Shown here one piece after another: positions 1 to 64,000 of a stretch of 64,000 nt of DNA. The notes under the pieces are model-generated. The model saw only the letters and a list, made by a program, of their open reading frames with translations. It had not been told where the DNA came from and ran no database searches. Both the position numbers and the translations under genes were made by a program. Within the stretch, counting starts at the first letter, position 1. Every line of letters starts with the position of its first letter. Source of the DNA: Marsupella aquatica (taxonomy: Eukaryota; Plantae; Marchantiophyta); assembly GCA_973895155.1 (NCBI GenBank), contig OZ316898.1, positions 4,464,480 to 4,528,479 on the forward strand, given 5' to 3'.

Positions 1-308
1 AAAAGACGACTAAGGGAGCCAACCAAATTAACGGCCCAAAGCTCAACTTCCCAGCTGCGGGGACAATTCATTCGAGAATCGTCATATTATTCATGGATCA
101 GTTTTTTCATCCCTGAGCTTTCGGCCACGAACAACTCCCTAAACGCACTCTTCCAAACCTCCCGTGCTTGATAAGAAACTCACAATTGCACTGCCAGCCC
201 ACAGTTCTGCCAATGCTTGAATGGGGAACATCCAAATTGGACTCTTCACATACAAACTGTAGGAAATGGATGATTGACTATGGAGTACGAGGTTTCGATG
301 CAGCTCAC

Positions 309-623
309 CTGACCAGGAGTGGCCTTCTTCCAACGACGCTGTCGACCCCCACGGCGGGGGCTGATCTTGATTTTCTTCGGGGGAAGAGGAGCAGCAGCAG
401 GATCATCAGCAGGAATATAGGACAAGGATGAGTGCGGCTCACGGCTGAAACCCGGCCTGGGTTGCTCGACAGGCCCATCCCCAAGCTGTGAATCTTCCAT
501 GGACCTACTCCGACAGACTACATTGAGACTGTGTCCACCTCGGCCATGGTTATGTGTGGGTAGGGGAAAGAATTTTGCGACAACAGGAGTTGACAGTGGT
601 GCAAAGTTCAGAAGGGCTTGCAT
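309..623 (-). CDS. Probable first coding exon of a small or window-truncated protein with a plastid-transit-like N-terminus
   Basis: The ORF from ATG 623 (MQALLNFAPLSTPVVAKFFPLP...NVVCRSRS) is transit-peptide-like and ends at a strong phase-0 donor CAG|GTGAGC (309/308). A candidate acceptor at 57-55 would add only LGS-stop, giving 108 aa; the gene may instead continue beyond the window. No family recognised. Confidence 0.4.
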
Positions 624-1945
624 GGCTACTCAATTTAAGTGCGGAGAAAGAAATAAACAAATGTTAGCTGAGGATATAGTCAAATGGAGTCAAATCCGAT
701 TGGTCAGCTGTTTAGTGCTGCTGTTGCTATAGCTCCTGCCTCCATCTCTGCAGGTGGGAGCTCAATGGAGAGGTCTGTGAGAAATCATCTGAGTCGAATG
801 GTAGTTATGGGCCAAGAATCGAAAGAATACTGCTGTAAGGGGATGAAAGTCTCACACGACCTCGCAATGTATTGAGAGGCTTGAGTCTTGTGAAATCAAA
901 GCCACTTGATCATCTTATCTTTGGTGCTGTTGTTGCAGCTTCAAGCCTGGAATTGAGGGGCCTCATTGAGGAGCTCCGTTGGCCAGGACCCGACTGAATA
1001 GTTGTGCAGTCTCCTGATCCCAAACGATGAGCGGAGAGGCACAAATTCAGCAATCAATCAATCAGTATCTACAAATTGGAATGAATCGAGGGTTGCTACT
1101 GTATTCTTAATAACAACACAAACCAATTACGTACTTGACAAGAATTAACGATGGAATTGCTGCATGGACAAGGAGAGAGCCGATAGCACAATATTGAGAA
1201 GGCAGAAAATGCGATCGTCATTCACACCAGGCTACGAACCCACGAAAGTTTGACAGAGGAAAATTGATTACCGTGAATGGCTCTGAAGAACCCAACCCAA
1301 GGAGAGAATGGATTCTCACCAGTAACAGAATTCCTTGATGAAGGGAGACAGGGAGAGGCTGAGGAAGGTCGCCAACGTCTGAGAGCATCATGCTCTGAGT
1401 AACAGGTGGGCCAGTGACAACATTCTGCACTCGTGTCCTGATGAATTCCGTCGATGAAGAGATTCGAAAAGTTAAGGAGCTTCCTTTCCACCACTCATAG
1501 GGGAATCTTTCCGATTTCAAAAAAGGGGTTTTCCTTCATATCTTTTCTGCTCGTTCTCCTGTAGTACAAGAGATCTCCTCTCTTCCTCTCTATTGAGGAC
1601 TTGAGCTTTCAGCATAGAATGTCAGTGTCAATAAACCACAACACATCTACCCAATCAGTGACAACCTGGGGGCTTAGGGAGATGAGTCGTGATGCCTGTG
1701 ATTTGCAAAGTGTTTGTTTGATGGACCCCAAAATGAAAGGTGGTACTTGATGGGACCGCTGAGGAAATTTGAGTATGTTATTTAAGGTCTATCAACTGGA
1801 TCACTCAGGAATCTCATCAAGTAACATTTTTCATTTGAGAGGTCCATCAACTATCAACCTCGGTTTGCACTACATATCACCCCTTCCCTACCCCCCTCTC
1901 CCACTTCAGTATGCTACACCCCTGTACTCCTGTTCCTTTGCCCAG

Positions 1946-2112
1946 GTTAGGTATAGGGTAATGCAGGTCTGGGCGCAGGGTTACTAGGCTGTAACCCTGC
2001 ATCCGGAATATGAAAAGAAACTGATCGGCGGCAGACGGGAAGCTTTTTTGAATATTCCGGGAGCAGGTTACAGCCTATAACCCCAGCCCTGCCCTGCATT
2101 AGCATACGTAAC
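1946..2112. repeat. Imperfect inverted repeat (foldback) within a GGTTAC/GTAACC-rich element, probably a non-autonomous DNA transposon
   Basis: The left arm ...taggctgtaaccctgcatccggaatat (about 1985-2011) pairs with the right arm atattccgggagcaggttacagccta (about 2052-2077), and pairing extends out to about 1946/2112. A direct repeat cacccct(g/a)tactcctgt occurs near 1917 and 2313. Confidence 0.6.
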
Positions 2113-3574
2113 TCCTGCCCGGAAAGAGGTTACCGGCTCAACTTTTCAGGACACCAGATTATGACTATAGCAAGCCCCTGTAGAAATGGTTACACACAGG
2201 TAACCTCTTCTCCTGACAGGATTTACGTCCCCACATGGTCACGCCCTAGCTCCCTAGCAACAATAAATGACTTTGCCTCGCCTCCCGTCACCCAGTTTCT
2301 GTGTGCTACTTGCACCCCTATACTCCTGTCCCTTAGGTTACGACTCACACAATCAGGCCCTTGCTACAATAAGAGATTTTGCTATATTAATAGGAGTATC
2401 AAACTTCAAAACTTGATGTACCTTAACTACTAGGGTAAGAGTATGAAAAGTTATGGACTATCATACAACGTTTTGCCCTAAAGAATATTATATGCCATGA
2501 CCATCTGATAAAAATTTCTCTTTCTATTTTTACACAACCATCTGAAAACATTTACTATCATTGCTTTAGGTCCAGAATTCTTACTATCATTGCTTTATGT
2601 CCAAAATTCATCACCCCTGACAATGAAGCTTTGAGAGGTCCTAACCGAGATTTAGGGTGCATAAAACTACATCCATGTGAGAAATTTCCCCATGTATTTA
2701 TCTACAGTACTTATTTTTGGTGGCTTGTTAGTAGCCAAAACTTGGGCTATCTATTACTAGAATGTTTACATGTCTCACCTGATCTAGCTACTACAACTAT
2801 TGCACTTGTCATTGAAGTACTCACGTAGCATCTTGGAGGAAAATGTGGTCTTTATCGGATCATGCAATTCTATAGTATTTTGCCTTACTTTGGGGATTGT
2901 GATGGAAACTAGTGCAAAGGATTATAAATGTGATTTGCACCAGTACACATCCATTTCCCATATCTACACATTTACACTAGTTTTGCATAAGTGTGGATGG
3001 ATTTTAGATGTACTTATTGCACTTGGGTTTGAAGTATTCATGCATACTTTTAACATGTGTACTCTTGAATGACACTCTGTCCACGTCAGTTAGGCTAATG
3101 TCTTCTAGTATTTATGTTTTTGTTTATCCCTGTGGTTTAAGTAAATTTATCTGTGGGAATAATCGATCTCCCTCAATTAAAGGGATGGCAAGTAATCTTG
3201 CTAACTGCTACTTGAAGGTGCCCCAAAACAAACCTTTGGTCATTTTCTCCCATTTCCTTGGAAAAGGCAGTTAATGTCATTGAACAGTTTGATAGGGATT
3301 AGTGTCCTTGGAGAAAAGCAAGCCAAGGCCCCATATATTGGGATTTGAGACTATTAACCTTCAACCTATCCTAGTGTGCTATGTTCTTCACAAACCTACA
3401 ACAAACTTTGCTGCCATCCATGGCCGAAAGGGATTCACAAGAATGAACCTCTCAAAAAGGCAAAACATTTCTCTTGTGATCCCAAGCCAGATTCAACCCC
3501 AGTGTCATTCGCCTCTAGATCAACTTTGGAGCCAGACGCAAGCGATAGAGTTACACTCATGATTTTCATTCGAA

Positions 3575-6500
3575 TCATATTCTGCGGATCAAAACTTTAC
3601 TCCTGGCACTTAGAGGTGTGGATGAGTCCTCCACAAGGTCAGTGGTACGACTGGTGGATCTTGGCAAGATTAGCATCTCTGAGAATGAACCCCCAGAAAG
3701 ACCCTTAGTGAGGCGACCAGGGTTTATGCAGAGAGTACTCGAAGATATCGAGCCGAGTGAATTTGGCGCAGAGCCATCCTCACTTTGGGGCTTGACAACA
3801 GAGGTTGATAGAACCTGCCAACAGACAGCGGACATGTTGTTAGTCAACATCAATTCAATCTGGGAATTTCACTTTGAGGACAAGCGTTCTCTGATGCTGA
3901 AGTCGCCAGACGCAGTCAGTGATATCTAATGAAAGTCAATTACCTCCAATATTCCGTGGTTGCTTGTGCTTTAATTTCATTCACGCTGGAATACGTGCAG
4001 GTTGCACTACTCGGATGATTCTATCAAACAGCCATTAAGGTATTTTATGAACGAACCTTAACAAACGGGGCGAGATCTGATGGCATGATCAGTACGTGTG
4101 GAGCTTCTGAGATTGAGAGCGCTTCAGGGACTAACGAGAGATCCAATGGGGTACCAGAGGGGGGAGGAAATAGTGGGTAGAAGCTGCAACAAATGAGGAA
4201 GACTGTCAGATCTCTCTACAATTGCTAGAACAGCAGCACAAACAATTGGTAGAGCATGTGGAAAGTGCAATAAATTCAGTCGTAAAGCAGATATGGCGTG
4301 ACATGTTGAAGCCATCGGGAATTGAAAGCTTTTATCTGCTGCCATTACCTTCGTTGAGCAATAATGTGTGATGCAATTCTGGTCATGCGATCACTTGAGG
4401 CACCTGGCAGACTACGAGACAATTCTTCGCTGCTCAAGTGTCGCAGAACATCAACTGTACAGCATCCTAGTGTTACCTGCAAGAAAAGACATAAAGTGAA
4501 GGTTAAAAGAGATAATGATGGCTTCGCATGAAAAAAACAGTAACGAGTGCATGCATTCATCCGATACCCGAACAACCCAAAAACATGAAATGCATTCAAA
4601 GGCATTGCTGTGCTGACCCCTGCATGAAGTAAACCCCCAATATCCAAAAACCAATGTAACCACGTAAATTTCGTCCAATCATTGTTCAAGCCAGCAAGAA
4701 AGCTAGGAGAATCAAATTATAGACCAGTAAGTCAGAGAGCAGCCTAACCTCATCGCAGCGAACAATGCTTGGATTTGCAAGGACAAGAACCTGCAAGAAG
4801 AAAGATTGTAAGGAATTAAGAATCTTCAACTAAGATGCCACGTATCAAGGCAACGGATTGGAGAGTATACTTTAAGCATTCTCAAAATGTACGAAACACG
4901 AGCGACTCAACTGTATCTGAATCAAAACACTATAATCAAATATCTCACCTGATCTTTTAGGTCCTCAAAACCATCTAATGAGAAGGGTGGCTGCAGACCC
5001 ACAAAAAAACAACGTCGTGAGCGTTGGCAGTGTGCGATGTTAACTGGAGCAGTCTATAATGTAGATTGACTTCTTGACAGTGAAGGCCAGCAAAAGGCAT
5101 GTGAATAATGTCTAGCTCAGGCAGATGCAAACACAGACCATCGAGACAGTTCGTGCCTGTAAGGCAACGGTACTTAACTTGACTCATTCAACATGTCAGA
5201 TCGGATGTACCTGCGGGAAAACGGAGTCGTGATGGGCATCTCGACAGGATGGAATTAGCAAAACCCTTGCGCCATCTCCCATCTCATGACAATAATTCAC
5301 CACCTGCACGAGTACAGCTTCCCATGAGGGTGACAGCTTAAAGTATTTCCACTCCGTTAATTGCTGTCTTCTTGTAATAATAAATGACCAATAAAGATAT
5401 ACAGTGCAGCTAGGGCTCCATACAACGCGCGTAAAACTTACCTTTGTCCTGAATTCTTCGTGAAATATTTGCATGAAGGTCTTATCCACAAGCCCCTGCT
5501 TGATCAAAGGGTGCTCCGAATCCACAAATGGACCCATCTGTACATAGACAGCAGAATTCTGTTCAGTTCTTCGAGAAGACACTTAAAGGCTTGACCACAA
5601 CAGGCCAGCCAAGTTTCATTCAATCGAAAGGATACAAAATGTTTGGGAAACATTGGCATCTTTCAATGTGCAGTTAACTTGCTGTTCAAAATATACGATT
5701 CCATCGAGTGGAGGCAAAGACTTGATAAAATGTAAGGTCCAATGTTGGGAAGACTCGTTTACCAGTATAAGAAGTCTTGGTCGTTTTCTTCGTGCATGCG
5801 CAAAAAGCTCGGCCAATGGTTCAAAGTAGAGGTTGTCGCTCGCAGAGTAAGGCCCCGCTGCCATCACCTATAACAAGAAGCGTCACAACTATGAAAATTT
5901 GACGCGGTCAGGGCCCAGTGACAGTGATATCATACTCTCGGCACGATACAGAGCTAGTACAGCGGATTCAGCTTATCCAATTCCTATTAAGAGAGTCAAA
6001 GAATCCATGGGGGACCAACATGCTCAATGCCCTTGTTTGGCTAGCTTATTGGTACCAGGTCAGAGAATAGTTTCAAGGCAAAAGAACAAATGGAGCAAAG
6101 AAGCTACCTACAATGGTGATTTGCTGGGGATCTACTACATCGATTGTCTCTGATTTGACATCAGACCCATCTCGTCGTTTTGAAGGAGGCTCTAGTTGCT
6201 GCTCTGAGGAATCAGGGGCAGCTGATAGGGGAAGAGCATCTATCAGGCGAGATGCAACTAGGCAGTACCCGCTTGGATTTTGTCCTTCAACTCCAAGCAC
6301 CTGCACATAAACATTGGTGCACCCTTAGTTCGTATAAAGACGGCTCTTGGCTGTAAGCTGCAAACATACAGCAGCCGCGAGCGCATAGAAAGACCAATAG
6401 TTCAAGGAAAAATGAACTTCAGGGCTCTGCGGCGTACATGGTCACAGTAATATTCTTTGGCACGTTATTGAGAGCCTTTGATAAGCATCCCTCTTTTGGA

Positions 6501-9500
6501 TCCATTAAGTAAAACCACCTTTCAATTCAATTATGTGATCCTATCTGCAGTCGTGAAAGTTGAAATGTTCAGCTTTCATCTGCATGAACGAGGTTTACAA
6601 CCTCCTTGTAGGAACTTTCTCACCTGAGAAGTCATGCACAATTGAGAACCCACCCACCAAACAGAGCTTAACAGACCCTAAACACGAAAATATACTGGAA
6701 CACTTGACCTACTGCAGTAGACCATCTAACGTCACTTCAGATACTCGGGGATGTAAGAATGATAGACAATCATTTGATGTCCACTCAATCATGTGCTGTG
6801 CGCAGCGGGAGAACAAACCAGCTAAACCTTCAATCTTTGACAAACACTAGTGAGTAGGTGAGCAGTCACGGACATACCAAACTTAAGACAAGGTAAATTC
6901 TCCACGTTAGGACTGCTTGTGGACAACGAACCTGGCCTGGGAAAATAGAAAATTGAGGAATGTTGCGAAGATCAAGGCGCACTCTTTGTCCACCTGAGTA
7001 CTCGACACTGCAGACATCAACATCAACAACCCGTTACATTTTGGTTTGTCCACGTAGATGGCGTCTTCCACACGAGGATAGATTATACTCGTGCCTTTCA
7101 TGGATGTGGTGCAATTGGAAGTAAGATTCGCAGAACCACAATTCGGACTACTGACACCGAATGTGATGTAACATTAATATCTTTATTAAATTGATCTCTA
7201 CAGCGGGGACATGATTTGAGAGGCTCTAGTAATAGTAACAACAGTTATAGGGAACCTGCCGTTCATCTTGCGATCCAACCTCAAGATGGAACTAGACAGC
7301 AATTAGGAACTTTAACGCATCAATTTTGGAGAATTCCCTTACCTCCCCTCAAGCAAGACAGACTTGTCATTGAGATGACCCTCTCCATCACAACAGATCC
7401 TTCCTACGACTGTGATTTGCTCCTGGAAAAGATAGTAATGAGATTATTAAAAACCTGGACGTGGAATCGAGGAAATCACCATTGCAATGTTTTTTCCAAA
7501 ATGCCTACCATAAAATTTATATAAAAGGAGTGAGAAATTCAGCATGTGACCAGTGCCCTCGTCACTTCAGAAAATCTCACGCAAAGAAAAGTCACCTGTG
7601 CTGCTACGGCAACATTATGTGAGACTTTACACTGCTCGCTTGCCGTCAGGGCACCAGCAAATCTTCGAAGTCTCCTCTCTATAGCAAGAAACTGTCGACA
7701 AAGCAACAATATTTGCGACATGAGTTGCAAGAGAGAAATGAAATACACTCCGACAACTATGAGTTAAAGTGTCAGAAAAATTTCTTTGAACAAATGTCAC
7801 GACCGCCTAGACGATGGAGACTGGTTACCTCCTTTCCATTACTCGCATCGCATAGATCCAATTCCATGCCATACGCTCAAAGACAATGAAGCAAAGTTTC
7901 CTTAAAATCGGAGTCCACGTAAGAGCTCATACTGTATCAAAACAAAGAAGAACGTGGCAAGATAGCTCACCCTGTCTTCTACTCGGTCGTTCATGAAGCG
8001 GCAACCTGTTTTAGGATACTTAGTCATGACCACGACCTCACACCACTCTATAGGCCGTAATCTCCGGAGCACATCATCTTCGGAATCTGCCTGGACTCTA
8101 GTATCCTCTAATTCTTTCAGCTCCTCGTTGAATGCTACCAAAATTGCGGACTTATTGCTCCGACGGCTGAACGGAGTTATCGGACTTTCTTCAGGGTTTG
8201 GCCGAGGAGCCTCCCCGGCTGACTTGTGAGTTGCAGCTGGAGTTTGGGGAGCCACGGAGGCAAGGTCAGCGTCAATTGAGCTCTCTTTGGCACTTCCAGG
8301 CATCGTGACTCGTTTACCCGTTGTTAACAGCAAACGTGGTGGTGTCGTTTGCTGCAAGGGCTCGTCCTCCTCATCATTCAGCAACCTGGAGATATAAACG
8401 CAATACTGAAATCATGGTGGCAGGTGGAGAGTATCATGACCAGAAGGAAGAAGTCCCAGAAAACAGAACGACGAAATTAGCTTCGGTGTATAGCCTTACG
8501 TATCCAAATGATTGCTTGTGTAAGTGTGGAATCCAGTCTTCTTTTGCTTTAGCCGGAAAGCCTCCTTCTGTTCCTCTTGCAGGAACTGCTTAAACCCATT
8601 CATACGTGAGCTGGAAACTTGTCCCCCCTCAAATTGCCTGAGCATTTCCCAACCCCAAAAACTCATAATCAAACATCTTTCGAGCAGTAGAGAGACTCCC
8701 CAAAGACAACAGTCAAGATGAAGCCCATTGTGAGGTAAATTATTCAGCTCAAACTTTAAGTTTAGACCAGCTACCAAAGTCGCTATAGTAAGCGATCAGA
8801 ACCAAAATTATTCATCGATTTGGCTCACAGTTGACAACAGCAAGACATCGAGATCCTACTATCTCATTTCCTGTATGGAAAGGAAAGGAGGGGGAAGGAA
8901 ACAACCTCGAATTATAATAATTCATAACATCGCCTGAAATCCTTCCCCTCACTTACCATGGTTAGAGCTATAATGTTCTTAACGAAATTTGCAGGTGAGG
9001 ATCAATAGCAAGCTTGCCTGTTCAAATAAAAAACTTCCCAGCTCGACACGAAATCTGCCGGCTTCATGCCGAAGGTGACACATAACGACGCAACTGCAAG
9101 GTTAAAACAGCGATGCCTTTTCAATGTATGACTTCATGCCTTGACCAAAACCAACTCTTCAACATGGATATATTTTGGCATCACAAGCTTCTAGCAGACG
9201 ACGAAAGTTAGGACTCCTTCGATCGCGCAGGCTATTGCAGCTGCTTACGACGCTGGCATCAAAATCGCTTAGAGGGGGCTCAGTGATATCAAGCATGCGC
9301 GCCACGTTGCAGAAAAACAGACAGAGCTTCTTCACAGAACAAAGTAGACACGTAGATTGACGCTAGAAAACACTGCTGAGAAACCCGCAGGACACCTGCC
9401 ATTCAACTCCGAGAGAAGGGAAGAATTGAATGTACCCAAGACTTGAGAAACTTCTCCAAGAACAAAAGAATGCATGAAGGAACAGCTCAGAAACAAACGA

Positions 9501-9949
9501 TAAGAAAGATACTAAGCTAGAGCTAGGAAGAGAGACAGTGGATAACCACCATACGTAGAGACCATACGTAGAGAACAAGAAAAACATGGAAGTAATACAA
9601 TGGAGAGATGCATTTGCGAGAGACAGAGAGATCAATTGACTGAGATCCACTACCTGCATTGCTCTGCAACCTCTTCAACCTCCAGTCATTTAGTGATTAC
9701 CAAAGGTGACGCATATCGTCTGCCATATCTAAACTACTCAATGAATGCACAACTATATATTCGGTCTCGCCTGAGTGGAAACACAGTGAGAGACAGAAAG
9801 GCAACCAAAAAAAATGCACAATCCAAAGTCCCCAAAGGGAAATCAAGAGACAAACTGAAGAAGATCGTCCACGTACATTGCTCGGCGACAGCGTCATCGT
9901 CTAGTTTGAAATCGTTCCTGGAGAACTCTTCCCGCAAAGCTGTCTCCAT
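3575..9949 (-). CDS. POLA2: DNA polymerase alpha subunit B (16 exons, about 671 aa)
   Basis: complement(join(3575..3814,4057..4183,4349..4476,4749..4790,4949..4990,5211..5303,5442..5537,5763..5867,6112..6300,6932..7007,7343..7422,7596..7691,7971..8385,8500..8637,9018..9093,9877..9949)) = 2016 nt with consistent phases. Diagnostic motifs: GRICCDGEGHLNDKSVLLEGS, FSIFPGQ, AAGPY, MGPFVDSEHP, LIPSCRDAHHDSVFPQPP, SFYPLFPP, CINPGRLTKG. Confidence 0.95.
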
Positions 9950-10057
9950 GGCCGCGCCGTGGCTGTTCTTGTTCGCTCGATGACGAGCAGACCTAAATTA
10001 AGAGTGAGTCCCTCAATTCGATCCCAGAACACTCCACATTCTTCTGCCCACAAAACT

Positions 10058-10640
10058 CAGAATGGCACGATCGTCGACATCCACCCAAGTCAGCTCGAGA
10101 GGCATCAGCAGCTGTACTGTACTCGAAAGCACAGCGGATCACGATGATTTGCTCATCACCTGAGCACCAGAGCTTCGAAAGAAGGAAACGTATTTGAATT
10201 CATCAAAACAAGCTCCAAGAATAGTTTCTGCTCACAAGACTACTCGGCAGAATGGCACAAATCATCAGCTGCACTCGAGAGTACAGCTGATCACGATGAG
10301 TTCCTCAACACCAGAGCTCCAAAAGCTTCGAAGGAGGGAGATATATTTGAATGCCGCAAAACAAGCTCAAAGAGTATTCTCTTTTCGCACGACTAACTGG
10401 CAGAATAGCACAAAATCATCAGCATCCACCCGAATCATCAGCTTCATTCGATAGCACAGCTGATCACGATGATTTCCTCATCACCAGAGCTCCAAAGCTT
10501 CAAAAGAGGGAGACGCAATTGATTGCCTTAAACAAGCTCAAACAATAGTTCATTCTCGCAAGACCAATCGGCAGAATGGCACAAAATCATCAGCATCCAC
10601 CCAAACCAGCGCGAGATGCATCGACAGCTGCACTAACGGC
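10058..10640. repeat. Degenerate tandem repeat (150-190 bp unit, about 3.5 copies) in the POLA2 5' leader
   Basis: Units start at cagaat(g/a)gcac near 10058, 10248, 10401 and 10572. They share acagc(t/g)gatcacgatga, accagagct and aaacaagctc. Confidence 0.8.
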
Positions 10641-10744
10641 ACCACCGCGTGCATGAGCGAAAGAAGCACACTGCTGATTCCCTCATCACCATCGCCACAG
10701 CAGCTCGAAAACTCGATGATTTCAGAGGGGGAAGGAGAGAGCTC

Positions 10745-10780
10745 GCGCGAAAGAATGGCGGGAGGAAAAGTGGCGGGAAA
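10745..10780 (-). promoter_or_regulatory. E2F/DP binding sites in the POLA2 promoter
   Basis: gcgcgaaa (10745-10752; reverse complement TTTCGCGC) and ggcgggaaa (10772-10780; reverse complement TTTCCCGCC) match the TTTSSCGS consensus, upstream of a DNA replication gene. Confidence 0.8.
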
Positions 10781-11734
10781 ACAGGCCTACAGATTCATAC
10801 GATTAAATTCAGACGCAAACTATTAAGTTAGTATCTTTCTAAGACGTTTGAGCCCGGATGGACCTTAATGCTGTATGTGATGCTTGGATGGACTGGTGCA
10901 ATGAGGATGGACTATTACAATGAAATTGGAATTTCCCAGAACTAGAGTTATACGTTAAGGGCTGCATTGCATGCAATTGGCCCTCAAATATTCAACAGTT
11001 ATAATTCTCTCAAATTTATGGGATAAAGTCTTCAGGCAGGACCACAGGATAGTCTTGTCTTTCAAAGGTTGGGACTGCAAGAGCTGAGTTTTGCTGACCT
11101 TGGCCTTTGTTTTCTGCCATGACAAAAACCTGGTTTCACCATTTTTCACATTCCAATTTCATGCATGGTCTTGTCATTGCTCCATCCTCCTATGCAACTC
11201 AATCCAGAGATTTACCAGGCCCCTCAGTTGCTGATAGATAGGCTCTTCAGTTTATAGTTTTTGTTGTGTATGACCTTTGCAGCTGGCTTTGCAGGGGCTC
11301 TCAGGCTCTTTGGTCTTCCTGGGATTTTTCCCCTCTAGTTTCCCCCTATTGGATCTTTTACCTTAGGAATCATGTCTTTCAATTAAGCATCTTTTGTCTA
11401 GTGTCTAGGGTACCTATACCAAATATTTAGGGATATATAGACCAAATAAGGAAATGAAGTGAATAGCAGTGTTTTCAGGATCGACACATCTAACAAATAA
11501 AGCACAATCAAAAACTATCCCTGAACCTATTGTCTAGAGTTAAGCCCTCTAAACCTAGACTTTAATTGAGAGCATAACTGAAAATGAGGGTGCAATGAGG
11601 GTGCAAACCAATGGGAGCAAAGATTAACAAGAAGCAAAAGGGTCTCCTTTCTCCTGCAACTTTGTTTCTCCTTATCTACATTTACATTCAAATAACCAAT
11701 ATTCAAGCTACCCCAAACACAACTTCAATATTTG

Positions 11735-11997
11735 AACACAAGGTCCATTTTCAAACATAATGTACTATAAATATAAAAAATAACAATACATAATCAAAAC
11801 TTAAATACAAAACACAAAACCCTGGATTCATTGTTAGAATAAAGCACCCCATGGCCCACTATTCAAACAGAAGGCTCATTTTCAAACCCAATATCCTACA
11901 CAATACAAAAAATAAAAATACATAATCAAAAATGAAATAGAAAACACAAAACCCTGGATTCGTCGTTCGAAAAGAGCACCTCATGTCACTATTCGAA
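11735..11997. repeat. Tandem duplication of about 130 bp
   Basis: cattttcaaac...atacataatcaaaa...aaacacaaaaccctggattc...cactattc occurs twice in tandem. Confidence 0.7.
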
Positions 11998-12269
11998 CCC
12001 AACGAATATGCAAAGGAAAATGGGGTTCCTAGAGTAATTCTTGTAAAACGGTTTTGGGACTAGGAGGCAACACCCGACGAAGCAGCGGGGGCGGTGGTGG
12101 GGGCGGTTCAGGTGCTGATGAGTCAGCCCTGCGCCCGCAATCGCCCGCCATTCAACACTCGAGCAGACCGCCTACCGCCCCCTAAAAAAACTCCGTATAC
12201 TTTTGGAGTGCCCGTGATCTCGCTGACGTCTGCACAGTTTGTCCTCTATCGCTTTCTCTCACACCAAAC

Positions 12270-12460
12270 TTCATTTTTTCCTTGCCCCTGGCTGCGGGTC
12301 TGAACAAAAACGTTTTCCTTCAACTTGCTTGCAAGGAGAGAAGCTTCGTCCCCTGCCGACCTGCCCGAGAAGTGCCGTACATACTTCCTGTCCTTCTAAG
12401 CCCGACAAGCCTGCCCGCTGCCCTTTCACATGCTCTCGTATTTCGCCCTTCCCTGTCTTC
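12270..12460. repeat. Dispersed C-rich repeat of about 200 bp (further copies at 14540-14930)
   Basis: It shares ttttccttgccc, gaacaaaa, aaggagagaagct, ctgcccgagaagt.ccgtac and cttcctgtccttc.aagccc with two tandem copies at 14540-14740 and 14741-14930. Confidence 0.7.
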
Positions 12461-12970
12461 TCTTCTTCCAATTTGGGGGGCCAAGTGTCACTCGACAGGC
12501 ATTTTTGGCACTCTCAGTCTCTCAGACTATTTTCACTCATTGCCCGCAAAGTGCTGCCCGAGTTGGTGGGCTCAAGTCATGATATTGAGTTCATCACAAA
12601 GACCACTACTGTACACCTTTACCAGTAGTATACAGATATAGGGATAGCAAACTGTCAAAAAACAAAGAGCGCCTAACAGGAAACATGATACTTTATTTAT
12701 TTGACTTGGATACCGGCCTTATAGAGTAGAACATGCCCAAAATATTATTTATCTGATTTTACTGAAATGTTTTTTTTTGACCATCAGATCTTCCTAGATT
12801 TAAAGATTACCATTAGATTCTGACTAATGGGGCCTGTGATTAGATGGGACATTGGCTAACGAGCCAGAGAAAAACTAGCTGATTTTTTCCAAAAGTGGCA
12901 ACAAAATTTGGTGAGGGGAATTTAGCAAATTCTTGCCACTAAAAAAACCACTGATGGATACTGGATACTA

Positions 12971-14031
12971 CCGTCTTCCCCCAAACACAAGGCCCGGGCG
13001 CTATATTCGAATAGTGAGCCAAGGGGCGCTCTATTTGAATATAGCGCCCAGGACACTGTGTTCGAGTTTGAAGTCAATGTTTTCATTTTTCGGACTTGTG
13101 GCACTTTGTTTGAAATGTGGCATTGTGTTCAAACTTAAGGTAATGTGCTTGAATTCTAGCATTGTGAGATGCATGTAAAGTGTAAGTAGGAATAATATGC
13201 ATAAAAGTTATGTGTATTAGAGAGGAGTGTGTTCAAGTTTTGGTTTTTTGACTTCCCAACAATATTTGCTCATTCAAAGGATGTGTAGCTAAATAATTGA
13301 ACCACTGAAATTACACAAGGGGAGAAATCAAATTTGCAATAGAAAACAAAACCTAACAAATCATACATACCAAGTGTATTATTATCACTTAGTAAAACAT
13401 ATTCGTCCACTTTTCACAGTTGTTCGTTTTACTGTGACCAATTTGCTCATTTCTATAATTATTTAATCTTTCTTCATGCAGTGTGGAATGTTCGTGAGAC
13501 TGCTTTGTTTCTATTATAGTGCCTTGATCTTGAAGGCAATGAAAAATTGAAAATAGAGAAAGTGAATAGTCAGACCTAATTATGCACGTAGGTACTATGG
13601 GTTTCTTTGACAAGACATCGTGGCATCAGTCAGAGGTTGATGTGAAAGTCTGTCAAAAGTTCACACAGCAGAACAATATTTCGATACTTCCGGATTGCTA
13701 CTTAACATTTTGGAAACAGCGCACACTTCTCTGAGAATGAAGGATTTTGAAATTAGCTTACATTTCTCAAAGGACAATGGATTTTGTAAGTTGAAAGAGC
13801 GGATGTGTCGGACGATTTTAAAGTAACGGCTAGTAGGTGCAACCCGGTTACCTTTCTCCTATAGTCACTTGAATGTGCACATTTTCAAACACAAAGTCAA
13901 TTTTGAACACAGCACCTGGGCGTTGTGTTAATATGGTGTTGTGTTTGAGTGAAAACGTCGTTTTTGCCTAAAGTCCCTGTTTTGACCATATTCGAACACA
14001 GCGCCCAGGCATTGTGTTTGGGGGAAGACAA
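12971..14031. mobile_element. Non-autonomous Tc1/mariner (pogo-like) TIR element, about 1.06 kb
   Basis: Terminal inverted repeats of about 45 bp: ccgtcttcccccaaacacaaggcccgggcgctatattcgaata versus the right-end reverse complement ttgtcttcccccaaacacaatgcctgggcgctgtgttcgaata. Flanked by TA at 12969-12970 and 14032-14033. No transposase ORF. Confidence 0.8.
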
Positions 14032-14539
14032 TAGCTTGAATATCCATACCTTGTATATAAATAATGGTGAGACCAAAAAAATGCATATATTATTTCTCAC
14101 TTATAATGGTCTCATCTTTGTTTTTTGGTCCAATTTTGGTCCTTTTTTAAATACAGTTTTCCATATATGGAGTTACAATTTAGAGGTCTCATCCTAGACC
14201 CTAGCCTTTGAAAATATCTTATATTTGAAATTTATTAATAATATTAGGGTAGACCATCTTGGTAGTGAGGCTGAGGTGTAATAATCAAAACCCAGTAACA
14301 TTTATCGCTTCTTATTGAAACCTCACACAAAAGTGACTTTTGGACTTTTGCTCTTGACACTTTGGAAGAAAAATGGCAATAATTGTTCATTCTTTTTTTT
14401 GCCCATCTTGGGTAGTCGAAATGCCATAAATGATTATTTGATTTTTCTGTGGACATATAATAATAATAATAATAATCTAATATCATAAATGACTTTCTAG
14501 GACTTGTTTACAGTTGAATCTTTTACACCTCACCAGAGT

Positions 14540-14930
14540 TCTTTTTCCTTGCCCGGAGATTTGGACCAAACCTTTTGTTCCACCCACGGTCTGGAAGGAG
14601 AGAAGCTGCCCGAGAAGTACCGTACCCTCAGGATTCCATGACGCACCTCCTTCCTGTCCTTCCAAGCCCCGACATCACTGTCCTGCCCAAGAGGCTGCCC
14701 CTCTGCTTGCTAGCATATTTCGCACTGCCCCACTCCCAAACGTTTTTCTCTGCCCAGAGGTTTGAACAAAACATTTGGTTCCCCCCACGGGCTGGAAGCT
14801 GGCCCGCTGCCCCATAAGTACGGTCCCCAGCGTAAATGACTAATTCGAGTCCTTCCAAGCCCGGCCCATAATTATCATTCCTGCCCGCCTCGACGCTGCC
14901 CGTTCGCAGGCTCATATATTTTGCACTTCC
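14540..14930. repeat. Two tandem copies of the 200-bp C-rich repeat
   Basis: Internal duplication of gtccttccaagccc / cccacgg.ctggaag / catattt; related to 12270-12460. Confidence 0.7.
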
Positions 14931-15736
14931 TGGTCTGGTCAGGGGCAAATCTTTCCCGTCTGCCGTGTTTTGTTGGTTCTCCCTGCCCCTGCCCCTCTTT
15001 GAAGAGCGTTTCTGTGCTTATTAGATACTTTATAACTTTGTGACCTTTTAAACAGAGTCGAAGATTATCAGATACTTTGTGACTTTGTGTTGAAATGATT
15101 CACTCTCTTGTCATCAGAGATATTTCGTCGATGGGACCCCAAAACGCAAAAGCTGGCTTCAGTGCTAGAAAGAGCTTGTTTTTTCTCACTTTTCGTAGCT
15201 TGGAGAAAGGAGGCCTTATCCCCCATTCAATCCTTGTTGTCTTCTTTGGAGAGTGGGTGTTTGTAGCACTATAAACAAGTTGCACATTCACTATGCTTTG
15301 TAGGGCGGAGTGTTGGTTTTACAGTCTCTATATATAAATTCCTCTTTGTGACCGTCGTATACAATTTTGTCCAGAGCTAAATCAGGCTTCCCAATTTGCT
15401 GCTCTGGCTTTTTTGCCATTGTGGGGACTCTTAGGCTTTTTTGTTCTTCGGTCTTATAGTGGTTTTTCCCTTATGTCCTCCTCCCTTATTGGGTTTCATG
15501 TTTGCAATTCTGTGCGGTTTGGCACATTTTGTTATATCTCATGGCATGACCATGTCAAGGGTAAGGTGGACACATTAGAGCCTTCTCGTCCACCCATGAA
15601 GCCAGGAAATGAATTTGATTTGGCAACAAATGAGTTTTTGTGAATTTGTGAGCCAACAAAATAACCATATAGTATTGATGCGCAGTCTATATATATCACA
15701 CTGCCAATGAACAAAATCCACAAACTAGGAAACAAG

Positions 15737-16065
15737 ATGGCTAATCTGTATTCAACTTTCTCAGTGTCTCACTCTCAAACTGCTTTCATTCCATTCCATC
15801 CTGATATAATTATATCAATTTTGGCACATGCTCAGATTGAGTGTCAACCTCAATCATTTGAATCATTCCTGAAGCTTCATTTGAAGCTTCAAATCAAAGA
15901 AGTTGAGATGTTAAATATTTTTTACACCATTCCCTACCATTACTTCAGAATCTTATTTAAAGAAGATGAGAGAGACATTGCACAGTACTCAGACCTTTGA
16001 TATAGTGGTCAGGGGCTACAATTGATCAGCAATGCACTCTTCTGGATAAGACTACCAAAACTCAC
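15737..16065 (+). mobile_element. Decayed LINE ORF1-like fragment
   Basis: The translation ...HYFRILFKED...*...NALFWIRLPKL resembles the F-rich strand and WIRLP motif of plant L1 ORF1. It has an in-frame stop and is CpG-depleted. Confidence 0.35.
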
Positions 16066-16886
16066 TTCAAGCTGGACTAGCTTAATTATAACTCAAAACA
16101 AGAAATTTTGTTTCATAGCAATTAGTGTTAGTAATTTGAGAACAGAGAAATTTGGGCTTTACTCAAGAATTAGTGTTTTCTCTGTTCTCAAATTACTATT
16201 TTGAGAAATTGACAACTTAGTATGAATTTAGACTCAAGAGCACCAACTTGTTACTAACACTTAAACAAGAGTGGAATTGTTTTTAAACACCAACTGCTTT
16301 GGACTCTGGATCACTTTCACCAAATTAGTGTAAACACTAATTTTGTAGTAACAAACACTAATTTTGTAGTAACACCAGTTCTTGCATAACAGTAATTAGG
16401 AGTGAACAATGTGAATTGATTGATGGGAAGGTGGGCTTAGGTGACTGACAAGACAAGGCAAATGACCAGATGTGCTAGATTTCTGAACAAATGTTCCACA
16501 TAAACCCAATCAGGTGCTTTCTTCACATCTTTATTGTGGATGAGAGTTTGATTAGCTGTAAGAAACTTGAACATCTTCAAGTCAGGATGTGCTTGCAAAC
16601 ATTTTTATTGTAGCAAAAATTTGCTGGATTCCACCTCACTGAAAAGTCTTTGCCACTTCTTCTCTTCCATTACCCAGTTTCCCACCTAGCCGTAGACCCA
16701 TTAGCTAGAAGCTGGCAGTTATCCTTAAACCTAGGGCGATCAGAAATTCATCTAAGAATTATTAGATATGGAATATTTTTAGCATCTTCTGAAGGTGGCA
16801 TATGCCACCCAATAAAGAAAAGAAAGACCTTAAGAATTGGTGACTCAATCAAGTCACCTGTAGAAGGTATTAAAGAGCTGCGAAAG

Positions 16887-17582
16887 TTACCAGTTAATGG
16901 GCCAGTCAATGGCCCACTTCTTAGTGGGCAAAATCTCTGGACAAATTTCCCAAGTTTTCACAGGAGGGTCAAACATGTGTGGATGATTAGGGTACATGCT
17001 TGGTCGCAATTGATGCAGAGTGATAAACCAAGCGCATGTCTCCGAATCTTTGAAATTAACTATTTCCTCTGCAAGACCATGCATCCCCTGCAACTCTTTC
17101 ATTGACAGCTTCTTGTCCTTGGTCAAGAAATGGTCGTTGTTGTAGGCCAGCGGGATGTGAGCATGCTCAAGATTGACAGGGTATACCTCCATGTTGAGCT
17201 GCTTACCCATCTCATAACGAAATTCCTTGACGCAATACTCATATCGATTGGTCTTCACCCCACGATTGCTGTAGGTCAGTTTGAGAGGAATTCCAAGAAA
17301 TCCATCTCGAGCAGAAGTCAGATCAACAGGGTTAGGCTTCTTGACATCTGGACGGTTGTAAGGTGCAAATTTCTTCACAGCCAGATCCAAAAGATACCCA
17401 ACATCCTCAGCCGATTGCTCGTTGCCCTTTGCTATCACCTGAGTCATGTCACAGTGTGGAGGGAACATTGCACCTTCATGCAATCCATAATAAGATAATG
17501 AAGCAAGCAAATATTTTTCTATAGTTTTGTAGAATTTGGATTTGTAATGTGGCTCCAGGTAAACAACCAATTGAGGTCGCAT
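16887..17582 (-). CDS. Stand-alone 2H phosphoesterase-superfamily protein, UBASH3/Sts-1-like, with degenerate HxS/T motifs
   Basis: Intact 231-aa intronless ORF with the pattern LVVYLEP...MFPPHCDMT...FLGI...HAHIPLAY...LAEEIVN...CAWFITLH. This parallels the UBASH3-type 2H domain as I recall it (YVLYLRP...IFPHITL...FIGL...LHVTLAY...LAQNID...CDW). TATA-like TATAAAG at 17772-17766; in-frame stop 5 codons upstream of the ATG. Confidence 0.7.
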   Translation of the reverse strand: MRPQLVVYLEPHYKSKFYKTIEKYLLASLSYYGLHEGAMFPPHCDMTQVIAKGNEQSAEDVGYLLDLAVKKFAPYNRPDVKKPNPVDLTSARDGFLGIPLKLTYSNRGVKTNRYEYCVKEFRYEMGKQLNMEVYPVNLEHAHIPLAYNNDHFLTKDKKLSMKELQGMHGLAEEIVNFKDSETCAWFITLHQLRPSMYPNHPHMFDPPVKTWEICPEILPTKKWAIDWPINW

Positions 17583-18934
17583 GCTGGATAGAGTTTAGGG
17601 ATTTTCCTGGATATTGGAAATGGTGGTGACTACTATAAAACTCCCCATTCTATGTCAGATGGCAGTTTACCCCCTGCAGCTCATGTAAGGTTGCTTATCA
17701 GTGTCAATCTAAGACACCCCACGGACATCACAGCTGTGTTCTTTGTTTATTGCGCCAGGCCTGCCCTTTATACAATTGTGACAGATTTAGGCAGATTTCA
17801 GCTTTGAACTAAGGAGTGATTCTAAATCAACAATCAACTGGGGTTAATTTGGCCAATTTTTTTTCATGTGCTCCATTGCAAGGGGCAGAAAAGTAAGAGC
17901 ACCATGTCTTACTTTGATATTAATCTTGGAACCTGCCCGAAAGTCCAATCGATATGACCCCCAAATGTACCCAGTTTGCATTGCTTGTACCATGACCTTT
18001 GAAGATTAGTGCAGTGTCTGAAATCTTGTGCTACCCGGGCTTGTACACAATCTCTAATAGTGTGTTAAGATTGGAATCTAATTAGTAAGATTCAAGACTG
18101 AATTAACATTGATATTATTGGAGTTCAACAAACAAACAAACAAACAAACAAAGAGCTGGTTGGTTGTCCTAAATACAAAGCTGGATGGCATTGTTTGCCT
18201 GGCAGGGACCAATGGCAGAGCAGAGCATTTCAGGGCAATAAAGACAGACTTAGATGTAGCTTGAAGAGAATTTGAGATGTGACCTGAGCATTTCAGGCAG
18301 TTGATATGGCCTACCCAGCAATCTTTTGAAGCCATTACAATAAAGGATACTACTCCATCATCAGAAAAGGATTGATACACACCATAAGTCAGCCAGAAGA
18401 AACTTAGGATGACAGGAACTCATGCCAAATTAGTACCTTTCAGATTTTGCTAGTAAACCCTGTATCTAGTTTTCAAGGCCACAAAATTTTCATACCTTCT
18501 ACTAAAATTCGCAAAATAAAATTGTAGAAATCATTGACTTGAAACATGCAATCTGGACAAGACTGTAAGAAGCAGCACTAAATCTTTAGTGGGTAAGAAA
18601 TTCAAAGTAGATAGTAGAAGTCACCAGGCAAATGGAAACTCTCCATTTACAATGAGAAAAGAAGTCAATTAGGAAGATCTGAAGAGGCAGGGTAGACCAT
18701 TTGTGTGATAAGGTCATTCTACACTGACTCTGAATCAATGTTAGAGGCAATATTTCATGAGACTAGATTTTCATGATCAATTGTGCTGTGTCCTGCTTTA
18801 GACACTTAGGCCGGTGCAGCCCACAGTATCTCTAGTATCACTAGCTACAATTGCAGGTCACGAAGGTTAGGTTCATATAGCAGGTTCATTGGCTAGTTTT
18901 TAGAGATAATTATTTTATTTTTAATTTGTATTAG

Positions 18935-19140
18935 GGGAGTCTCTTCATGTTTTTTCTGACTTTTTAAATGTAGACAGAACCCCATTAAACTTGTTACTTA
19001 TTTCAGTTTGAAGTGGGTTTCTAGGGGCTTCAGGTTACATTATAATTATGCAGCTCTAATTTGACAATAGACTTCCAATGCTTCTGTTTGCTACAATTAG
19101 TAAATCAACCTGCTAAAATTTTGACTTCCTTTTTATAGAA
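18935..19140. repeat. Dispersed AT-rich repeat (second copy at about 23650-23850)
   Basis: ggagtct...tagacagaa.ccc...ttatttca...ctctaat...ttgac.tcc is shared between the two loci. Confidence 0.55.
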
Positions 19141-20620
19141 GCTATGTGACCTGCACAAAGTGAACATTTTCAATTGTTATTATCCCCTTCATCATCTGCT
19201 GTAAGTTGTGATCTGTCCTATGTAGGTTTTTTCTTTGTTTAATTATCCATGTGAAGTTGGTGCTTTGAATAGGTATATTCGTATGTCTCCCAATCATGTA
19301 CAATTAGTCCAATATGTAAGCTTGTTTTATTGACCTATTTGCAGCCATGAAGAGTTACACATTGGAAATAGATAGATGAGAAGACAAAGATTAAATTAAG
19401 TATTCTAGATGAAATGAATTTTAAAGGTAGTTAGCACATTTCATTGAAGACAAATAGGAGTACATTCATGGTAATATGAAAGGTAATTCTCCATGCAAAA
19501 ATTTTCCCTTAGTACCTTTATGTCTATAAAATACATGTAACATTTTCATATGGTTCATGAAAGATATTATTTTGTCCATAGTAGTTGAAAGGTCACATAG
19601 TCCCTTGGTATTCCTTTACCAATAGTAGTTATGGTGTTTCTTACCTTTGTTTGTTATTCCTCTATCCAGAGTGGTTTCTTAAGTTACCTTGGTAAATGTT
19701 AGAGAAGTTGAAAATTTTATTGGGTTTCTTATGTTACCTTGGTAAATGTTTGAGTAGTTCAAGAGTTTCTTCTACTTGTCATTACTTTGAAAATGTGTAA
19801 ATTAAATTGAAAATTGAAACAGATTACCAGAAAACACTGATATATCAATCATAGCTCATCCTACTACTATTTTCTTTCACCCCTATTTTTCCCTTTTCTT
19901 TGTTAACTTGAAATGTTACTTTTCATTTTCCCATTGTTTTTACAATTACAAAGCCTAACTGTTTTTCTTTGCCTTGCCTCAAACACGAATAGTCAAATTT
20001 GGCTCTTCTTGCACAACTTACGGTTCTTGTTTGTGAAAAATCATGTTGATGTGGCTACACGTGCATCCAGGAATTTTGGAAGTGACTTCCCATGTGGGTC
20101 GTAAAGAGTTGTTAGTCAAATTTGTAAACCCCTTTTACAAATATTATTTGTGTTTTATCTTATGTTTCAAGTAACCCTTTTAAATCAAATGTTTGATTTC
20201 CCTCATTAATCATTTATGTTCCCATCTGAAATTGACACAAGATGAGCAAGACCCTCAATAAAATTGTTGAATAACCATGCACACCTTTGTATATTATGGA
20301 CCCTGGTTGTTGAAAGTGTATTATATTTACTCACATAATAATCATCAATTGTTAGCATTAATAATTATATGTCCATAGACAATTAACTGTCCACGGACCT
20401 AGTTCCCCCTTTCTTTCATTCATGAAGGGCAATCTCAAGGCTCATTAAGAGCCTGCCCCCTTCACATTTTTTTTGGAATTTTCCTTAGCATGAATGATAC
20501 TCACTTTTTGGGTGGGGTGAATGTTAAAACACACATTCAGGAACACAGGTTTGGAACCCAGGGGCTCCCACTCCCCAATGAGCTGTGTGCCAGTGAACCT
20601 TTCCCCAATTTATGTGAACA

Positions 20621-22003
20621 CTAGCTCAATACCTGTGCGTTGCACAAAAGAAGTCGTGTCGGCTTAAGATGTTGTTGAGAAAAAAAAGATGTCGTGTCGG
20701 CCAAGAGGTCGTTGAGAGAAAAGATGTCTTGTCGGCCAAGAGGTTGTGGAGAGAAAAGATGTCATGTCGGCCAAGAGGTCGTTGAGAGAAAAGAAATCGT
20801 TGAGAAAAAAGATGTCGTGTTGGCCAAGAGGTCGTTGAAAAAAAAGTTGTCATGTCGGCCAAGATGTCGTTGAAAAAAAGATATTGTCTCGGCAAAGACA
20901 TCATTGAGGGAAAAGATGTCGTGTCAGCCAAGACATTGTTGAGGGAAAATACCCGTGCATTGCACAAAAAATGTCGTTAAGAAAAAAGATGTTGTGTCGC
21001 CCAAAATGTCATTAAAATAAAGATATCATGGCGCCCAAGATATTGTTAAGAAAACAGATGTTGCGCGTCCAAGATGTAGTGTCCCCCAAGATGTTGCTAA
21101 GAGGAAAGTGTTGTGGCGCCCAAAATGCTCTTAAGAGAATTATATATTGTGTTTCCCAAGAATGATGTTCTTATGTGAGATGTCATGGAATAAAAATATG
21201 TTGTTAAGAAAAATAAGTCATTTTGCCAAAGATGGCATGTTGCCCAAAAGGTCATCAAGTAAAAAATTGTGTCAAGTAAGTAGATGTCATGCCGGCAATG
21301 ATATCGTTATGCCAAAAATGTCGTTAAGTATTAAGATATTGTTAAGTACAAAATGGTCAATAGATAAAGTATGTCATTACTCAAAGATGTTGTGAAGTAA
21401 AAGATGTTGTTAAGTACATCTTGGGCCTGATACCTGTGCATTGCACAAATGATGCATGTTAAGGTGAGAAAATATATCAAGGTGAGAAAAGATGTCCATA
21501 AGAGAAAAACATTTCGAGCTGAGAAAAATATGTCAAAGAGAGAAAAGATGGTAAGGTGAGAAAAAGATGTCACATTAGAGAAGAACATTCTGAGGTGAGA
21601 AAAATATGTCAAGGAGAGAAAAGATGGTGAGATGAGAAAAAGATGACAGGATGAAAAGAAATGTTGAGGGTGAAGAAAGATGGCCAGGTGAGATAAAGAT
21701 GGCCAGGTGAGAAAAATATGGCAAAATGAGACAAATATAATATATATGTCGAGGTGAGAAAAGATCTCAAGGTGAGCAAAGATCTTGAGGTGAGAAGATC
21801 TTAATATGAAGAAAAGATGTCAAGATGAGAAAATATTTTATCTCTATTTTATTTATATTTGAAATTATTTCAAAAAAATTAGAATTATTTATATATAAAT
21901 AAATTTAATTAAATTTTGATTAAATTTTTCATTGTGGCAGGTATGGGAAAGTTAAAGGGTAACTTGGGCAGGAACTTATTTTTAGAAGGGGTGTATGGAT
22001 AGA
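20621..22003 (-). mobile_element. Non-autonomous Helitron-like element filled with minisatellite
   Basis: On the minus strand ...tgtgcaacgcacaggtattgagCTAG|t (3' end at 20621) gives a short hairpin followed by CTAG and T, the canonical Helitron 3' end. The hairpin recurs at 20951 and 21432. The interior is about 36-bp (aagatgtcgtgtcggccaagaggtcgttgagagaa) and about 20-bp (gtgagaaaagatgtcaag) repeats. The candidate 5' a|TC end at 22003 is tentative. Confidence 0.6.
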
Positions 22004-22762
22004 TGTTACAGTGTGGAGAAAATTATGTTTTGATGAACATTCAAGATTGAGTGTCACTTTTTTTAGTTTGTAAAGGGACCGGATCAAGATTATACTGGTA
22101 AAGGGAGGTCTCCTTGATACTCTTGCATTGCTAGAGACCCTCCTTATTTTCTTTGTACTATTCAATTCATTTTTTGCTTGGAAACATTGCTCTCCATTTC
22201 ATTCACAAAGTAAATCATTCTTTCATGTTTTTCATTTTTAGTATATTGCAAATTTGAATGACTACTATAAAAAAAGTAAAATTTTATTATAGTTTTTGAC
22301 ATTGTCCTTGTCATCTAATCTATTGTGTTTAATTAACCTATTTTAATTAATTACTATCATTATTATATTTTGTAATATTGTGATATTTGCAATAATATAT
22401 AATATCATATATATTATGTATTTTTATATTTCATGTGTATGGGTTAGGAAACTCCTTGATACTCATGCATGTACATTTTTTCTCTTGCATTGGCTCCCTC
22501 CTTTTGTCTCTCCCATTTGATTGCCTTCTTGTTTGGAATGCATTCATTACTTTTTTGGTGCACACTAAATTTAATATAACTTTTATTTTTTCTCTTTTAC
22601 ATGATTAATATTTATTGGACATGGCAAATTTGAATGACGATCACTTCATTAAAAAAGTGCAACCTTGTATTATAATTTAATATTCATTTGCACCAGGTAT
22701 TTAATCTAAAATAAAATCCAACACATGAATAGGCAGCACTTAGGGGGCAATTAATGTAGATT

Positions 22763-23100
22763 AACATTAATTAACCTCAAGATTGGCTTTCTACCTTAAT
22801 TGCTTTTCACTGAGCATGACAATTATGAGCCTCTCGTACTGGCTGCCCATGCCTTGCTATGTTGGCTCTCTCAAACAAATGTTTCTACAAGTAATTACTA
22901 ACCCTACTTTTGGATAGATGAATGTTACATGAGAATTCATATGAGCACGATTCAAGCTTGAGACCTGCCTTGAGCATAGGGGCACCTGATGACCAGATTG
23001 CCTCATGCCTAGTATTTTTCTACATGCAACTGGCAGGCAGCAACCTCGCTATTCACATGGGCTAATAAATGCAACACAACATTAATTAGCCTCAAGAATG
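22763..23100 (-). mobile_element. tRNA-derived SINE-like insertion with a 23-bp target-site duplication
   Basis: Direct repeats aacattaatta(a/g)cctcaaga(t/a)tg at 22763-22785 and 23078-23100. The minus-strand interior has A-box-like tgaggcaatctggtc and B-box-like aggtctcaagcttgaatc. Confidence 0.5.
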
Positions 23101-26100
23101 ACTCATGTTCCAAATCTATGATGTCACTTAGCAATAATAAATTTAATTAATATATTTTTCCCCTCAGGACTTGTTTATTTGTAGATAATATGAGTATGAT
23201 AGTATAATTGTCCGTTTACTTTGCTATACTACACATGACTAAAGCAAGTTCCAGGATGTAGTGTTGTAAAAGTGCACTGTTTGCTCTGATCAGTAAATGA
23301 ACCTACTATACTATATGGTTCTTTATAAAAGACCCTCCTCCACCCCCTTTGTCACATAATCTGTTGCCAAAATGATTTATTTATTCTTCCAATGAAGGAG
23401 AAGTGCATTGCTTGTAAAACTTTCTCCCTCCTCCCCGTGCATTGCTCGTAATAAATCCTTCTTTGCATCTCGTTCATCCAAACAGCCTTGGATTCCTGCA
23501 CTCTCCCAATGGTGTGCTACAATTAGTAAATTTGTATTCTCCGTTTCCTATCAGTAAATACACCTGCCACAGTATATGGTGTAACCTAAGTTGTGACCTG
23601 CTGCTGAACTATTTTTCTGAGGTGATAGTTTAACTTTAAAGTGCTTTAGTTAGAGGAGTCTATTTTTTTGTTTTTCCAAACTTTCTGAATATAGACAGAA
23701 ACCCCTTTTATCTTTTCTTTATTTCATTTTAGATTGTTTTCGTAGTCTTTACCAAGATTCAACCATATGCTCTAATAGACCAAAAGCCTTGGCACTTGTC
23801 TTTTGTAAGAATTGCCAAGAGTTTCAAATCCTTGACCTCCCTCATAAGCCCATCAAGCAGTGTGCCAAGTACACAACCTGACTTAGTAGATGCATTGGAA
23901 CCATTTAAATTTATTCAGATATTTGTGAGCCTTCCGTTAGGCTGGTGCTTATAAAGTTCTTGTTAAGCAAAATGATTCCAGCCCTGTGTGTGCAAGTGTG
24001 TTTGCTTAGAAAATATGCACAAAACGTGCTTACTCTGCGTACAATAAACCTAAGAACAGGATGCTCCGGGCTTAAGTAGTTATTGCACTTATTGAGGGTG
24101 CCTGTACAGAGCCTGCTGTAATAAGCTCTTCCAACAAATATAAATATTGTGGCCCACATTGCGCCTGAAACAAACAGGACCTTACTATATACATAAACTC
24201 CCCAAACTTATGAAAAGGATAATGTCATGGTTAGAAGGCCTTATGAGACATAGTGCCCCTCAAAGGAGGGTTCTAGCCCCAGTTTTGAAAGTGTTTTTTC
24301 TCACAATTACCGTACCTAATGTAGGACATTAAAATACCCAAACTTATGAAATGGATGGGATATATTAAAGGGCCATGGAACGATTTGTTGGCATGCAATT
24401 GGTTGAAAACGAGGAAGAAGTTACATATGGAAACTATTAAACCATGTATTATATTAGATTCTGGATACAAGCTCTGTTTCCAAGACAATACTTTATTTTT
24501 TTTGTATATGGTCACCCATTTCTCTCTTTTGCATTTTACTAGATTTGTGGTCCTTCCCGCAATCCACTCCTCAAAAGAAGGGAGACACATATATGTGGAA
24601 AATTAATGTCTTGTAAAATACAAAGAGAAAAATCAACTGGAGCAAATAGACTAATAGGGCCATGTTGTTTGGGTAGCTGCTGTAAGCAGGGCCCACGAGA
24701 GTCCCAGTTGACCCAGTGGTAACTTCTGCTGCTACTTCCTTTCCTTGATCGCTCCCTCAATGATTTTTTCTTACCTGGGTCTGTGTTGACACAATCATGG
24801 TGTTTTGGAAATGTATGGGAATCTCTCTAGATGGTATTTCTTGCCCGGTTCTCTTTTGTCACAATCATGTTGTCATGTTTGTTATGGGAATCTTCACTAT
24901 GGTGCCAAAAGACAAAAAAGCCAAACCAGTAGACACACCTCCTAAAGGCAAAGCAACCCAATAAGAGTAAAAAGAAAGCCCCTCAAGAAGACCAAAAATG
25001 TCCAACAAACCAGGAGTCCCACACACCAACAAGGGAACTTCAGTCCTAGTTATTAAAAAAAATCTGCTGTTGGCACGTTGGTTTTGGGCTTTGGGAAATG
25101 GGCTTTGGGAATCATCGGCTCTCTCTAAGTACAAAATCCATAACTGCAAATATGAATAACTGCATGGCATCTTGTTCTTCCCCCTCTTTTGATGTTGAGT
25201 TTGCATTTTCTCACCTTTTGTAAGTGCAAAAAGGTCTGAAATAATTTTGCTAAATGACACTTTCATATGTGCAAACCCTTGATAAGTGATAATGTAACTT
25301 ATTGGTAAGCAAACAATCCCATCAAATTACATTACTGATAAGTCCATGCCCTTATTAGCACAGTCAAAAATGCACTGATGGAGCTGGACACCAAATTTAG
25401 TTCAGGGGTGTACACTTTGGTTGTGAGTCACTTGCTCACTAAAAGAGGGTCACTCTTATTGATAAGTACACAATTCTATGGGTTTACATTTATAATAAGC
25501 GCAAAACCCCTTTTAGTGCACACTCGATGCTCTTGGGAGTGTGCACTTGAACAAAGTTAACGTATGAGAATCTTGGACCTATGGACAAGATATTTTGGAG
25601 TGCTTACGAAATTTTGTGATGCAACTGTTTAGAATCTTCTAAACATCTTGATGTAAACACTGATGTTTCAGTCTAGTAGATTATTTTAAAAATAGACTAA
25701 AACAGGACAATAATGTTTTGGTATCTGAAGTCCCCCTGGACCTAAAAGTTTGAGTTGATGCTTGGATAGACTAGCACAACCACAAATATCCTTTCCTTTC
25801 ACTCAGATAGCACTTCAAAATCCATACTGGTCTTGTTAACAGATTTGTCCATCCAGGTTGCAAGGTTCATGGGAGTGTCCCATCCAAGCATTGTTTTCAA
25901 TATTTTGGATTTGTATTTTTTATCGGAATATCGGAAAATTTTAATATTTCAGGGATAGGGATGACACCATGGTACAGTGATCTCTCTATAAGTGCACAAT
26001 TCATAAGTGCAATCTGGATACTTAGGAATTATCTATTTTTTCTGTCCAAGATTAGCCATTTTCTCTCCTAGTCACATACCCCATTAACCACAGTCTAATG

Positions 26101-28796
26101 GGAATCCTTAAATCTGTTCATGGAGATGATATTTAGGAAATGATGTAAGTTAGAGTCAAAAGACTCCTGGAATCAGCTTTGAAGTAGGTTGGCACTAAAG
26201 ATGACAGAGATAACAATTCTGTCACTACTTTTCTACCGCAAATAACCAACTGCCCACCCTTTTTAGTGAATTGTGGTTTCAATTCCGTAATAAATAAGTA
26301 ACTAAATGAAGCAACACAGCATGGCAGTTAAGAATCCCACACAGGCAGAAGGTAACCTCGCGTTTCTTCATTTCCTCGTGTCGTGCTCGAGGACAGAAGA
26401 AGTGGCGATGAGGTAATGGAATACTCATCTAACCTTCCGAACAAGTGCAGAGAGTGCAAAGCAAGATTGACTCTCTCGTTTTCTCTTTCTTTAGCGGAAG
26501 GTCAAGTTCATCTGCACACGAGAGGCAGTCAGAAGAGCAATTCTCAATCATGGCTAACAAACGATAGTCTCTCTTGAGGAAATCACTGTAGTCCTCAGTG
26601 AGAGCTCTGACATTGCTGCTCGGAATTGAATTTCGGAAATTGCTTCAATCTGCAAATGAATATCGAATCAAAAAATTTCGAGAGTAAGGGAATTCAGGAA
26701 GACATCATTGCTCCTCACCTAAGATGGAGGCATTGACTGGACCATGAAGAGGTTGAGTACTCTTGCTCCACAACGATGCATGAGAAGCGAGGCAACTAAT
26801 GATAGAGAGATGACTTTGGATTGAACAAAAGAGAGGAGGGGAGGGAAACACCAAAACTAGCCAGGATGTGATTGCGAAGGTGAAAGGATGAGAGCAATTG
26901 ATCTCCAAGGATTCCAACGGGACTACGTGATCAGCGATTTAAACCCGAAATCCGCAACAGGTGGAAAGAATGATTGAATAAACGGAAGAATTGAATGTGA
27001 AGGGGTCCAATGAAGTCATGAGACACCGAAGTCTCAAACAACAATAATCGATGAAATGACGAAATGAGTGTCCGAGGAGACCAACAATGTGTTTCAATCT
27101 CAAAGTGACAGGACAGACCCAATGGTCACCAAGTTCACGGGACTAAGTCACTCCTAAAGCAAATACTTCAACCACTCCACTTTCACAGCCGAGTGGGAGA
27201 ACAGGGAGTGCGCTGAGACTATTAAACGCTCTGGTTAGAATCTTCCTTGCTTTGCCTGCCGCCCCTCGCTCTCTCTCTCATTGCTGACCCGGCTTTATGC
27301 TTTGAGTCTCTCCTGGACTTCTGGTAAAGAAACAATTCAAGGGTAACAATTTGCAGCTCAGCTAGAAATTTATCGATGATACACACATGAGTTTTTTGGC
27401 AGCGAGCTCTGTTGAGAGATGCAAGAGTATGGCTATCTAAAAAATTAATAAATGGGCATCCTAGTCTTCACCGTGCCCAAGATCGGGACAGTACAGGAAG
27501 GCTCCAAGATGACACAATTTCAAATGGCCATGCTGCGATCCTCCCCTTACATAAGCTCCATTCATCTGGAAGTATGATCAATTGCGCAATCTAGCTACTC
27601 AGATAAGAATTATTCTTGAGGATTTGAAATCCCCTCGGCGCAAAATTAAATGCCTCTCAATCAACTATGCCCACCACTGCTTGAAAAAAATTGAATCCTT
27701 CTAGGCGTACAACAATGCCCATTCTATGGTAGCGTCGGTGTCCTGGTGGCAGAGTACCATGGTACAGTTCCCAGTAGTCAAAGCTGCTGTGACTACTAGA
27801 AAGTCTCCGTCGTGAATCTGTCTTGACCAAACCTTGACAACTATGCTAAACACTAGATTTCCAATGAACAAAGTTTTGCGAACTGACCATATTGAGATAA
27901 AGTGATAACCTAGACAATTCTATGGTTTAAATTGTGATGGCATCGTGGGTTCCATAGTGCCTCGCACTAGATGCGCACAAGGTAATTGCGAACCATCTCT
28001 GGCCACCACCGCTACCTACCAGACAGCAATCGCTTGAGACAAGCGAGAATTAATGTAGATGGCCCTAAGTTTGACACATAGGTTTACACACTCTAAACAA
28101 TACCGTGGAGAAGTGTGTTGCATTACTTTCTAAAATCCATTGTTGAAATAGTTGGCTTTGGATGAGTTGAAAAACTATTCTGGCAAGGAAATTGTTGAAC
28201 TGCAGTTTGTCCAGTCTTTGTTCAAAGGTGTTCTAGATGATCCAAACGAGAGCTAAAATTTTACGTCCTCGGGTGAGCTCCATTTCCATTCCAACCTGCA
28301 ATTAGATCTTCAACTGTGCTCATGATTCCTAATTGAAATACCTTTGCTGGCTCCAGAGCTGAACTCCCAAGCGATTGGGATTGCCTCAAGCTCAGAGCAC
28401 CACGCTGCAGCTTCAGAACTAGTTGAGGTTTGCTCATATATTCAGCTCGGTCACTATTTTCAGCTGGCCTAGTCTCCAGATTCAATCCACCATGTAGTCT
28501 CAATAAAGATATGTTCATTGTCACACATTTTATAACACATTTATCTATTTTACATATATTGTCCAACACATACCTCACATAGAATCAAAACAGATAGGGA
28601 TCCACTAACTAATTGCGTCGGTTTTAGTGACAACCTACTTAAAAGCTCCTCCTGGAAGCTTATCTGAGTTTACTCACATTATTTATTAAACTTCGGATCT
28701 CCCTAGATCTAATGTTGACCGTTTAGATTAATAGGACCTGTTGATATCACTTAGAGTGAAGAGAAGATGAAGGAGAAGATGCTAAGGAATCTCTAT

Positions 28797-29230
28797 CGTA
28801 CAAGGTGACATTGCGAAAGAAGATCACGCTGCCCTCTGCCCGGGATGAGGGCGGTCAGGGGCAGGGGCTAGGGGCCAGGGGACCCTGAGGTGAAGCATCG
28901 CACTGACCGCGGTTGTAACGCGCCGTACAAAACCGTACAGAATTTGCAGAACGTACGGTTTCCTTAATCGTCCAGTTTCGGGCAGGGAAACATGGGGGCA
29001 GACGGGCAGGCATGAGGGCTCCGTCGTCGTGGCAGGCCGGGCAGGGACACGGAAGGTGCCACGGAAGTTTGCCCCCTCTGGAACCATCGTACACGACAGA
29101 GGACACGTGTTGCGACTGGCGCAATCACATCTCTGATCTCTGCGTCCGTCATTCCGCCGGAAATACTCGTGGCCGTCTCCTCAGTCCGTCGGTCTCCCGC
29201 CCCGTAATCATGACCCCGTGTCTAATCTGT
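28797..29230. promoter_or_regulatory. CpG-rich island with clustered SPL/SBP (CCGTAC) sites and a G-box
   Basis: CCGTAC at 28923 and 28933, GTACGG at 28953, CGTAC at 28797 and 29088, CACGTG at 29104. GC- and CpG-rich against CpG-poor flanks, with no credible ORF. Confidence 0.5.
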
Positions 29231-31030
29231 ATCTATAGGGCCTGAATAGTGAGTTACCCATTTTCTGAATGTTAATAAAAATAAGAAAAAATGTTGGTGT
29301 TCTCCTTCGTCTTTGTTCTCATGTGTGTTTTTGATATTCACTCATATGTTAGTTTTGTCTTTACCTAGAGTCATAGTCTAGAGGTTTACTCTAGTCTCTA
29401 AAATCTAGACCCAACTCTGGCTTTTGTTCCCTTTACAAATAATATATCTTCGTATGCAGTCTAGTTGGGGTTCTGGTTGTTACACATCAAAAAGCCATGG
29501 TGGGATACTTACACGGAATAACGCTCACTAATGGAGAAAAGAAAATTGAGTTTACCATGGTAGGGAAAACATATTCAACATGTGGGCACTTGTTAGAGTA
29601 CACCTATGCTGTTGTTTTTTGATGTGCAATTATGGCCAGGCCTATAGTTAATGGTCAATTATTTATGGAAGTCTCAAACTGCCAAGGCTGCCAAAAGATC
29701 CCCAGCCTGAAAGTGAGAGTTAGGGACTTGGTCACTTGTGGTTGTAAAAGATTTTGTGAGTCTGCTACTTTCCAGAAATCTGTGTGACTGTGACCGTGAC
29801 CAGAGCCAAAGCCAAGAGGTTTGAGATGTCCTACTACCATGCTAGCAAGTCAGAATGATTTTTTCTTGTGAAGAAAGAAATTCCTTGCAGTATCATACTT
29901 TTCCCTAAAACAATGTAAAAACCCTAAATATTCATCACTTTGCTAGGGAACTTAGTCCCTCGCTAGCTAGCCAGAATTTGGTTTCAAATATTCTAAATTT
30001 TGCTTCATTTTTCCATAAAATCTAAATTTATGGATTCCTCAAATGGCTGGCGAACTCACTAGCCATAAGGAGGATCCCATAACAATATTGCTAGCCATGA
30101 CAAGTTTACAGATTTTAGTGGAGTCCTGACTCCTTATGGCTAGCCAATTCCTTTTGGCTTGCTATCCCATGAGCTGTTCAGGGGCCATGGAGGTTACCCC
30201 CTCAGGGATTACAGTGCACAACCTTCTCTGGGCCGCCCATGGATTTACCCTACACACCCATACAGCCATGCTTGTGGGTTAGAGATTGCTATAGTAAACC
30301 CGGGGTGTCTAGTTTATCAGTCTCTTGTACAGCTGCTTGCTCTGAGTCAGTATGAATGGAAGGCCTCTTTTAGTCCCTTCATCTTCTTCCCAGAGACCTG
30401 ACTCTTTTAGAGATTACACTCTATAACCCCCTCCAGGCTATTGATTTCCCCAGGCCCCCATGCTTGTGGTTTATGTTCACTATAGTAAAGTGAGGTCACC
30501 CATATCTATTCATCGTAATTGCAGAGTACATGTGAAAAATGAGAGAATGCTCTCCCTACCGCCTATGCCCCCTAGGGACCCCAAGATTTGTGGGCCTAAT
30601 CTAAGTTATTCTTATTCTAATGTGATCAAGGGTTAACTAATCCTAATATGGCCAAACTAACCAAAGCAAGGAACTCGAGTCAATTCTTTCAATGCCCAGT
30701 CGATGCCCCCCCAATGGACAAGCAGTCTATGATGATGATGACGTCTTATGGGTTGGTGGATTGTAATATGAAGGAGGTCTGGCAGAGTTTTTAGCCTAAA
30801 CCTTGCTCCCGTGATGCTCAGCTTTTACTCCTTTTCAGGTCACTGGGTTACAAGCTACTAGGGTAACCCAACCCGAGCCCAGAGTGCTGTGATCCTTTTG
30901 CTGCTTCATCCTTTGCTTCTTCCGGGAGCCCCTGATTTCCCGGCCCGTGTACTTCTGTTCCTAGTCCTGATTTTATTCTTCGGGTGCTAGTATGCCCCGT
31001 CGACGCCCGACCGGTGGACAAGCAGTCTTG

Positions 31031-31054
31031 GACGACGACGACGACGACGACGAC
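31031..31054 (+). repeat. (GAC)8 microsatellite in the SKIP35-like leader
   Basis: gacgacgacgacgacgacgacgac. Confidence 0.9.
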
Positions 31055-32370
31055 GGTACCTCGGCGTCTTGTGGGGTTGGTGGATTGTTCGGAGGAAAGG
31101 CACCGGGGGAGGAGGCGCAAGCGCAGCGAGCAGTGCTCCTTGAATTTCTTCCCACACGCTATGAATTGCAACGCCACCCACACAACACTGAGGCAGAGAG
31201 AGAGGCAGGCAGGCAGGCAGCGAGAGAGGCAGACGCATAAAAGGAAGGGAAGGAAGGGAGGGAAGAGACGGACAACGACGATACAGCAGCAGAAGAACCC
31301 TAGAATTTGGTTGTGCCAGCGCTGAATTGGTGGTGCTGCTTTCGGATGAATTTCTCCTGACGCCCACAAAGGTCTTGCTTGAGACGAGGACACGGAAACA
31401 AGGGCGGTGGGGAGGCACTGGAACTTGGTAGGCTGCGTATGAATGAATGAATGTCCGGCTGTGTCTTGACGCTGAAGGGAGAAGGAAAATAGAGGGGCGG
31501 TGTCGCTGCTGCTGCTGCTGCTTTTGCGCAATTGGATTTGGGTCCCGTTCATGGTTGGATGGATTGGTGACGAATGAATGAATCAATGAATGGAAGGATC
31601 GTTGGATGGTTGACTGAGGTGGGTGAGTGAATGAATGACAGAATGGAATGAAATGGCTGGATGAATGTGCGAGAGGGCAGAGCGGCCTCTGTTTGCTGTT
31701 GGAGACGAGGTTGCGGTCAGAGGTGGTATCCTGGAGACTCGACGTCTCTCCGAGGAAGAGAGAGTGATAGAGAGTTGGAAGGAGAGATCGGTCGTTGCTG
31801 GGAGTCAATCAATCGGTGGGACCGAAACCTCTCCGTTGTCCGAGGGAGGAGAATTGGTCAGAGGAGCTGATCATCTGCAGTCGTTTTGGGGCTTGAAAGT
31901 GGAGCGCAAAGGATGGGGAGCAGTCTCTTTTGATACTGGATTGTCCAGAGGCATGTAGCAGGAGGAGAATAATTGCGGATGGCTTGCTCTTGCAGTAACG
32001 ATGAGGAAGTAGACGACGATGGCACCGGAGGTGAACCATCATCATCATCATCGAACCCCCGCTGATGGCTGCTGGGTATGTCAGAGCAGCAACTGGCAGC
32101 AACTGGCTTGTGGCTTATACGAGGATGCCTAAACCACAGGGAGAACAGACGTTCTTCGGCATTTGATATAGGGATTTGATTGATTGCCAATGATTACATT
32201 CCTTGCAACTCCTTTCGGTCACCCGTCCTCCTGGAGAACGAATTGGAGCCTGCCTTAGGTCCAGCGCACGACAATTGAAGAGTCAGAGGGGGAAGGGGGC
32301 AGATTAGGCTATGCTTTTGAACTTGGGACAATTACATCTGGTCGCGTATTAGAGGAGTTGAGGAGTCCGA

Positions 32371-35289
32371 ATGTTGTATACGACGGCCACGGAGATGGAG
32401 GAGCCCGAGTCGACACCGATGGAAGAGGACGAGGCTGCGGTGGAGGTGAGGCACGCGTTTGAGAGCCGCCACGATATCGACCACGGTCAACCCCCGGATT
32501 GCCTCCTGGCTAGCACGAGCGGGAGAGAGCGGGGAGCGACGGAGCGGATCGACAACAGCAGCAATCATCAAGGAGGGGCATTGCGCTCTGCTGATGAGGC
32601 TCACAACCCGTCGTTGCATCCGCAGAGGCTGGTGGCAGAGGTTTCTCAAAGAGAAGCTGGAGGAGGAGGAGGAGGGGTTTCTGATAGGGCGGTGGTCTCT
32701 CAACGGGACAGGGATCATTGCAGGAGGATTAGCAGCTGCACAATCAGGGGGAGTAGATCGAGAAGCTGTGCTAGCAGGGGAGACGACGACGGAAGAGGCA
32801 CGTCGAAACGAGACAAGCATGACCTCGGGCGGTCGTTCCAGCTGGCCGTGAGCGCCCACGACTGGGCGCTGGCAGAGAGTTTCATTTCGTTGGCTGATCC
32901 CCAGCGCCTAAACGATTTATTGTGCATTGCGTTGGATTCCGTTTGGTTCTTGAGCACCACGCAGGAACTTGCGGCTGCCAGAAGGCTCATCGAAAAACTC
33001 ATCCAAGCAGGGGCTTCGGATTTCACCAGGGCGGCCCTCCGGACTTCCTTCTTGGCATCGTGTGTCTCTGCCTGTAGGAGCCGGACCATGAGCCTTGCCG
33101 ATACCGTCACCGTCATGGCTCAGAGGTAATTGTCATCTCCACCGATATCGTCTCGGTTTTACCTCATGGGGACTTTAAGCCATCATCTGAATCTGCCCAT
33201 CACGGGCTTGCTGTTTCCAACTCCTTTAATTATTTGCATTGAGGAAAATAGGGGTTCAATTATCATATTCAATGGATTTCCTGCCTTCTCAGGCATATAG
33301 CAAAGAGGTGGAAACAGCAGCGTAGCTTCAATATATGTCCTTCAGCAGGACAGTTTCCTGGGAGGGCAATTTCTTAGAGAGAGGCTTTCAATTCTAACTC
33401 TTGTTCAAACCTACTTAGGATTGCTGAATTGTTTGGAAACTGTGTTGCACGGTATGCTTATGACCAGCTTCTGTCTTAGTATATGTCTTTCCCTCGTTGT
33501 ATTTCACTGTGTTCAAGACTAATGGATTGGACACCCTATCGTGCAAATAGGTTGCGAGAGAGGCTTCAAGAGTGCAACGGTGACGAGGTGTTGAAAGCTG
33601 AGGCTGCTGCCAAGGTTCAGAGATTTACGGAGTGGGCGCTCAAGTGTATAGGATCACATTCACGAGGACGTTGTAAAGGGGAGGCAGAGTGCAGCACCGG
33701 TGTGGTGCAGAGCTCAGCAATTGAGTCCAGGCTGCAGTTGATGGCTTTCAAACGCTTTTTGGAATTGGCTGGAACGCGCCTGACTGGCAAGGACTACACC
33801 GAGGCATTTGATGCTGCTTGTTTTCCTTTAACCTTATTTTCGAGTGCCATTGATCCTGGATGGGCGACAGGCATTGCCGCGAGCGCGATGCAGGGGCTAT
33901 TGGGGTTGTTGGTGGAAGGAGGCGCTGACAATGTGAATCAGTGTTTCTTAGAAGCGGCTCGGTTTGGGAGCACGGAGCTGGTGCGAATCTTATTGCAGGT
34001 GAGACTCTCAATCTTGTTGAATGCCTATCTGCTCCCTCTGCGTTTTTCTCTCATCACAGATGTCTTGATTCCTGCATGTAGCCCCTCGAGAAACCCTGGA
34101 TGCTCATCGTCAGGTGCTTCATCCATACCTCGTTCATTTGCTATCTCGTTGGACGGTCAATTTTCTTCTAGTCTCGTAGCACGCGTGACGATTGGGAAGC
34201 TGTTCTCTTCCTATCCTTCGAGTGCTCTGCATGTTCTGAGACAAATGGCCATCGGTTTTTTTAATGAATTCCCATGTTGACGAGTGTGAGTATGAAACGG
34301 CGATCCAGCTTGTTGAGTTGAATGTTTCGACCTATCTTTGGCAGTTTCTCTTTGATTTGGACCGAATTGGTTCCTTAGGTCACATTTGAAATCTGCGGTT
34401 GCAAGGAAACAGTCCCTGGTATGCTACCTCGACATCATCTCATGGTTGGCTCTTTTGCTTGGGCATTTTGCAGATTGCTCATAGCAATGGGGTGGAGCTA
34501 GATGCGGACTTGGCATTGGGTTTTGCTTCTCACTACTGCAAAATTAGCACAATGGAGTGCTTAGTTGATGAGGGGAATGCAGAGGCTTTCCTGGGCCCGC
34601 TCATGAGAGCTGCAGAGCGAGGTTGCATGGAAGTGGTGCAATGGTTTGTGGAGAGGGGCTGCAGGGACATGGAGCTGTGTCTAGCGTTGACAGCTGCAGC
34701 CTCAAGCAGCCGAGTTGACATAGCCGACTATCTACTGAGCCATGTACCACGTCATGTTCTCCAAACCCTTAGTGCAGAAATCCTAAAGGCAGCCGGAGAA
34801 AGGAGTGGCGGATCGCTGAAGGGTATTGCGTTCCTCTTACAGGCCGACTTTTTGAATAATCCTGAGGCAACTTACAGAATTGCCGATGGCATTGCAAAAT
34901 CAGAAGATGAAGCAGTCACTCCAGAGTTACGCTCGTTTTTGCAAGAGGAATGGTCGGAAGAGGCATTCCTAAGGGGTAGGATGCTGGGTCAGGCGCATCA
35001 TCTTAATGTCATGAGGGCTCTCAAGAGAGGGTGTTCACCCCTCCATCTACAAGAGCTCCCTCTTCAACTACAGGTTACTGTGGCTTACTTGCCCTTGTAC
35101 AAGGAGTGCTCAGCAGCAAGGGGTGTAATTCTATCACAATGGCTTAGAGGGCAATTAGTAGAGGCAGCTGTCCGACTTTGTGCGGGTCCAAAGGCTCCCT
35201 CTGAGGAGACAATTGTGAAGTCCAGCAAGGCAGCATTGCTTACTATATTGGAGTCACGTCTGCCAGGGTTTTTGCTCACCCGTGTGTAA
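32371..35289 (+). CDS. SKIP35: Ankyrin repeat protein, SKIP35-like (3 exons, about 672 aa)
   Basis: join(32371..33125,33551..33998,34474..35289) = 2019 nt with canonical splice sites; alternative start at 32395. Family motifs: FQLAVSAHDWALAESFI, LCIALDSVWFL, DFTRAALRTSFLASCVSAC, GADNVNQCFLEAARFGSTELVRILLQIA, FLGPLMRAAERGC, AAGERSGGSL. Confidence 0.92.
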
Positions 35290-36349
35290 AATTGATCCCT
35301 CTAGTTTGTAGTTTCACGATACAGCACCTGCCTCTCCCAGGTAAGCTAAGTTTGGGCTGGGTTTCTTGACTGGGTTTACTAAACACTACCAGCGGGGTTT
35401 TTGCTTAAAATGCTAGAAGAAAAAAAAATCACGTCAGCCACTTCAACGACAAGTAGTCTCCCAGCAAGTTGAACAACATGGTATGGATATCAAAACAGTT
35501 CAACATCTGCCTGCAGTTTTTCTTCCCGACTTGTTTGAGGCCTGATTCCTGAGCTACGCAGGAAGTGATAGCTTCATCTTGGAAAGTTTACGATTGCCCC
35601 TTTGGGAGTAGTAATAGAAGGTTCTATCAGGACTCTTATTGCTGGAGAAGTGCGTTGTACAGAAGCTGCTATCCAGTTAACAGCCCACTGGTGGGTTGGT
35701 TCAGCATATCGAAACAGTGGCTGAAGGGAGGTTTTTGTGGAAAAGCCTATACTGGCATCCACATTCATTTCACTCGATGAGAGTGGCCGACGATTGGGGA
35801 CACTGTTTATGCCTCTTGCCTAGCGTTTTGCATTGGACTAAGAGGTTACTTGAAATTTTGTTCATGACATTCTTTGTAGCGTAGATGTATCTATATATCA
35901 GCACACACTCATTTTGGTCCTTCGAGCCTCCAAAAATTGCCGGAATCTGGTGGTATCTTGGTTGGAGTTCTTGCCTACATGTGTCCGTCGCAAGAATCCC
36001 CGTCACTGTTGTGGTCAAGATCCATCGGGGATTGGTATCTTAGAAAATGTAAACGCATACCGGTAGGCCAGTGAGTTTCTGGGTTTAGGTGATTGTCATG
36101 GGGCTGATGCTCTCCATACAATGAAACTCTGGCGGGTAATCTGTTTCGTTTAGGATTGTCAATACTATTGCAACTGCTTGGCTGTCTCATTTTGCCAAAT
36201 ATGTTTGCTCACGACGTATGGAATAAAATATCCATACCATTCATTTGCTCACCGACTGAACGACCAGGTACAGGGTCTTCATCGTGAGTGGTCGAATGCT
36301 GCTCTCCCGCCATTCGGTGCTTGGAGTTGTGAACTCATTTACCTGGTTC

Positions 36350-36408
36350 AGAATTTATGGTCAGTTGCTAAGAATTTATGGTCAACTGCTAAGAATTTAT
36401 GGTCAGTT
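36350..36408. repeat. 21-bp minisatellite, about 3 copies
   Basis: agaatttatggtca(g/a)(t/c)tgcta repeated in tandem. Confidence 0.85.
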
Positions 36409-37809
36409 TCTGTACTTTTGGGTGGGGAGTCTATTTTTTTGGGTTGGGGTAGGTATCTCTCAACTAGTGTTGGTGTGGGTGGTTTTCCTCGGAGTGCACG
36501 GAGTCGCGGTGCGTGAGCTTAGACTCAGTTCTCCAAAACGAAAAGAAGGTTGTAGGAGCATTGGTTTGGGAAGACAGCGTTGCCAACTTAGTTATCCACG
36601 GATAGCTGTTATACAACAGAAACCTAGCAGAGTGTACTATCAGTACGATAACATCCTGTTCTGGCTTATAATTGCCCGAGGCACCACCCTGAGGGTGCTC
36701 CTAAGTCAGACCACCCGCTCTGACTGGGTGGTAAACAAGTACTTCAGATAGCTACAGTTATACCTTTGCATCTCACATCTGCTAGTCTGGCTAGTCTGGC
36801 TTTTGTGTTAGGAAATGCTCATAACACATGCCTCGATGACTGCAGTATCATGTATCCAGCACTCGGACGTGGTGCATGAGGGTGTGTTATGATTTTCATG
36901 ACGCATGCCTGAATGAAAATGCAGATGTCTCTATGAGCATGTAGTAGAACGCATCCAGCCACATATATGTGCCAGAGTGTTCATAACACTCAGCGCCATC
37001 TCTTCATATTACATAATCGAAACATAATCGAAACACTGACAGGACATCTTAAACCACTTTAGAGATTTCTGCTTTTGTACTTGCTGGATCCAAGCATGTA
37101 TGAGTGTTTCATAACATACAGGTTTGGCTTACCCACGTTATAAAGGCTTCTGGTAAAATATGAAGAAAAACTCTTGACTACCAATGATGGCTTCTGAAGT
37201 CATTACTCAAAAATGTCCCATATTCCCAATCCCCTTTCTTCTATCCTTCACCCTGGACCTGCCTCACCTTTGGAGGCCTGCCATCCTTGTCCACATAAAC
37301 TGTCCACCGCACCCTTGCCATCCACAGCACAATAGGTTCACTCACATTGCCCTGACCTGCAATGCAAACACTCATTCTCTCACCTTACTGGTCTAATTTA
37401 TTATAATAAATTAGACGACCTTTACCTGGAGAAATTATTCTGCCCCAATATAATGCCCTCAACAGCCAGGGAAGTGCATTTCATGTTTGATTTTAGAGAA
37501 TTCATGGCAAAACTTAAAAATCATGGTGAAACCCTCCTTGTGGGCAAGTTCTCCAAATGAAAGATGGTAGGGCTCAAATCCTTGGAGCATGTATTTTGGA
37601 AAACAGCCTCCCCTTAGGAATTCACCTTACACATGAGCTTTACTAAGGAGAATGCCGTTGCCTGAGGGCTGACCTTGAGTGGACACACTCCTTGCCTGTA
37701 CCCTCATGGAACCCTCCTCTTATACTACACTTTTCACCTTGTGAATAGGGTGCCATGTCCCTCGTGTCTCTACTTACAATGTTAACAACTGTTATTGTTC
37801 CTTAAGAAT

Positions 37810-38420
37810 TTTGTGTTACTTCCAAATTATTGTTACTGTAGGGTTTACTAATTTGGTGAACCTGACTTCAAGTCCAAAGTAACACTAACTACGGCCTGCA
37901 CAAAATCACCTTTGTTTCACTTGTGGTTTAAGTTGCAAGTAAAAAGTGCTTTCCAAATTAGTGTCATACTCATTTTGTTGAACCTGACTGCTAGTCCAAA
38001 GTAACACTAACTATGGTAGGTCTACAAAATCAACTTTGTTTCACTTGTGGTTTAAGTTGCAAGTAAAAAGTGCTTTCCAAATTAGTGGCATACTCATTTT
38101 GTTGAACCTGACTGCTAGTCCAAAGTAACACTAACTATGGTAGGTCTACAAAATCAACTTTGTTTCACTTGTGGTTTAAGTTGCAAGTAAAAAGTGCTTT
38201 CCAAATTAGTGGCATACTCATTTTGTTGAACCTGACTGCTAGTCCAAAGTAACACTAACTATGGTAGGTCTACAAAATCAACTTTGTTTCACTTGTGGTT
38301 TAAGTTGCTTTCCTAATTACTGTAATACTAATTTTGTTGAACTTGACTTCTAATCCAAAGTCACACTAATTGGGGTCGGCTTCCAAAATCACCTTTTGGT
38401 TCGCTTGTGGTTTTAACGTT
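37810..38420. repeat. 124-bp tandem satellite, about 5 copies
   Basis: ttccaaatta recurs at 37951, 38075 and 38199 (period 124). Central copies are near-identical and the outer copies are diverged. Confidence 0.95.
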
Positions 38421-38439
38421 ACTACTGCTGTGCTGATCG

Positions 38440-38820
38440 TTGATTACTCCACAATGTTGGCAGCACCATCGAGTAGGGATGAGAAGGGCTCAGTGTCACA
38501 GCAGAGCTTCACTGAACTCTTTGAATACTCCGCAATGTTGGCAGCAAGATCGAGTAGGGGTGTGAAGGGCTCAGTGTCACAGCAGAGCTTCACTGAACTC
38601 TTTGAATACTCCGCAATGTTGGCCGGCAACATCGAGTAGGGATGTGAAGGGTCCAGTGACGCAGCAAAGCTTCACTGAACTCGTTGATTACTGAAGAATG
38701 TTGGCAGCAACATCGAGTAGGGATGTGAAGGGTCCAGTGACGCAGCAAAGCTTCACTGAACTCGTTGATTACTCCAGACTGTTGGCAGCAACATGGAGTA
38801 GGAATGTGAAGGGCCAGCGA
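38440..38820. repeat. 81-bp tandem repeat, about 4.7 copies
   Basis: gcttcactgaactc at 38506, 38587, 38669 and 38750 (period 81/82/81). Confidence 0.95.
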
Positions 38821-39348
38821 TCGGTTAAAGATGCAGTGAACGTATGGAGGTGATGCAGCCCGAAAGTACTCAGACTCGTCTTCGACCAGGGAAGATTGAG
38901 AAACGGAGGTCATGCACATGGGTGGTGAAAGCCGGATGCTGGCGAGGATTTGATGATGAGACGAGGTCTCAGAGCATAAGTCATGATTTCCTCCTTTCCA
39001 CCACGGAGGGAGGACCCTGTTTCTGCAGTCAGTGCCTCGCGTCACTTGCTCGTTCCAAATTTTCCGGTATTACGATCAATTAGCTACTCCCCCGTTAGTT
39101 TAGGGTACGACGACCTTGGCCTGCCACTTACTTTCGACAATCATAGGGCAACAGCAAATGAGCTGCATTTTAAGGAGCGCGAACCCTTTGTGCACAAGTT
39201 GGATTCATAGGTGGGCTATTCGTTATGGACACAAAGTGTAGTCGTAGAAGCTGCAGATCATTTGGCTCGAATGTGGTCTGTTAATTCTACACGGTCCTCA
39301 GCAGCCAAATGTGTGAGTCTGTCTCCAATGCAGTAGCCCAGTGATGCC

Positions 39349-41415
39349 ATGATGATAGGCGGTCGAGACCCTGTGTTGGGTGCTCGCCTCCTATCTACTT
39401 CACTGCATCTGCACAAGCTAAATGGTTTTCTGCGGAAGTTTCCATGGACATCAATTTCAAGCACATTGGTTACCTCTGGTAACTCTACTGTCAGTGATCC
39501 AACTCCATCGTTAAGTGATCCTCGGACCCTACTATTGGCATCTCCCATTTCGTCAGATGCACCCAAAATCAGGAGCAGGCAGGAAGAACACCTTAATTGC
39601 AATCCAGGGCCCCTACCATGCAATTCAGCAGTGCCGGCTGCAAGGTCATTATTACAAAACATGACAGCCATCTCATTATTCCATATCTCAGGAGCAGCGG
39701 CACCAAACTTGCGTCTATTTGCACCAGCAGATTCCAACAGGCTGTCTATGTCATTTTCTAAAGCGCCACTGCTCAGGAGGATGTTTTCGTTGTCTGCAAC
39801 TGGGTCTACATCACTCGGAGCTGTTGTGGAAGTAGTTGATGTCCCAGATTACATTGACGACTTCTGTGATAGCATCAGCCACGAAGACGGAGGTCATTCG
39901 GTTGTCACGGAGGCTCTCGAAAACTTTCTTAAAAAGCACAAAGGTTTGCAGCCCAAGGATGCCCAATTCTTCAGCAAAAATTGTCCTGCCTACATTTCTA
40001 AAGTGGTAGCAGCAAACTTGCAGAGATTGGCTATCAAGAAGGACAACACACATGAGGATGGGGTCCTTATCGAACAGTGGCTGATGAGCAACATGAATGA
40101 ATTGGAACCATTCCTGGAGAGTATAGGTTTGGATCCTGAGAAGGTGGAGGAAGTCTTGCCCTTCGTGCAAATGCCCCTGGATGGAGAGCAAGGACTGCTG
40201 AGAAATGTTGAAATTCTTGAGGGCATGGGCTTCTCTAGAGGGAGCCTATGGGCTGTGCTAGAGCAGAACAAGCAGCTCCTGGCAATGGCTCCGGCAGATT
40301 TAAGAGCAACTGTTGATTTTCTCGAGGGGCTTGGAGTGAAGCGCAGCAAAGAAATGGTGGGGCTGATAGAGGACTCTTTCTTCCTGACAGACAGCCTGGC
40401 AACTCTAAAAAATCTGAAGGACGATGGCCTCCAAAAGCATGTAATTGCTAAGATTCTCAAATGTGGTAGTATACGGGGTGGCCACATGGACATGCCAGTA
40501 GGAAGTTTTGAAGAGAGAGTGAAATTCCTCGTTGAATCTGGGCTTTCCAAACACAAAGTTGCTCAGAGCTTGAAGCTCTTCCCACAGCTCTTGCGTCTGA
40601 GGCTTGAAAACCTAAGGAGAAAGATTCAGTTTTTTGACAGCATAGGGTTGGAGCGTGACACGGTGGCTAAGATTATAGCTCGTTGGCCTCTGGTGTTTGG
40701 TCAGAGTATGGAGAAGAAACTGAGGCTCAAGATTGAGATGCTACAAAGCCGGGGAGTGGGGAGAGATGGCATAGCTAAAATCTTGACCAGGTTTCCTGAG
40801 CTCACGACTGTGAGTCTGGAGGACAATTTGAAACAAAAGGTGGCATTCTTTGAGGAGAATGGTTTGAGAGGGAAGAGGCTGGTGAAATTGATGACGTCGC
40901 ATCCGCGTGCGCTAACACTAAGTGTGAATGAGCTTAACAATAAGCTGGACTTTCTGGTGAAAAAGGGTTTTGCTCCTGGGTCAGTGGAAATGGTGAGGGC
41001 TTTAGGAGTTTGCATAACCATTAGTGTAGAATCCCTGGCGTCACGCTTTGTGAATTTGGAGTCCCTTGGATTCAGTCCTGAAGAAGTGCGTGAGGTTGTC
41101 AAGCAACAGCCTTCTATTGTTAGTTTGAGTGAGAAGTGCATACGGGACAAAGTGCACTATCTCGTCAATGATATGCATCGTTCTGTTGGCGAAATTGTGA
41201 AATGTCCCTGCTACTTGCTTTACAGCCTAGAGCTCAGGATCAAGCCCCGGCACAGGGTCCTGTCGTTGCTCAAGTCAGAGGGTGTTCTGAGAGAGGAGGC
41301 ATATTCAATCAACACCATCATGATCACGTCTGAAAAAAGGTTCATGGAGAGGTTTGTGATTTCTCTGGGTGCACAGTTTCCCCAGGTTGCCGCAGCCTAT
41401 TACAGTCGTGGCTAA
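39349..41415 (+). CDS. mTERF family protein (organelle-targeted), intronless
   Basis: 688-aa ORF with mTERF repeats (e.g. LRRKIQFFDSIGL...IIARWPLVFGQS, LKQKVAFFEENGL, IVKCPCYLLYSLELRIKPRH, SEKRFMERFV) and a Ser/Arg-rich N-terminal targeting-like segment. The true start may be a downstream ATG (e.g. 39661, 39748 or 39781). Confidence 0.92.
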   Translation: MMIGGRDPVLGARLLSTSLHLHKLNGFLRKFPWTSISSTLVTSGNSTVSDPTPSLSDPRTLLLASPISSDAPKIRSRQEEHLNCNPGPLPCNSAVPAARSLLQNMTAISLFHISGAAAPNLRLFAPADSNRLSMSFSKAPLLRRMFSLSATGSTSLGAVVEVVDVPDYIDDFCDSISHEDGGHSVVTEALENFLKKHKGLQPKDAQFFSKNCPAYISKVVAANLQRLAIKKDNTHEDGVLIEQWLMSNMNELEPFLESIGLDPEKVEEVLPFVQMPLDGEQGLLRNVEILEGMGFSRGSLWAVLEQNKQLLAMAPADLRATVDFLEGLGVKRSKEMVGLIEDSFFLTDSLATLKNLKDDGLQKHVIAKILKCGSIRGGHMDMPVGSFEERVKFLVESGLSKHKVAQSLKLFPQLLRLRLENLRRKIQFFDSIGLERDTVAKIIARWPLVFGQSMEKKLRLKIEMLQSRGVGRDGIAKILTRFPELTTVSLEDNLKQKVAFFEENGLRGKRLVKLMTSHPRALTLSVNELNNKLDFLVKKGFAPGSVEMVRALGVCITISVESLASRFVNLESLGFSPEEVREVVKQQPSIVSLSEKCIRDKVHYLVNDMHRSVGEIVKCPCYLLYSLELRIKPRHRVLSLLKSEGVLREEAYSINTIMITSEKRFMERFVISLGAQFPQVAAAYYSRG

Positions 41416-41477
41416 TCATGACTTACATCATCAAGAGGAAAATCGTGGGTAAAATCTTTGCAAATTGCTGGCTGGAA

Positions 41478-41507
41478 GGGTTTAGGGTTTAGGGTTTAGG
41501 GTTTAGG
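41478..41507 (+). repeat. Interstitial telomeric repeat, about 4 x TTTAGGG
   Basis: gggtttagggtttagggtttagggtttagg, flanked by a duplicated ggctggaagggt. Confidence 0.95.
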
Positions 41508-42954
41508 CTGGAAGGGTGGGAATTCTTCCCACAAGTAAGTGGAACCTGGATGACAGTCAGGTGGTTCTTTTGATGGTGATATCCGGGTGATAGAGTTCCC
41601 ATACTCGCCTGCAGCTGTTTACAAATGTATGTTGGAGACCAAGAGGGAAAGCCTCTCTCGTCCAGATCTCTCTTCTTACCACTTACCCCATTTGGTGATG
41701 CTGGACTTTCATTCCGTCAATCTGAGTGACTGCAATTTCTCGAAGCACAGCCTACCTTGCATTAGAAGTTCCGTTATTATCGTCCCTCACATTGCTGAAA
41801 TCCGGAGAATAAAATTGTTCTCGAGTTCTTGGAAGAAGAGGAACCAATCAAGACTTACTTGAAGATTCGTATCGTCTCAACATCGTTTTTAAATGATTGA
41901 CCATTCACTTGGGAATCTTCTGTATCATTGTTAATAACTGGATCAGCTGATAATTTTGCAGGCTAGTTCTGAAGATCGGAGGTTGGGCAATTAACTCCTC
42001 CAGCTGCACGAGACGGCTTGAAGGATGTCAATCTTTCGATATTGTGCAGCCAATTCATAAACACTGCTGCTTGTGCCGACGTCGTCAAAGACTCGAAGTG
42101 GTATGATTGAAATTATCTGCCCGTCAATTTTGGGTTTTGTAAATAGCTGGGGACATTGGCATGCAATATTTATCAATATTCTAGTCATATGTACATTGTA
42201 TTGTCATGTCTCCTGATTATACAGATCCTCCATGCCAGCATCGTGCAGGAACCTTACAAGAGCCAAACTGCTAGCGTGAATCTAATATCTCTGGAAGATT
42301 TGTGTTAATTGGAGTCAGATGCTCGAAAATTAAGCCAGATTCTCGGGATTTCAAGAGGGTGTTTGCAGTAGACCTATGAAATTATGTTGTCTTCACAGAT
42401 TCCGTGACTTGAACTTCAAGCAGGTGGACCTCCCAGGTTGATGCAAAATCACTGTCAAAGTGGATTTGAATCCCGAAGAGTAGCACTGTGAGAGTTTCGC
42501 TTATACCTAGCCAAAACATGTGTTTATGATCAATTCCAACAGACAATACTGTTTTCTGGGGCTCTTGGCATCATAAAAGCTTTTTAGGCTCGATTCGGAA
42601 TCTAATTCCCATTTTTTTGGAACATTCCCCTGCACTGGGCGCCACATGTTTTTTATGAAATTAGTTTTTGCACAACTTGGTAAGTGCAAGGAAAACTCCC
42701 TATGCACTTACTCATATACGTTGTCAGGTCACACACCTCGAAATACTCATACCCTGAGCCTACATACCGCACTATTCAGCTGGATGGGTGCACGAAACTA
42801 TTTTATGTAATTGTGTGCTATACTTCTCAATAAATTCTTATGCAGGAGACATGAGCTGATAAATGCTCTTATGCATTCATCCTTTAGTGCTGGTATTTGT
42901 TGTCGAGAGGGTTGTTAGTCGTCCTGTATCATTTATTGTATTTACAAAAGAATT

Positions 42955-43750
42955 GCTGCAATATTAGTGGATTACATGGCTGGCCTGCACTGAAGCACAG
43001 AATGCACTTGTACACCTTGCACTTGCAATATTAGGGGACTTGCCCAGAGAGGGCCTGCACTTAAGCACAGAATGCACTTATACACCTTGCATTTGTAATA
43101 TTACATGACTGGCTTTTTATACACCCTGCACTTGTAATATTAGGAGACTACATGGCTGGCCTTTACACACCCTGCACTTGTAGAATGAGGGGACCACATG
43201 GCTGGCTTTTATAAGCCTTGCACTGACTAATATATATCAAACTGCCAAAAACCAAAGAGCACACCAAAAAGCACCCAACCGGGAGACAATCCCTCAGGCA
43301 AGAAACCCAATCAAGGGAGAAAAAACAAAAGGCCAAAAAGCCAAAAGGACCATGCCAAAAAACAAAGAGCACCCAACCGGGAGACAATCCCTCAAGCAAG
43401 AAACCCAATCAAGGGAGAAAAAGCAAAAGGCCAAAAGGACCATGACAAAAGCCCAAGGCCAAAAAAACCAAGGAACCAATACCCCAAACCTACAACTTCC
43501 CTATTAGGGGACTTGTAATATTAGGGGACTACCTGGCTAGTACATGGCTGGCCTTTACAAAGCCTTGCACCTATGGCCTTTGTATACCTTGCACTTGTAA
43601 CATTAGGGGACTACATGGCTAGTACATGGCTGGCCTTTATAAGCCTTGCACCTATGGCCTTTGTATACCTTGCACTTGTAATATTAGGGGACTGCTGTAC
43701 ATGACTGGCTTGCACTTATCCAAAGAATGCACTTATACACCGTGTACTGT
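42955..43750. repeat. Degenerate tandem repeat array interrupted by a retroposon 3'-end insertion
   Basis: tacatggctggcct...ccttgcacttgtaatattaggggact recurs on both sides of an unrelated A-rich insert at about 43230-43500. Confidence 0.8.
43230..43500 (-). mobile_element. LINE/SINE 3'-end fragment with an internal duplication of about 100 bp
   Basis: The minus strand is T/G-rich (ttctcccttgattgggtttcttgcctgagggattgtctc) and ends in an AT tail. Similar segments occur at about 11340 (+), 15480 (+) and 24950 (-). Confidence 0.5.
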
Positions 43751-43801
43751 GGGCTGTAACTCCAAAGTACACTATTTCACATTCAAACCCCATGTCTCCT
43801 C

Positions 43802-43810
43802 TTTCCCGCC
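43802..43810 (+). promoter_or_regulatory. E2F site upstream of the coiled-coil gene
   Basis: tttcccgcc is an exact E2F consensus, about 430 bp upstream of ATG 44241. Confidence 0.5.
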
Positions 43811-44240
43811 AGTTTTCCGCTCTTAAACCCCTCCTCTTCAAACCCTCCAGAGTCGATGGATCTATTCTTCACAAGACTGGATGTCGATAAGTTTTCAGTC
43901 TCGTCCATTGCATAGCTTTTCTCTAATGATCGTTCCATTGCAACGGTAAAACTCAAATTCCACTCCCGAGTCGTGTCCCTTGAAGTCACTGATCAACTAG
44001 TTGGTTCGGTTGCGGAACGAGCAATTCCAGTGAGCTTCGCAGATTGTAACCTGCTTTATCCTTGCTCTGCTATGCTCCGCGGTTTCTCGTGACGCCAAAG
44101 ATAAAAGATCGATGCAATTGCTGTGTTCTGTTACGCGGACAGGGACAACGAACGTGGGCATGCGCGAGAAGGGCTGACGAGGTAAACGACCGACCTGTCG
44201 AATTGAGAGCATTTGTCAGGGTTGTTGAAAATTGAACGAA

Positions 44241-45293
44241 ATGTGGTTCGGCAATGAGGAGAACCTTGCAAGTAGTTTGAAGAGGCCCTATCCGGCAAAC
44301 TGCGACACCGAAACCGCAGCGGAGGATGCAGGTCGTCGTCTAGGAGAAGGAGAAGGAGAAGGAGAAGGAGGAGGAGAGAATGTGAGCGAGGAGAGTCTTT
44401 CGAATTTGCAGAAAGAGGTGACCGAATTGGCAGAAAAAGTGGCAGAGTACAGGGAGAAAGGGCCGGTGGCGTTCGCTAGTCTCCTGGAGAGCTCTCTTGC
44501 TCAGATGCGCTCCTCGGGTGTGATGATGGATACGCAGGTCAGCAACAAGCCCGCCAATGCGGCGGCAGAAGTTGAAGGTCAGTACCGCCGTAGCTCCCTC
44601 TGCCTTTCTCTCTAGTTGTCTCAGTGCACGGCCTCAAAGGCATGTGGTTTCCAATGTCAAGCAATGCAAACTAGATTGGGAGGTTGACCAGCTGTGTGCC
44701 TTACTTCGCTTTGTTCCATTGGATCCAACTGGGCCTGAATTGGTGTATCTAATACAACTTTGAATTTACATTCACAACGTACTTCAAGTCCTCCTTCGAT
44801 TTCATGCCCAATTAGGTGCACAAGATCGAGTACTTGAGACTACTGCATTTGTTCTTCAATGCAAAAGGAAACTCAAACGGTCGTTCTTCGTAAATGTAAC
44901 CGTAGAAGTGATTTAGAGGGAGTTCCGAGATCGAGAATCAAAATTTGTCCGTAGAAGTGATTTACAATGAGTTCAGAGATAGGGCATCAAACTTTGACAT
45001 TGATTCACGAGAAGGAAGATCTCATACCGAATGCTGGTTGCACTGAAGGCGTGGCAGCTGACATCGCATCTTCGGATAAGGAGAAGGAGAAGCTGGCACA
45101 GCGAACAGAACTATTGGAAAGACTAGCTTCAGCTAAAGAGTCTTTACCAATAATCTTACGTGACATGAAGGCCTGTAAGGAGAGATTAGACAAGGCCATG
45201 ACAGCTCGCAAGCAAAGGCCAGCTAAAGATCTACCACTGCATCCAGCTCCAGATATAGATGTCATGGAGTTGTTTTCTGTCTCGGATAAATAA
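44241..45293 (+). CDS. Uncharacterised small coiled-coil protein (2 exons, about 193 aa)
   Basis: join(44241..44577,45049..45293), with donor GAAG|GTCAGT and a phase-1 compatible acceptor (alternative exon start 45058). Two heptad blocks, LSNLQKEVTELAEKVAEYRE and LLERLASAKESLPIILRDMKACKERLDK, followed by LHPA. Resembles a small conserved plant family of unknown function. Confidence 0.75.
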
Positions 45294-47260
45294 AGGTCTC
45301 CTCGCTCTAAACCTTGATGTACATTGTACAAAGCATTCATACACCTTAACGCTAGAGGTATACTATGTGGGATATCTCTGAATCAGTGGATAGGCTTCTA
45401 TATGGTCCAGAATTTGGTTAAGTAATTGGCTTCAGAAATCGTCTGTTTATTAAATGTTTGCCATTCTCTACATTCACCCCAGCCCTGTGGTTTTGCCCCT
45501 ATTGTGTGCACTGTAAAGCGCTGAAAGAACATCCAACGAAGCCGGTCAACATCCAGCCCTCTGATTATCACTCTCTAGGGCCTTCATTTCACTATTTCAA
45601 CCTACTGTAGGCTTCCTTAACAGGGTTTTGACCTCTTCAGGGATCATGAAAGCAATTTCTTGCCATACAGCTTCTGGCAAGGATCAAGACAAGGTTTGAA
45701 CGTTTGTTTCTACCTACTTCCTGTGACTTCAGAATGTGAGCTAGCTCAAACCAGCTGTAGAACTCAAATGAACATGTAATGTCCAAACTCGATTGCAATC
45801 TCTCTGCACCATCAGCATTGGTCGAGTAATGGTCTCCATTCGCAAGGAAAGTTGTGTGCCCCTGCTGTGCAATCTTGTACAATGTGAATGCATTCTTGCA
45901 TTTTCTTTCCTGTCCTTTCCCCTTGTCGCCATTTTGTCAGTGAGATGAAATTTTGAACCCTATTTTCCGTTCTGATTTATGTCCAAGACTCATCGGATAG
46001 GAGAAGCTGACAAAGCTTATCTGAATTAAAGAGAGGGTATAATTAAGTGCAAATCCTTCAAATTCGTTGATTTATCCTGGTTCCCCCAGTTCAGAGCCAT
46101 AACTGGACTTACTCTTTTTGGTCAAGCAGAGCTCTACCCGTCACGTTCCAGTCATAGTTATGTAACAATCGTCCCGATCCTGGCATGTGTTCCTCGTTCA
46201 AGCACCTCTTCAAAAGGCTTGTCTGTGGGGTGCTTATTAAGCCAGGTGCAAATCTGAATCACTCAAATTCAGTAGAATCAAAAAGCACCACATAAAGCTC
46301 TTAGGGCGGTGCTTGTCGAGACGGGAAACATTTTGCTGCCAATCGTTGATGAGTAATCCAGCTTCTATGAACAAGGAGACCAACGGCGGCATATGGACTA
46401 ACAAGTGTTGATGATGTCGAGCAATTATTCCGTGCCAACCCTGGAATATCTAAAATCCTGAGCCACCCACAGTTCTGAAGATTATAAATACGAGTGGTCA
46501 GTGGGTTTGGGTATTCATGCAAGGAGACGGTCAACGCGCTAGATCTTGAGAAATATAATAATGAACATTGAGAGGAAACAAGCAGGCACAATAAAATCTC
46601 CGGTTCAGCCTATTTGAGCAAGGTTGCGCGTAGTAGGATGTGCTCGCCAAGATTTGTGCCAGAGAGAACCTCGAGAACACCAGCATTGCAATTTGACACG
46701 TTCTCAGATATGGTGATGTAGACTTCTTGAGCCTCGGACAGGGTTTTATCCTCTACGCAAACGGTTAGGGGCGGTTGAATACAGAGGACTTCAAATGCTC
46801 GAAAAGTTCCCCCGAGTCTCATAACGAAATAAGATGATTACAAACTCACCCTCAGTTTATGACGTCCCTCCACCTGGGCATTTTTATGCGATGTACATTC
46901 AGTCATTGTAAACAGAAGTAGATGCATTGACTCAAGAGTGCTCGGGTTGACTAAGGCAATGTATTGACGTGACTTATGATGATCATCTGGAAAGCTCTAT
47001 CAAAACTGTTGGCCCATCGACGTTTGCAAAACTCTAGGAAACTGCTTGCTTTAGCTGAGATTTTCCATCCCCCAAAGAAGTCACATATCGCTCATCCCTG
47101 TACTCTACAACATCGACGGACGCAGTTCCTTCGCTACGCAAGGACACAAGCTAGGAACTAGAGCTGCCAAGAACATACCTCGTCAGACAGTTTTACTACG
47201 GATGTGCCAAATTCCTGGAGGTCCATATAAGACTACACTTTCTAGAAAAAAGAGGTAGAA

Positions 47261-48886
47261 CTAGTCCTCGTCTCCCCCTCCCTGTTGGGGCTTGGGGCCA
47301 CCTGCTTGCTTTGCCATAATAATTTGGTCCACCCGGAGTACGGTGCAAACGGCATCGGTGGAGAGCTTCAATGCCCAAAATTTAGTTACGTACTGATCCC
47401 AGATATCGTCTCTTATCAAATCCTTGCCTTCTTCAATATCCACTCCAGCCTTGTGGTTGCCCCCGGCGTGTGCACTGTATAGCGCTGAAAGGACATCCAA
47501 AGCATTCATACCAGCATTTTCGGAAAGAATACGCGCCACGACCTCAAGGCTTTCTGCAAACTTTAGAATGGCGTACTGATTGAGACCTGTTTCCTTAGAA
47601 CCCACCTCTTTCAATCTCACAGCCAGCTCTATCTCAGAAGCTCCGGCTCCAGGGACTAATCGGCTGTCTTTGCCCATGGCCTTAAAAGAATTCACGCCGT
47701 CGTCCACTGCTCTCTCGAAATCATCCAGTACACTATCAGTACTGCCTCTGAGAACTACGGTGGCCAGCGAGTTTCCGCCCGATTCATTCTTTGTCACCGT
47801 AACCCTAGTGCCTCCAATCTCTTCCACGGACACGGAATCCGCATAACCCAGCTCGTCGACGGGCGGGCGTTGTAGCTTCACTTGGGCTATAGCACCGGTT
47901 GTGCGACAGAAACGCCTGAGCTCAAACTTGGAGGAGATCTTCAGAACCATGAGCTTGTAGCGCTCACAGAAATGGAGAGCCATCTCACCAACACCACCAC
48001 CGCTGACGACAACAGTCGCACCAGACTCTGCAACTTCTTTGATTAGTGATTCAATTTTCGCCTCCTCCGAGGACGAATAGGATTCAAGCTGGGCTGCTGT
48101 CTTAATGAGCACAGTCCCTTTGGTTTCAGTAGCGGATGTATCGATTCCTGCTCCAAAGACTGCAATCTTCGCTTTGTAGGCGTGCTTAATGCTGCCCAGG
48201 GCATCGCTCTTCAGGACCATCCCAGCTACTACCGAACTATCACTAACACCCCCTCCTAGAAGCTTGGCAACTCGCACATTGTCCACATTGAAATTCATGG
48301 GATTCTTAGGGCACACCTGGATACATGCTTCAGCGATCAAGTTGCAAAGAGCCTCCTCCTGTCCATAGACCTTGCTGGCAACCACAGCAGACATCCTCTT
48401 CAGGACTTCCTCTATGTTCCTAACATCTGCATTGGCTGTGCCCGGCTCTACGATCTGCTCTAAAAAGTCCAAACCGTGAGCTAGGGCTTTGGCATATCCT
48501 GCAATGATCTCACTCGGGTGAAGACCATTTCTAATGAGCTCCTCTGCACCCTGAAGAAGCTCCCCAGCGAATGAGACCACAAAATTCACACCATCCCCTA
48601 CCTCTTCCTGCTGTGCTCTAGCGGCCAGTACGAGCAGCTTGGCCGCCGGGTGCTGAACTTCGAGCTCATTGATCATGGTACCCGCATCCGTGGTCACGAA
48701 GAGCTTCTCTAAATGGTTGATGATCATCTTGTTCATCCCATTGGGCCCTAGCGACGTGCGGGTGATCTTCGAGAGCTGCTTACATGCCTCTATGTTTTTC
48801 AAGACCGCCTCATCCAACCCTGACATGTATTTGTGCCCTTCTTTGAGCATGGATTGCATCCCGTAAGGCTGATTCATGTACGACAT
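47261..48886 (-). CDS. CCT8: T-complex protein 1 subunit theta (chaperonin CCT8), intronless CDS
   Basis: 541-aa ORF with PYGMQSMLKEGHK, TSLGPNGMNKMIINHLEKLFVT, QQEEVGDG, ETKGTVLI, SKFELRRFC, DDFERAVDDGVN and VDQIIMAK, all diagnostic of the theta subunit. Confidence 0.97.
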   Translation of the reverse strand: MSYMNQPYGMQSMLKEGHKYMSGLDEAVLKNIEACKQLSKITRTSLGPNGMNKMIINHLEKLFVTTDAGTMINELEVQHPAAKLLVLAARAQQEEVGDGVNFVVSFAGELLQGAEELIRNGLHPSEIIAGYAKALAHGLDFLEQIVEPGTANADVRNIEEVLKRMSAVVASKVYGQEEALCNLIAEACIQVCPKNPMNFNVDNVRVAKLLGGGVSDSSVVAGMVLKSDALGSIKHAYKAKIAVFGAGIDTSATETKGTVLIKTAAQLESYSSSEEAKIESLIKEVAESGATVVVSGGGVGEMALHFCERYKLMVLKISSKFELRRFCRTTGAIAQVKLQRPPVDELGYADSVSVEEIGGTRVTVTKNESGGNSLATVVLRGSTDSVLDDFERAVDDGVNSFKAMGKDSRLVPGAGASEIELAVRLKEVGSKETGLNQYAILKFAESLEVVARILSENAGMNALDVLSALYSAHAGGNHKAGVDIEEGKDLIRDDIWDQYVTKFWALKLSTDAVCTVLRVDQIIMAKQAGGPKPQQGGGDED

Positions 48887-49139
48887 TGCGAACTCCTCTT
48901 CGGATCGCCGTCCTCAATAAAGAAAATAGCCCTAAAGAAGAGTAAATCTCCTTCCCTGCAATTGGCAACAACACCACAAACTCTTAATTCGCAGAAGAAA
49001 GACCGGCACCGTGCCAGATCAACAGGCCACTCAAGATCGACAATGCAGAGCTTAAGAAAGGGGACAAGATGACAGGGCCACGGAATCGAAACAGACCCGT
49101 GACTGCACAAAGAAAGAAGGCTCAGAGAAGGTTCACAAC

Positions 49140-49570
49140 CTTGTAATTCGCCGGAGATAAACCTCAGAAGACGACTGAAGACAGGGGCGTACGAGAATCC
49201 GATGAGGTCGGACTGGAGAAAAGTTTTACGGGACCGATATTTCGGCGACAAGGAAGCACTGGAGGAATGGATCCTTTGAGAAGAAGCTCCGCAGAATTCG
49301 GATGAACACGTTAGGGTTGGATTGGAGAGCGTGGGAAGAGTTGCAGTTTTAGAAGTAAACTAAAACTCCTCGCAATTCGCCGGGCAGAAACCTCCGAAGA
49401 CGAATGAAGACAGGCGCGAACGAGGATCGGATGGGATCGGACAGGAGAGGAGTTTTACGGGGCCGAGATTTCGGTGACGACGAAGCAACGGAGGAATCGA
49501 TTCTTTGCGAAAAAGCTCAGTTCGGAGAAATCTCGTTAGGGTTGGATTGGAGAGCGCGGGAAGAGTTTGA
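49140..49570. repeat. Tandem duplication of about 230 bp in the CCT8 leader/promoter
   Basis: aattcgccgg...gaagacga.tgaagacagg...agttttacggg.ccga.atttcgg...cgttagggttggattggagagcg occurs twice. Each copy has a telo-box-like aaccctaa on the minus strand. Confidence 0.85.
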
Positions 49571-50009
49571 GGGCGCAAAAAACCAGGGGAAGGGAAGGAG
49601 AGCTCATGCGAGTTACTGCAAGACGACCCAACCGGTGAATTGAAAGAAAGGTACTACCGTAGTGCCATCCTACGGTAGTTCGCACAAGATGTGCACCTAA
49701 TATTACTACAGTAGCTCAATTACCCCTTAACGTAAATAGATATCAAGAAAAACATCTTGCACAATAAAATTTATATCCTATTTCTTTGTCTCACCTTTGT
49801 TTTTGTTCATCTTCATTTCAGTCTTGTTTTTATTTAGAGTCAATGTCACTTTTGTCTTACACTCATTCTAAAATTTGGTCAGTACATTTTTCCCATTCAA
49901 GATCATGGAGCAATAACTAGCACCTTAGAGTAAAGACGTTAGAGTAAAGAAGTGAGTGGCATATGGAAAAAGGGAGAAAGTTTGAACAGTTCCCCTTATA
50001 TATGGGCAA

Positions 50010-50822
50010 CTGTGGTTTATAAGATTTTTTTAATATTTGCAGAATGGCGCTATGGTACAATCATAGGAAAATTGGCAGACCTCATGGTGGAGAACAACTC
50101 TAATTTGGTCATTTGGACATGGACATATGACTATGGCCTAGACACAGGGTATTGGGTTGACAGTATGGGGAGACATCATTGGGGGAGCAAAAGGGGAGGG
50201 GAGGTGTGCAAGAGAAAGTAGTCACAGTTGAGTGGCATGAGCACAGAAAAAGTTATACCAACCCCATCACCAAGTAGAGTTTGCTCACAAAAAGCTGAAC
50301 TCATCTAACTAATTTGTCACACCATTCTAGGTAGTGTTAGAGTGTATCATACTATCTAGATCCGTATGTTTGGTATGTGTGCTATATGAGCCGATAAAGT
50401 TCCGTTAGGTTTGTGTGAGAGGGTACTTCTCACTTGTGAGGCATTGAAAGGTCATCTTTCAATGTTGAGCCTTGGAGAGAGAGGAGCTTGAGTGGCTATG
50501 GTGGCTGTGAGCTCCGCTTGTGTATCGTGGATTCCTTGAGTAGTGCAAGGTGCGTTGACTTGACATATGTGTGTGATCAGATCAGTGCGAGATCGATGGG
50601 GTATTGTTGACCGGGATCGTTGTGCCGATTATATTGAGATTATTGTGGGTTTTGGACATGTGTGGACATAAGTTCCACTTGTATTCCATTCTCTTATGTT
50701 TGTGATGTGACAATATGACTATGTTTGGATGTATGTGACAAGCGATGTATGCTGGTAGCAATGTGTATGCGCACGACAAATCAAAGCACGATCAAAACTA
50801 CTTCCTAGGCCTACTGTCTACA
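50010..50822. mobile_element. Possible solo LTR or LTR remnant
   Basis: TG-rich non-coding block with candidate TG...CA ends. No matching TSD, PBS or PPT found, so the call rests on composition only. Confidence 0.2.
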
Positions 50823-53416
50823 ATGAAATATCTAGACCATAACTCTAAATGAGGGCATAAATGTAAGTGAAAGTGCAAATAGTGGCAAAGATGCACAGGA
50901 AATAAGCACCAATCCCTCTTTTCTTCATAAGTGTTGTTTTTTTTGTCTCCTCTCCTCTCCTCTATCTTTGTTCAAGGAATGCTTTATCAGGCTAGTTAGT
51001 TTGAATATCAAATGTACTTCTTGAATAACACAATTGAACATGGTATAACCGTGGTGAAGAAGAGAGTCGGGAGGGGCAGGCCTTGGGAAAGGGCCCGGAA
51101 GGTTCAAGGGGAGGTAAAGGAAAGAAAATGTGAGGGTAAGAGGGGAGAGAAAGGACACAAAAGAGTAAAAGTAGTTCCAATTTATTTTGATTTTTCATCC
51201 TCTGGTCCCTTCCCAACAAAGTTCTTGCCCCCTCTCCCCTGCATCATTGCCACCACCATCCTCTCCCAAGCCAAAAACCCCACCAAGAAAAACTCCACCT
51301 AGCCTACCTCCCAATTCCCTTGAGCCTTCCCTCCACTACATTTCTCCCACTCCCAATACCATTTTAGATGGTGTTTGAAATGTTTGGGGGTGCTTTTACC
51401 AGAAAAAGAGTCTAAAGAGAGAGAAAATATTTAAAAGTTGACAAGAAGAATCAAAATACCCCAACTGATTAGGATACTCTGAGGTATGATTCGCACACAT
51501 TTGAGGTACTTTGAAAAAGATTTTCACTTGCTTACTCAGTTGAACAAAAGTTTTCTAACATAAAGACATTCACCTAAGTTATTTCAAAGTAATTGATCAG
51601 TAGTCCATAACATTTTGCCATGAAGATTGGTCATACAATATTTTCACTCTAAAATATATTTTACATAACCTTGTGAAAAAGTCATGGTCGTGTTGTGTAT
51701 GGAGAAAAGCCATAGTCCCTAAACACTGAAGTTTTGAGAGGCCCTAATCTGTCACTGCTGGTAATCACACATCAAAATGGGGTGGCCCTAATTTGTCCCT
51801 GCTGGTAATCACAAATCAAAATGCTGTAATATTATAAGTGTGTACTCACTGATCTAAAGAAAATAAAAACTTTTATGATATGGTGTGCACTCACTCATTT
51901 AAAGAAAATAAGGATGTTTATTGGCTGAATTCAGTTCAGCTTTGTGGTGGGAGCCCTAAAATGCTTCCAAATCTTTTTTTTGTGCATATTATTTTGCGCA
52001 TATGATTCTGAACAATAATAAAAGAGAAGGCATTTGGAACAGTTTTGTGATGAAACCTCTTTGGTGGGGCGAATGGTAGTTTATATGTCATATTTTGATG
52101 GACCACCCCTAATTTGTGATTATGGATGGACTGTCCCACCACCTTTCTACAAAAATATAATAGAGCACAGTCATACTTTGCCGACACGTACCCCACTTTA
52201 GGTGGCGCGTCGACTGATAGTTGGGCGCCACCAGTTTTTCGTCTCGAGCTTTCAACGAGCAAAAGCACTTCGCTCAAGAGTCACCAATTTGCCATCCTAG
52301 TGCCATGGGGAAACTCAATTCTGGACATTTTGAAGCGCAGGAATTGCTGCTTCTGGTCGTTCCTTCTTGCCTCTCGAGGCGCAGCGATCGGCACCTCTAA
52401 TAACATCATCCAATGTTCCTCCGAGGGACGGACGTTATCGACTGCTGACGAAGGTTCGGTTCTTTTTTCAACGAATTGTGGACTGTGGCTGCCGGGGGCT
52501 GTGTAATGTCGCTGCCCCTGCATGTTGTGGATTGTGTTATGTGCCGAGATCGTGAGTTCTTGTGTGCAAAATTCTCAGGTTTTGACGTTTTGGATACAGA
52601 TACTTTCGGACATTTTCGGCGGTAGAGACTGGTTTTAAACAGCGCCGTGTCGTTGGCGCCTTCTTGCCGGTAAGTCCTGTGGATCCGACGAATTTGTGAG
52701 CTCTGTCTGCCCGCAGCTCGAGCAATCGAGAAGTTTTGAATCTTGGATTTGAAATTTTTGGTCGAAGAGGTTGTGACGGAATTTGTTCATATTCCAGAAG
52801 AGCTAATGTAGTGGTTAAGGTAATGTACACGTCGATGTTGAGGAGGTAATGCTCCATAATTATGTAGCTGTTAGCGCCTTCGTTTGCTTGCGCTGGTTAG
52901 CTGGATTACCGCAGGTTCATAGAATTGTTGCACTTTGACCTCAATAATGTAAATCATCGTCGGCGATGTTTTGCTGAAGATCTTGACCGTCGAGTTGAAG
53001 CGGCCGTGGTCTTGGCCTCCACTTTTGGCTCTGCCCGCCTCGCTCACAGATAGGAATTGATTAATTAGCATGCAGGATACATGATACTGGACATTCGTTT
53101 GGCAGGTGACGGCTCTTCTGCTTCCCTTGTACTGCTACACAGAACGACGATATTGGTTCACCTTCAATTTAACCTCCGCGTAGGTGCACCAAATTTGTGC
53201 ATTTTGATTTGAGTGGCTTGCTTCGGGGATTGTTCTTGCGGCTAAGGATCCGAGGTGCTCTGGTCCCTTGTAATTGGGAGCATCAGAGCGGTTGGGACCG
53301 AGTTCGTCAATTCTGTGCATGTTCTAAGGGTTCGGGCCGTTTCTTGTGTTTCTAGGCTGGGAGGCAGCGTGTTCTGGCCGCTCTCGTCTTAGAGTGAGTT
53401 CAGGTATAAAGCAAGG

Positions 53417-56400
53417 ATGGCGTCTTTGGCCGGCCGGGCATCTAGAGCAGGGCACACGCTGGGAACCAAGCTGCGCGCAGCGAATGCTGCCCCAGTAGCT
53501 GGTGCAGCAGCTGTATCGCAGCGTTATTATAATGCCGAGGCATCTTCTTCCTCTTCAACATACTTGGAACCGGTACCTGGACTACGTGTGAAAAAGGAGT
53601 TGACATTTGCTGCTTTCACTGCTTTCGTGGGAGCAGCGGCTTGCTACTCTGCTTGGCGTTTTTCGGTACGTAATGTATGATTTTCCGTGCTTTTGAGTCA
53701 TAAAATCTCCAGAAACGTAGCGGTCCGTTAACTTCAAGGACTCGAATTACATCTAAGGTCTCAAGTGGATATTTTTTGTATGAGAGAATTTTTTTGTCGG
53801 AGTATTTCTGCTGGAGGGTGTTAGAATTCTAGTTTAGGCTGGTAATTCATAATTGCGGAATTGGATAATCCTTTCTTTTTGACAGAGTTGTGAATGATCT
53901 CAGTTTATTTTGGCTGTTATCCAGCCCTCGTCCCACCCGGTGTATTTCGAAGGACTCAATCGAGGAGGTCAGTATGCCTCCAATGTAACAATTCACAGGA
54001 TGCTACTTCGATTCAGTGATTAGCAACCAACAATGGTCTTCTACTGTATGAAGTCACAGTTTACATACCCTTCGCATGTCAAATGCGTCCTGCCTAGTAC
54101 TGCTTTGGCATCTTTCTACGTATAATGGTACGCTGCAGAGGTCGGAACTGCTACTGAAGTGGCAGTTCTATTAGTTTTTTAATGCTGTTGTGCAAAGACA
54201 CTAGCGGCAGAGTAATACGACTTTTTTGGAATTGGCAGCTTTAGACCCAAATGCGTGGGTGGAGCTGAGGTTGGCAGAGACCGAACAACTTAATCACAAC
54301 ACGAAGAGATTCAGGTAAGAAAACGATAGTCCCTTGTTTCCCTCACAAGATGCCGGATCGCAATATATCCAGGACAGTTATGCGCAAACCTCAACGGTTG
54401 CTCAAATTCTGTCGTCGAAGAGGTGGAAGCGATGTCCTACAGCACCGGAGCGACAAAACATCTTTTGCCGATACTCCTGGTCGAATGATGTCAGAACAGA
54501 GAACTTAAAACATTGAGCAACCGGTGAACTATGGGTTCACTGTTTCCCTCTCTGGCCTAGAATTTGTCCTCGAGCTGAATAAGTCAGTTGTCTGATATCG
54601 TCCCATTCCTTAGGTATCCATAAAAAAAACATGAAGCACGATATTAAATAACTGCACTAAGAAGTCTCCTTTAAATAGCATTTATTGAATTTTGTTTTCA
54701 GCGATTAATCAATTGTCTGTGGATAAAGCTAACTATCAACTTACCCTGAGACTCTGGGTGTTCTATGTGAATTGGTGAACCAATCAGGTTTGCGTTCGAG
54801 GAGCCAGAAGCCGTGTCTGGCCTTAGTGTAGCATCTTGTTTGCTCACTAGGTCAGTATGACTCCTTTCTCTAGGAGAAAAGGCAATGGCATCTTTAAGAT
54901 TTTTAGCAATCATCCAGAAATGATCTCGTACTTTTTTGGGTCTCATAGATTGAAGGATAACAATCTCTCAGAAGGTTTAAATCTGCAAAGATTTACTTCA
55001 GGGTTCCGCTGTTCTCACCTTATCAACTGCATCTTGTGTGCAGGGCTCCGACTGGAAATAAAAACAAGGATGGAAAGCCCAGTTATGTTATGCGCCCGTA
55101 AGTCACTGCCGTACGATTGCTTCTTGTTTCTTTTCCTCTATAACGGGACATCGTGGCTACATCTCATACACCGGGTCACCTTTAATCACTCTAACTAGCA
55201 AGGTGCAAATGTAAGGTGTATTGTCTTACCGCATGTTAAGTTGAGTAGATATCATAATTGGTTATATCCTGTGAATACGCTTGTGATTTGCAGATATACA
55301 CCTGTGACGGGTCCTGATGTCAAAGGCTACTTGGATTTGGTTGTGAAGGTAAAATTTGGTCTACTGAACCTCATTTCAGATCTCGTGGGCGCAGAATATT
55401 TAATTCCGGAATTGCTTGTCTGAGTATACCATTGCCGTAGGTTTTTTCTGTGCACGCTATCCGGTTCAAGGGAGTACTTTCGTTGCACAATTTACACCGG
55501 GTTCTGTTTCTTACGAACTTTTCTTCACCATTCTGTGGCATTAAATGTACGACAAGACGTATTTTTTGTAGATATATCCTCAAGGGAAGATGACGCAGCA
55601 TCTGGCAAAACTAAGGGAGGGGGATACTTTGGAAGTGAAAGGGTAATCACCTCTTTTGGCTGACTCTAGTCTGGACATTATTCTTGTTTACGTGACGGTC
55701 TTGGAGGCCGGATAGGACTCTCTTCGGTTGAGATTGCTTCACTGGTTCTACTCATGCTTTCTTGACGTCTTGCTCTTGTTACTGCCAAAGTCTGAACAGT
55801 TTATCGTTAATATCTGCATTGTATAGGTAAGTCTTTAACCTGTGCGACTGCTTGTCACATTTTCTGGCTTTCCATGGTGCGCGTCTGCACCTGAAAGGGT
55901 ACCAGCATACGCTTAAAGTGAGTAGTCTCCGGTGGTGAGAGCTGCTAATTGGCAACATATCTTGTTTTAACACTATCTGGTATTGAGGTTACACAGGCCC
56001 ATTCCCAAGATTCCCTACGCTCCAAATATGAAGAAGAGGATTGGCATGGTAAGCTGAAACCAAGTGCCAGTGTTGACATTTCAAAATCAGAGTTCTATAT
56101 GTTTTACTAAATTTCTGATCGAACCACCAGTGAATAGCAAAGTTTGTTGATTACAGGTAGCTGGCGGGAGTGGCATCACTCCAATGTTCCAGGTTATTCA
56201 AGAAATTCTTTCAAATCCTGATGATGACACTCAGGTATTGCTTCACGGGATTCTTGACTTTGTAAAGCTGTCACTGTTCGTTATGTTTCCACCGTTATTC
56301 GAGAATTCCTCTAATCCAATTACTAAGATACCTTTGGAGACTTATTGAATGTGGGTAGTCCAACCTTATATATATATTTTTGCAATGCAGGTGACTCTCA

Positions 56401-57636
56401 TCTATGCAAATAACACGCCGGATGACATACTACTAAAGAACGAACTTGATGAACTGGCGCAAGTCCATCCCAATTTTAAGGTAATGTCTGCCTTCCGAGT
56501 CTACTATAAAGGAGGTCACGATCGAGCAATCTTTTAAATCAAATGCTTATGCTTAACTAAACCATGCTACTTCTGATCGACTTACAGGTACACTATGTAG
56601 TAAGTTACCCAACCAATGATTGGAAAGGAGGAGTTGGGCATATCAATTTTGATAAGGTTATCAAGGGCCTCCCCGCGCCCTCGTCTGATACGCTCATTTT
56701 TGTAAGTGTGGAAAAATCCTTGAGTGTGAACTCCTTTTGTTTGTATGAAATTCCATTCATTATAATGATAGAACGGCATTTTGGTTGAAAGTAAAGATTT
56801 TGGTAACGAAAAGAGGTTATCGAAGTACATTTTGTAGTCAGATGTCAATAATGATAGGGCTGTGGAACAGGTTTGCGGAACCCCTGGGATGATGAATTCA
56901 GTTTCTGGTGATAAAGCTTCCCCGAAGGATCAAGGCGAGGTATGTATCGTCTTGTTGGTACAAATCCTTTTTGCCTCTGGAGTGTTGTGCAAAGGTAGAT
57001 TAAGAGAAGCATTCGAGGAAGACTTAATAAGATGAGCATTCGAGGAAGATTTAAAATTGAAAATCCTAGGTATTTGCCTCTGGAGTGTTAAGCCAAGAGA
57101 AGTATTCGAGGAAGATTTAAAATCCAGGTGTTTCTGCTAGACTTAAATCAGATTGCACCATTTGTTAGACACACAAACAAGTGGGTTGGAAGTAGGATTG
57201 ATATGACGGAAGACTTGAGAGCAAACGTTGGGTTCTCGAGCATTACCTTTCACTGAAGTCCACTTGCACAGTTGGCAAATTTCCCAACAGTGGAACAACG
57301 AGGTCTTTGCCACCTTTTAGTGAAAACTTTCTTAAAAGCAGTTGCTGTCTGCCCAAGAAGTAGAGTGCCTCGGCTTAATCAGTTGAATCAAAAACTCGAT
57401 AACATCTTTGACAGAAATGTTCAACGATAGGCAGGACATAGTGTGATCCCTCACAGATACCAATATAAGTTATGCCAAGGAAGACAAAGTAGAAAAATAG
57501 TGTGATCCTTCAAATACCAATACAAGTTATGCTATGAAAAAGAATCTGACGAGTTGCATGTCTTGCGTCTGTTTTACAGTTGAAGGGGCTACTAAAGCAG
57601 GCAGGTTATACTGCAGAGCAGGTGTTCAAATTTTGA
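53417..57636 (+). CDS. CBR2: NADH-cytochrome b5 reductase, mitochondrial CBR2-like (13 exons, about 356 aa)
   Basis: join(53417..53665,53925..53967,54239..54314,54788..54850,55044..55097,55294..55348,55572..55642,55997..56048,56157..56234,56391..56480,56588..56701,56871..56939,57580..57636) = 1071 nt. FAD motif RPYTP, GKMT, NADH motif GMVAGGSGITPM, YAN..PDDILLK, VCGTPGMM and C-terminal VFKF. N-terminal presequence plus membrane anchor. Confidence 0.93.
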
Positions 57637-58634
57637 AGAGCCTGAGTCACGGATTAAATCCTCCGTCTCTTCCAATCCCCTGTTCTAATTGTTTAGCATT
57701 TTCGTAAATCGAAACCCTTGTACAATCCTGTTTAACACGTCTGCAAATTCGAGGTCATCATTTGGATATGAACGGCATCAGGAACATATGGCGCATCTGT
57801 GAAACACGCAGTTGCAGAGGGTGAAGCAAGCATAATCTGCTTGTCACTCACTGTGGATGACTGATGACACCTACTCTTAGACACGGATCTGGCTAGTCTT
57901 GTGATCTCTCGAGTGTTTTTTATGTAATGATCAGCACCCATCGTACTTCTCCGTATGAGAATCGATTTGGGGATTGCCGTGGTCCCATTCAGCGACGAAC
58001 AAAGCAGGCACTTGGCAAGGCCTGACTAAGGCCCATCAGGCCATCATCAAAATAATGTTGCTATGGCGGTAGCTCCCCCTTTGCATCCCTGTTGATTGTA
58101 CCTGAGTATGTGCAAAAACCTGGCAAGCTGGAAAACCTTGAGTGTACAAATCTGTGAACACTACGTCGCGATTGTAAGCTTCAGCTTGCCACAGTGTTCT
58201 TTTGTCAAAGAGTTGCTGCTGCTACACACGTATTTTCCTTCGCTAAAATCTCCCCAAACATGTCTGTCATCCAATATTCAAAGTAAAGGATGCGTAAGCA
58301 TCCGCGCAGAGGTTCTTGCAAACTCAGATGTGTTCATGCGAGTTACTCAGTGGTATTCAAACTTTTGGGTCTCTTGAGGGGAAAGCACTCATACAGTGCA
58401 TTGTTGCCATGCGTTTCTTCAGTTTTCCAAATCAATAGCTTCCACTAAATCATCCACTTTTTCGAAATGAGAGTGGAGTAATCTCTCACCTGTAGATCTA
58501 TATCTGAGGGCCAACCACTACATAGATATAATCTATAGGTGAAGACGGTTAGATTCTGGTTTTTATTCATATCGTAACACCTAGTGGGCCATAACACCCC
58601 AAAAAACAAATGCTATGCGTAAGTTTAGAGTGAC

Positions 58635-58965
58635 TAATATTGCCCATAATGCATCCCTTTGTAGGAGGCAGCTAATACACTTAAAGTTGAAAGGGTAGGC
58701 TGTTATTGCCCATGATGCCCTTGTAAGAGGAAGCTAATACACTTAAAGATTGTAACTTCTTAAAGGAAAGCTAGTAAACCTAGAAGGCCTAAAAGATTTT
58801 GTATTCTTACTGTTTCAGTATAGTAGTGAGAGTTTAGTAATGTACTAACCCAAATTTCATACTATTTTATTAAAAGTAATGTATTGCCCACAAGAGCTAA
58901 TGCATTTAAAGGCTAGGCTATTATTGCCCATAATTCCCTTGTAATAGGATGGTCGTACACTGAAA
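58635..58965. repeat. Degenerate repeat of about 70 bp, about 4 copies
   Basis: tattgccca...agctaatacacttaaag recurs. Confidence 0.6.
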
Positions 58966-58973
58966 TTGTTATC

Positions 58974-59194
58974 GGTTTTTGAACATTCTGTAACAACTGA
59001 TTGTTGTGATTTTGCAATGACCTTCTAACTAATGATCGTTACTGATTTTAACTATGAGATTTAACTAAGGCTGTCTCGTTGGTCTATCGTGGGATTGTTG
59101 GGAGTCAGGAATCAAGACCATAGTAACAGTTGGAGGGAGTAGTGAAGGTCATTGCAAAATCACGACTATCAGTTCTTACAGAATGTTCAAAACC
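58974..59194. mobile_element. MITE-like element or long hairpin with terminal inverted repeats of about 50 bp
   Basis: ggtttttgaacattctgtaacaactgattgttgtgattttgcaatgaccttc (58974-59025) matches the reverse complement of 59144-59194 (ggttttgaacattctgtaagaactgatagtcgtgattttgcaatgaccttc), with 3 substitutions and 1 indel. Confidence 0.75.
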
Positions 59195-61035
59195 TGAAAC
59201 TACTATGGCCCTTCCTGCAAGTTTATAGTCAGCTCTCCCCCACACTCTTTTGGACTCCATTACCAAATTATGTACACATCAATCACTCTTTGGCACAGCT
59301 TCTTCCCTGAGCCAAACATTACAGTACCCAACATTGAAGTCTCAGTGTTTTCGGAGGGGTGCTCGTAATAGTGCGGAAAGGAATTGTTGAATGACATTGA
59401 TAAAGCACCTGAAGCACAAAAATGTCATGATCGCTGTGGGAAGTTGAAGCCCAGGAAAAGAAGCGTTCGCTCTAGAGGTATTAGTTGACATCTCTCTCCC
59501 ACATGACACTTTTCCCCTTCACATGCCACGACTAGGAACCCTGCCTTAACGTGACTCGTGAGCTCCATCTTAATGTGATGCAATTTTCATGCTGAGATTG
59601 AAGGCGAAGGCGAAACAGACCCTTGGAATACATGGTTGCCCATCGTTTCTGATTAGCAGCTAGCATCTCAGCCTTTGGACACAGATAAGAGTATGGAATG
59701 CTCTTGCACTGATTCAGCCCACTTCCCCGCAAACGTTCTTCCATGCTCGCTTCCTTGGTGTCTGTGGTTCAGTGTTAATCATCAATCTGCACCGACTAAG
59801 ATCACAAGTGCTCGACACTCTTCTACCCTCTTTGAGCAATTCAAACTGACCATGAGGACACTCAGAATTGGAGTATCTCAACCAAACTCCTCGTGATCAT
59901 TTCTTGCAAGTTGATTGATTGCTTGCGACATCAATTTGGCGACAGGGCTTGGCCACCTCAACTGCTTAAGTACGTTTGATGGAGGATTGGCCTTTACTCT
60001 TCTGCTCTGCCCTCTCTTTCTATGCGTCTGTCGAGTTCGAAGGTCACCGGTAACACTCCAATCCCAGTATGCAGTCACGTCAAATGTCAATACGGTAGCG
60101 GTGTGACAAAGATTATCGGTCAGGGAAACAAGGAAGTACCTTGCCCTCACAAGCTGCGTCCTTACTTGCAGGTAGTAAACGAAAGGTGCAGTCACGAACA
60201 TTCGCCCGTACTAAATACGGTTGGTAGCAGTCGACGAGACCAGCCGACCGGCCCCTCCATAGCTGAAGCTAGTAGCAGACCACGTGGTTCCGATGTTGCT
60301 GGCTGCTTCCGTTCCAGTCGCAAGCCTGAAACATGGTGAGTTGGAACTTGGAACTTTCGAGGCCTAGCTGCCTTCTGTGTTCTCGTTTCTTCCAATTAAT
60401 GTCGAATTATGTGTCTCCACGTTGGCCTTCAATACCGCCTGTCACAGTACTCAAATGTCCACAACGATTGCGAAGTAGGTCGCTGTCTAAACCTAGAATG
60501 CGTTAATGCTCTCATCATCAAAGAAATCATCAGAAATAACCTTCGACCGTCAGTTTTTGCTAAAGAATTTTCCTTAAAGGTTCACTCTGTCATTGAATTT
60601 GAGTTTCTCTTTGTCCTTGAATTACATCGAGAGCTTGCTCAATTCACTTTTCAATTGAACGGGTAGCTTGCTCAATTTACTTTTCAATTGAACGAGTACA
60701 GTGGTCATCGTCCATGAAAGAGCGAGGGCCGCCGGGGAGCGTACACAACGCTACGTAAGTCTGCTCTGAGAGTACTGAACCCATTTTACGCCGATGGTTT
60801 GCCTTACATTTGCACACGACGGAGCTCCGTGCAACGCTACACTAGTGTTTCCAGGCATGCAACGCAGTCCTCGGGCCCGCTTTGTCTGGACAAACAGGGA
60901 CATGGAAGTTGCATGCAACACAACAGGGCCTCCATCTCTCGCGTACTCTGTCCACTCTCTGCGTCAACTCGGCCAACAACTTCCAACAAGTACTGCAGTT
61001 GCTGTCGAGCAAAGCAAGCACCGTGGATCACATGA

Positions 61036-61245
61036 CATGTACGAGGTTTAGAAATAATCTTCAGAAAGTTGATAAGATTCTTACCGTATTGCTCCGGTAA
61101 ACCGTTTGCTACCATTACAACTCAGCAGGACTTCCAACTTCATGTACGAGGTTTAGAAATAAGCTTCAGAAAGTTGATAAGATTCTTACCGTATTGCTCC
61201 GGTAAACGTTTGCTGCCATTACAACTCAGCAGGACTTCCAACTTC
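61036..61245. repeat. Near-perfect tandem duplication of about 105 bp
   Basis: catgtacgaggtttagaaataa...gcaggacttccaactt occurs twice. Confidence 0.9.
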
Positions 61246-62613
61246 TAAGTCCGTCTGCCTGTAGAGGACTACGTACAATGATGATAAGACATCACAATCA
61301 TGTGCTTTCGTTTTCCAGATCGCTCAGTGGATCCATCATCTGTCTCAAGCGACGGTGGGAGCCAGAGCTGGTACATTGCTGTGAATCAGGCATTACTCTT
61401 CGGTACTACTCTTTGGAAAAGTAATTAACCGCCATTGCAAACGATTTCGTCGATGCAAGCCAAACAAGGAGTGCCAGGGAGTATATATGCAAAACAAAAT
61501 CATACAATACCATCAAATCCAGTACAAAGCCAAACAAGGAGTGCCAGGGAGAATACATGCAAAACAAAATTATCATACAATCAAAGCCAGTACACTTCGA
61601 CATCGCAGTTTAGTTCGCACAAGTACAAGCCGAAAACTCAAAGTTCCAGGGTCTGCAACACACAGTAGAGCAACTGACGTGTTACGTTTGCATTGATAAA
61701 TTGAACACACAGTAGAGCAACTGACGTGTTACGTTTGCATTGATAAATTGAACTTGGGTGCATGCGTTTTTATCTGTCATTCTGAGCAAGATGAGATCGC
61801 GCCACAAATATGTATATCCGTACCTGATTCGGTTTCTATCAATCTACAAATCCAATCACATCTTAGCATAGTGCCTTGCTGTTGCAATGTGCAAGCAGAA
61901 TCAAGGATGACACTTGCAGATCGCTGACCAAAATCTATCGAAGAGACTCGGGCAGCAAAGTTTCAAGCGTTTCCTTTCTATCGAACATAAATAAGAACTC
62001 CTTATTTCCTCTAGGCTTCGGAAGGAAAATTGAGCACAAACTTCACATCGATAAGAGTTAGCCGCCAGCCTGATTCCCGGTTTTCCTTCCTGCGGCAGCA
62101 ATTGAATTATTCCCTTCGAACGGTACCACGAGAGAGATAAAAGAATCATTGACAGGTTGTGCGCATCCGTCAAGGGCGAAGAGTCCCCTTTGAACTGCAC
62201 GACAAAGTGTGAGATATCAATCTGCCCGGCTAGCTAGGCACCCACTGCTGCCTCGGACCTGCATCTGTGATCCTGATCCTCGACCTTTTAACGAAGAGCA
62301 TTTATTCGCCAAGTCAGCGACGTTATTAGATCATCCAGACATTTGATATACAGGGATATTGGGAGGCCGAGCTTTCTCGATTGTATTCACGAGCCAATGC
62401 AAACGGCAACTCCCTCCCTCTACTACATCTTCAACTCATCGGAGGCATCGGGTTTCCCGTACAACCTCCGGTGTGCTATTAGCTAGTCCTGCAGGCAATG
62501 GCATAGTAGAGACGATATTCTCCGGAATTCCATTTAGTGCAAATGTGGCCGAGGTTATGTACATTGATAGCTACAGTAAGAAATTAATGACAGAAGTGCA
62601 TTAATGAAGGCTT

Positions 62614-64000
62614 TCATGAAAGTTTTCTTTTCAGCTTCCGTTTCATCTCCCTAACTCTAGAGAGAACATTCTGTACGCTGATCTCGAAGGCATCGACGAA
62701 TTCCCCATTCTCCCTGGCATAAACCAGCTTAGGTATAATGGACACCACCGCTTCCCTCATTCTCAAAATCTGCTCAGCAGACATGGACGTCAAAACATCC
62801 TCCACGACCAATCCGTCACGAATTTCCTGCTCCGACACGAACACCGAGTAAGACCGGGGGTCCTCCGGAAGATGCCAGGAGTACTGTGAGTAGGCCGAAT
62901 CCTTGTGAAAGAATACCGGCACGCATCCAGCGATCATGGAGTCGAAGGCGGATCGGCGAGTAGGAGTGTCTCCCCTTGGCTGCAGACAGAAAGATGAATG
63001 AAGGAATGTTTTCATGATTGGCTCCGGGTTGTGGCTGCACTTGAGCACGGAGCAGTTTATGAGTGTACAGTTAGGCGAGTTCGAGCATTGGTCGAGGAGA
63101 TAGTTCCTGATGCTCCGAGGAATGTTCGACCTGGACGCACCGGCGAAGGAGAAGAGGGAGCTCCTGTCAGCATTCCTTACTCGGACCAGCCAGTCCCTTA
63201 ACTCTGATGCAGACGGGTGGAAGGAGGTGAGGTAAGGAATGGCCTGTTCGTGCTTCATCCACGGCTTCCTCTCCATTATGAGAGCTGTGAGGTTCCTCAT
63301 GTGCGGCACCATCTGGAACAATCCTGTTCCCCACAGAGTATGCGATCCATTGCCTAGCAGATAGAAATCCCATGATGTCCGGGCCAGTACGAGGAAATGA
63401 TCCTTGCCCGAGAACCTCTCCCACTCACGTTGCGCATTCTCTTTGATCCACGCGGCCAAGCTCTCTCCATGTGAATACTTCTGAACGCTGCTGTTATACA
63501 AATATTTCAGGGCATCCACGCCGGTGTAGTAGGGAAGATACAATGCATCCGCTCTCGAGGAATCATTCGTCAAACAAGAGTACTTTTGCATCCTCGCATG
63601 AAACACAAGCTCCAGCATGTAGGGATCAGTCTTGTACCAGCCAGATCCCAGGCCTTCGTAATCGCTCATCCCCCAGCTCGGATGGTTCTGCTGAAGGCCT
63701 AGTGATGGTGGCAACGATGGTGCAGCAACAGGGAAAGGAGCATCGCTCTGGTTGTCTCGTGTGAGGGAGGAAAGATAGCGTTGCCCTAGTCCGCTGTTTT
63801 CAGCATGGGGGCAGAAATTTAGCCAGCTGGTGAGACCATACCTGCACTTTCCTATGAGCTCGGTGTTGAACTCGGGAGGGAGGTTGTACATGAAAATCCG
63901 TCGCCCTTCGCACGGGTCTTCGGGGCCTCCCGTGAGATCCAGCTTGACAGTGCCGGCGGGTGCAGCATCGTCATCGTGATGCTTGGTGATGGGCTGAGAC
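62614..64000 (-). CDS. GT47 (exostosin) family xyloglucan glycosyltransferase, GT47-A clade (GT19/MUR3/XUT1-like), 5'-partial
   Basis: The frame stays open from the window edge (SQPITKHH...DPCEGRRIF) into MYNLPPEFN. Motifs: WYKTDPYMLELVFHARM, YLPYYTG, GKDHFLVLARTSWDF, IPYLTSFHP, SSFCLQPRGDTPTRRSAFDSMIAGCVPVFF, QYSWHLP. No introns in the visible part. Confidence 0.93.
   Translation of the reverse strand, partial: SQPITKHHDDDAAPAGTVKLDLTGGPEDPCEGRRIFMYNLPPEFNTELIGKCRYGLTSWLNFCPHAENSGLGQRYLSSLTRDNQSDAPFPVAAPSLPPSLGLQQNHPSWGMSDYEGLGSGWYKTDPYMLELVFHARMQKYSCLTNDSSRADALYLPYYTGVDALKYLYNSSVQKYSHGESLAAWIKENAQREWERFSGKDHFLVLARTSWDFYLLGNGSHTLWGTGLFQMVPHMRNLTALIMERKPWMKHEQAIPYLTSFHPSASELRDWLVRVRNADRSSLFSFAGASRSNIPRSIRNYLLDQCSNSPNCTLINCSVLKCSHNPEPIMKTFLHSSFCLQPRGDTPTRRSAFDSMIAGCVPVFFHKDSAYSQYSWHLPEDPRSYSVFVSEQEIRDGLVVEDVLTSMSAEQILRMREAVVSIIPKLVYARENGEFVDAFEISVQNVLSRVREMKRKLKRKLS

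Follow-up and report, generated by a model that had tools for sequence, protein, structure and literature searches.

The locus studied here raises three linked questions: whether an intronless open reading frame of 231 codons in the liverwort Marsupella aquatica is a working gene, where it came from, and what its product does. The original prediction, made for the whole stretch of DNA analysed (64,000 nucleotides, hereafter the window), had described a stand-alone 2H phosphoesterase of the UBASH3/Sts-1 type that might have lost catalysis and that was taken from a fungal or cyanobacterial partner. Based on the results presented below, we favor, with a probability of about 60%, an ancient fungus-to-liverwort transfer, followed by retention of the product as a non-catalytic protein with a different role, probably in binding.

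The gene, its surroundings and its maintenance

The intronless 231-aa ORF, its two histidine motifs, and the TATA-like box predicted about 190 nt upstream were all confirmed on the sequence (Table 1). The product aligns over its full length with orthologues of 230-231 aa (P0001, P0002, P0033, and P0004). Over the window's first 30 kb, no other ORF reaches 170 aa, and no second copy of the gene was found anywhere else in the window. Similarity to the Calypogeia fissa locus is limited to the ORF with ∼125 nt on its 5′ side and ∼50 nt on its 3′ side; in that locus, a TATA-like string occupies the columns aligned with TATAAAG. The BLASTN match between the two loci ends at 17707, and contigs L002-L004, which were not counted as transcripts, all begin at this same boundary. 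The 5′ flank holds conserved blocks common to three species, and the stem of the 3′ hairpin is kept in the window, in C. fissa, and in L002, with a variable loop.

Table 1. Positions in the window of the 2H-fold gene, its motifs, and its conserved flanks
Feature	Position	Strand	Remarks
Intronless complete CDS, 2H-fold protein	16887..17582	minus	ATG start, 231 codons and stop; from the ORF list
Motif 1, H43-C-D-M-T	17442..17456	minus	Within PPHCDMT; first 2H His kept, Ser/Thr replaced by Asp
Motif 2, H142-I-P-L-A-Y	17142..17159	minus	Within AHIPLAY; Ser replaced by Pro
C-terminal tail, residues 205-231	16890..16970	minus	Largely liverwort-specific; conserved P-x-KKW-x-x-DWP
TATA-like box, TATAAAG	17766..17772	minus	190 nt upstream of ATG; read from the sequence, function predicted
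Conserved 5′ flank	17583..17707	minus	Probable 5′ UTR and core promoter
Conserved 3′ flank with hairpin/palindrome	16838..16886	minus	7-bp stem, GGTGACT..AGTCACC at 16839-16858

The ORF holds exactly 14 CpGs (o/e 0.42) and is bordered by 1-2 kb of CpG-poor DNA on which o/e is 0.09-0.15, as had been claimed. The contrast is, however, confined to the immediate flanks: mean CpG o/e over the whole window is 0.59, and in 68% of segments of the same size the CpG count equals or exceeds that of the ORF. Both GC3 (0.48) and CpG o/e of the ORF lie inside the range of the window's host genes. The flanks are gene-poor and AT-rich and contain tandem arrays, and read depth marks short multi-copy repeats at 16328-16468, 16610-16750, and 19289-19400. 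Their earlier description as transposon debris stands as far as gene-poor, repeat-bearing DNA is concerned, but the flanking ORFs that were tested yielded no transposon protein domain. A search for a mobile element carrying the gene gave only weak inverted repeats. Read joints linking 16652 to 19314 have sides of no more than 23-32 nt and were put down to a short, dispersed repeat.

Contigs from one organism (A) span the ORF and its flanks. The same locus was present in a second organism (B, from two other studies) with differences of 1-3%, no indel in the ORF, and indels of the 3′ hairpin confined to its loop. The gene and its flanks are thus joined in reads or contigs of two organisms from three studies; this check across the flanks, which had been proposed as a test for contamination, shows that the gene is integrated. 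The window also holds plant genes (mTERF, Cpn60/TCP-1, and GT47), and the C. fissa copy sits on a 15-Mb scaffold.

Values of dN/dS of 0.13, 0.10, and 0.09 were obtained at dS of 0.55-1.0, which upholds the claim that the gene is maintained. From these results, we conclude that it is under strong purifying selection in Jungermanniopsida; in Riccia it has decayed to a frameshifted, truncated pseudogene in the genome. The Riccia copy and the repeat-bearing, gene-poor flanks would fit a neutral leftover or an artefact, that is, an ORF in decay among repeats or a fungal contaminant of the assembly. Such an explanation is hardly credible and is already contradicted by the present data. A dN/dS of ∼0.1 over this range of dS, an ORF that is intact in five sequences (one of them only 49% identical), the conservation of both the 5′ and 3′ flanks, the contigs that bridge gene and plant flanks, and the plant genes elsewhere in the window all speak against it, and the identity to any fungal protein (at most 37%) speaks against contamination.

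Fold and relatives of the encoded protein

Sequence and profile searches of Pfam, NCBIfam, and PDB gave no significant match to the window protein, and Pfam gave none even at E values up to 10. An alignment to Usb1 paired both motifs, but it was set aside as not significant (E 0.28). When an AF2 model of the protein (pLDDT 81, pTM 0.81) was compared with PDB by Foldseek, the top matches were all 2H proteins with a probability of 1.00. VIA-align gave Z scores of 12.7 (1vdx), 12.5 (5h7e and 2d4g), and 11.8 (1jh6), and its 37 best PDB entries are 2H proteins without exception, after which Z drops to ∼3. The entry at rank 38, rat CNPase, is likewise a 2H protein. A fungal member of the family (P0006, pLDDT 94) returned the same structural list, with YjcG first at Z 12.4 and LigT and CPDase no more than 1 Z behind it. 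Searches of the ESM Atlas gave generic 2H and bacterial clusters only. As modeled, the window protein is a two-lobed, pseudo-symmetric α/β 2H phosphoesterase fold that spans residues 1-215. With 2H proteins alone at the top of both structural searches, and with one domain in 231 aa, the claims of a 2H fold and of a stand-alone protein are borne out.

An exhaustive HMMER search (phmmer, 1.84 billion representatives) gave just 8 matches, each from a liverwort or an early-diverging fungus. The liverwort matches are a C. fissa orthologue at 87% and the Riccia fragment; the fungal ones are stand-alone proteins of Glomeromycota, Entomophthorales, and Kickxellomycotina, with E values of 4.4e-10 (Funneliformis), 1.2e-07 (Conidiobolus), 2.3e-06, and 9.3e-04. 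An initial word-seeded profile search found no further relatives; a profile search extended the family to Mucorales, Massospora, and Amoeboaphelidium (Aphelida), with matches at E 1e-14 to 1e-82. DNA scans identified a canonical version in one Acidimicrobiales MAG and five marine contigs, and neither a phage tblastn search nor a scan of viral contigs produced a relative. These data demonstrate a 2H family that lacks a Pfam or NCBIfam model and is spread over early-diverging fungi. The relatives foreseen among early-diverging fungi were thus found, but those foreseen among cyanobacteria were not, and the only bacterial kin belong to a marine Acidimicrobiales lineage. The genome-contig scan was limited to the pattern [HP]PHC[SD]MT.., so the lack of cyanobacterial relatives in it is weak negative evidence. 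Apart from the liverworts, the phmmer matches contain neither plants nor algae. This absence refers to protein databases, queried with one derived sequence and with a word-seeded profile, and plant copies that are unannotated or strongly divergent could have escaped these searches.

The stand-alone fungal proteins (among them Funneliformis CAG8492495, Conidiobolus KXN72799, Entomophthora KAJ9080786, and Absidia repens BCR42DRAFT_456699) resemble the window protein along its full length (phmmer E 4e-10 to 1e-3, 23-28% identity), with the same fold and the same order of elements. Both groups have a Y-L-E-P start, H-C-x-M-T, L-x-Y in motif 2, and a W and H-x-F on the C-terminal side. They differ in that the fungal proteins carry H-x-S/T in both motifs, whereas the liverwort proteins have H-C-D, x-x-P, and a variable second histidine, together with the new invariant residues H35, G37, and H190 and a Trp-rich C-terminal tail. 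All of the fungal members are annotated as uncharacterised "hypothetical proteins."

Plant CPDase (the Arabidopsis Appr>p cyclic phosphodiesterase, 1fsi/1jh6) and bacterial 2H enzymes of the LigT/YjcG type share the fold (Z 11-12.7, 165-179 residues aligned) at 10-15% identity, but the window protein lacks their catalytic Ser/Thr. The Pfam CPDase model, PF07823, matched 1 of 25 family members, a fungal one, below threshold (E 0.005, 17 bits against a cut-off of 21). The PDE domain of UBASH3/Sts-1 (TULA-2) likewise has a 2H fold, set in a UBA - 2H - SH3 - histidine phosphatase architecture; the window protein has no UBA, SH3, or histidine phosphatase domain, and its motifs are degenerate. For Sts-1, the published motif spacing is ∼86 residues and the nearest solved structure is YjcG; compact fungal members have spacings of 83-89, and YjcG leads their structural matches in a tie with LigT and CPDase, while the spacing in the window protein is 99. 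Blocks around both motifs of human UBASH3 presumably resemble the fungal family, a resemblance that we take as a lead only. No UBASH3 sequence was among the phmmer, word-seeded, profile-search (length window to 712 aa), or PDB matches.

Age and origin of the liverwort gene

The presence of the gene in Calypogeia and in a deeply diverged relative with 49% identity, together with the pseudogene in Riccia, indicates that it is old. The suggestion that it might be recent is contradicted by these observations, as Riccia belongs to Marchantiopsida, and by its host-like composition. In the tree, the liverwort proteins form a clade with 100/100 support on a long stem. Its position among the fungal clades is a polytomy; a sister relationship to Glomeromycota has a support of 38/68, and fungal monophyly was not rejected (p-AU 0.22). 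Within the sensitivity of the searches of protein databases, the family has a patchy distribution, being confined to one lineage of plants and broad in early-diverging fungi. Horizontal acquisition, as originally proposed, is the most economical reading of this distribution, while the tree leaves the donor lineage without a supported placement. Most likely, an ancient transfer from a fungus-like donor preceded the split of Marchantiopsida and Jungermanniopsida.

The polytomy, together with the all-fungi topology that was not rejected, would also be compatible with an origin outside the fungi, either by vertical descent from an early eukaryote with loss in all other Archaeplastida or from a bacterial or unsampled donor. 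Bacterial members with canonical motifs exist, and the nearest clusters by ESM-Atlas features are bacterial (Chloroflexota), the latter being a lead only. We nevertheless judge such an origin improbable. Vertical descent would need many independent losses, and the phmmer matches include no other plant or alga. Against a bacterial donor, the fungal proteins score far better (the bacterial one missed E 0.001 in phmmer), the bacterial branch amounts to 3.5 changes per column, and the distribution is narrow in bacteria and broad in fungi.

Altered motifs and probable role

The motif 1 counterpart is H-[CV]-[ST]-[MV]-T in all 19 fungal or fungal-type members and in the bacterial member, and that of motif 2 is H-[IM]-S-L-A-Y in all fungal members and HLSLAY in the bacterium, so both canonical H-x-S/T motifs are kept by every fungal and bacterial member. 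HCDMT is invariant in 5 of 5 liverwort-type proteins. Motif 2 of the liverworts reads x-[I/L]-P, and its histidine position varies among the orthologues (H/Y/Y/H/N). The replacement of both Ser/Thr positions, noted earlier for the window protein, is therefore confirmed, and the alignment shows it to be a derived, liverwort-wide state. Fold and descent fit the 2H group, and the two H-h-(S/T)-h motifs of the homologues are replaced by H-C-D-M and H-I-P-L, which makes the window protein a 2H member without the catalytic signature.

Other parts of the liverwort proteins are constrained. Residues 25-47, which hold motif 1, are their most conserved stretch; H43, C44, and T47 do not vary in these proteins, nor does H202 in any member of the family. 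H35, G37, and H190 are new invariant residues of the liverwort members, with H190 (5 of 5 proteins) at a position where fungi have a nearly invariant Tyr. The residues invariant in the joint alignment are Y, P, H, T, L, Y, and W. The C-terminal tail has mostly no fungal counterpart, as fungal sequences stop near an aligned R-W, which one alignment sets on K222-W223. This tail is conserved even in P0004, the 49%-identical relative, although AF2 confidence is low over its last residues.

A likely course of events can be proposed from these comparisons. The ancestral family would have consisted of stand-alone 2H phosphoesterases with canonical motifs (PHCSMTGFF ... HISLAY), as in the members from Glomeromycota, Mucorales, Entomophthorales, Kickxellomycotina, Aphelida, and one marine actinobacterial lineage. 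A liverwort ancestor would have acquired the gene, which encodes a cytosolic-type protein without an N-terminal extension and with the two-lobed 2H fold. After acquisition, both motifs would have lost their phosphate-binding Ser/Thr, with Asp taking the place of Ser in motif 1 and Pro that of Ser in motif 2, the second catalytic histidine would have been freed from constraint, and the new invariant residues and Trp-rich tail would have been gained. Two-histidine transesterification was most likely lost in this way, leaving a probable non-catalytic module that may bind a ligand or partner through the conserved motif-1 half of the cleft.

The decay of the motifs, the release of the second histidine, and the strong selection together indicate that the protein most likely has a role other than canonical catalysis. 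Both histidines are needed for 2H function in Sts-1 (PMC10218301, PMC10253181). The window protein itself retains H43 and H142, and residual or altered activity may persist. It could still be an enzyme with a rebuilt site, in which H43 works with H35, H190, or H202, or an H-x-D metal site is formed, and which acts on a different phosphoester or other substrate. The invariance of H43, C44, and T47 within the most conserved stretch, the fixed H190 in place of Tyr, and the family-wide H202 are consistent with such a site, and strong purifying selection fits catalysis as well as binding. We consider continued catalysis unlikely, however, because all characterised 2H enzymes require both H-h-S/T-h motifs (PMC10218301), a phosphate should be repelled by Asp in place of the Ser that binds it, and the second histidine is freely H, Y, or N in close orthologues. 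A fuller version, in which H190 or H35 replaced the second histidine and Asp the Ser, giving new chemistry or a receptor for a cyclic or 2′-5′-linked nucleotide signal, in which the donor was an ancestor of Glomeromycota/Mucoromycota symbionts, and in which the gene was kept for some 400 My in leafy liverworts, is distinctly unlikely.

For the preferred reading of a non-catalytic protein, a binding role is probable by analogy to other 2H-fold proteins that became binders or structural proteins. The central domain of AKAP7/AKAP18, which binds 5′-AMP, and the kinetoplastid mitoribosomal 2H proteins, which are structural, both match the window protein in structure (Z 10-11). They have no detectable sequence kinship to it and are functional analogies only; AKAP18, unlike the window protein, retains H-x-T motifs. 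The speculative connection to 2′,3′-cNMP and TIR signalling that had been raised found no support in the analysis, which turned up nothing pointing to either.

With this probable example, the growing set of gene transfers from fungi to bryophytes gains a clean, checkable case that is old, single-copy, and intronless, decayed in one lineage and strongly constrained in another. It also offers a natural experiment in the passage from a two-histidine enzyme to a pseudoenzyme, with both Ser/Thr lost, one histidine released, and the first half-site frozen. The stand-alone fungal proteins may correspond to the PDE domain of animal UBASH3/Sts. For that domain no natural substrate is, to our knowledge, known as yet, and the search for one could benefit from a simple member of the family from a fungus or a liverwort.

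The gene and its surroundings

Across the window's first 30 kb, no ORF other than the 231-aa intronless one on which this analysis centers reaches 170 aa. Its two histidine motifs about 100 aa apart (PPHCDMT with His43 and AHIPLAY with His142, a spacing of 99 residues), the TATA-like box about 190 nt upstream, and the count of about 14 CpGs (exactly 14) were all confirmed in the sequence.

Features of the window around the 2H-fold gene
Feature	Position	Strand	Remarks
Short dispersed repeat	16328-16468		
Short dispersed repeat	16610-16750		
Hairpin/palindrome GGTGACT..AGTCACC	16839-16858		7-bp stem; about 30 nt past stop; within conserved 3' flank 16838-16886
2H-fold ORF	16887-17582	(-)	ATG to stop, 231 codons; from ORF list
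TATAAAG	17772-17766	(-), coding strand	190 nt upstream of 2H-fold ORF
Short dispersed repeat	19289-19400		
Degenerate tandem arrays, downstream of gene	20646-21077 and 21456-21833		periods about 35 nt and about 19/76 nt
Ankyrin-repeat protein	34399-35289	(+)	long single-exon ORF, ordinary plant protein
mTERF	39349-41415	(+)	688 aa; long single-exon ORF, ordinary plant protein
Cpn60/TCP-1 chaperonin	47261-48886	(-)	541 aa; long single-exon ORF, ordinary plant protein
GT47 exostosin	62614-63891	(-)	425 aa; long single-exon ORF, ordinary plant protein

Contamination, which the original prediction proposed to exclude by coverage of the flanks, is countered by independent reads. Logan contigs from one source (organism A) matched positions 15200-19400 exactly and bridged the ORF to both flanks, and the same locus was present in a second source (organism B, two further studies), with differences of 1-3% in the ORF and flanks alike. 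In the covered part of the ORF, organism B carries five substitutions, two of them amino-acid changing, and no indel. The window also contains ordinary plant genes (mTERF, Cpn60/TCP-1, GT47, and ankyrin); several GC-rich ORFs at 30.8-34.3 kb are without a Pfam match.

The description of the surroundings as transposon debris is confirmed only in part: the flanks are gene-poor and AT-rich, with short multi-copy repeats and tandem arrays, and their ORFs yielded no domain of a transposon protein. The short dispersed repeats have contig depth 10- to 100-fold in excess in all four runs, and some contigs from elsewhere in the genome link about 16652 straight to about 19314, so the three stretches around the gene represent fragments of a single repeat family. 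The CpG content had been taken as a sign of a maintained or recent gene. The ORF (observed/expected, o/e, 0.42) does exceed the neighboring 1-2 kb (0.09-0.15), but this contrast is only local, as o/e is 0.59 over the whole window and at least as many CpGs are counted in two thirds of stretches of that size. Because the GC3 (0.48) and CpG o/e of the ORF fall inside the range of the host genes in the window, the CpG pattern is no sign of recency.

Fold and relatives of the protein

Sequence searches of Pfam, NCBIfam, and the PDB gave no match for the protein or its relatives. When an AlphaFold2 model built with 14 homologues (pLDDT 81, pTM 0.81) was searched with Foldseek, the top matches were only 2H phosphoesterases (Arabidopsis CPDase, LigT, AKAP18, Usb1, ASCC1, and viral PDEs). 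With VIA-align, the best match was 1vdx (Z 12.7, 179 residues aligned, rmsd 3.8), followed by 5h7e (Z 12.5), 2d4g (YjcG; Z 12.5, rmsd 3.3), and 1jh6 (Z 11.8). All of ranks 1-37 are 2H proteins, beyond which Z drops to about 3, and rank 38, rat CNPase, is likewise a 2H protein. A model of the fungal homologue P0006 (25 sequences, pLDDT 94) retrieved the same list, with YjcG at the top (Z 12.4) and the 2H superfamily in 50 of 50 listed entries. Based on these structure searches with predicted models, the 2H fold of the protein is established, as originally proposed.

A phmmer search of 1.84 billion cluster representatives returned only eight proteins at E up to 0.001, each liverwort-type or from an early-diverging fungus. 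The former were from Calypogeia fissa (87-88% identity, recorded as "unnamed protein product"), a Logan contig (231 aa, 49%), and Riccia sorocarpa (an 86-aa fragment); the latter were hypothetical proteins of Funneliformis (Glomeromycota), Conidiobolus, Neoconidiobolus, and Entomophthora (Entomophthorales), and Smittium/Furculomyces (Kickxellomycotina). A word-indexed search added the orthologues P0002 (84%) and metagenomic P0003/P0033, and a profile search brought in Massospora, Amoeboaphelidium (Aphelida), and the Mucorales Phascolomyces, Circinella, Zychaea, and Absidia. The predicted occurrence in early-diverging fungi is thus borne out, by phmmer for Glomeromycota, Entomophthorales, and Kickxellomycotina and by the profile search for Mucorales and Aphelida. 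The predicted cyanobacterial relatives were absent from every search, the prokaryote genome scan being pattern-limited; the sole prokaryote kin are of a marine Acidimicrobiales type. That scan, of 185,579 genomes, gave one relative, a 184-aa ORF with KYPPHCSMTGFF and HLSLAY in an Acidimicrobiales MAG, and a metagenome scan gave five marine contigs with this type of protein and one soil contig of fungal type. No relative was found in other plants by phmmer, word-indexed, profile, or contig searches, or in phages and viruses by the searches directed at them.

At the marine loci (L007:2950-3504 and L009-L013; MAG MCMED-G02, TARA, and other marine contigs), the protein has 184-190 aa and the same fungal-type motifs, and the Acidimicrobiales gene lies beside two ORFs, one for a GntR-like regulator and a large one of membrane/ankyrin type.

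The original prediction placed the protein with UBASH3/Sts-1. The Sts-1 PDE domain spans residues 87-255, with the 126-HITL and 212-HVTL motifs, and its nearest solved structure is YjcG (PMC10218301). The compact fungal members, with a motif spacing of 83-89 and YjcG as best match, agree with these data, but the match is non-discriminating because LigT and CPDase lie within 1 Z. No result pointed to 2',3'-cNMP or TIR signalling.

Catalytic motifs of the liverwort-type proteins

In joint alignments, all fungal and bacterial members have H-[CV]-[ST]-[MV]-T and H-[ILM]-S-L-A-Y, which correspond to the 2H enzyme signature Hh(S/T)h (PMC10218301). In contrast, motif 1 is H-C-D-M-T in all five full-length liverwort-type proteins (H-C-E in the Riccia remnant) and motif 2 is x-[I/L]-P-L, the histidine position being occupied by H in the window protein and P0033, Y in C. 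fissa and P0002, and N in P0004, the 49%-identical relative. The claim that both Ser/Thr positions are replaced is therefore correct, and by this comparison the loss is a derived, clade-wide state.

By column statistics, H43, T47, L145, Y147, W185, H202, and F204 are common to liverwort-type and fungal proteins, while Ser->Pro 144, Tyr->His 190, and Ala->Gly 37 are fixed differences. Residues 25-47, ending in motif 1, are the best-conserved part among the liverwort proteins (8-9 of 9 residues invariant, versus 40% overall); the conservation of motif 2 does not exceed the average, and the second histidine is without constraint. The Trp-rich C-terminal tail is conserved and largely liverwort-specific.

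These results show descent from a canonical 2H family. With both Ser/Thr residues lost and the second histidine unconstrained, the two-histidine reaction would be gone, and the liverwort protein would work through ligand or partner binding, a role for which the AKAP18 central domain and kinetoplastid mitoribosomal 2H-fold proteins, both structural neighbors, offer parallels. It seems to us unlikely that the active site was instead rebuilt through H35, the liverwort-specific H190, the shared H202, or an H-x-D metal site.

Selection, age and origin

The Nei-Gojobori dN/dS was 0.13 between the window gene and C. fissa (dS 0.55), 0.10 between the window gene and the orthologue on contig L002 (dS 0.85), and 0.09 between C. 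fissa and L002 (dS 1.0). These values show that the gene is maintained, as had been suggested, under strong purifying selection; its first half-site is frozen. Among these three sequences, conservation continues beyond the ORF, for about 125 nt on the upstream side and about 50 nt on the downstream side, and C. fissa has a TATA-like string aligned with the TATAAAG of the window. The stem of the 3' hairpin is kept in all three, its loop is variable, and indels in organism B are confined to the loop. The palindrome might serve as a 3' UTR element or bind a protein. Contigs L002-L004 (three runs, one study) share an identical start base 127 nt before the ATG, the exact onset of upstream conservation among species, and have differing 3' ends; if the runs are RNA, this start could be the transcription start.

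In Riccia sorocarpa (Marchantiopsida), the copy at L006:6001-6343 (CM100795.1), annotated as the 86-aa hypothetical protein R1sor_009412, is a frameshifted, truncated pseudogene that passes from frame 1 (residues 1-70) to frame 2 (70-114) and has lost the remainder. The full-length 49%-identical relative has every liverwort-specific feature. Because of these two sequences, the gene would, if acquired once, be older than the divergence between the two large liverwort classes, which argues against its being recent.

In a tree of 25 rows and 212 columns (LG+C20+F+G4), the liverwort clade, with 100/100 support, lay in a polytomy of fungal clades and had a long stem (1.39); the branch of the bacterial row was very long. 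Transfer from a fungal or cyanobacterial partner had been proposed. No cyanobacterial kin turned up in the searches, the prokaryote scan being pattern-limited, and the best tree places Glomeromycota as sister to the liverworts with support of only 38/68. Constraining all fungal rows together cost 2.9 log-likelihood units and was not rejected (p-AU 0.22). The family occurs broadly in early-diverging fungi, in just a single plant lineage, and in a narrow set of bacteria, so transfer from a fungus-like donor would be the most economical reading of its distribution; a transfer between domains may also lie behind its restricted occurrence in bacteria. We conclude that the gene is real and maintained, that its product, which is catalytically degenerate, belongs by descent to a fungal 2H family without a sequence model, and that it was most likely acquired by an ancient horizontal transfer.
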